Origin: a virus
Lineage: Duplodnaviria > Heunggongvirae > Uroviricota > Caudoviricetes
Length of the DNA stretch: 8,078 bases
IMG/VR virus record: IMGVR_UViG_2563366974_000015
Strand: one strand, 5' to 3'
In this document: positions 1 to 8,078 of the stretch, in pieces
Position numbering within the stretch: position 1 is the first letter of the stretch
How the letters are laid out: each line of letters begins with the position of its first letter
The notes under the pieces: generated by a model
What the model was told of the DNA's origin: nothing
Databases searched by the model: none
The model's input: the letters and a program-made list of their open reading frames with translations, nothing else
Program-made: the position numbers and the translations under genes

Positions 1-2301
1 GATAAGGTGTGGACCTATAACCGCAGTAATGTGGTGATGCCGGATGATGGCGCGCCGTTCCGCTACAGCTTCAGCGCCCTGAAGGACCGCCATAATGCCG
101 TTGAGGTGAACTGGATTGACCCGAACAACGGCTGGGAGACGGCGACAGAGCTTGTTGAAGATACGCAGGCCATTGCCCGTTACGGTCGTAATGTCACGAA
201 GATGGATGCCTTTGGTTGTACCAGTCGGGGGCAGGCACACCGAGCCGGGCTGTGGCTGATTAAAACGGAACTGCTGGAAACGCAGACCGTGGATTTCAGC
301 GTGGGCGCAGAAGGGCTTCGCCATGTGCCGGGCGATGTTATTGAAATCTGCGATGATGACTATGCCGGTATCAGCATCGGTGGTCGCGTGCTGGCGGTGA
401 ACAGCCAGACCCGGACGCTGACGCTCGACCGTGAAATCACGCTGCCATCCTCCGGCACCACGCTGATAAGCCTGGTTGACGGTGAGGGTAATCCGGTCAG
501 CGTGGAGGTCCAGTCCGTCACCGACGGCGTGAAGGTGAAAGTGAGCCGTGTTCCTGACGGCGTTGCTGAATACAGCGTGTGGGGGCTGAAGCTGCCGACG
601 CTGCGCCAGCGCCTGTTCCGCTGCGTGAGTATCCGTGAGAACGACGACGGCACGTATGCCATCACTGCCGTGCAGCATGTACCGGAGAAAGAGGCCATCG
701 TGGATAACGGGGCGCACTTTGACGGCGACCAGAGCGGCACGGTGAATGGTGTCACGCCGCCAGCGGTGCAGCACCTGACCGCCGAAGTCACCGCAGACAG
801 CGGGGAATATCAGGTGCTGGCGCGATGGGACACGCCGAAAGTGGTGAAGGGCGTGAGCTTCCTGCTTCGCCTTACCGTGGCAGCGGACGACGGCAGTGAG
901 CGGCTGGTCAGCATGGCCCGGACGACGGAAACCACATACCGCTTCAGGCAACTGGCGCTGGGGCGTTACACGCTGACGGTCCGGGCGGTAAATGCGTGGG
1001 GGCTGCAGGGCGATCCGGCATCGGTATCGTTCCGGATTGCGGCACCGGCAGCGCCGTCTCGTATTGAACTGATACCAGGGTATTTTCAGATAACCGCGGT
1101 CCCACATCTTGCGGTTTATGACCCGACGGTGCAGTTTGAGTTCTGGTTCTCGGAAAAACGGATTACGGATATCAGGCAGGTTGAAACCAGAGCCCGCTAT
1201 CTTGGCACGGCGCTGTACTGGATAGCCGCCAGTATCAATATCAAGCCGGGTCATGATTATTACTTTTACGTTCGCAGCGTGAACACCGTTGGCAAATCGG
1301 CATTCGTGGAGGCTGTTGGTCGGGCGAGCGATGATGCGGAAGGTTACCTGGATTTTTTCAAAGGCCAGATAACCGAATCCCATCTTGGCAAGGAGCTGCT
1401 GGAAAAAGTCGAGCTGACGGAGGATAACGCCAGCAAACTGGAGGAGTTTTCGAAAGAGTGGAAGGACGCCAGTGATAAGTGGAATGCCATGTGGGGCGTC
1501 AAAATTGAACAGACCAAAGACGGCAAACATTATGTCGCGGGTATTGGCCTCAGCATGGAGGACACGGAGGAAGGCAAACTGAGCCAGTTCCTGGTTGCCG
1601 CTAACCGTATCGCGTTTATTGATCCGTCTAATGGCAACACAAGACCAATGTTTGTTGGTCAGGGCGATCAGATATTCATGAACGACGTGTTCCTGAAACG
1701 CCTGACGGCTCCGACCATTACCAGCGGCGGTAATCCTCCGGCATTTTCCCTGACACCGGATGGGCGGCTGACGGCGAAAAATGCCGATATCAGCGGTAAC
1801 GTGAATGCGAACTCCGGGACGCTCAACAACGTCACGATTAACGAGAACTGTCGGGTTCTGGGAAAACTGTCCGCGAACCAGATTGAAGGCGATCTCGTTA
1901 AAACAGTGGGCAAAGCTTTCCCCCGGGACTCCCGTGCACCGGAACGGTGGCCATCAGGGACCATTACCGTCAGGGTTTATGACGATCAGCCGTTTGACCG
2001 GCAGATTGTTATTCCTGCAGTGGCATTCAGCGGCGCTAAACATGAGAGAGAGCATACTGATATTTACTCCTCATGCCGTCTGATAGTGCGGAAAAACGGT
2101 GCTGAAATTTATAACCGTACCGCGCTGGATAATACGCTGATTTACAGTGGCGTTATTGATATGCCTGCCGGTCACGGTCACATGACGCTGGAGTTTTCGG
2201 TGTCAGCATGGCTGGTAAATGACTGGTATCCCACAGCAAGTATCAGCGATTTGCTGGTTGTGGTGATGAAGAAAGCCACCGCAGGCATCAGTATCAGCTG
2301 A
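1..2301 (+). CDS. J: Host specificity protein J (tail tip / central fibre), C-terminal ~767 codons; 5' end lies upstream of the window
   Basis: Frame 1 is open from nt 1 (the ORF track starts at an internal GTG at 7) to TGA 2299-2301. The translation has a fibronectin-III-like stretch ([23 protein letters not shown]) and a lambda-J-like C-terminus ([32 protein letters not shown]). It sits immediately upstream of lom and stf as in lambda. Recognised from memory, no search run. Confidence 0.88.
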
Positions 2302-2320
2302 ATTTTATAACCCATATACG

Positions 2321-2347
2321 GGCGCCAGAAATGGCGCCTTTTTTATT
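2321..2347 (+). terminator. Rho-independent terminator downstream of J
   Basis: Perfect inverted repeat GGCGCC (2321-2326) / GGCGCC (2333-2338) with a 6-nt loop AGAAAT, followed by the T-run TTTTTTTATT (2339-2347). Confidence 0.6.
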
Positions 2348-2368
2348 GCAGAAAAGCGAGAGGTAATT

Positions 2369-2968
2369 ATGCGTAAAGTTTGTGCAGCCATTTTGTCCGC
2401 AGCCATTTGTCTGGCCGTATCCGGTGCGCCTGCATGGGCGTCTGAACATCAGTCCACGCTGAGCGCGGGGTATCTTCATGCCTCGACGAACGTCCCCGGC
2501 AGTGATGATCTGAACGGGATTAACGTGAAATACCGTTATGAGTTTACGGACACACTGGGGCTGGTGACGTCATTCAGCTATGCAGGAGACAAGAATCGCC
2601 AGCTGACCCGTTACAGCGATACCCGCTGGCATGAAGATTCCGTTCGTAACCGCTGGTTCAGCGTAATGGCGGGGCCGTCTGTGCGCGTGAATGAATGGTT
2701 CAGCGCGTATGCGATGGCGGGTGTAGCTTACAGCCGTGTGTCGACTTTCTCCGGGGATTATCTTCGCGTAACTGACAACAAGGGGAAAAAGCACGATGTG
2801 CTGACCGGAAGTGATGACGGTCGCCACAGCAACACGTCTCTGGCGTGGGGGGCTGGCGTGCAGTTTAACCCGACCGAATCCGTGGCCATTGATATTGCTT
2901 ATGAAGGCTCCGGCAGTGGCGACTGGCGCACTGACGGTTTCATCGTGGGTGTCGGTTATAAGTTCTGA
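2369..2968 (+). CDS. lom: Lom / Ail-family outer-membrane beta-barrel protein (prophage moron)
   Basis: 199-aa ORF with a signal-peptide-like N-terminus (MRKVCAAILSAAICLAVSGAPAWA). Shine-Dalgarno GAGAGG at 2358-2363, 5 nt before the ATG. The C-terminus VAIDIAYEGSGSGDWRTDGFIVGVGYKF matches the conserved end of lambda Lom as I recall it, and the gene is in the lambda position between J and stf. Confidence 0.88.
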   Translation: MRKVCAAILSAAICLAVSGAPAWASEHQSTLSAGYLHASTNVPGSDDLNGINVKYRYEFTDTLGLVTSFSYAGDKNRQLTRYSDTRWHEDSVRNRWFSVMAGPSVRVNEWFSAYAMAGVAYSRVSTFSGDYLRVTDNKGKKHDVLTGSDDGRHSNTSLAWGAGVQFNPTESVAIDIAYEGSGSGDWRTDGFIVGVGYKF

Positions 2969-2994
2969 TTAGCCAGGTAACACAGTGTTATGAC

Positions 2995-3022
2995 AGCCCG
3001 CCGGTTCAGGCGGGCTTTTTTG
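2995..3022 (+). terminator. Rho-independent terminator downstream of lom
   Basis: 8-bp perfect stem AGCCCGCC (2995-3002) / GGCGGGCT (3009-3016), 6-nt loop GGTTCA, followed by a T6 run ending at 3021. Confidence 0.6.
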
Positions 3023-3032
3023 TGGAGTGGAT

Positions 3033-4619
3033 ATGGCAGCAGTAAAAATCTCAGGTGTGCTGAAAGATGGTGCGGGAAAACCAATACAGAACTGCACTAT
3101 TCAACTGAAGGCAAAGCGTAACAGCACCACGGTACTGGTGAACACGGTGGCCTCTGAAAATCCGGATGAAGCCGGGCGTTACAGCATGGATGTTGAGTAT
3201 GGTCAGTACAGCGTCACCCTGCTGGTTGAAGGTTTTCCGCCTTCACATGCCGGGACCATTACCGTCTATGAAGGTTCCAGACCAGGTACGCTGAATGATT
3301 TTCTCGGTGCCATGACGGAAGATGATGTCATGCCGGAGGCATTGCGTCGTTTTGAGGCAATGGTGGAAGAAGCGGCACGCAACGCCGAAGCCGCCTCTCA
3401 GAGCGCAGCAGCGGCAAAGAAATCCGAAACTGCAGCGGCATCATCGAAGAACGCGGCGAAAACCTCAGAAACAAATGCAGCTAACAGCGCACAGGCGGCA
3501 GCGTCCTCGCAGACTGCATCGGCAAACTCCGCGACAGCAGCCAAAAAATCAGAAACCAACGCGAAAAATAGCGAGACAGCCGCAAAGACGAGCGAAACCA
3601 ACGCAAAGTCCAGCCAGACGGCAGCGAAAACCAGCGAAACGAATGCCAAAGCCAGTGAAACTGCGGCAAAAAACAGCCAGGTTGCAGCAGCCCAAAGCGA
3701 GAGCGCGGCAGCCGGTTCTGTGACTTTAGCAGCTGGATCAGCAACTGCTGCGGCTAACAGCCAGAAAGCTGCGAAGACGAGTGAAACTAACGCAAAGTCC
3801 AGCCAGACGGCAGCGAAGACCAGCGAAACGAATGCCAAAGCCAGCGAAACTGCGGCGAAAAACAGTCAGGATGCAGCAGCCCAAAGCGAGAGTGCTGCAG
3901 CCGGTTCTGCAAGCGCGGCGGCTGCTTCTGCCACTGCATCAGCCAACAGTCAAAAAGCAGCAAAAACCAGTGAAACCAACGCAAAGGTGAGCGAAACAGC
4001 GGCTGCGAACTCAGCGAAAGCATCGGCAGCAAGCCAGACGGCAGCTAAAGCAAGCGAAGATGCAGCCAGAGAGTACGCAAGCCAGGCTGCGGAGCCGTAT
4101 AAATATGTCTTACAGCCGCTGCCTGATGTGTGGATACCATTTAACGATTCACTGGATATGATTACGGGCTTTTTGCCATCATATAAAAAGATTGTTATTG
4201 GTGACGACGAAATAACGATGCCTGGCGACAAGATTGTTAAGTTTAAACGTGCATCGAAAGCAACCTATATTAACAAATCTGGTGTGCTGACAGAGGCTGC
4301 CATTGATGAGCCACGATTTGAACGTGATGGCCTGCTTATTGAGGGGCAAAGAACTAATCTTCTGCTTAATTCAACAAATCCATCTAAATGGAATAAGTCA
4401 GGCAATCTGGAACTCACAGAAATATCCACGGATTCTTTTAATTTTACTTATGGCAGATTTACTGTACAAGATTCGCTTATTGGTACGAGAAAAGCGATTA
4501 ACATCGTCAGGCTGTCTTCGAGTACAGGGGGGGATGTTACTTGTGATGAAGAAAAGGAGGTCACTATATGCTGTGGAATAAAAAGTGAAGAAGATAATAG
4601 GGGCGGTTGTATTTTATAA
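3033..4619 (+). CDS. stf: Side tail fibre protein Stf: lambda-like N-terminal attachment domain plus fibre repeats; C-terminal part appears truncated or disrupted
   Basis: ATG 3033 is preceded by GGAG at 3024-3027; the ORF track begins at an in-frame GTG at 3027. The N-terminus MAAVKISGVLKDGAGKPIQNCTIQLKAKRNSTTVLVNTVASENPDEAGRYSMDVEYGQYSV closely matches lambda Stf as remembered. The central region is Ala/Ser/Thr-rich with SETNAK-type repeats. The ORF ends at TAA 4617-4619, but the same frame reopens after a second stop (TAG 4632-4634). Confidence 0.8.
   Translation: MAAVKISGVLKDGAGKPIQNCTIQLKAKRNSTTVLVNTVASENPDEAGRYSMDVEYGQYSVTLLVEGFPPSHAGTITVYEGSRPGTLNDFLGAMTEDDVMPEALRRFEAMVEEAARNAEAASQSAAAAKKSETAAASSKNAAKTSETNAANSAQAAASSQTASANSATAAKKSETNAKNSETAAKTSETNAKSSQTAAKTSETNAKASETAAKNSQVAAAQSESAAAGSVTLAAGSATAAANSQKAAKTSETNAKSSQTAAKTSETNAKASETAAKNSQDAAAQSESAAAGSASAAAASATASANSQKAAKTSETNAKVSETAAANSAKASAASQTAAKASEDAAREYASQAAEPYKYVLQPLPDVWIPFNDSLDMITGFLPSYKKIVIGDDEITMPGDKIVKFKRASKATYINKSGVLTEAAIDEPRFERDGLLIEGQRTNLLLNSTNPSKWNKSGNLELTEISTDSFNFTYGRFTVQDSLIGTRKAINIVRLSSSTGGDVTCDEEKEVTICCGIKSEEDNRGGCIL
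3582..3909 (+). repeat. In-frame tandem direct repeat inside stf (two 139-bp copies, 189-bp period)
   Basis: Copy 1 (3582-3720) and copy 2 (3771-3909) align base for base with about ten mismatches. Both encode AAKTSETNAKSSQTAAKTSETNAKASETAAKNSQ.AAAQSESAAAGS. Shorter SETNAK-type units recur from about 3400 to 4070. Confidence 0.85.
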
Positions 4620-4805
4620 GACCATGATGGTTAGGAGGTCAGGTTTTCAGTAGGTACTGCACGCATTAACTCAACAATTGTAATTGTTAGCAATAGAAGT
4701 GATGCAGGCCGTGTTATAGCAAAGTCTGTTAAAGATGATGTAACTGGCTGGATATTTTTTGAGGCTACAATAAATGCACATAAAACAGAAAACACGGTTG
4801 GTGGG

Positions 4806-5411
4806 ATGGTTCAGTACGCTCCTGTAAAAGGTTCAGGTACAGCATCTGGAGACTATCTGGATATCGCAACTCCACAAGTGGAAGGTGGATCAAGTGCTTC
4901 GTCATTTATTGTAACTGATATAACTGCAAGCACTCGCGCAAGCGATATGGTGACAGTCCCAATCAAGAATAACCTTTATAATCTTCCTTTTACGGTTCTT
5001 TGTGAGGTACATAAGAACTGGTATAAAACGCCAAATGCAGCACCGCGTGTTTTTGATACCGGCGGTCATCAAACCGGAGCGGCTATTATTCTTGGCTTCG
5101 GTCGTTCAACAGATTACGACGGATTTCCTTATTGTGATATAGGTTTGGCTAACAGACGGGTAAACGAAAACGCATCGCTTGAAAAAATGGTTATGGGGAT
5201 GCGTGTAAAGTCAGATCAGTCTACGTGCTCAGTAAGTAACGGGCGTATATCCAGCGAAAAGAAAGCCACATGGTCCTATATTCAGAACTCCGCAATTATC
5301 CGTATTGGAGGCCAGACTACAGCCGGGTTGCGTCATTTATTTGGTCATGTCAGGAATTTCAGAATATGGCACAAGGCATTGACTGATGCTCAGATGGGGG
5401 AGTCAATCTAA
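4806..5411 (+). CDS. LamG/concanavalin-A-like domain protein; probably the detached C-terminal receptor-binding part of the tail fibre
   Basis: 201-aa ORF from ATG 4806, but the same frame is stop-free back to 4635 with no canonical start codon in that stretch, and it is the stf frame. The C-terminal signature IRIGGQTTAGLRHLFGHVRNFRIWHKALTDAQM is typical of LamG-like jelly-roll lectin domains. The ribosome-binding site at 4806 is weak (GGTTGGTGGG directly abutting the ATG). Low-GC region. Confidence 0.5.
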   Translation: MVQYAPVKGSGTASGDYLDIATPQVEGGSSASSFIVTDITASTRASDMVTVPIKNNLYNLPFTVLCEVHKNWYKTPNAAPRVFDTGGHQTGAAIILGFGRSTDYDGFPYCDIGLANRRVNENASLEKMVMGMRVKSDQSTCSVSNGRISSEKKATWSYIQNSAIIRIGGQTTAGLRHLFGHVRNFRIWHKALTDAQMGESI

Positions 5412-5692
5412 TGAAAGATTTAACACTCAAATTTGCAGACAGGGCCGACTTTTCGGCCTTTATGGATAGCATTGGCTATTATGATGACGAGTCGATGCAG
5501 GATGATATTCTTATTGACGTGATAGGTAACGTGTACAAAGAAACCGGAGAACTGACTGAAGATGGCGAACCGGTATGTGTTAAGGAAGATGGATATTTTG
5601 TAAACGTGCGCATCATTAATGATGCAAAAAAATCGTTAATATTCGATGAATACGCGGTTGTAGTTGAACATCAACTTCGTGGCTGGATGTGA
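5411..5692 (+). CDS. Hypothetical small acidic protein (93 aa); possible tip-specific assembly factor
   Basis: The start overlaps the upstream stop by one base (TAATG at 5409-5413), suggesting translational coupling. Acidic composition (many D/E). No family recognised. Confidence 0.55.
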   Translation: MKDLTLKFADRADFSAFMDSIGYYDDESMQDDILIDVIGNVYKETGELTEDGEPVCVKEDGYFVNVRIINDAKKSLIFDEYAVVVEHQLRGWM

Positions 5693-5701
5693 GGGAGACA
5701 A

Positions 5702-6406
5702 ATGGCTACATCGACAGTAATTCCAGGAGACATCACCACGTTAAAGGGAGATGTCAGTAAAGCCAAGGAAGATATTTCCTCAATTAACGGAAAAGTATCA
5801 ACGCTTCAGGCTGATATGACCAGTGCAAAGCAGGATATCAGCACCAGATACACAAAAACTGAAGTTGATAATAAGCTGAAAAACAAACTGGAAGTGAACG
5901 CTCTGGAAAGCGGTCGTTATGGTGGAGATTTTTACCCGTTGACTGGCCGTGAAGCGTTTTATTTGTGGGGATTGGGCACGACTACAGCGGCGGCAAACCT
6001 TTATCTTAATCCTGACCCCGCAATTTCGTCTGTGCTGCGGTCAACATCGTCTATCCGCTATAAACATTCAGTAGAGACAATAGATTCAGAGCACGCCGAT
6101 CTCATTTTCAGGATGCGCCCTGTGTGGTACAGGTCACAATGCGAAAATGACAGGCGTGACTGGGGATTCTACGGATTGATTGCCGAGGAAGTAGGAGAAA
6201 TTGCCCCTCAGTTTGTACACTGGCGACCAGCTAACGAAGATGATGCACCGGAAGCTATTTCCAGCAATGGCCTTGTTGCCGAAGGTGTAATGTACGAACG
6301 TCTGGTTGTTCCACTGATTCACCATATCCAGAAGCTGACTGAAAGAGTTGATGAACTTGAGTCAGAATTAAAGTTGTTATCCGTTTCCCGAAGCGATATC
6401 GGATAA
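5702..6406 (+). CDS. Short tail-fibre-like protein: N-terminal coiled-coil segment plus C-terminal intramolecular chaperone (peptidase S74-like) domain
   Basis: Shine-Dalgarno GAGGGAG at 5691-5697 precedes ATG 5702. Candidate catalytic Ser-x-x-Arg-x-Lys motif SSIRYK (residues 116-121, nt 6047-6064), followed by WGFYGLIAEEVGEIAPQFVHW and GLVAEGVMYERLVVPLIHHIQKLTERVDELESEL, which match the conserved blocks of self-cleaving C-terminal chaperone domains of phage fibres and spikes (endosialidase / T5 L-shaped fibre type). The N-terminal region has heptad-like spacing. Confidence 0.72.
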   Translation: MATSTVIPGDITTLKGDVSKAKEDISSINGKVSTLQADMTSAKQDISTRYTKTEVDNKLKNKLEVNALESGRYGGDFYPLTGREAFYLWGLGTTTAAANLYLNPDPAISSVLRSTSSIRYKHSVETIDSEHADLIFRMRPVWYRSQCENDRRDWGFYGLIAEEVGEIAPQFVHWRPANEDDAPEAISSNGLVAEGVMYERLVVPLIHHIQKLTERVDELESELKLLSVSRSDIG

Positions 6407-6416
6407 AGGAGGAGTA

Positions 6417-6710
6417 ATGGATATAACACCTTTCCTTCATGCGCTTTGTGCTGTGGCTGCGCAGCTACTGATTGGTCTTTTTACCGGGAACTGGGCTTAC
6501 GGGGCGATAGCTGGTTGTACGTTCTTCATTGCGCGTGAACACACCCAGGCAGAATATCGCTGGATTGAAATGTTCGGGCATGGCAAGCGAATGAATATGC
6601 CGTGGTGGGGCGGTTTTGATCCGCGCGCGTGGGATGTGGCAAGCCTGATGGATTTTGCTGTGCCGGTGGTGGCGTGTCTGCTGGTCTGGCTGTTGGTTAA
6701 TCGTGGGTGA
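6417..6710 (+). CDS. Hypothetical small inner-membrane protein (97 aa, 2-3 predicted transmembrane segments)
   Basis: Strong Shine-Dalgarno AGGAGGAG at 6407-6414 before ATG 6417. Hydrophobic stretches FLHALCAVAAQLLIGLFTGNWAYGAIAGCTFFIA and LMDFAVPVVACLLVWLLV flank a charged loop. GC content is higher than in the upstream cassette. Confidence 0.55.
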   Translation: MDITPFLHALCAVAAQLLIGLFTGNWAYGAIAGCTFFIAREHTQAEYRWIEMFGHGKRMNMPWWGGFDPRAWDVASLMDFAVPVVACLLVWLLVNRG

Positions 6711-6720
6711 AAAAAGGTGA

Positions 6721-6840
6721 GCTGTATATGCAACGGAGGAAGAAACCTCGTTGCTGGAAGCCTGGAAGAAGTATCGGGTGTTGCTGAACCGTGTTGATAC
6801 GTCAACTGCACAGGATATTGAATGGCCAGCACTGCCGTAG
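6721..6840 (+). pseudogene. tfa: 3' remnant of the tail fibre assembly gene tfa (last ~39 codons, no start codon)
   Basis: The frame opens just after TGA 6718-6720 and reads [39 protein letters not shown], ending at TAG 6838-6840. This matches the conserved C-terminal end of lambda-type Tfa proteins as I recall it. No upstream coding sequence or start codon is present. Confidence 0.7.
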
Positions 6841-6937
6841 GGTAAAACATATAAATTCTATAATTAGATGTATCTTTCCATTTACGGCAAGGAAGGGGGC
6901 TTGGAAGACGTAAAGCATCTCACACCGAGATTATTTT

Positions 6938-7528
6938 TTATATGTCAGGTGTCTGAAGTTTTGCTTTGGCTCTTAAAATGGTTTGCCGCGAGGTTTTGAA
7001 TTCCCGGGCAATGGCACTTATACTTACACCTGACTTAATTCGTTCGAATACCACCTGTTTCTGTTCTTCATTTAACACAGGTGGTCGACCAAAACGTTTC
7101 CCTGCGCCGCTGGCTCTTACTATCCCGGAATGAGTGCGTTCAAGTAAAAGGTCTCGTTCAAATTCAGCGACTGCTGAAATTACGTGCATCATCATTTTTC
7201 CTGTTGGACTGGTCAGGTCAATGCCCCCCAATGCTAAGCAATGCACTCTGATACCTGTTTCGGTCAGTTGTTCCACTGTTTTCCTGATATCCATTGCATT
7301 ACAACCAAGGCGATCCAGTTTTGTCACAATCAATTGATCACCACATTTCAGGCGAGCAAGCAACCGGTTAAAACCAGGACGCTCACTGGTTGCTGCTGAG
7401 CCGCTAATGTGTTCTTCGATTATTTGCTGAGGTTTGATTTTAAAACCTGCACTTTCGATTTCCCGGCGTTGATTTTCGGTGGTCTGATCCAGCGTTGATA
7501 TCCGACAGTAAGCAAAAATTCGAGACAT
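6938..7528 (-). CDS. pin: Serine recombinase of the DNA-invertase/resolvase family (Pin-type, as found beside tail-fibre genes in Rac/Qin prophages)
   Basis: 196-aa ORF with N-terminal catalytic-serine motif [13 protein letters not shown], the KLDRLG motif and a C-terminal helix-turn-helix ([19 protein letters not shown]). Length and sequence match my recollection of PinR/PinQ. It is convergent with the fibre genes and adjacent to the tfa remnant. Confidence 0.88.
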
Positions 7529-7844
7529 AGTGAGACTCTATACGAAATTGGTGTTCATATCATAATGCATCTCAGAAAATAATTTTGATTATTTTTGTGC
7601 ATATTTGTATGTACACGTTCGAAAATAAACGAATGCGTATGCAACCCCGTAACTTTGGTGAGACCCAAAATCGATTTTGTGAAAAATGGCTTTAACTCGG
7701 TTTGTTTTTCGAGTTCCGGGCGGACTCAAGGAAGAAGAATAGTGTTGCGTGTTATTTTAACCAGATTTCAAGTTGTTTGGTCGTGGAAAAGTGGAGCAAA
7801 ATGTTGTTAAAGTGGAAAAATGATAAAAAAGTAAGTTTATTATA

Positions 7845-8078
7845 TTACATTTTACCATTTAAATTTTGGTTGTCTTTAAGAACTGATATCGCTGTTTGTA
7901 ATAATTCTTTGTTATCCAGCCATGACTTTTTCTTTATGTTTCCTTCAATGTAATCAAGCAATGTTCTGGTATTGATAGGTCTTCCCTGTTTTGCTACTTC
8001 CACGACAGCATCTCCCAGGATAATTCTGACTTCAGGAAGCTGCGCAGGGAACCACTTTAGGGTGTCTTTTGATTTCAT
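7845..8078 (-). CDS. ynaE: YnaE/YdfK-family prophage protein (function unknown; cold-shock-associated in E. coli K-12)
   Basis: 77-aa ORF MKSKDTLKWFPAQLPEVRIILGDAVVEVAKQGRPINTRTLLDYIEGNIKKKSWLDNKELLQTAISVLKDNQNLNGKM, essentially the YnaE/YdfK sequence as remembered. It lies next to pin as in Rac and Qin. The start codon is at the window edge, so upstream signals cannot be seen. Confidence 0.75.
   Translation of the reverse strand: MKSKDTLKWFPAQLPEVRIILGDAVVEVAKQGRPINTRTLLDYIEGNIKKKSWLDNKELLQTAISVLKDNQNLNGKM

Follow-up and report, generated by a model that had tools for sequence, protein, structure and literature searches.

The interruption of the side tail fibre gene (stf) in the prophage of Escherichia coli KTE5 is, on comparison of sequences, very probably a chimeric consensus artefact of the KTE5 draft assembly and not a property of the DNA. 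The stretch analysed here, of 8,078 nucleotides and referred to as the window, is an exact substring of scaffold KB732234.1 of that assembly (GCA_000350665.1). Within it, a patch of 361 nt (4454-4814) appears to have been put together, column by column, from reads or alternative sequences of two intact fibre alleles, one of the type carried by E. coli S88 and one of the type carried by WP8-S18-ESBL-07 (hereafter WP8). The mosaic composition of the patch, the coordinate register in which it is mixed, the gaps and draft state of the surrounding assembly and the fact that the sequence is unique are all directly observed; that the mixing was done in software and that KTE5 has two copies of the gene, we infer. 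The real KTE5 genome most likely carries an intact fibre gene or genes.

The window represents the tail end of a lambdoid E. coli prophage. It encodes the C-terminal two thirds of J, followed by lom and stf and, 3' of stf, by three small genes, a Pin/Gin-type serine invertase on the minus strand, and ydfK. The order J, Ail/Lom, stf places the last gene in the position expected of Stf in a lambdoid tail module, and the phage_tail_N domain (PF08400) is recognized at the N terminus of the S88 homologue (E 1e-66) and is also recorded for the 528-aa product of the window. As stf of S88 (L001 6033-8411) is a single CDS of 792 codons, collinear with positions 3033-5411 of the window (plus strand), the two ORFs in the window are halves of one gene. 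The upstream half (3033-4619, plus strand) was identified by exact look-up as ELC04431.1, a 528-aa 'phage tail fiber protein' of E. coli KTE5, and the downstream half (4806-5411, plus strand) is annotated in GenBank as ELC04432.1, hypothetical protein WCE_04869, whose 201 aa are identical in sequence to the C terminus of S88 Stf. The stf of WP8 is likewise a single CDS of 792 aa, the same length as in S88, and the proposal of the first-pass annotation, that both ORFs are parts of one Stf of about 790 aa, is thus borne out by both homologues. In the shaft of the gene (3525-4058), 21-nt units encode SETNAK-like repeats, and a 189-nt stretch is duplicated in tandem (3548-3736 and 3737-3925, 84% identical).

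The one uninterrupted ORF of about 790 codons that is expected of an Stf is broken in the window by two in-frame stops, TAA (4617-4619) and TAG (4632-4634). These were correctly placed by the first-pass annotation, as were the runs GGGGGGG (4527-4533), GGGG (4600-4603) and TTTT (4644-4647). In S88, WP8 and all listed members of the protein cluster, Stf reads through both positions. Past the second stop, as had also been observed, the stf frame is open from 4635 up to the terminal TAA that ends at 5411, and over these 777 nt it contains no stops, versus 14 and 20 in the remaining two frames. This is coding sequence, as the earlier reading held, and not chance openness, being the C-terminal 259 codons of the 792-codon ORF in the homologues. 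The segment 4635-4805 indeed has no ATG, GTG or TTG in frame, ATT and ATA being the only candidates present. For a truly two-part fibre, or for programmed readthrough of both stops, the downstream open frame is the one point in favour. Such a reading, already considered unlikely in the first pass, is almost certainly wrong: none of the homologues ends at 4619, all of them being one 792-aa protein, the segment 4635-4805 lacks a start codon, and the stops are confined to one assembly.

Two compensating single-base indels or homopolymer errors, for example at 4600-4603 and 4644-4647, had also been proposed, shifting the frame out and back. The +1 frame is, as claimed, open over both stops (4582-4650, bounded by stops at 4579 and 4651), and homopolymer runs do exist there. 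However, the window is collinear with E. coli S88 without a gap over all 8078 bases, in the same stf frame throughout, and over the stf gene there is no length difference from WP8 either. Both stops are in-frame substitutions relative to S88, where the codons are GAA and TAT, the WP8 codons at the same sites are TTT and GGG, again with the stf frame kept, and the residues between the stops are homologous in the stf frame (D-H-D-G versus H-H-D-G). The alignments to intact homologues reveal no frame switch. Thus, neither an indel nor homology that resumes in another frame, the marks of a frameshifted pseudogene or of a homopolymer error, is found, and the gapless alignment together with the in-frame homology between the stops refutes the compensating-frameshift idea, to which we leave practically no chance. 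Chimerism also accounts for the G4 and G7 runs. From the earlier error reading, sequencing or assembly error survives as a leading option, while the homopolymer or indel mechanism is to be abandoned; the G7 run is no native, error-prone homopolymer.

The composition of the patch carries most of the argument. Over the entire window there are 164 mismatches to S88, and 109 of them fall inside 4454-4814; from 4814 to the end of stf, the window and S88 do not differ at all. For about 100 nt on either side of the patch, where S88 and WP8 differ strongly as well, the window is purely of the S88 type. In the patch, the window is 109 differences away from S88 and 89 away from WP8, and S88 and WP8 are 198 away from each other. 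As 109 and 89 add up to exactly 198, the patch holds no base that is missing from both alleles: at the 163 sites where S88 and WP8 agree, the window agrees with them in every case, and at the remaining 198 it has the S88 base (89 sites) or the WP8 base (109 sites) and never a third one. All the bases over the 361 nt are therefore attributable to two real parents, and none is private. The parent of origin switches approximately 100 times along the 198 informative sites, compared to approximately 98 switches expected for independent choice. The differences from S88 include 31 transitions out of 109 (28%), are evenly spread over the three codon positions (30/40/39) and affect all four S88 bases (T 40, A 30, C 20, G 19), a substitution pattern that looks like random mixing and not like evolution. 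One bias was found, at sites where the choice was between G and C, at which G outnumbers C by 17 to 3 in the window, the other base pairs being near even. A deterministic rule of base choice, such as alphabetical order or the resolution of IUPAC codes, was sought in the patch and none was found beyond this 17:3 bias, which may be a trace of the base weighting of the consensus step.

Adenine mutagenesis of the diversity-generating retroelement (DGR) type was considered separately and rejected, as the changes hit all four bases and not adenine positions only; no template repeat was found in the window, and no reverse transcriptase is annotated in the homologous stretch of S88.

The features that make the gene appear broken are explained by this composition. 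The first stop (TAA, 4617-4619, plus strand) is a chimeric codon, consisting of the T of WP8 TTT and the AA of S88 GAA, and so is the second (TAG, 4632-4634, plus strand), consisting of the TA of S88 TAT and the G of WP8 GGG. The G7 run (4527-4533, plus strand) results from mixing GGGTTTG of S88 with GGAGGGG of WP8. The longest G run in the parents is 3 in S88 and 4 in WP8, and neither parent has a stop. Of 20,000 simulated trials of random per-site mixing of the two intact alleles, 72% yielded one or more stops and 34% two or more. Chimeric k-mers by which the patch can be recognized are the 32-mer TTTTATAAGACCATGATGGTTAGGAGGTCAGG and, across the G7 run, ACAGGGGGGGATGTTACTTG. As two intact alleles account for every base of the patch, the damage did not arise by mutation, and the reading of the gene as a decaying fibre gene in a cryptic prophage, one of the two that had been favoured at first, finds no support.

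The register of the mixing provides the second line of evidence. The Stf proteins of S88 and WP8 are clearly homologous in the patch, sharing for example GDEKYVTISCRV, and their proper alignment requires a one-codon insertion at about 4515 and a one-codon deletion at about 4710, with an offset of 3 nt between the two. With WP8 superimposed on S88 by raw coordinates, ignoring this offset, 190 of 190 window bases are explained. In the homologous register, 63 of the 190 fit neither parent, and at other shifts 41 to 56 do not; with the shifted registers serving as a control, zero unexplained bases is far from what chance would give. A process driven by homology would mix the sequences in the homologous register, and mixing by column number points instead to software that built an ungapped pile-up or consensus. 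A switch density of about 100 and adherence to raw coordinates are together incompatible with homologous recombination.

The two parental types belong to a known kind of natural variation. S88 and WP8 are deeply diverged over 4352-4931, the core of this stretch differing at 198 of 361 positions with a compensating indel of plus and minus one codon, and over their last 480 nt the two genes are approximately 92% identical. The divergent stretch lies inside a head-spike-fibre-type domain (NF048003, amino acids 435-636 of the intact protein, 4335-4941, plus strand), which takes in both the hypervariable stretch and the patch. This NCBIfam domain is the significant match here; the 'LamG-like tip' proposed earlier did not hold up, as the Pfam match to Laminin_G_3 is below threshold (E 0.03). 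Modelling of the last 198 aa with AlphaFold from a single sequence gave no reliable fold (pLDDT 33). The divergent stretch is a cassette-like, hypervariable, receptor-binding stretch of lambdoid Stf with at least two deeply diverged alleles, and this biology is already familiar. Of the two natural allele classes, both intact and of the same length, the S88 type is 68.6% identical to the patch of the window, and the second type, carried by WP8 and phage ev243, approximately 76%. The variable part of the WP8 type often occurs in drafts as stray contigs of 520-610 nt (P0031-P0033).

The sequence of the patch is, at the same time, unique. No match above 76% was found in 5,426 complete E. coli genomes or in 50,697 phage records, and the best match for the translated patch among 5.8 billion proteins, in a search of limited sensitivity, is 58% identical and of the WP8 type. 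Exact look-up among approximately 15 billion proteins places the broken 528-aa protein on one contig only, and a 32-mer spanning both stops is absent from 2.9 million viral contigs and 241 million metagenome records. Thirty independent loci contain a 32-mer taken from flanking sequence of the S88 type, 28 nt past the downstream end of the patch. In 29 of these the patch is of the S88 type, with 0-16 mismatches in 361 (at most 4.4%), and the 30th, L033, follows the S88 type until it meets the end of an insertion sequence present in many copies; the patch of the window is at least 109 mismatches away from each of the 30. All the listed members of the 90% protein cluster, too, have pure S88-type residues in the patch.

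These data bear on the possibility that the hypervariable patch is a third, naturally occurring allele, turned into a pseudogene by two nonsense mutations in a decaying prophage. High variability is natural in this region, the two known classes being unlike at 198 of 361 positions, and stf is truly inactivated elsewhere, for example by the insertion-sequence end at about 4567 in L033. However, a third allele would be expected to possess private bases, and the window has none at the 163 agreeing sites and no third base at the other 198. Were the window the common ancestor of the two classes, one would expect approximately 27 sites to have been hit twice, and 0 are seen. Furthermore, there is no excess of transitions or of third-position changes, and among natural S-type patches the variation does not exceed 4.4%. 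We regard a third allele as highly improbable.

Another alternative is that the KTE5 sequence is physically real, a dead fibre gene that resulted from exchange between alleles of co-resident prophages, for example through gene conversion accompanied by patchy mismatch repair. Many E. coli genomes do harbour more than one fibre allele of this family, in up to 4 places per genome, their variable parts are met as stray small contigs in drafts, and natural recombinant tracts are present nearby in the same gene, all of which would fit such a history. Against it, approximately 100 exchanges would be needed within 361 nt, between sequences that differ at 55% of positions; these would have to track raw coordinates and not homology across the one-codon offset, which no recombination or repair process does; and the patch is present in no other genome searched. 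Exchange of this kind must be rated as very unlikely. Slighter still are the prospects of the most radical version, in which a process copying alternately from two co-resident fibre alleles, in strict positional register, left a base-by-base mosaic physically in the KTE5 DNA; if true, this would be a new way of scrambling a receptor-binding domain.

The assembly context agrees with the preferred reading, of a consensus artefact. The window begins right after a gap of 10 N, and a gap of at least 2089 N is found 870 nt further upstream. Between these gaps lies an 869-nt contig (L004 2090-2958), 100% of the S88 type, that duplicates positions 472-1340 of the window, within J. With two versions of one J segment in the scaffold, repeated prophage sequence was not resolved there, and so the draft, gapped setting with unresolved repeats in which a chimeric consensus is expected is in place. 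Within J itself, S88-type and WP8-type states are interleaved over 780-1278 (plus strand), with 4 private sites nearby, and the best natural match for 740-1320, among 12,444 J copies from complete E. coli genomes, is 95.9%. This is probably a second mixed stretch; its divergence, lower than that of the patch, also allows for natural mosaicism. In the shaft of stf, a tract at 3632-4139 (plus strand) is WP8-like at 25 of 27 informative sites, and the sequence after it is purely of the S88 type. Real recombination may have produced this tract, because in three natural loci (L015, L019, and L030) a WP8-like tract is likewise joined to S88-type downstream sequence, at approximately 98%. For stf 3600-4453, the best natural match is 97.8%, and none is exact.

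How the consensus may have been made can be outlined. KTE5 probably possesses two lambdoid prophages with different fibre alleles. The simplest account of the limits of the mixing is that the second copy would be S88-like outside the patch and of the WP8 type within it. At each differing column of 4454-4814, one of the two bases would have been taken, almost independently of the neighbouring columns, and codons mixing both alleles would have given rise to TAA, TAG and the G7 run, none of them present in either allele. A simple majority over shared reads would not be expected to choose almost independently at neighbouring columns, and a quality-weighted or tie-breaking step would therefore have to be assumed. 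This need and the confinement of the mixing to 4454-4814 speak against the artefact account, which fits best if such a recombinant of S88 flanks and a WP8 patch served as the second parent: in the 5,426 complete genomes none was found, the best candidate reaching 89.7%. The Broad KTE genomes are, we presume, Illumina/ALLPATHS-LG assemblies. Literature searches returned nothing on KTE5 or the assembly accession GCA_000350665.1, and nothing useful on the flattening of ambiguities in ALLPATHS-LG efasta.

In many respects, the case resembles the known errors of short-read consensus that are due to collapsed repeats or mixed copies. Multi-copy prophage sequence adjoins gaps in the scaffold, a stretch of J is present a second time on a stray contig, and the bases come from two real copies, producing a spurious frame that is unique to one assembly. 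It differs from these errors in the unusually fine grain of the mixing, with nearly independent choice at each column, and in that the mixing is confined to the most divergent 361 nt and spares the more similar flanks.

Other systems in which fibre genes are split or switched provide further comparisons. One is the stf of phage lambda, to which the window is similar in the position downstream of J and lom, in the PF08400 N terminus and in the presence of two consecutive ORFs. In lambda PaPa, a frameshift reportedly splits stf into two ORFs; that, however, is a real single-base deletion, whereas the window has no indel and two chimeric in-frame stops. A second comparison is with E. coli stf genes interrupted by insertion sequences. 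In metagenome contig OLUB01000133.1 (L033, positions 1-55), stf is joined, at a junction corresponding to about 4567, to the end of a multi-copy element, presumably IS2-like, that is found in 20,798 places in E. coli genomes. Partial Stf proteins of 512-513 aa cut at the same spot ('...GDEKYVTIS') are encoded on at least 60 draft contigs, which points to a real and widespread lineage with disrupted stf. In both cases the gene is truncated within the same hypervariable domain, but in that lineage the break is a mobile-element junction common to many assemblies, and in the window there is no insertion and the break is unique.

A third comparison concerns the invertible fibre segments of Mu (Gin), P1 (Cin) and e14 (Pin). 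Downstream of stf, the window encodes a second, fibre-like protein of 234 aa (5702-6406) with a Peptidase_S74 intramolecular chaperone domain, flanked by small ORFs without a family match (5411-5692 and 6417-6710), and a truncated remnant of a tail-fibre-assembly gene (6730-6840), which adjoins the Pin/Gin-type serine invertase (6938-7528, minus strand). The invertase and the assembly-gene remnant are what is shared with these systems, and together they look like a relic of an invertible host-range segment. Unlike in those systems, inverted crossover sites bracketing alternative fibre C termini are missing from the window: a search for such sites revealed no gix-like core, the sole inverted repeat being a 16-nt pair with 88% identity, and no alternative fibre C terminus was found on the opposite strand. 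The invertase is unrelated to the stops in stf.

In conclusion, the significance of the broken stf is in data hygiene and not in biology. ELC04431.1 and ELC04432.1, and the 'pseudogene-like' split between them, would be products of consensus error, and the 528-aa ELC04431.1 serves as the representative of its 90% protein cluster. Scans for decaying prophage genes, for recoding signals or for new receptor-binding alleles will meet patches of this kind as false positives. A simple test, reusable elsewhere, is whether the distances from the suspect sequence X to two natural alleles A and B add up to the distance between them, d(X,A)+d(X,B)=d(A,B), with no private bases, and whether they do so in raw coordinates rather than in the homologous register.

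Follow-up and report, generated by a model that had tools for sequence, protein, structure and literature searches.

A horizontally exchanged receptor-binding module on a lambdoid side tail fibre anchor, and a probable assembly chimera within it

The closest described relative of the locus analysed here is that of IrisVonRoten (Tequintavirus, Bas32), for which the gp22 proximal fibre with its C-terminal galectin-like domain and the T-shaped gp24 distal fibre have been modelled (Humolli et al. 2025, PMC11990801). Branched, L-shaped tail fibres built from LtfA and LtfB are described for DT57C and DT571/2, and the O-antigen is the reported target of such fibres (Golomidova et al. 2016, PMC4728585; Ayala et al. 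2023, PMC10713586). The locus of KarlJaspers (Drexlerviridae) encodes the gp37 fibre, gp36 and gp35, the last annotated as 'putative lateral tail fiber chaperone' (Maffei et al. 2021, PMC8594841). The head spike fibre of RcGTA is a receptor-binding protein, and its receptor is an extracellular polysaccharide (PMC10218006).

We analysed a stretch of 8,078 nucleotides (the window), the sequence of which is that of the E. coli KTE5 draft scaffold KB732234.1. Our main reading, to which we assign a probability of about 0.8, is that positions 4113-6406 represent the distal receptor-binding module of a side tail fibre, carried on a lambdoid Stf anchor, and that a divergent patch in stf is most likely an assembly chimera. 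The features are as follows.

3033..4112, + strand: Stf N-terminal tail anchor (phage_tail_N) and shaft (Pfam PF08400, 224 bits; repeats; GC)
4113..5411, + strand: acquired Stf C-terminal module, interrupted by stops here (junction QPLPDVWIPFNDSL... followed by two beta-sandwich domains)
~4335-4940, + strand: Stf beta-sandwich domain 1, GTA-head-spike-fibre type, variable between alleles
4454..4805, + strand: anomalous 352-nt patch in stf, with 71% identity to the S88 locus, which otherwise matches completely
~4944-5408, + strand: Stf beta-sandwich domain 2, LamG-like, conserved
5411..5692, + strand: 93-aa acidic protein (pI 4.17; PHROG 1361; gp23 homologue)
5702..6406, + strand: putative 234-aa minimal distal fibre (Pfam PF13884; PHROG 3299; PDB 8hqz_d)
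6417..6710, + strand: 97-aa predicted membrane protein, PHROG 1443 'Ybl63', outside the low-GC cassette
6730..6840, + strand: tfa remnant, C-terminal ~37 codons (PGAP annotation of the identical S88 sequence)
6938..7528, - strand: Pin-type serine invertase (Pfam Resolvase and HTH_7)

The base composition sets the module apart. The GC content is 55.4% over positions 1-4112 (56.3% in the J gene, 54.5% in the Stf anchor and shaft at 3033-4112, the resident lambdoid part) and 43.0% at 4113-6410, and GC3 falls from 0.50-0.65 outside the cassette to 0.34-0.43 inside. The drop claimed in the original prediction is therefore real and the profile is not uniform; a recount of its 60-nt blocks returned exactly its values (31.7% at 4141-4200, 43.3% at 5701-5760). 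Change points were located at ~4100-4140 and ~6380-6440, and none of 2000 shuffles yielded a 2311-nt window of equally low GC. The recovery claimed for the right side holds for the gene of the 97-aa protein (orf97, 6417-6710, 54.1%) but not past position 6710, as 6411-8078 has 43.2% GC overall. The left boundary at ~4113 is also the start of DNA matches in T5-like Salmonella phages, Seuratvirus and other phages, which supports the view, already put forward in the original prediction, that the low-GC segment at 4113-6406 is a horizontally exchanged receptor-binding module.

The content of the segment is unlike the lambda/Rac Stf-Tfa pair, as had been supposed. The downstream Caudo_TAP tail fibre assembly protein is missing, and only a 111-nt C-terminal tfa remnant and an orphan pin gene are left. 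An invertible fibre segment of the Pin/Gin/Cin type was considered and rejected: the invertase is present, but a search for pin crossover sites with up to 2 mismatches gave no match and the inverted repeats were not convincing. In the loci examined, which come from prophages, lambdoid phages and phage-plasmids, the fibre genes are followed by the gene of the 97-aa membrane protein. PADLOC and Rfam searches gave no matches.

Regarding Stf, the shaft is rich in Ala, Ser, Thr and Lys and displays 21-nt periodic repeats (families D1-D3). Starting at the QPLPDVWIPFNDSL junction, the C-terminal module can be aligned over its whole length with gp22 of IrisVonRoten; the window's own stf fragments are 62% and 71% identical to gp22, and S88 Stf is 53.6% identical over 742 aa. 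The family of the Stf end corresponds to PHROG 1419. On the intact orthologue, NCBIfam NF048003 (GTA head spike fibre) scores 58.6 bits against a cut-off of 36 (aa 435-636), and this domain 1 is likely the glycan-binding specificity domain because it differs strongly between alleles. For the tip, the structure was predicted for the related allele P0081, which shares 81% identity with the 201-aa C-terminal ORF of the window, and not for the window's interrupted sequence. The predicted tip is a jelly-roll beta-sandwich with a ConA/LamG-like fold. The LamG-like tip of the original prediction is thus borne out at the level of the modelled fold, although the Laminin_G_3 profile itself stays under the threshold on the S88 orthologue (14.1 bits vs 27.6). 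Several homologues at 40-46% identity do have PF13385 (Laminin_G_3). A Pfam profile search of Stf for Peptidase_S74 gave no match.

The interruption of stf had been overlooked, and positions 4100-5411 do not encode one product as was assumed. Two in-frame stops, TAA at 4617-4619 and TAG at 4632-4634, split the gene into ORFs at 3033-4619 and 4806-5411, and both stops fall inside the NF048003 domain. A docking segment was also suspected at Stf aa 385-410, where loci that have the third gene differ from those that lack it, but this candidate failed after IrisVonRoten and KarlJaspers were added.

The start of the 93-aa ORF overlaps the stf stop codon (TAATG). Together with the low pI, this overlap agrees with the proposed translationally coupled small acidic protein. 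The protein is 38% identical to gp23 of IrisVonRoten, which has the same position and overlap, so that here too a ~92-aa gene stands between a proximal fibre gene with a lectin-like (galectin/ConA-like) end homologous to gp22 and a distal fibre gene. It is unnamed in Pfam and NCBIfam, and its structure prediction reached a pLDDT of 40 from a shallow alignment. Most likely it helps to assemble the lectin-tipped fibre or serves as an adaptor for it; less probably, it would represent a new class of assembly factor specific to such fibres.

In the 234-aa protein, a conserved N-terminal adaptor (MATSTVIPGDITTLKG) is followed by a coiled coil, then by a short tip and, from ~6047, by a C-terminal intramolecular chaperone. 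Peptidase_S74 (PF13884) scores 27.3 bits against a cut-off of 22 at residues 116-172, the protein matches PDB 8hqz_d with E = 5.5e-7, and it falls into PHROG 3299 at the C-terminus and PHROGs 4563/19752 at the N-terminus. The profile score thus agrees with the short protein with a self-cleaving chaperone domain that had been predicted, while the cleavage itself is suggested by the domain. A Ser-x2-Arg-x-Lys motif, S116-S-I-R119-Y-K121, lines up with S-G-I-E-Y-K of 8hqz_d; by analogy with endosialidase and T5 pb1, we take Ser116 to be the nucleophile and Lys121 its partner in the predicted dyad. The N-terminal motif M(A/V)T(S/K)TVIP.DI..LK is common to distal proteins of 225, 234, 346, 574 and 581 aa. 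The adaptor MATSTVIPGDITTLKG aligns with MVTKTVIPTDITKLKN of gp24 and of the 581-aa protein of FGS017, and is 74% identical over 27 aa to that of the 346-aa form. As the match is short, the adaptor motif alone is weak evidence; the ~27 shared N-terminal residues and the models of a distant relative together suggest that the 234-aa protein may attach to Stf.

Two other views of these genes have to be weighed. The 234-aa protein, instead of being a structural part of the distal fibre, might be a chaperone acting in trans on the folding of the Stf trimer. Without its S74 domain the protein would be only ~115 residues long, which is small for a fibre that has to bind a receptor; no S74 domain is present in Stf itself, and gp35 of KarlJaspers, 60% identical to the 234-aa protein, and the PeterMerian homologues carry the chaperone annotation. 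However, the adaptor motif is common to bona fide distal fibres of 574-581 aa, and to our knowledge S74 domains act, in the characterised cases, in cis on their own polypeptide. Moreover, loci without the 234-aa gene, including those of the isolated phages ev243 and PhiR49_2, keep Stf and the 92-aa protein, so Stf folding does not depend on the 234-aa protein, and we consider the trans-acting role unlikely. The original prediction further regarded the cassette as an undescribed fibre-tip system. The nameless 93-aa protein and the PGAP label 'hypothetical' on two of the genes speak for this, but the cassette shows full-length homology and synteny with the module described and modelled in IrisVonRoten (PMC11990801), is related to the branched fibres of DT57C (PMC4728585), and four out of four genes already belong to PHROG families (1419, 1361, 3299 and 1443). 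The same gene order is found in gp21-24 of IrisVonRoten, in gp37-35 of KarlJaspers, in the Salmonella T5-like phage FGS017, where it lies directly 3′ of the collar/LTF-attachment gene, and in lambdoid phages and prophages, and the module is present in many E. coli genomes and prophages and in several isolated lambdoid phages; PhiR49_1, HannyBb and Tritos are examples of phages with the cassette. The cassette is the already known proximal-fibre/small-protein/distal-fibre module of T5-like and other coliphages, and an undescribed system is very improbable.

The patch at 4454-4805 behaves like a site-wise mixture of S88-type and WP8-S18-type alleles, plus ~40 private changes, whereas its flanks show 2 differences from S88 in 4806-8078 and none in 4140-4453. 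The A/B sites are distributed at random per site (61 runs vs 64.9 expected, runs test), and of the 76 patch changes at sites that distinguish the two alleles, 61 take the state of the other natural allele. A tract in J (700-1290) is mixed in the same way, has only 4 private sites and is random as well (29 runs vs 31.0 expected, runs test); a recombinant of two alleles produced by few crossovers is thereby ruled out for both tracts. The private changes of the patch are even across the three codon positions, strike residues conserved in 9/9 aligned alleles and create two stops. The J tract, with so few private sites, violates a molecular clock about six-fold. Both truncated Stf proteins were found in one contig each among 15 billion proteins. 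A search for a donor of the patch among 5426 complete E. coli genomes and among phages gave no match exceeding 77% identity, and exact-pattern scans of viral contigs, GTDB genomes and metagenomes were negative; a protein search, limited by a 5-residue word filter, returned only B-type fragments at 57% identity. The J tract has no database match above 96.3%.

On indirect evidence, we think that the patch is probably an assembly (consensus) chimera of two co-resident prophage alleles and not biology. Alternatively, the patch could be real, with stf of KTE5 pseudogenised by a short tract copied from an unsampled, decayed third allele into an S88-type gene. Other tracts of the window do resemble ordinary recombination (3632-4139 is clean, and the WP8-S18-type allele is matched at 100% identity over 3940-4160), the domain occurs in many natural alleles and is highly polymorphic, and a broken stf is tolerated, for example in lambda PaPa (PMC11990801). 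However, none of the collections searched contains a donor, the even codon-position spectrum, the hits on conserved residues and the two stops do not fit, and since the flanks are essentially those of S88, there was no time for the patch to decay in place. The mixture in J with its 4 private sites and the clock violation count against this origin too, as do the N-gaps of the scaffold, which adjoin the window, and we regard it as doubtful. Still less probable, in our view, is that patch and J tract are both real and that two co-resident prophage alleles were mixed site by site in the receptor-binding sequences of KTE5; such mixing would point to an unrecognised process, either templated diversification or very-short-patch conversion, at work on phage adhesin genes. 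Hypermutation directed at the receptor-binding domain, of the kind known from diversity-generating retroelements, would fit a sharply bounded, highly divergent segment in a lectin-like domain with identical flanks. We reject this origin as barely conceivable: the window contains no reverse transcriptase or template repeat, all four bases are altered with comparable frequency (A 25%, C 44%, G 22%, T 32%) and no adenine specificity, and the frequent adoption of the other allele's state is not expected of random mutagenesis.

According to our main reading, the module was exchanged between virulent siphophages and lambdoid prophages and has been grafted here onto a lambdoid Stf anchor and shaft. 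The last ~430 residues of Stf form the conserved junction and the two ConA-like beta-sandwich domains, with the coupled 93-aa protein as the constant companion of this fibre end. The mini distal fibre would sit on the proximal fibre via the adaptor used by long T5-like distal fibres, and its S74 chaperone would trimerise it and then cut itself off at ~Thr115/Ser116. The data show the homology, the fold, the domain content, the boundaries of the exchange and the synteny; beyond this, the fibre may be branched and may bind a glycan (O-antigen or capsule), and autocleavage is predicted. The graft displaced the ancestral Stf C-terminus, Tfa and the invertible segment, leaving the tfa stub and the orphan pin.

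The locus provides a boundary-mapped case of near-identical receptor-binding DNA moving between virulent T5-like/T1-like phages and temperate lambdoid prophages, the hosts of which are pathogenic E. coli (the S88 and APEC O1 lineage). It is of use for host-range prediction and for the engineering of delivery particles based on lambda. Both the 93-aa protein and the putative mini distal fibre are widespread, and the papers searched contain no experiment on the lambdoid version of the module. A note of caution concerns the only feature unique to the window: it most likely arose through misassembly of a prophage region rich in repeats, on a draft scaffold with gaps.

Compared with the known systems, the locus shares with gp22-gp23-gp24 of IrisVonRoten the gene order, the overlapping starts and, in the distal protein, the N-terminal adaptor motif and C-terminal intramolecular chaperone. 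However, the anchor here is a lambdoid phage_tail_N and not the LtfC-bound N-terminus of T5, the distal protein has only 234 aa and lacks the Gp12-like or T5-like receptor-binding domains, the 97-aa membrane protein gene comes next, and stf is interrupted in the window. LtfA/LtfB of DT57C resemble it in having two fibre proteins, the second held via the first by a short conserved N-terminus and equipped with an S74 autocleaving chaperone. In DT57C both proteins end in S74, whereas the proximal fibre here has a lectin-like end, and a small intervening protein is not mentioned for DT57C (PMC4728585, PMC10713586). KarlJaspers gp37-35 offers the closest match to the short third gene, of similar length, and also has the 92-aa middle gene and the lectin-like fibre end; its virion anchor and genome context differ, and the function of gp35 is annotation only. 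The RcGTA head spike fibre is represented by the match of domain 1 above the cut-off, but it is a head spike there and a tail fibre here, the sequences are distant, and binding here is only predicted. With lambda/Rac Stf-Tfa the locus has in common the N-terminal Stf anchor, a position following J and lom, a tfa stub and a pin gene, whereas its receptor-binding end and chaperone are replacements, with neither Caudo_TAP nor inversion sites.

ORF mapping and domain scans place the window at the tail end of a lambdoid prophage, and the KTE5 locus lies on scaffold KB732234.1, adjoining prfC. The features besides the cassette genes are:

7-2301: C-terminus of J
2369-2968: lom
3033 (start): stf, followed by three small ORFs
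6417-6710: orf97, gene of a 97-aa predicted membrane protein that has a hydrophobic segment at either terminus (PHROG 1443, 'Ybl63'; 54 % GC)
6730-6840: tfa stub, a C-terminal remnant of 111 nt
6938-7528, minus strand: Pin-type invertase
beyond the Pin-type invertase: ydfK

The gap between lom and stf contains a strong terminator-like hairpin (2995-3016; 8 pairs, 7 of them GC, then a T run), a hint that stf and the cassette may form a transcript apart from the late operon or be reached by its read-through. The Stf shaft (3525-4058) consists of 21-nt (7-aa) periodic repeats of the type ..KTSETNAK.., includes a 189-nt tandem duplication (3548-3736 and 3737-3925, 84 % identical) and has a very high AT skew of about 0.5-0.6. 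Spurious long antisense ORFs arise from these repeats (e.g. 3398-3838, minus strand, 146 aa), and the equivalent ORF in strain SJC33 was annotated as a protein by PGAP.

The base composition bears out the low-GC cassette described in the original prediction. GC content drops from 55.4 % in 1-4112 to 43.0 % in 4113-6410, with sharp bounds, and rises again to 54.1 % in orf97, as had been claimed; the two earlier hand counts (31.7 % and 43.3 %) were exact. Change points fall at about 4100-4140 and 6380-6440, none of 2000 shuffles reached so low a GC value, and GC3 decreases from 0.50-0.65 to 0.34-0.43 within the region. The 93-aa ORF is indeed a small acidic protein (pI 4.17) coupled to stf, its ATG overlapping the stf stop (TAATG).

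The cassette had also been proposed as an undescribed fibre-tip system, and this does not hold, as it is an IrisVonRoten-type module common in E. coli and existing PHROGs families cover all four genes, orf97 included. The whole length of Stf is covered by phrog_1419 ('tail protein'), and the 93-aa and 97-aa proteins fall in phrog_1361 and phrog_1443. For the 234-aa protein the hit is to the C-terminal end of the 1385-aa phrog_3299, and residues 1-32 hit the N-termini of two further fibre families. In NCBIfam, a GTA head-spike-fibre domain was found in Stf residues 435-636 (58.6 bits, cut-off 36). The three-gene order recurs in the T5-like Salmonella phage FGS017, directly behind the collar gene for L-shaped fibre attachment, in IrisVonRoten (gp21-gp24), in the Drexlerviridae phage KarlJaspers, in one phage-like plasmid and in many lambdoid phages. 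Stf aligns with IrisVonRoten gp22 from the junction QPLPDVWIPFNDSL through the final residue. Megablast matches in non-lambdoid phages all start at 4113, give or take a base or two, exactly where GC content drops, which maps the left exchange boundary; in one phage the match runs on to 5761, in the others it stops at about 5386. On the right, the exchange ends where the third gene ends. In S88, APEC O1 and relatives, the nearest complete genomes, Stf is intact (792 aa), and its gene is succeeded by the same 93-, 234- and 97-aa genes, the tfa remnant and the recombinase.

The replacement of the usual Stf end and Tfa was correctly anticipated. The 111-nt tfa remnant and the intact Pin gene that follows it (together 6730-7528) are still in place, but neither crossover sites nor convincing inverted repeats were detected; the cassette has thus taken the place of the ancestral Stf end, Tfa and the invertible segment, and Pin is an orphan invertase remaining after the loss of its invertible fibre segment. 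As for orf97, it follows the fibre genes in the examined prophage, lambdoid-phage and phage-plasmid loci but does not do so in the examined T5-like loci. Its product has no match in Pfam, NCBIfam or PADLOC and could be a moron or serve in exclusion.

For the fibre tip, we modelled the natural allele P0081 (350 aa, 22 homologues), which is 81 % identical to the 201-aa C-terminal ORF of the window. The model (mean pLDDT 78) shows two beta-sandwich domains with a low-confidence linker between them, so the LamG-like tip of the original prediction is right at the level of fold; the Pfam profile Laminin_G_3 is sub-threshold on the S88-type Stf, though called on homologues of 40-46 % identity. Among natural Stf alleles domain 1 is highly variable and domain 2 and the junction are conserved, as would be expected if domain 1 were a specificity-determining glycan-binding domain. 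The 93-aa protein always accompanies the lectin-tipped fibre, with or without a distal fibre gene. It belongs to a small family, with 1.84 billion proteins yielding 48 representatives at E <= 0.001, and no match was found in Pfam, NCBIfam or PADLOC. Judged purely by its position and coupling, it may be an assembly factor or adaptor, and this uncharacterised protein accounts for part of the remaining novelty.

The 234-aa protein carries a predicted Peptidase_S74 domain above the Pfam threshold, in agreement with the self-cleaving chaperone domain proposed for it. In an alignment of the S74 region with 8hqz_d, a chain of solved structure from an L-shaped tail fibre (E = 5.5e-7), the motif S116-x2-R119-x-K121 lines up. 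Its Drexlerviridae homologues are annotated as chaperones, and a free chaperone is the rival reading of this gene. We read it rather as a putative minimal distal branch, for three reasons. The N-terminus MATSTVIPGDITTLKG recurs in the distal proteins (225, 346, 574 and 581 aa) that other loci encode at this position. The third gene is missing from part of the loci, CFT073 and the isolated phages ev243 and PhiR49_2 among them, which retain Stf and the 92-aa gene. Finally, the findings fit published work: Golomidova et al. (PMC4728585) inferred that LtfB is carried on LtfA via a short conserved N-terminus, and Humolli et al. (PMC11990801) modelled IrisVonRoten gp24 on the proximal fibre gp22, whose C-terminus has a protruding galectin-like domain proposed as an additional receptor-binding domain.

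The region 4100-5411 had been taken as one product, which is contradicted by the in-frame stops TAA (4617-4619) and TAG (4632-4634) in the window. Compared with S88, the window is near-identical outside three regions (3632-4139, 4454-4805 and, in J, 700-1290). The first is a clean contiguous stf tract of WP8-S18 type within an otherwise S88-type gene, with nearly all differences synonymous; 3940-4160 has 100 % matches in the WP8-S18-type genome and several others, and 314 records reach at least 99 %. Recombination of the usual kind probably accounts for it, or else a switch of assembly path among the shaft repeats. The patch at 4454-4805 is only 71 % identical to S88, nothing above 77 % was found in complete E. 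coli genomes or phages, and neither a protein search nor scans for exact patterns in viral, GTDB and metagenome collections gave a closer match. The exact proteins of both stf fragments (ELC04431.1 and ELC04432.1) occur in the KTE5 assembly GCA_000350665.1 alone, on one contig each. In a codon alignment of the patch against the S88 (A) and WP8-S18 (B) alleles, 67 of the sites that distinguish them carry the A state, 61 the B state and 15 neither, and 25 further sites differ from both where A and B agree. The private changes fall about equally on all three codon positions, create both stops and strike residues conserved in nine of nine aligned alleles (e.g. SCR, R.RFE). The J tract (28 differences from S88; ORF intact) interleaves 40 A, 24 B and 4 private sites, has no match above 96.3 % in complete E. 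coli genomes or databases, and shows the same signature as the patch, probably from the same cause.

The order of A and B labels is statistically random along the J tract (29 runs, 31.0 expected) and likewise along the patch (61 runs, 64.9 expected), which excludes a recombinant with few crossovers. A true third lineage would fit random labels, but its private branch in J (4) would be six-fold shorter than the shorter of the other two branches (24), which no clock-like history allows, and a database of this size should contain relatives of it. Hypermutation can be excluded, as each of the four bases is altered at a similar rate and, at A-versus-B sites, the B state is taken in 61 of 76 changes; no template repeat for it was found in the window. 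On the simplest reading, KTE5 would carry two related prophages whose reads were mixed by gap-closing or consensus steps (probability about 0.75). The scaffold (L009) has N runs at 905-1734, 2775-6089, 6959-6968 and 21027-21366; the window starts at its position 6969, so that three gaps lie just upstream and one ends directly before the window, splitting J. Many other draft assemblies have contig breaks inside stf, with partial proteins of 461-532 aa and orphan contigs of 500-600 nt, and genomes often hold several stf copies, up to four, all of which points towards an assembly error. A genuine pseudogene, formed when an unsampled decayed allele converted the gene, is unlikely; it keeps some standing because in the complete genome of SJC33 (L004, 2594-4972) stf is likewise annotated as broken pseudogene pieces. 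With low probability the site-wise mosaic could also be real, and another part of the remaining novelty lies there.

Among known systems, the cassette is a lectin-tipped proximal fibre, a small protein and an adaptor-bearing distal fibre of the IrisVonRoten type, the same module by mechanism and descent as in IrisVonRoten-type T5-like phages and many small siphoviruses. It differs from DT57C in that the proximal fibre lacks an S74 domain, and it is neither an invertible fibre switch nor a diversity-generating retroelement. Nor do profiles make it an ordinary lambda Stf-Tfa pair, a distinction drawn already in the original prediction. Compared with the IrisVonRoten type, this locus has a lambdoid phage_tail_N anchor, a very short distal protein and the 97-aa membrane protein gene after it. 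None of these is rare: of 5426 complete E. coli genomes, 145 have the full cassette and more than 1500 have parts of it, and isolated phages, among them PhiR49_1, HannyBb, Tritos and 2G7b, carry it as well.

What the first reader, a model, noticed from the sequence alone, without database searches (positions are those of the whole stretch)
5411..5692. Translationally coupled 93-aa acidic protein: candidate tip-specific chaperone or adaptor
Its start overlaps the stop of the LamG-like ORF (TAATG), implying stoichiometric co-expression. It sits where a tail-fibre assembly chaperone would normally lie, but it lacks the conserved Tfa C-terminus, which survives only as a remnant at 6721-6840. It may be a non-canonical assembly factor for the LamG-like tip.
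Basis: inference. Interest (0 to 1): 0.4.

Follow-up and report, generated by a model that had tools for sequence, protein, structure and literature searches.

The report
Overlooked small partner of two-part tail fibre
The 93-residue acidic protein is a real, conserved but uncharacterised phage gene that always sits between the two genes of a two-part lateral tail fibre, so it is most likely an accessory or joint protein of that fibre and not a classical tail-fibre chaperone.

Summary
The ORF at 5411-5692 is real. It has 93 aa, pI 4.2 and its own Shine-Dalgarno. Its ATG overlaps the upstream stop (TAATG), and dN/dS is about 0.24. It matches PHROG 1361 (function unknown) over its full length. 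It has no Pfam, NCBIfam, PADLOC or PDB match.

In all 99 related loci with upstream DNA, it directly follows a fibre gene ending in the same LamG/galectin-like domain. These loci include lambdoid and N15-like prophages and T1-, T5-, rV5-, Dhillonvirus- and Nonagvirus-type phages.

The next ORF (5702-6406) is a distal fibre whose roughly 26-residue N-terminal anchor never occurred without the small gene upstream (115 of 115 sites).

Among prophages, the stf 3' end, the small gene and the anchor form one conserved island between two variable cassettes. The small protein follows the anchor more closely than the tip (rho 0.77 against 0.36).

Best reading: an accessory or joint protein of a proximal-plus-distal fibre. 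A pure tip chaperone is not excluded.

In this window stf carries two in-frame stops, so the "LamG-like ORF" is a pseudogene fragment.

Moderately interesting. It is a new class of a known kind.

The parts
3027..5411 (+). stf, the proximal (side/lateral) tail-fibre gene. It has an N-terminal PF08400 domain, Ala-rich repeats and a C-terminal LamG/galectin-like region. In this window it is a pseudogene, with in-frame stops at 4617-4619 and 4632-4634.
   Evidence: Pfam phage_tail_N scores E 5e-67. The two ORF pieces match PHROG 1419 at profile positions 1-518 and 590-793 of 793. The gene is an intact 792 aa in S88. The stops were seen.
4806..5411 (+). C-terminal LamG/galectin-like 'tip' of stf.
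   Evidence: PHROG 1419 and PHROG 5939 match its C-terminus. Laminin_G_3 matches at E 0.027, below the cut-off. It is 71% identical to the C-terminus of IrisVonRoten Gp22, for which PMC11990801 predicts a galectin-like domain. tblastn finds it in 205 phage records.
5396..5402 (+). Shine-Dalgarno (GGGGGAG) of the small gene, encoded by the conserved C-terminal 'MGE' codons of stf.
   Evidence: Read directly from the sequence. Equivalent purine-rich motifs occur in the ten phage loci read.
5411..5692 (+). The finding itself: the gene for a 93-aa acidic protein, a member of PHROG 1361.
   Evidence: The AF2 model has pLDDT 83.9 and an alpha/beta fold.
5371..5760 (+). Conserved island: the last ~13 codons of stf, the whole small gene, a 9-nt spacer and the first ~20 codons of the distal fibre gene. 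Variable cassettes flank it on both sides.
   Evidence: Mean pairwise nucleotide identity is 0.84-0.98 inside the island and 0.35-0.7 outside it, over 61 unique prophage loci.
5702..6406 (+). Distal fibre gene (234 aa). It has an N-terminal anchor, a coiled coil and a Peptidase_S74 intramolecular chaperone domain at residues 116-172.
   Evidence: Pfam PF13884 scores E 4.4e-6, above its cut-off. PHROG 3299 matches its C-terminus at E 1.5e-140.
5702..5779 (+). N-terminal anchor of the distal fibre, about 26 aa (MATSTVIPGDITTLKGDVSKAKEDIS). The motif is T.T.IP.DI..LK.
   Evidence: The anchor is conserved across prophages and T1-, T5-, Dhillonvirus- and Nonagvirus-type phages in front of unrelated fibre bodies. 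In 115 of 115 IMG/VR sites it is preceded by the small gene. In fibres without the small gene, homology starts only at residue 27-49.
6417..6710 (+). Gene for a 97-aa predicted membrane protein (PHROG 1443), the usual fourth gene of the module.
   Evidence: PHROG match at E 5.8e-59. It is present downstream in most prophage loci. In mEp460, ev243 and 1H12 it follows the small gene directly.
6721..6840 (+). Remnant of a classical tail fibre assembly gene (tfa); only the C-terminal 39 codons remain.
   Evidence: Translation and the S88 annotation.
6938..7528 (-). Pin/Hin-type DNA invertase. No matching inverted repeats are left.
   Evidence: Pfam Resolvase plus HTH_7. No inverted repeat of 16 nt or more that would define an invertible segment was found.

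Best explanation
The 93-aa protein is the dedicated small accessory subunit of a two-part lateral tail fibre. That fibre consists of a proximal fibre (Stf/LtfA-like) ending in a LamG/galectin-like domain, and a distal fibre that carries its own S74 folding domain.

**Proposed mechanism**
- The small protein is made from the same transcript as the proximal fibre, by coupled translation (shown: overlap and Shine-Dalgarno).
- It associates with the C-terminal end of the proximal fibre (inferred).
- It forms, or helps to form, the joint onto which the distal fibre's conserved ~26-residue N-terminal anchor docks (inferred).
- The tip domain to its left and the distal fibre body to its right are exchangeable receptor-binding cassettes. 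The small protein and the anchor are the constant parts of the joint.
- In lineages without a distal fibre (the mEp460, ev243 and 1H12 lambdoids, and rV5-like phages), only the interaction with the tip remains.

Whether the protein stays in the virion (adaptor or knee-cap) or leaves after assembly (matchmaker) is not known.
For: **Real gene under selection.** It matches PHROG 1361 over its full length, and dN/dS is 0.24.

**Fixed position.** In 99 of 99 loci the upstream fibre's stop overlaps the small gene's start by 4 nt (55 loci) or 1 nt (41), or abuts it (3). In 94 of 96 loci the next gene starts 6-12 nt after the small gene's stop.

**One operon.** No promoter-like or terminator-like site lies between these genes on the + strand.

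**Always with the tip.** Co-occurrence holds across prophages and at least five phage groups.

**Anchor and small gene go together.**
- The distal fibre's anchor motif was preceded by the small gene at 115 of 115 IMG/VR sites.
- The first 26 residues of the distal fibre are conserved only in phages with the triad. Related fibres in DT57C-type, Wifcevirus and Gordonclarkvirinae phages align only from residue 27-49.

**Co-variation.** The small protein's identity follows the anchor (Spearman 0.77), not the tip (0.36).

**Conserved island.** Window positions 5371-5760 are conserved between two variable cassettes.

**Published context.** For the homologous locus of phage IrisVonRoten, the published model has Gp24 (distal) attached to Gp22 (proximal, with a galectin-like end). 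It does not account for Gp23, the small protein's homologue (PMC11990801).

**Who needs help folding.** The distal fibre has its own intramolecular chaperone, so it needs no separate folding factor.
Against: - No physical evidence of any interaction exists.
- Co-folding could not be run.
- The small gene is kept intact, including its C-terminal P-x-R-x-W motif, in active lambdoid phages that lack a distal fibre. Its function therefore cannot be only distal-fibre attachment.
- The co-variation and the island could reflect lineage history, or where recombination breakpoints fall, and not protein contact. The loci are not phylogenetically independent, and most are E. coli prophages.
- Virion mass spectrometry of mar004NP2 detected the proximal fibre but not the small protein. 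It also missed the distal fibre, so the result is inconclusive.
- Other two-part fibres, such as DT57C LtfA/LtfB, join without any small protein.
Confidence: 0.45

Rival explanations
1. It is a pure folding or trimerisation chaperone for the LamG/galectin-like C-terminal domain of the proximal fibre. On this view it is a functional analogue of Tfa, gp38 or gp57A from an unrelated family. It is absent from the virion and has no role in docking the distal fibre.
For: - It co-occurs strictly with the tip, also where no distal fibre exists.
- It lies in the position usually held by tfa, while the classical tfa here is only a remnant.
- It is small and acidic.
- It was not detected in the mar004NP2 virion proteome, in which the proximal fibre was detected.
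Against: - Its sequence does not co-vary with the tip, and tips are swapped freely beside an almost unchanged small gene. This is unlike chaperones that recognise a specific fibre tip.
- LamG/ConA-like jelly rolls generally fold without dedicated chaperones (general knowledge, not tested here).
- The proteome was too shallow to count as evidence, since the distal fibre was also missed.
Confidence: 0.3
2. It has a function unrelated to fibre assembly, for example a regulator, an anti-defence protein or a protein acting on the host. It merely rides in the conserved stretch between two recombining cassettes.
For: No family or fold assignment links it to any fibre function. Small unrelated genes do occur next to tail-fibre genes in lambdoid phages.
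Against: - Unrelated accessory genes are not normally kept at one fixed, translationally coupled position between the same two structural genes.
- Here that position holds in virulent T1-, T5- and rV5-like phages as well as in prophages.
- There is no PADLOC hit.
- It has no promoter of its own.
Confidence: 0.12
3. It is not a functional gene in this genome. Because stf is interrupted here, the whole fibre module of this cryptic prophage, the small gene included, is a decaying relic.
For: stf carries two in-frame stops inside a patch with a random-like substitution pattern. The tfa gene is a remnant, and the invertase has no substrate repeats.
Against: The small gene, the tip and the distal gene are identical or nearly identical to those of S88, with 0, 1 and 0 differences respectively. 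The family is under purifying selection. This rival concerns only present-day expression, not what the protein is.
Confidence: 0.1

Closest known systems
Lambda Tfa / Mu gpU / P2 gpG tail fibre assembly proteins (Pfam Caudo_TAP)
   Same: The gene lies immediately downstream of a side-tail-fibre gene in a lambdoid prophage. It is co-transcribed and closely coupled with that gene. It is presumed to act on the fibre's C-terminal region.
   Different: There is no sequence similarity (no Pfam hit at E <= 0.1). It is about half the size. A remnant of a true tfa lies separately at 6721-6840. The small protein does not co-vary with the fibre tip.
T4 gp35/gp36 hinge proteins, which join the proximal (gp34) and distal (gp37) half-fibres
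   Same: The proposed role is the same: a small component encoded between the genes of a proximal and a distal fibre segment, forming the joint. The comparison rests on general knowledge of T4.
   Different: The proteins are unrelated in size, and no similarity was detected. The structural role is shown for T4 but only inferred here.
T4 gp57A and gp38 (fibre chaperones; gp38 is an adhesin in T2-type phages)
   Same: They are small accessory proteins needed for, or attached to, fibre tips. gp57A is also small and acidic (general knowledge).
   Different: No sequence match was found. The AF2 model is a mixed alpha/beta sandwich, not a helical coiled coil.
IrisVonRoten (Bas32) Gp22 proximal fibre with galectin-like end, plus Gp24 T-shaped distal fibre (PMC11990801). 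Also AKFV33 ltpA/ltpB (PMC3326045) and mar004NP2 (PMC6563131).
   Same: It is the same three-gene module. The tip is 71-73% identical and the small protein 36-38%, and the distal fibre has the same N-terminal anchor.
   Different: In those phages the distal fibre is long (557-581 aa) and carries receptor-binding domains, whereas here it is a 234-aa stub. None of the three papers discusses the small protein.
DT57C LtfA/LtfB branched lateral fibre (PMC4728585, PMC10713586)
   Same: It is a two-protein lateral fibre in which the second protein attaches through the first.
   Different: DT57C LtfA ends in its own S74 domain, not a LamG domain. There is no small gene between the two fibre genes. The 26-residue anchor is absent, since homology starts at residue 27.

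Membership tests
PHROG 1361 (phage protein family of unknown function) | Full-length match to the family profile | tested here: met
   E 3.6e-46, 156 bits, residues 1-93 against profile positions 1-92 of 92.
Tail fibre assembly proteins (Tfa/gpU/gpG, Pfam Caudo_TAP) | Sequence match to the family profile | tested here: not met
   No Pfam family at E <= 0.1 and no NCBIfam hit.
Tail fibre assembly proteins (Tfa/gpU/gpG, Pfam Caudo_TAP) | Gene immediately downstream of the fibre gene it serves | tested here: met
   The start overlaps the stf stop. The same holds in 99 of 99 loci.
Tail fibre assembly proteins (Tfa/gpU/gpG, Pfam Caudo_TAP) | Required for fibre folding and binds the fibre's C-terminus | not testable with these tools
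   This needs co-expression and solubility assays or a complex prediction.
Intramolecular chaperone of fibres and spikes (Peptidase_S74) | A PF13884 domain at the C-terminus of the fibre protein | tested here: not met
   The domain is absent from the 93-aa protein and from the stf tip. It is present in the next ORF at residues 116-172, E 4.4e-6, above the cut-off.
Known solved folds of fibre chaperones or adaptors | Structural similarity of the AF2 model to a solved chaperone or adaptor | tested here: not met
Two-part lateral fibre of the Bas32 Gp22/Gp23/Gp24 type | Proximal fibre ending in the LamG/galectin-like domain, then the small gene, then a distal fibre with the T.T.IP.DI..LK anchor and an S74 domain | tested here: met
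   All three genes are present in this order in the window and in Bas32. In the window, stf carries two stops.
LamG / ConA-like lectin fold (applies to the upstream tip, not to the 93-aa protein) | Pfam Laminin_G_3 match above the gathering score | tested here: inconclusive
   E 0.027, 15.1 bits against a cut-off of 27.6, covering only profile positions 100-149. PMC11990801 predicts a galectin-like domain for the 71%-identical Bas32 Gp22 end.
Anti-phage defence or anti-defence proteins | Match to a PADLOC model | tested here: not met
   0 families.

The most novel reading that the evidence does not exclude
The small protein is a structural knee-cap that stays in the virion. Together with the conserved C-terminal strand of the LamG domain and the 26-residue anchor, it forms a universal plug-and-socket joint. 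This joint lets siphoviruses, myoviruses and prophages of enterobacteria exchange both the proximal tip and whole distal fibres independently. It would be a third, so far unrecognised, component class of modular receptor-binding fibres.
Probability: 0.3. Interest if true: 0.6.

Novelty: new variant of a known kind. Interest (0 to 1): 0.42.

Why it matters
Lateral fibres of this type decide which O-antigens T5-like, T1-like and lambdoid phages can use. They are also prime targets for host-range engineering. Published models of the homologous fibres (Bas32, AKFV33, mar004NP2) consider only the two large proteins. If the small protein is needed to fold the tip or to attach the distal fibre, chimeric fibres built without it would fail. 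Its conserved island would then mark natural cut points for swapping cassettes. The family is present in thousands of E. coli genomes: several 93-aa clusters were each seen on 380-700 contigs.

Tried and rejected
- **Sequence and profile searches.** PDB sequences, Pfam, NCBIfam and PADLOC gave nothing.
- **Literature names.** Searches for FIG00639828, ECP_1187, phrog_1361 and bas32_0023 found no papers.
- **Virion proteomics.**
  - For AKFV33 only 4 gel bands were analysed.
  - rV5 itself was not among the 41 phage records that carry the rV5-type small protein.
  - For mar004NP2 and swan01 the data are too shallow, since the distal fibre was also missed.
- **Long multi-repeat 'hits' in the representative search** (P0148, P0161, P0162). 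These are unrelated repeat proteins and were rejected.
- **An invertible-segment explanation.** I found no inverted repeats that would let the Pin-like invertase switch these genes.
- **The odd stf patch.** An exact 41-mer from it has no match in IMG/VR or in GTDB genomes.

Full report
**Context.** The window is the right end of a lambdoid E. coli prophage. In order it holds the C-terminus of gpJ (7-2301), lom (2369-2968), the side-tail-fibre gene stf (3027-5411), the 93-aa ORF (5411-5692) and a 234-aa fibre-like ORF (5702-6406). These are followed by a 97-aa membrane ORF (6417-6710), a tfa remnant (6721-6840), a Pin-type invertase (6938-7528, minus strand) and ydfK. The window is colinear over all 8078 bases with E. 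coli S88 and APEC O1, at 98.0% identity.

**Observation.**
- A Shine-Dalgarno GGGGGAG lies 8 nt upstream of the ATG, inside the last codons of stf.
- The ORF is a real gene. It matches PHROG 1361 over its full length at E 3.6e-46.
- tblastn finds it in 179 phage records.
- 228 protein clusters, mostly from E. coli, match it. Several were each seen on 380-700 contigs.
- It is intact in all 100 loci examined.
- The median dN/dS is 0.24.
- The family is small and narrow, with only 48 representatives at 50% clustering among 1.8 billion proteins.

**Correction to the observation.**
- The 'LamG-like ORF' is the 3' part of stf. The 530-aa and 201-aa ORFs match PHROG 1419 at positions 1-518 and 590-793, and S88 has one intact 792-aa gene.
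- In the window the frame is unbroken but carries TAA (4617-4619) and TAG (4632-4634).
- These stops lie in a patch (4455-4805) that differs from S88 at 109 of 376 positions, with no indel.
  - The differences show no codon-position bias (30/40/39).
  - Transversions outnumber transitions, 78 to 31.
- A second patch (3940-4110) looks natural, with 18 of 20 differences at third positions.
- The small gene and the distal gene are identical to those of S88, and the tip differs at one base.

**What surrounds the small gene elsewhere.** I read annotated loci from several kinds of phage:
- an N15-like prophage (PhiR46_1)
- lambdoid phages (mEp460, ev243, 1H12, Lambda_4C10, IdasGreatGrand)
- Drexlerviridae (tinuso, G3B1, SECphi27, swan01)
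- Dhillonvirus (KarlBarth)
- Nonagvirus (JenP2)
- T5-like phages (IrisVonRoten, FGS017, EC104, AKFV33, APCEc03, mar004NP2)
- rV5-like phages (EmilHeitz, LL12)

I added 80 IMG/VR loci. The findings were:
- In all 99 loci with upstream DNA, a large fibre gene ends at the small gene's start. The overlap is 4 nt in 55 loci and 1 nt in 41, and the genes abut in 3.
- That upstream gene ends in a homologue of the 201-aa tip.
- The tip occurs in 205 phage records and the small protein in 179.
- I checked four of the tip records that were not among the small-protein records listed.
  - Two have a very divergent small ORF, at 24-27% identity.
  - One has an IS element inserted in the tip.
  - One (G3B1) has a normally conserved small ORF, at 53% identity.

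**The third partner.**
- In 91 of the 96 loci with a downstream gene, that gene starts 6-12 nt after the small gene. It begins with M[AV]T.T[VNI]IP.DI[TK].LK, followed by unrelated bodies of 224-581 aa that end in an S74 intramolecular chaperone domain.
- A scan of IMG/VR for the anchor motif gave 115 sites with enough upstream DNA. All 115 have the small gene directly upstream.
- With the first 100 residues of IrisVonRoten Gp24 as query, residues 1-26 are matched only in phages that have the triad. In DT57C-type LtfA, Wifcevirus, LL5-type and Gordonclarkvirinae fibres the match begins at residue 27-49.
- The anchor is therefore a separate module that goes with the small gene.

**Who co-varies with whom.**
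- Over 61 unique small-protein/tip pairs, the small protein's identity correlates weakly with the tip's (Spearman 0.36 overall, 0.43 for its C-terminal half). It correlates strongly with the anchor's (0.77).
- Two examples show this. In L015 the small protein is 97% identical and the tip 45%. In FGS017 the tip is 88% identical and the small protein 41%.
- A nucleotide conservation profile of 61 prophage loci shows an island of 0.84-0.98 identity from 5371 to 5760. It covers the last ~13 codons of stf, the small gene, the spacer and the first ~20 codons of the distal gene. The flanking cassettes are at 0.35-0.7.
- These figures are descriptive only. The loci are related, and the p-values are not meaningful.

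**Exceptions.**
- mEp460, ev243 and 1H12 keep the small gene but lack the distal fibre. There the 97-aa membrane gene follows directly.
- In rV5-like phages the small protein is 110 aa, is homologous only over residues 1-77, and is followed by a hairpin and an unrelated gene.
- The constant partner is therefore the tip, and the distal fibre is optional.

**Structure and homology.**
- AF2 with a 20-sequence alignment gives pLDDT 83.9 and pTM 0.70. The fold is a beta-alpha-alpha-beta4-alpha-beta sandwich, with a less confident C-terminal 25 residues.
- BFVD gives only uncharacterised small phage proteins.
- There is no Pfam, NCBIfam, PADLOC or PDB sequence match.

**Literature.**
- For IrisVonRoten, Humolli et al. 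2025 (PMC11990801) predict that the T-shaped distal fibre Gp24 attaches to the proximal fibre Gp22. They report that Gp22 ends in a protruding galectin-like domain. Gp23, the small protein's homologue, is not discussed.
- Niu et al. 2012 named AKFV33 ORF137 and ORF135 ltpA and ltpB and passed over orf136.
- Michniewski et al. 2019 detected the proximal fibre of mar004NP2 by mass spectrometry. They detected neither the small protein nor the distal fibre, so the negative result says little.
- DT57C LtfA/LtfB is a different two-part design without a small gene.

**Interpretation.**
- Shown: the gene is real, is coupled to the proximal fibre gene, always accompanies the LamG-type end, and is always present when the anchored distal fibre is present.
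- Inferred: it binds the proximal fibre's end and forms or promotes the joint for the distal anchor (confidence 0.45).
- A tip-only chaperone remains a serious rival (0.3). It is favoured by the loci without a distal fibre and disfavoured by the lack of co-variation with the tip.
- An unrelated function is unlikely given the fixed coupled position in six phage lineages (0.12).
- In this particular prophage the module may be inactive, because stf is interrupted.

**Verdict.** This is an ordinary member of an uncharacterised but widespread family. As a class it is a fibre accessory protein unrelated to Tfa, gp38, gp57A or S74 domains, and published fibre models have overlooked it. Interest is moderate.

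Noticed in passing
window 4455-4805: This patch of stf differs from E. coli S88 at 109 of 376 bases, with no indel. It shows no third-position bias (30/40/39), has transversions outnumbering transitions 78 to 31, and carries two in-frame stops (4617-4619 and 4632-4634). The pattern looks like unselected random substitution, not a natural allele. A 41-mer from it has no exact match in IMG/VR or GTDB genomes. Its origin is unexplained; it could be local decay, an assembly error or an altered sequence.
   Followed up: partly
window 5702-6406: The distal fibre here is a stub. After the expected autocleavage before the S74 domain (near LRSTSS|IRYKH, about residue 115), only the anchor, a coiled coil and about 50 residues would remain. 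At the same site other prophages carry a 346-aa allele that shares only the first 27-32 residues.
   Followed up: partly
window 6417-6710: A 97-aa predicted membrane protein (PHROG 1443, function unknown) is the usual last gene of the module. In mEp460, ev243 and 1H12 it directly follows the small gene. It could be a prophage-expressed envelope or exclusion factor. It has no PADLOC or NCBIfam hit.
   Followed up: partly
window 6721-7528: A tfa C-terminal remnant lies next to an intact Pin/Hin-type invertase, but I found no inverted repeats of 16 nt or more that could define an invertible segment. This looks like the relic of a fibre-switching cassette that the LamG-type module displaced.
   Followed up: partly
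window 5396-5411: The conserved C-terminal residues of stf (…QMGESI) are encoded by the same bases that form the Shine-Dalgarno of the small gene. Part of that protein conservation may therefore be a translational-signal constraint.
   Followed up: partly
window 3940-4110: A second patch differs from S88 at 20 positions, 18 of them third codon positions. It lies in the Ala-rich SETNAK-type repeat region of stf and looks like a natural recombination tract.
   Followed up: no
L093 (Lambda_4C10) 3450-6140: An IS element with three 'mobile element protein' genes is inserted in the tip-coding end of the fibre gene, separating it from the small gene.
   Followed up: no
phage collection records such as MG065655 (Campylobacter phage C2) and OR848352 (Listeria phage LM 4-14-1): Records labelled as Campylobacter or Listeria phages carry rV5-like or T5-like coliphage fibre modules that are nearly identical to those of E. 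coli phages. They are probably mislabelled or contaminant sequences.
   Followed up: no

Follow-up and report, generated by a model that had tools for sequence, protein, structure and literature searches.

The locus described here raises the question of why a protein of only 234 residues should end in an intramolecular chaperone (IMC, Peptidase_S74) domain. The window, that is, the whole stretch of 8,078 nucleotides that was analysed (IMG/VR record IMGVR_UViG_2563366974_000015), covers the tail-fibre end of an E. coli prophage of the lambdoid (Rac/Qin-like) type, and the E. coli S88 prophage adjoining prfC aligns with it from end to end at 98% identity. The following features are distributed along it:

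7–2301, plus strand: J, C-terminal part
2369–2968, plus strand: lom
3027–5411, plus strand: stf, the side tail fibre gene (proximal fibre), disrupted; phage_tail_N domain and phrog_1419
4617–4619, plus strand: in-frame stop TAA within stf
4632–4634, plus strand: in-frame stop TAG within stf
5411–5692, plus strand: gene of the 93-aa partner protein (phrog_1361), a gene always found directly 3′ of the proximal fibre gene
5691–5697, plus strand: Shine-Dalgarno-like GAGGGAG, read from the sequence, overlapping the stop codon of the 93-aa gene
5702–6406, plus strand: the target gene, encoding the 234-aa IMC-ending candidate mini-fibre protein; stop codon at 6404–6406
6417–6710, plus strand: gene of a 97-aa membrane protein
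6739–6840, plus strand: 3′ remnant of tfa, the only part of a true tfa left
6938–7528, minus strand: pin-type invertase
7845–8078, minus strand: ydfK

The stf, 93-aa, 234-aa and 97-aa genes are tightly packed, with spacers of 9–10 nt or overlaps, and a scan from stf to the 97-aa gene revealed no promoter- or terminator-like site between the genes; an Rfam search of the window returned no RNA family. That GAGGGAG overlaps the 93-aa stop codon suggests that translation of the target gene is coupled to that of its upstream neighbour. The target ORF, which starts with ATG, is intact in the window, and stf, its presumed partner, is a pseudogene. The match of the window stf to phrog_1419 is split over two ORFs (positions 1–518 and 590–793), and both stops lie inside a divergent stretch (4454–4814) with at most 80% identity to any complete E. 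coli genome; the stf of E. coli S88 is intact and encodes 792 aa. Given the two stop codons in stf, the 234-aa protein probably lacks a working partner in this particular prophage. An invertible fibre end flipped by the neighbouring pin invertase was considered and rejected: no convincing inverted repeats bracket 4.6–6.9 kb, and the hix/gix-like core AAACCWWGGTTT occurs at only one site in the window, at position 1642 and with two mismatches, which corresponds to chance level. Since neither crossover sites nor bracketing inverted repeats were found, the invertase appears to be orphaned beside the tfa remnant.

Judged from its sequence, the target carries in its C-terminal half a true S74/IMC domain whose Ser-Lys dyad is intact, and self-cleavage is predicted. 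The initial annotation had placed such a domain from about residue 116 to the end of the protein, and the Pfam search that it proposed is significant: residues 116–172 align with positions 1–57 of the 58 positions of the Peptidase_S74 profile (PF13884) with an E-value of 4.4e-6 and 27.3 bits, the curated cut-off of this family being 22 bits. Among solved structures the C-terminus of DT57C LtfA (8hqz) scores best in sequence, at E 5.5e-7 when the target alone is the query and at 2.9e-8 when a profile is used. In an AF2 monomer model built from a 36-sequence alignment, residues ~125–233 have pLDDT values of 82–93 and include a long helix at 198–233, and the solved IMC/ICA domains matched by this model in Foldseek are the MyRF ICA domain (7dc3; E 4e-5, prob 1.0), the GA-1 IMC (3gud; prob 0.84) and the endosialidase IMC (3gw6). 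The individual signatures read earlier in the C-terminal half are likewise recovered: SSIRYK at nt 6047–6064 corresponds to residues 116–121, the sequence blocks GLIAEEVGEIAPQFV and VMYERLVVPLIHHIQKL are both present, and the terminal coiled coil is represented by helix 198–233 with a hydrophobic periodicity of 3.5 residues, which is reached by 2% of shuffles. Ser116 and Lys121 are invariant in all 36 aligned homologues, with identities down to 28%. The target shares its IMC fold, the Ser/Lys dyad five residues apart and the terminal trimerising helix with the characterised IMC proteins, namely K1F endosialidase (3gw6), GA-1 neck appendage (3gud), T5 pb1, DT57C LtfA (8hqz) and the MyRF ICA (7dc3). 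These domains, however, terminate far longer proteins, which have many hundreds of residues and are built around beta-helix or fibre bodies, whereas the mature part of the target would be 115 aa long, with an alpha-helical coiled coil as its main element. The predicted cut is presumably located between Thr115 and Ser116, as placed from endoNF, T5 pb1 and MyRF, and would yield fragments of 12.4 kDa (residues 1–115) and 13.8 kDa (residues 116–234).

Within the target gene the following parts can be distinguished:

5702–5749, plus strand: residues 1–16, conserved N-terminal motif MATSTVIPGDITTLKG, putative docking peptide from the comparison of homologues
5729–5896, plus strand: residues 10–65, coiled-coil stalk of heptad repeats D-[IV]-S-x-L-K-x
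5897–6046, plus strand: residues 66–115, small pre-cleavage tip segment (GTTTAAANLYLNPDP...VLRST)
6047–6064, plus strand: residues 116–121, SSIRYK with the predicted catalytic Ser116 and Lys121 of the S74 dyad
6047–6403, plus strand: residues 116–234, IMC (Peptidase_S74) domain
6293–6400, plus strand: residues 198–233, long C-terminal helix, part of the IMC domain

The stalk contains six uninterrupted heptads (residues 10–51) with I, V or M in position 2 and L, A or I in position 5; the AF2 model has helices at residues 11–47 and 52–62, and the stalk weakly matches the coiled coil of the P22 gp26 tail needle. A mature part of about 115 aa, as first proposed, is supported, about half of it being coiled coil. 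The number of heptads, between ~3 and 8, constitutes the main difference among homologues of the short family, whose mature parts comprise 101–140 aa. The tip segment shows 56–100% identity within this family, a conservation equal to that of the IMC, and its second half (residues 93–115) is also conserved right before the cleavage Ser in long fibres. For residues 62–115 the monomer model gives pLDDT values under 50, as would be anticipated of a segment that is intertwined in the trimer. A typical receptor-binding domain would not fit into the mature part, and a receptor-binding hypervariable region, sought in the mature part of the short family, was not found.

A scan of 1.84 billion cluster representatives yielded 3,633 relatives at E ≤ 0.001. 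The stretch that precedes the catalytic Ser was inferred for the 141 nearest non-self 50%-identity cluster representatives: its median length is 367 aa, and it measures 115 aa or less in only six, some of which are possibly gene fragments. With respect to this length the target belongs to the lowest ~5% of its relatives, yet it is not unique, so that its description as unusually short holds for its rank and overstates its singularity; other S74 proteins of 180–300 aa exist. The gene is common and annotated in hundreds of genomes, with a full-length copy in 740 of 5,426 complete E. coli genomes (100% identical in strains 4/0 and B36) and the RefSeq annotation "tail fiber domain-containing protein". 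Two protein clusters comprise 2,928 and 650 member sequences. Orthologues of 221–231 aa with 57–61% identity are found in ~40 genomes of lytic Drexlerviridae (T1-like), and the BASEL genome records name the T1-like homologues "putative lateral tail fiber chaperone".

Residues from about 25 or 30 to 234 are 52–59% identical to the C-terminal ends of one-piece fibres of 539–1243 aa, and the last ~30 residues of fibre P0186 are identical to those of the target. The same tip and IMC module is carried by the one-piece E. coli prophage fibres P0185 (735 aa, a lambdoid Stf with a phage_tail_N start) and P0191 (1243 aa), which share with the target YTKTEV, GTTTxxAN...RSTSS, the dyad and the C-terminal helix; in these fibres it forms the C-terminal end of one long polypeptide, whereas in the target it belongs to a separate ORF with motif and stalk. 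This likeness, and the fact that the neighbouring stf of the window is itself a pseudogene, are what would be expected of a non-functional leftover, a 5′-truncated piece of a long fibre gene with a chance ORF. We nevertheless regard this as very improbable, and at the level of the family it is largely refuted. The dN/dS ratios of the window allele against 21 other alleles (22 distinct) are 0.09–0.20 overall, 0.10–0.25 for the mature part and ~0–0.16 for the IMC, so both halves of the gene are under purifying selection. The full-length copies in E. coli and the lytic Drexlerviridae orthologues also argue against a leftover, as do the conservation of the N-terminal motif and of a 13-nt spacing to the upstream gene, and indels that largely consist of whole heptads. 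The initial annotation had offered, as one of its explanations, a 5′-truncated remnant of a larger fibre gene that acquired a new start. That explanation is contradicted by the selection acting on both halves, by the retention of the gene in lytic Drexlerviridae and by an N-terminal motif that is common to longer IMC-ending fibres encoded at this place of the locus in four phage groups. What survives of it concerns the origin: the short gene looks like the terminal tip and IMC module of long fibres, recombined behind a docking motif and a heptad stalk, and its identity to long-fibre C-termini suggests that the module probably arose from such one-piece fibres via recombination, although the product is a conserved and selected gene. 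Of the homologues, in which the annotation proposed to look for longer N-terminal extensions, the proteins of 346–581 aa described below and the fibres of 539–1243 aa have longer parts before the IMC.

The target was also introduced as a standalone protein, an overstatement in view of its position as the third member of a conserved gene module. In this module a proximal fibre gene (phrog_1419), the last ~400 aa of whose product are conserved, is followed by a gene for 91–93 aa (phrog_1361) that overlaps or abuts it and, 9–13 nt further on, by the gene of an IMC-ending protein. The third protein starts with M-[AV]-T-x-T-x-I-P-x-D-I-x-x-L-K and ends in an S74 IMC; the window-type motif over residues 1–16 is M-A-T-x-T-V-I-P-x-D-I-x-x-L-K, and the motif region of the target matches positions 1–32 of phrog_4563 and 1–33 of phrog_19752. 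The module is present in lambdoid phages and prophages (E. coli S88 and phage PhiR49_1, third protein 234 aa; Tritos, 346 aa), in Nonagvirus (ESCO3, 351 aa), in Drexlerviridae (KarlJaspers and swan01, 221 and 224 aa) and in T5-like phages (FGS017 and IrisVonRoten, 581 and 574 aa, the latter being gp24). Over these four groups the first 16 residues of the third protein have 69–88% identity to the target, whereas the rest of the long third proteins has only 27–31% local identity, largely in the IMC region. The N-terminal 130 aa of the proximal fibre, which form the virion anchor, are 17–35% identical to the window outside the lambdoids, in contrast to 45–88% across groups for its C-terminal 200 aa; the small protein shows 41–91% identity to that of the window. 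The C-terminal part of the proximal fibre and the small protein are thus the only virion parts common to all groups, which makes them the likely docking partners.

In a survey of IMG/VR, 80 loci were recovered, 77 with sequence downstream, and in all 77 the next gene starts 13 nt past the small gene with MATSTVIP (once MAISTVIP). The bodies that follow are of the 227–234-aa type in ~50 and of the 346-aa type in ~27 loci. The motif variants GDITTLK and DDIKTLK track the variant of the upstream small gene, whichever body comes next, which points to recombination breakpoints directly after the motif. Scans of viral contigs with divergent small proteins as queries gave 0 and 2 loci, and the small protein occurs in 181 phage records, including Dhillonvirus and Vequintavirinae.

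Comparison with known fibres places the target in a recognised two-part architecture and not in a new kind of system. The 346-aa protein of Tritos (TRITO_21, phrog_4563) and the 351-aa protein of ESCO3 occupy the position of the target, 9–13 nt past the small gene, and share its first ~20 residues; they likewise end in an S74 domain (SDRDLK; Pfam E 4.8e-14). This IMC belongs to another subtype, with 27% local identity to that of the target, and they have a beta-rich body of ~190 residues where the target has a heptad stalk and a small tip. In the T5-like phage IrisVonRoten (Bas32), gp24 has been described as a T-shaped distal lateral tail fibre with an IMC, AlphaFold-Multimer models put it on the end of the proximal fibre gp22, and gp22 has a galectin-like C-terminal domain (BASEL, bioRxiv 10.1101/2024.09.12.612763). 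The gp22-gp23-gp24 trio is homologous to the genes of the window and has the same three-gene order: identities amount to 65% between the C-terminal 400 aa of gp22 and S88 Stf, to 38% between gp23 and the 93-aa protein of the window, and to 69% between gp24 and the target over their first 16 residues, both of these last two proteins ending in an S74 IMC. Outside the motif gp24 and the target have only 31% local identity, mostly in the IMC region, and gp24, with 574 aa, carries two receptor-binding domains (Gp12-like and T5-like), whereas the target has a coiled coil and a tip of ~50 residues before its IMC; the variable receptor-binding domain of IrisVonRoten-type distal proteins is thus lacking in the target. 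A second two-gene fibre is the branched LtfA/LtfB lateral fibre of DT57C and DT571/2, in which the second product is attached via the first (PMC4728585, PMC10713586). In the PDB the closest sequence to the target IMC is the C-terminus of LtfA, a protein that carries a receptor-binding part and an IMC of its own. In the literature we found no direct study of the short protein, and none on the PhiR49 phages or ev243/2G7a.

On this comparative evidence, the target is most likely, though well short of certainly, the smallest version of an exchangeable distal subunit of a two-part side or lateral tail fibre, an interpretation that fits the earlier suggestion of a miniature second fibre or adaptor. 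The IMC would bring three chains together, template the folding of the tip segment, zip the coiled coil and then cut itself off between Thr115 and Ser116. The product would be a trimer of 12.4-kDa chains (~37 kDa), a rod of roughly 6–8 nm with a small tip, and this rod may dock via residues 1–16, either on the C-terminal part of Stf or on the small protein that binds to it. As a plug-in accessory, the subunit would not be required for assembly. Sugars are probably bound mainly by the galectin-like head at the C-terminus of the proximal fibre, and the mini-fibre would supply an extension or a short second point of contact.

The position of the gene nevertheless allows its product to be read as a factor acting in trans. 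The target occupies the usual place of tfa, of which only the 3′ remnant at 6739–6840 is left, the Stf of the window has neither an IMC of its own nor a Tfa partner, and the mature part of the target is conserved although it has no receptor-binding domain; the name given to the T1-like homologues in the BASEL records points the same way. The target could accordingly be an assembly chaperone or end-cap, a transient IMC-driven trimer at the C-terminal end of Stf that nucleates Stf trimerisation and replaces Tfa. We consider this unlikely. An S74 gene is absent from the phages PhiR49_2 (recorded host ECOR13), Lambda_2G7a and ev243, although they encode the small protein, the 97-aa protein and a homologous proximal fibre, from which it follows that the distal subunit is optional and that the fibre does not need the S74 gene; the retention of the small protein in these genomes ties it to the proximal fibre and not to the target. 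Moreover, the N-terminal motif of the target heads proteins of 346–581 aa with large receptor-binding bodies, and the invariant Ser/Lys dyad points to processing of the protein's own N-terminal part in cis. A Tfa-type assembly protein (lambda Tfa or Mu gpU) was rejected as well, no such family being present among the Pfam, NCBIfam and PHROG hits of the target, and the idea of an essential Stf assembly factor is weakened by the same three genomes. To our knowledge, the IMC domain is known only as a chaperone of its own polypeptide. That an IMC in a minimal carrier without a receptor-binding domain acts here on another protein, the IMC-driven trimer docking at the C-terminal end of Stf and, as an exchangeable factor, nucleating or stabilising the folding of the proximal fibre or capping it before the IMC cuts itself off, seems to us quite unlikely. 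As a general requirement, a trans-acting IMC is excluded by the relatives that lack the gene.

The optional nature of the gene bears on a further explanation, in which the target is an independent short fibre or whisker attached elsewhere on the virion (tail tip, J or collar) and not to Stf. A comparison of proximal fibres over their last 420 aa, between phages that have a distal gene and phages that lack one, revealed no docking segment unique to the former, and these fibres are alike in their last 400 aa whether or not the target gene is present. Whiskers made of a coiled coil and a knob are known from other phages, for instance T4 fibritin and P22 gp26, and the weak match of the stalk to gp26 would agree with such a structure. 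The genes bearing the motif move, however, among lambdoid, T1-like, Nonagvirus and T5-like virions with unrelated tails and anchors, always together with the same proximal C-terminal part and small protein, and the published multimer model sets the T5-like homologue on the proximal fibre; an independent whisker is therefore improbable.

The range of E. coli surface sugars open to a lambdoid phage is set by side tail fibres, and these are being re-engineered for phage-based delivery. With the target taken as a distal subunit, a motif of 16 residues would let very different IMC-ending tips (221–581 aa) swap behind one proximal fibre, and this swapping would span lambdoid, T1-like, Nonagvirus and T5-like phages. 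The 234-aa form would be the minimal natural example, reduced to a plug, a stalk and a folding domain predicted to remove itself, and may thus offer a convenient scaffold for the study of plug docking and of the minimal sequence that an IMC can fold.

Two in-frame stop codons break up the side tail fibre gene (stf) of the window, both inside the stretch 4454-4814, whose best identity to any complete E. coli genome is 80%; on both sides of this stretch the identity to E. coli S88 is about 99%. The gene looks like a mosaic allele turned pseudogene, or else the interruption may reflect a sequencing problem. The features concerned here, in window coordinates, are the following:

about 3400-4050, + strand: stf shaft region, with long Ala/Ser/Thr/Lys-rich repeats (…AAKTSETNAKSSQTAAKTSETNAKASETAAKNSQ…)
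4617-4619: in-frame TAA in stf
4632-4634: in-frame TAG in stf
6417-6710, + strand: gene of a 97-aa protein (phrog_1443) with hydrophobic (membrane-like) segments
6739-6840: tail fibre assembly gene, present only as a 3' remnant, adjoining the invertase
6938-7528, - strand: pin-type serine invertase

Within the shaft region, where the AT skew reaches 0.58, matches to the S88 copy reveal duplications of about 230-250 nt (3567-3815 vs. 3756-3986) that are 83-84% identical. Downstream of the fibre genes, the pin-type invertase appears to have been orphaned once the fibre-end cassette was replaced, because no crossover sites are recognisable across the whole window.

The 97-aa protein has no match in Pfam or NCBIfam, and one can only guess at a role in exclusion or surface modification. 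In lambdoid phages its gene comes after the fibre genes, both with and without the S74 mini-fibre gene (in three other phage loci compared: L090, 3792-4085; L092, 3789-4082; L095, which is PhiR49_2, 3513-3806), and it is missing from the fibre module in its T1-like and T5-like forms.

Among the matches in the phage collection, GenBank records named 'Campylobacter phage' (C11, C12, C13, C14 and C2) and 'Listeria phage' (LM 4-11-1 and 4-14-1) contain genes for tail fibres like those of T5-like or rV5-like coliphages, with protein identities of up to 97.6% (matches H164, H165, H175-H179, H194 and H216). This points to records that are mislabelled or contaminated.

PhiR49_1 and PhiR49_2 share the recorded host ECOR13, and their names suggest a common source. 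They differ by the presence (PhiR49_1) or absence (PhiR49_2) of the S74 mini-fibre gene, their stf and small-protein genes being otherwise homologous. This pair is a ready-made natural comparison for the function of the S74 mini-fibre gene.

Follow-up and report, generated by a model that had tools for sequence, protein, structure and literature searches.

A tfa 3′ remnant as the probable right homology arm of a side-fibre cassette shared among Escherichia lambdoid prophages

Background

The exchange of tail fibre modules through conserved flanking sequences is textbook lambdoid mosaicism, already known and backed by experiment. In the mosaic boundaries, or 'HR traces', described by De Paepe et al. 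2014 (PMC3945230), partial homology that was already present borders the exchanged block, and one third of the recombinants obtained in lambda x Rac crosses had crossed over in tfa (PMC3945230). The same work places the minimal efficient pairing segment at 23-27 bp for Red-beta and at 31-34 bp for RecA (PMC3945230). Tfa is itself modular, with a variable N-terminal fibre-binding domain and a conserved C-terminal helical domain (PMC9608196), and the conservation of the latter explains why the 3′ end of tfa is the part of the gene that is shared at the DNA level. Site-specific inversion provides another described route to fibre variation. Passages of PMC3945230 that cite Sandmeier 1994 ascribe old stf exchanges to invertases, as does PMC4134206.

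In this work we analyze a stretch of 8,078 nucleotides (hereafter, the window) corresponding to IMG/VR virus record IMGVR_UViG_2563366974_000015, which is the right arm of a lambdoid Escherichia coli prophage. A previous sequence-only reading of the window had singled out a short Tfa-like fragment near its right end, interpreting it as a recombination linker that marks the right-hand boundary of a fibre-module swap. The locus resembles the lambdoid mosaic boundaries outlined above in that earlier partial homology borders the exchanged block, but it departs from them in that one flank has shrunk to a gene fragment of ~110 nt that travels with the cassette, and the evidence we put forward is comparative, whereas that of PMC3945230 is experimental. 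As in the invertible segments of Mu (Gin), P1 (Cin), e14 (Pin) and p15B (Min), a Pin-type invertase adjoins fibre and tfa genes; unlike those systems, the locus shows neither 26-bp crossover sites nor inverted Sv′/U′ copies, and the remnant lies in direct orientation.

Methods

The K-12 Rac locus (stfR-tfaR-pinR) and the Qin-type locus of strain 190 (stf-tfaQ-pinQ) were used as intact references for the definition of breakpoints. Homology was assessed with blastn, tblastn, MAFFT alignment and profile searches, and the parameters of each search are given with its outcome. Coordinates refer to the window unless otherwise stated, and compared loci are designated by the letter L and a number where they need to be told apart.

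Results

The features of the window are compiled in Table 1. The closest complete genomes are those of E. coli S88, APEC O1 and their relatives, which share 98.0% identity with the window overall and 100% across the tfa remnant. The fibre cassette has a GC content of 39-47%, as against 52-63% in J, and its distal Stf portion contains a GTA head-spike-fibre-like domain. The 93-aa and 97-aa proteins yielded no sequence matches in Pfam, NCBIfam or PDB.

Table 1. Coordinates of the features discussed in the text; the last rows refer to other prophage loci, each in its own coordinates.
Feature	Position	Strand	Basis or content
J, C-terminal part	7-2301		
lom	2369-2968		
stf	3033-5411		
Stf N-terminal domain, conserved	3033-3424	+	PF08400
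Fibre cassette, putatively Tfa-independent	3425-6717	+	distal Stf, 93-aa, 234-aa and 97-aa genes
93-aa gene	5411-5692		
234-aa fibre protein	5702-6406		Peptidase_S74 intramolecular chaperone domain
97-aa predicted membrane protein	6417-6710	+	phrog_1443
Junction filler	6698-6717	+	last four codons and stop of 97-aa gene, A6 run
tfa 3′ remnant (pseudogene fragment)	~6718-6840	+	PF02413 match; alignments to tfaR, tfaQ, lambda tfa
TGA in frame, within tfa-like GAGCTG DNA	6718-6720	+	read out of frame
Right homology arm, shared with intact tfaQ/tfaR-pin-ydfK loci	6730-8078	+	99.2% vs strain 190; 98.8% vs K-12 Rac
pin, serine DNA invertase (PinQ/PinR type), convergent with remnant	6938-7528	-	Pfam Resolvase and HTH_7; phrog_125
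ydfK	7845-8078		
Tandem tfa fragments, L006	6430-6537, 7407-7552		
Tandem tfa fragments, L007	6315-6422, 7292-7471		
Tandem tfa fragments, L009	4987-5121, 5716-5808, 6457-6528		
Tandem tfa fragments, L083	5993-6205		

Positions 6721-6840 consist of 39 sense codons (6721-6837, reading GCT GTA TAT GCA ACG ... CTG CCG) followed by a TAG at 6838-6840. The encoded peptide matches the Caudo_TAP family (PF02413) over profile positions 95-130 of 131 with a score of 61.8 bits (E 9.5e-17; gathering cut-off 22.1 bits), several PHROG tail-fibre-assembly families at their C-terminal ends, and Mu TfaU (PDB 5YVQ_B) over residues 142-174 of 175 (E 5.5e-5), bearing out the earlier proposal that this translation should align to Tfa C-termini. 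Compared with the known members of the family (lambda Tfa, TfaR, TfaQ and Mu U), it aligns to the extreme C-terminus, with 36 of 36 residues identical to TfaQ of strain 190 and ~97% identity to K-12 TfaR over the aligned part. The remnant has the family-profile match but, unlike complete family members (~175-195 aa), it is devoid of the ~155-residue N-terminal fibre-binding domain, of a ribosome-binding site and of an intact ORF with a start codon, neither ATG nor GTG being present in its Tfa frame; it can therefore not be a functional Tfa. It is a non-coding scar that yields no protein of its own, and it is already known: on the identical sequence of E. coli S88 (6730-6840), PGAP calls a 'tail fiber assembly protein' that is incomplete and missing its N-terminus, and RefSeq annotates it as a tfa pseudogene. 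In the head of the remnant, relatives show replacement of the conserved Trp by R or by L, an L to R change and one 1-nt deletion variant, and these pseudogene-type changes, together with the truncation of its tail at 6786 in phage 21, indicate a sequence apparently free of protein constraint.

Searches for the remainder of the gene support the view that only the last ~39 codons of a Tfa-like gene are left, as a recombination scar and not as the decayed remains of a full gene. Full-length TfaQ matched the window by tblastn (E up to 10, word size 2) at 6730-6837 only, and three 5′ parts of tfa gave nothing but chance matches of 10-16 nt across the whole window by blastn (word size 7, E up to 10). 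The ORFs upstream of the remnant returned no Caudo_TAP match in the Pfam search, and no frame-shifted continuation of tfa was found upstream of the remnant in the window. The sequence-only reading was likewise accurate in describing a fragment with no start codon and a stop directly upstream in the same frame, its left coordinate holding to within 3 nt of the true edge. The 5′ edge of the remnant comprises a scrambled stretch at 6725-6729 that is 1 nt shorter than its tfa counterpart, and it is because this 1-nt deletion shifts the upstream tfa-like DNA that the TGA comes to stand in the remnant frame. Other tfa remnants, found behind a long S74-type Stf in strains C11 and 1EC187, already align with the window at 6718 (TGAGCTG), a 1-nt indel intervening at ~6725-6729, which probably places the beginning of the tfa-derived DNA at about 6718.

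Fragments of this kind are also found elsewhere in E. coli prophages (L006, L007, L009 and L083), where they again consist of only the 3′ end of tfa, lie at module or moron boundaries and are annotated by PGAP as 'incomplete, missing N-terminus'. K-12 fragments such as tfaX and tfaD are further C-terminal tfa pseudogene fragments. The left breakpoints of the prophage fragments differ (tfaQ nt about 406-409, 418, 440 and 466) and hence correspond to separate truncation events; unlike these other fragments, the junction type of the window is the one tied to the 97-aa gene. Several prophage right arms contain two or three tfa 3′ fragments of unequal length in tandem (Table 1), with cargo such as a SAM methyltransferase or dinI-like fragments between them, an arrangement that suggests serial insertions or replacements, each of them by way of a tfa 3′ end.

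Comparison with the intact Rac and Qin loci delimits the exchanged segment on both sides. On the left, homology extends over J, lom and the first ~130 codons of stf with 88-92% identity, ending at 3424, which is the end of the conserved Stf N-terminal domain. On the right, ungapped identity sets in sharply at 6729/6730, and homology then extends over pin and ydfK as far as the last position of the window, at 98.8% identity to K-12 Rac and 99.2% to strain 190. Relative to strain 190, the window hence displays the pattern of a mosaic boundary, with 1-3424 shared, 3425-6729 unmatched and 6730-8078 shared, and the intervening 3.3 kb take the place of distal stf together with the initial ~465 nt of tfa. 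This agrees with the earlier description of a foreign cassette abutting the fragment: a non-homologous cassette runs from 3425 to ~6729, and homology to intact Rac- and Qin-type loci resumes within the tfa 3′ end. The cassette of phage IdasGreatGrand, in which tfa sequence is wholly absent, provides a view of the cassette side of the junction. Its homology to the window ends at 6695-6697 by both blastn and alignment, leaving ~20 nt of junction filler that include the last four codons of the 97-aa gene, and this filler is homologous neither to the IdasGreatGrand cassette nor to tfa. No convincing case of microhomology was found at 6698-6729; MAFFT set GGCTGTTG (window ~6690-6697) opposite GACTGTTG of a longer remnant, but the match is very short.

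The exact 30-nt junction (6717-6746) is present in 69 IMG/VR contigs, a set picked by this very pattern that includes related genomes and in which counts of contexts do not amount to counts of independent events. It also occurs in cultured phages, phage 21 and Tritos among them, and the scan of species-representative genomes returned a single match, in Escherichia ruysiae, so that the junction type appears to be confined to Escherichia. The arrangement of cassette, remnant and pin, defined as coverage of at least 80% of window positions 6300-7100, is found in 458 of 5,426 complete E. coli genomes. The junction is always immediately preceded by the 97-aa gene, and over the 300 nt before it most of the 79 junction-bearing loci compared show an identity of 95% or more; farther upstream the cassette varies, the 234-aa gene being swapped for a 346-aa one or missing altogether (phage 21). 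The comparison shows the left junction to have a single origin. Downstream of this one junction there are at least 11 mutually unrelated contexts, among them pin-ydfK, a SAM methyltransferase and sitABCD (in which the remnant is cut at 6786), and the remnant tails behind it comprise at least 10 natural, in-frame Tfa C-terminal types, such as EWPALP, EWPTNPVRE, TEWPEEPDTM, EWLIQP, EWPVIPEV and EWPAAPIG, each ending at a stop codon.

In phage 21 (L011, 5180-5239) and in related prophages (L008, 6327-6386), the cut remnant ends after KKYRVLL and abuts the sitABCD iron/manganese transporter operon, which lies on the opposite strand; a cargo insertion therefore landed within the remnant in these loci.

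Within the remnant, the 3′ tail covaries with the downstream context and the head covaries with the cassette, and the exact head haplotype of the window occurs in five different contexts. Nucleotide diversity among junction-bearing loci rises from 0.04 at 6717-6786 to 0.34 at 6787-6840 and to 0.58 downstream of the remnant, and four-gamete tests are violated, with all four combinations observed for 6768 x 6801 and for 6748 x 6768. The diversity step and the four-gamete violations together show the imprint of repeated homologous crossovers, whose breakpoints fall inside the ~110-nt patch (roughly 6748-6801).

Counterparts among tfa loci can be recognized for three of the downstream contexts. 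For the pin context, loci with intact stf and tfa (Rac, Qin) share the right flank from the first nucleotide of the remnant; for the methyltransferase context, UTME-9, which has intact Stf and Tfa, shares the flank from the start of the remnant with 99.7% identity; and for an O157:H7 context, 94.3% identity beginning at that nucleotide is seen with loci that bear the annotation 'tail fiber assembly protein'. The variable tails retain the Tfa frame and the conserved D-I-E-W-P motif, from which it follows that they evolved in functional tfa genes and were gained by recombination, not by pseudogene drift. Runs of perfect identity between remnant and intact alleles span 32-132 nt, and the remnant aligns without mismatch to lambda tfa DNA over 64 nt. 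These runs exceed the minimal efficient pairing segments given above, and are hence long enough for recombination. In the window itself only two SNPs, at 6750 and 6768, separate cassette-type from tfaQ-type sequence, and the crossover in this lineage is therefore only loosely placed; it would lie at 6769-6800 if the donor was of the methyltransferase type.

The stf gene of the window contains two in-frame stops, TAA at 4617-4619 and TAG at 4632-4634, both within a 361-nt patch (4454-4814) with 109 differences from S88 and no indels. At each of these sites the patch has the base of the natural allele of strain WP8-S18-ESBL-07 (L085), and the remaining 89 informative sites agree with S88; the two alleles alternate at intervals of one to three informative sites, and the best match to the patch in any complete E. 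coli genome does not exceed 75.9% identity. Most likely, judging from this interleaving, the patch is a consensus artefact (a chimera of two collapsed prophage fibre alleles arising in assembly or polishing) or reflects a mixed population, and is not a real pseudogene. Hypermutation of the DGR type was considered and rejected for 4454-4814, given that the substitutions are not adenine-specific and that every variant base is that of a second natural allele. The patch has no bearing on the remnant finding.

Several further observations concern the cassette and its surroundings. Among natural phages and prophages, a sharply bounded hypervariable block in stf (window ~4373-4843) stands out in genes that are otherwise 90-97% identical (L012, L013, L005, L011); it falls inside the match to NCBIfam NF048003, 'phage head spike fiber domain' (Stf residues 435-636), and presumably constitutes the receptor-contacting part of the fibre. 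The Ala/Ser/Thr-rich region of Stf at ~3450-4100 ('AAKTSETNAKxSxTAA...') contains internal direct repeats that produce off-diagonal blast matches between loci and vary in copy number among relatives. The 97-aa predicted membrane protein is always the last gene of the cassette, also in phage 21, where it is annotated as 'putative membrane protein', and in the tfa-free IdasGreatGrand; candidate roles are lysogenic conversion, exclusion and fibre assembly. After its ORF, the stretch TGA-AAAAAG-GTGA (6708-6720; one G fewer in locus L006) contains an A AAA AAG heptamer that resembles a -1 slippery site but lies past the stop, and as translation in either alternative frame would end by 6720 or shortly afterwards, the heptamer is without effect on coding. 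A frameshift fusion of the remnant to the 97-aa ORF was rejected as well: the Tfa frame is +1 relative to this ORF, a slip at GGG-TGA stops at 6718 after 4 codons and the A6 run lies past the stop. The Pin-type gene is an 'orphan' invertase, as in Rac and Qin, with no recognisable 26-bp site or invertible segment in the 8-kb window. No Chi site was found.

Discussion

Our analysis suggests that the remnant is the dead 3′ end of a tfa gene that was created by an ancestral illegitimate join and now acts as the right homology arm of the cassette through crossovers inside it, an interpretation that we regard as likely. In this join, a side-fibre cassette independent of the chaperone would have become attached by its end to tfa at about nt 465, with loss of the fibre-binding N-terminal domain of Tfa. 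The joined cassette would have comprised the distal part of Stf, the 93-aa gene, optionally an S74-type fibre, and the 97-aa membrane gene. The surviving ~110 nt, nearly identical to the intact tfa 3′ ends of many lambdoid prophages, would constitute the right arm, the left one being formed by J, lom and the conserved N-terminal domain of Stf. Host or phage homologous recombination of the RecA or Red/RecT type, the enzymes being our conjecture, would then repeatedly have moved the cassette between backbones, or backbones onto the cassette; in the window, the right-hand backbone is the Qin/Rac-type tfa-pin-ydfK arm. We infer that Tfa is dispensable for the cassette from the presence of the S74 self-chaperoning domain and from the existence of a cassette phage without any tfa (IdasGreatGrand).

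Alternative origins of the fragment make different predictions about the DNA around it. Decay in place of a full-length tfa, with its upstream part overwritten by drift, would be compatible with the pseudogene state of the fragment, with the relaxed constraint in its relatives and with the 1-nt indel at its 5′ edge. The 294 nt directly upstream, however, are an intact, phage-conserved 97-aa ORF (phrog_1443) unrelated to Tfa, neither tblastn nor sensitive blastn detects tfa 5′ similarity in the window, and the breakpoint is sharp to the nucleotide, with 99% identity on its right, leaving this account with a negligible chance of being correct. The complete serine invertase gene located 97 nt downstream, on the opposite strand, makes it conceivable that Pin built the junction by site-specific recombination and that the edge of the remnant is a former crossover site, as proposed for fibre exchange in the inversion systems of Mu, P1, e14 and p15B. 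Yet the identical junction is found beside the SAM methyltransferase or sitABCD with no invertase, phage 21 included, and nothing similar to the 26-bp crossover consensus was detected in the window, AAACCNNGGTTT having no match near the remnant when up to two mismatches are allowed. A 16-position pattern for the 26-bp crossover sites (TTNNCNNAAACCNNGGTTTNNGNNAA, up to three mismatches) gave 0 matches, the crossover core motif matched at chance level and nowhere close to the remnant, and the search for inverted fibre or tfa duplicates returned only four chance inverted repeats of 16-17 nt in 2900-7700. We consequently deem an invertase origin exceedingly unlikely.

Other explanations accept the truncation and differ on what became of the fragment. 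It may have been kept for a function, as a small peptide (for instance, a 29-aa helical Tfa C-domain read from an in-frame TTG at 6751), as a frameshift extension of the 97-aa protein or as a transcriptional or RNA element. The remnant is indeed widespread, its first 70 nt are well conserved (pi 0.04), a GGAGG at 6735-6739 precedes the TTG, and beyond the 97-aa stop there is an A-rich run (6710-6716) of slippery appearance. Against this, the spacing from GGAGG to TTG is 11 nt, no in-frame ATG or GTG is available, and a +1 shift at GGG-TGA runs into the TGA at 6718 after no more than 4 extra residues. Many copies have another residue in place of the conserved Trp, the viable phage 21 has lost the tail, neither a terminator-like site (6350-7650) nor an Rfam family (whole window) was found, and recent common descent, together with gene conversion from intact tfa, accounts for the conserved head; a retained function is on this evidence very improbable. 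The fragment might also be a purely passive scar of one ancient event, with later shuffling of contexts by crossovers elsewhere. The single origin of the left junction accords with such a scar, and so does the right arm of the window, which is 99% identical to tfaQ-pin loci over 1.35 kb and could here have been acquired by a crossover farther to the right. But tails follow context and heads follow the cassette, identical heads occur with up to five contexts, four-gamete violations lie between 6768 and 6801, and the unrelated downstream contexts (pi 0.58) imply that there is no shared homology to the right of the remnant in which such crossovers could take place. We therefore hold a passive scar to be improbable, and favour a remnant that acts as the right homology arm of the cassette.

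This interpretation upholds the sequence-only reading, with two refinements. The use of the tfa 3′ end as a recombination linker is corroborated by the combination of one left junction with at least 11 contexts, at least 10 tails and four-gamete violations. The fragment had also been taken to mark the right-hand boundary of the exchange, and homology does resume there; its left edge (6718-6730), nonetheless, is a single old and presumably illegitimate join that travels with the cassette. Being found also in phage 21, in Tritos and in hundreds of genomes, this edge records no event particular to this prophage, and the crossovers that moved the cassette between backbones map to the interior of the remnant (roughly 6748-6801) and not to this edge. 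A stronger proposition, that the tfa 3′ end is a portable 'recombination handle' retained because the cassettes that carry it spread, seems to us doubtful.

Conclusions

The remnant reveals no new mechanism; the gain is one of resolution, with one junction, at least 11 backbones and crossovers inside ~70 nt. It explains at nucleotide resolution the spread of one apparently Tfa-independent side-fibre cassette family among Escherichia lambdoid backbones, including Qin/Rac-type backbones, DLP12-type backbones with the methyltransferase, and sit-carrying phages such as phage 21. For annotation, it carries the warning that a short 'tail fiber assembly' call at this site should be read as a scar and not as a gene. 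The ~110-nt patch and the Stf N-terminal domain also constitute natural homology arms for swaps of receptor-binding modules in lambda-like phages. If the handle proposition were true, any fibre module ending in these ~110 nt could be inserted by homologous recombination into any tfa-bearing lambdoid backbone, with no need for the module to depend on Tfa, and the sequence coding for the Tfa C-domain would be a near-universal right-hand adaptor for the exchange of receptor-binding modules among Escherichia prophages.

Follow-up and report, generated by a model that had tools for sequence, protein, structure and literature searches.

Why should a recombinase gene be kept beside the tail-fibre genes of a prophage that offers it nothing to invert? 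The question is raised by pin, a gene for a small serine recombinase in a stretch of 8,078 nucleotides (the window, IMG/VR record IMGVR_UViG_2563366974_000015) that forms the right arm of a lambdoid prophage. About half of the complete E. coli genomes carry this gene, K-12 twice, and it is annotated everywhere as a 'DNA invertase', in PHROG as in the other databases; this label is the foundation of an anti-phage mechanism published in 2025 (PMC12529663). Neither the gene nor its lack of an adjoining invertible segment is new, and the latter was also noted in PMC12529663. An earlier note on this DNA described a Pin-type invertase that was either an orphan kept from an ancestral shufflon or an enzyme acting on cryptic or distant sites. 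We consider it quite likely instead that pin is the tnpR gene of a Tn3-family mini-transposon of ~834 bp without transposase (IR-res-tnpR-IR, 6895-7728), and that it was never a tail-fibre shufflon invertase, in which case no adjoining invertible segment or hix-type site is to be expected.

The window protein is composed of a Resolvase domain (PF00239, 1.5e-35) and an HTH_7 domain, and is two residues off PinR of the Rac prophage and four off PinQ of the Qin prophage of K-12. The layout, in which tfa and pin converge and ydfK/ynaE lies upstream of pin in the same orientation, is identical in the window, Rac and Qin. The window is distinguished from the K-12 loci by the substitutions R140S and Q115H in the protein, and by a tfa gene that a replaced fibre module has cut back to its 3' end, the sole tfa portion common to Rac/Qin-type loci. 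The serine at codon 140 (window 7111) is private to the window, all 84 of the other prophage copies examined having arginine. The best genome match of the window is E. coli S88 / APEC O1 (98%), and the S88 prophage adjoins prfC. A block of 1134 nt, comprising the tfa 3' end, pin and its upstream spacer, is found at a coverage of at least 80% in 2672 of 5426 complete E. coli genomes, mostly with 99% identity or more. A search of IMG/VR for diverse relatives brought up nothing but loci 98-99% identical. The order ydfK-pin-tfa-(variable fibre genes)-stf-lom-J was colinear in each of the 80 IMG/VR loci, none of which showed an inversion, and pin thus comes as a rule without an invertible segment.

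The window itself bears this out. All coding regions from stf to pin are on the plus strand, as both the open reading frame list and the S88 annotation show, and the longest inverted repeats in the window (14-29 nt, 70-93% complementary) are scattered, with none flanking a segment near pin. The AAACC-NN-GGTTT core, with up to two mismatches allowed, is matched four times in the window against 4.0 expected, nowhere near pin. On coding direction, on the lack of an inverted duplicate and on the lack of this core, the earlier note was correct. We then used a half-site position weight matrix, for which gix, cix and pix were read from Mu, P1 and e14 and hix was added; as a control it picked out the two known sites, and nothing else, in e14, in P1 and in Mu. 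True crossover sites scored 24-31 bits, and 24-29 bits with each left out in turn. In contrast, the best 26-bp candidate in the window had 8.8 bits (best of shuffled sequences, 8.2 +/- 3.0), the best in the 46.4-kb E. coli S88 prophage also had 8.8 bits (shuffles, 11.3 +/- 2.4), and 32 kb of phage Turner, whose Pin is 99% identical, contained nothing above chance. In phage P1 (L003 6545-6575) cixL overlaps the cin stop codon (CAATCCTAAACCTTGGTTTAAGAGAA), and a candidate relic of such a site across the pin stop codon, recognized by eye, proved to be the right inverted repeat of a transposon. The invertible segment abuts the 3' end of the invertase gene in P1 and the 5' end in Mu and e14; gene orientation alone is therefore no argument against an invertase.

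The family relationships of the protein point elsewhere. It shares 38% identity with PinE and 35% each with Cin and Gin, short of the high mutual identity typical of Hin/Gin/Cin/Pin invertases (79% between PinE and Gin). Its closest relatives, 78-83% identical, are the TnpR resolvases of Tn3-family transposons, and the designation 'Pin-type invertase' is not supported. Raw scores place the protein slightly closer to Gin (106 bits) than to gamma-delta resolvase (82 bits), so that our use of 'resolvase' is founded on synteny and site architecture rather than on an assay. Thousands of homologues at 76-84% identity turned up among the 5.8 billion proteins searched, encoded on plasmids and chromosomes of E. 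coli, Salmonella, Klebsiella, Providencia, Yersinia, Hafnia, Pectobacterium and Shewanella. In all five homologue clusters that we looked up (78-83% identical, from E. coli plasmids, Shewanella, Hafnia, Pectobacterium and Klebsiella), tnpR lies 160 bp from a divergent DDE_Tnp_Tn3 transposase gene of 994 aa. The pairing was seen in 14 of the 17 places listed, the transposase being absent or truncated in the other three. On the NCBIfam transpos_Tn3 equivalog, with its cut-off of 500, this transposase reaches 1193 bits.

The autonomous element is an unnamed transposon of 3815 bp with perfect 38-bp GGGG...TAAG terminal repeats (GGGGTCCGCTTGGAAAACGGAAAATATCCCACGCTAAG) and the organization tnpA-res-tnpR, carried on plasmids of enterobacteria, Shewanella and Vibrio. 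Shewanella baltica has three identical copies, two of which are bordered by 5-bp target duplications. In E. coli the complete transposon was found in 57 of the 5426 genomes. Its tnpA-tnpR spacer contains three conserved dyads of TGTCCGAAA-type half-sites together with a TATAAT box, which is a classical res arrangement; these half-sites resemble those of gamma-delta res. A smaller form also exists. The mini-element on plasmid pTB-nb2, 852 bp of IR-res-tnpR-IR with no tnpA, is found in 142 plasmids.

A decayed counterpart of such a mini-element surrounds pin (Table 1). Positions 3097-3808 of the transposon align with 7608-6899 of the window (82% over 712 nt, blastn), a match that takes in 82 nt of proximal res, the whole of tnpR and the right inverted repeat (IRR), and that stops 7 nt from the end of the transposon. 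Significant blastn homology on the other side ends at window 7608. The region homologous to the three-dyad res lies upstream of the gene, as in the transposon, and has decayed unevenly, subsite III being the best preserved and subsite I the least; it is recognizable as a relic and very probably not functional.

Table 1. Coordinates of the genes, and of the parts of the relic element, in the window
Feature	Position	Strand	Remarks
J	7-2301		lambdoid prophage right arm, first in window order
lom	2369-2968		second in window order
stf	from 3027		third in window order
ORF between stf and pin	3027-4619	+	
ORF between stf and pin	4806-5411	+	
ORF between stf and pin	5411-5692	+	low-GC replacement fibre module
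ORF between stf and pin	5702-6406	+	low-GC replacement fibre module; 234 aa, Peptidase_S74
ORF between stf and pin	6417-6710	+	low-GC replacement fibre module; 97-aa membrane protein
tfa 3' remnant	6730-6840	+	last ~110 nt; partial tfa pseudogene in S88 annotation; outside the element
AGGAA, right copy of 5-bp target-site duplication	6890-6894		directly outside IRR terminus
Decayed IRR of Tn3-family element	6895-6929	+	GGGG-GCTTGGAAGACGTAAAGCATCTCACACCGAG against transposon IR GGGGTCCGCTTGGAAAACGGAAAATATCCCACGCTAAG; 27/38, one 3-nt gap
pin (tnpR-type small serine recombinase gene; PinR/PinQ orthologue)	6938-7528	-	intact ORF, 196 aa
Cys76 codon TGT	7301-7303	-	aligns with catalytic Arg71 of Tn3/gamma-delta resolvase
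res subsite III-like dyad	7539-7557	-	16/19 identical to transposon site; well preserved
TATGAT	7559-7564	-	aligns with conserved TATAAT (-10-like) in transposon tnpR promoter region; putative function
res subsite II relic	7570-7601	-	21/32 identical; CCG and CGG cores of both half-sites mutated
res subsite I (crossover site) equivalent	7616-7641	-	11/26 identical; essentially lost
Decayed left inverted repeat (IRL)	7690-7728	-	TGAGTCCGCCCGGAACTCGAAAAACAAACCGAGTTAAAG; 24/38 against transposon IR, 26/38 against plasmid mini-element IRL
AGGAA, left copy of 5-bp target-site duplication	7729-7733		directly outside IRL terminus
ydfK/ynaE-type cold-shock gene	7845-8078	-	outside the element

The two terminal relics are the best matches to the inverted repeat in an unbiased scan of the window, although individually they are only modestly above chance (z about 2.2 and 3.4). 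The IRL of the plasmid mini-element aligns with window 7682-7717 at a local score of 32, compared with 18.6 +/- 2.0 in shuffles. A matching 5-mer at the spacing of the duplication was found at 17 of 7228 window positions (0.24%), and the chance expectation of such a 5-bp repeat is roughly 0.2-2%. Beyond window 7608 no homology to tnpA was detected (score 18 against 18.3 +/- 2.1 in shuffles); a remnant of the tnpA 5' end suggested by a MAFFT alignment was rejected, because its score was not significant against shuffles. The element is non-autonomous, without a transposase gene. A second version of the spacer upstream of pin (L060, L050 and L082; equivalent to window 7529-7844) is 88-91% identical, and its res half-sites are nearer to the transposon consensus than those of the window, Rac or Qin version.

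We propose that the tfa-ydfK spacer of an ancestral lambdoid prophage received an element of ~834 bp by transposition, with duplication of the AGGAA target, and that the element would then have spread across E. coli prophages within the near-invariant tfa3'-pin-ydfK block. The 5426 E. coli genomes, IMG/VR and the GTDB representatives yielded no empty site (tfa-AGGAA-ydfK lacking the element), so that the insertion event itself is something that we infer. Two empty-site matches in GTDB were in unrelated taxa and due to chance. The element now appears to be immobile and without a substrate in cis, because both inverted repeats have decayed, the cores of res subsites I and II have been lost and there is no second res; the last point follows from the TGTCCGAAA-type half-sites, which are not enriched in the window. 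As there is neither a hix-type site, a second res, an intact subsite I nor an enrichment of half-sites, any activity of the protein must be in trans. The pin frame itself has stayed intact under purifying selection, weaker than that on transposon tnpR. Of the idea of an orphan kept from an ancestral shufflon, the orphan stands, since nothing local can be inverted, and the shufflon is not supported: a gene within a decayed mini-transposon bordered by a target duplication would have arrived beside tfa by transposition and not by the loss of an inversion system.

The locus can be set beside several known systems. It resembles the TnpR-res modules of Tn3 and gamma-delta in the identity of its protein to the TnpR of the unnamed transposon, in its homologous proximal res, with half-sites of the gamma-delta type, in its 38-bp inverted repeats and in its 5-bp duplication. 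In contrast to an intact Tn3-family module, it lacks tnpA, subsites I and II and both inverted repeats are decayed, Arg71 is replaced by Cys, and the element is fixed in a prophage. With Hin, Gin, Cin and PinE the protein shares the small serine recombinase fold, the C-terminal HTH, the position of its gene beside tail-fibre genes and a literature-reported action in trans on e14, whereas its low identity to them, the lack of crossover sites and of an invertible segment, the sequence of the recognition helix and its ancestry set it apart. TIMEs and mobile insertion cassettes (PMC4133298, PMC13367494) likewise have Tn3-type inverted repeats without a transposase and are presumably mobilized in trans. 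However, the short TIMEs contain no genes, whereas the elements described here carry res and tnpR (834-852 bp), and the window copy is decayed. In the literature searched, the coverage of which is incomplete, we found neither a description of this transposon anatomy nor a paper that derives pinR or pinQ from the Tn3 family or points out the change from Arg71 to Cys. A preprint on Salmonella Senftenberg uses the name 'pinR' only as an annotation label.

When the window protein is aligned with the transposon TnpRs, the invertases and gamma-delta resolvase, the motif KLDRLGR is seen to have become KLDRLGC. Besides all 84 prophage copies, the diverged allele L110 and both PinR and PinQ of K-12 have the Cys; all transposon copies, the invertases and gamma-delta resolvase have Arg at this position. 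The catalytic set (Y6, R8, S10, D36, R68 and R71 in Tn3 numbering) is therefore incomplete in the window protein, which retains Y7, R9, S11 and R73, has Glu for D36 as do the transposon TnpRs, and has Cys76 for R71. From this we infer a loss of catalytic efficiency. R71 belongs to a set of six residues in Tn3 resolvase at which mutation leads to a loss of recombination, cleavage being at least ~1000-fold slower (PMC2794168).

The reading frame has nevertheless been maintained. It is intact in all 84 prophage copies, among which 15 of the segregating sites are synonymous and five are non-synonymous. Comparison with transposon tnpR gives a dN/dS of 0.14-0.19, and comparison of the two prophage alleles one of 0.38; the values for transposon copies compared with one another are 0.03-0.08. 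By these measures the constraint on pin has eased several-fold yet persists. The second prophage allele (L110 3165-3755, E. coli KSC64) is shared at 99% identity or more by 134 genomes. Compared with the window it is 89.5% identical in the coding sequence and 84% in the protein, with non-coding flanks that are 97-100% identical, and it keeps Cys76. There are also chimeric alleles (L102 5001-5591; P0003 and P0005-P0008), one of them in the same prfC-side prophage context, that have a transposon-type N-terminal part in which Arg76 is restored and a prophage-type C-terminal part, a pattern suggestive of gene conversion, with plasmid transposon copies and the prophage relic as partners.

What does the protein do at present? 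Our best estimate is that it is a retained DNA-binding or weakly active protein of transposon origin, which probably acts through DNA binding or a weak activity in trans and not through classical resolution. The rival with the most in its favour, and still rather doubtful, is that it is an active invertase in trans that directly inverts hix/pix-type segments elsewhere, for example the e14 P segment. This would be compatible with a transposon origin, as it bears on present function alone. Kirigo et al. (PMC12529663) reported that over-produced K-12 PinQ left 88% of the e14 P segment inverted, that deletion of pinQ lowered inversion and T2 survival, that PinR behaved likewise, and that the effect of PinQ required stfP, stfE and e14. 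The window protein is nearly identical to PinR and PinQ, and the suggestion of action on distant sites thereby gains published support. If the inversion of e14 P by PinQ is direct, Cys76 does not abolish catalysis. However, the residue at the Arg71 position argues against such activity, as does the C-terminal DNA-binding region, which is near-identical to that of the transposon TnpRs, with their TGTCCGAAA-type dyads, and unlike that of PinE, Gin or Cin. The proposed target is also scarce, e14 P with pinE (at a coverage of at least 80%) being found in 170 genomes, as against 2672 with the pin block. In the published experiments, deletion of pinE locked the P segment although pinQ and pinR remained, and the end point of inversion was about 49% for PinE and 83-88% for PinQ (PMC12529663), values that we find easier to reconcile with selection or an indirect effect than with simple equilibration. 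The data of PMC12529663 include neither catalytic mutants nor in vitro assays. Direct catalysis by PinQ or PinR at e14 is thus questionable, given Cys76 and the Tn3-type ancestry.

Slightly less probable still is a domesticated DNA-binding protein that has largely lost catalysis, and that may repress itself at the relic subsite III and promoter, or bind the res of incoming Tn3-family transposons and plasmids. TnpR of Tn3 represses both tnpA and tnpR, which provides a precedent. Purifying selection has persisted in spite of Cys76, and the HTH region, subsite III and the -10 region are the best-conserved parts. On the other hand, subsite II, a contributor to repression in Tn3, has decayed here, and the full transposon, as an incoming target, is in few E. 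coli genomes (57 of the 5426).

Improbable in our estimation is a relic without function, carried along in a prophage block that has spread recently. The decay of the inverted repeats and res and the loss of the catalytic Arg would suit it, as would a dN/dS in the prophage lineage 4-5 times that of the transposon copies; furthermore, the block is 97-100% identical across loci, which leaves little time for decay. Against this, not one of the 84 copies is disrupted, 15 of 20 polymorphisms are synonymous, an allele with a dS of 0.22 keeps both Cys76 and the reading frame, and deletion phenotypes have been published (PMC12529663). The reading of pin as a Hin/Gin/Cin/Pin-family invertase orphaned by the loss of an ancestral tail-fibre shufflon is very improbable, for although the gene adjoins tfa and stf, has its 3' end toward the fibre genes like cin in P1, and is labelled 'DNA invertase', its product is only 35-38% identical to a family that reaches 79% within itself, it is enclosed by transposon inverted repeats, res and a target duplication, there is no relic of a crossover site at its 3' end or in stf, and an inverted arrangement was seen in none of the 80 loci.

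Returning to the retained protein of transposon origin, we tentatively raise the possibility, itself rather uncertain, that a transposon resolvase exapted by prophages in about half of E. coli has, once its transposase, res crossover site and catalytic Arg71 were gone, been selected for a new role in trans, by a mechanism unlike classical resolution or Fis-dependent inversion. Such a protein might be a regulator or low-activity recombinase that biases the orientation of fibre segments, or one that interferes with incoming Tn3-type elements or phages. A decayed tnpR with Cys for the catalytic Arg would account for the missing invertible segment. It cautions against the inference of inversion systems from the annotation 'DNA invertase', and it makes the published claim of inversion in trans a sharply testable question.

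The neighbourhood of the element has features of its own. The distal fibre module (4100-6710) has a G+C content of 40-47% and comprises the C-terminal part of stf, a 93-aa ORF, the 234-aa protein, whose Peptidase_S74 domain is an intramolecular-chaperone domain, and the 97-aa membrane protein. This module stands in for the usual stf tip and for most of tfa, of which the last ~110 nt are left, and is mosaic between related loci, with identities of 66-100%. Within stf, a patch of ~360 nt (4454-4814) accounts for 108 of the 164 differences between the window and E. coli S88, without indels. The changes are spread evenly over the codon positions (30/40/40), with 78 transversions and 32 transitions, and two in-frame stops break up stf, leaving the frames 3027-4619 and 4806-5411. 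In complete E. coli genomes the patch is matched at 76% at most, whereas its flanks are 98-100% identical to many genomes; its pattern is not that of normal coding divergence. Finally, the sole Rfam result for the window is a partial match to IS009 (RF02111) at 6708-6806 on the plus strand, which overlaps the tfa 3' remnant and is below the gathering score (69 bits against 117, E = 1.8e-14).
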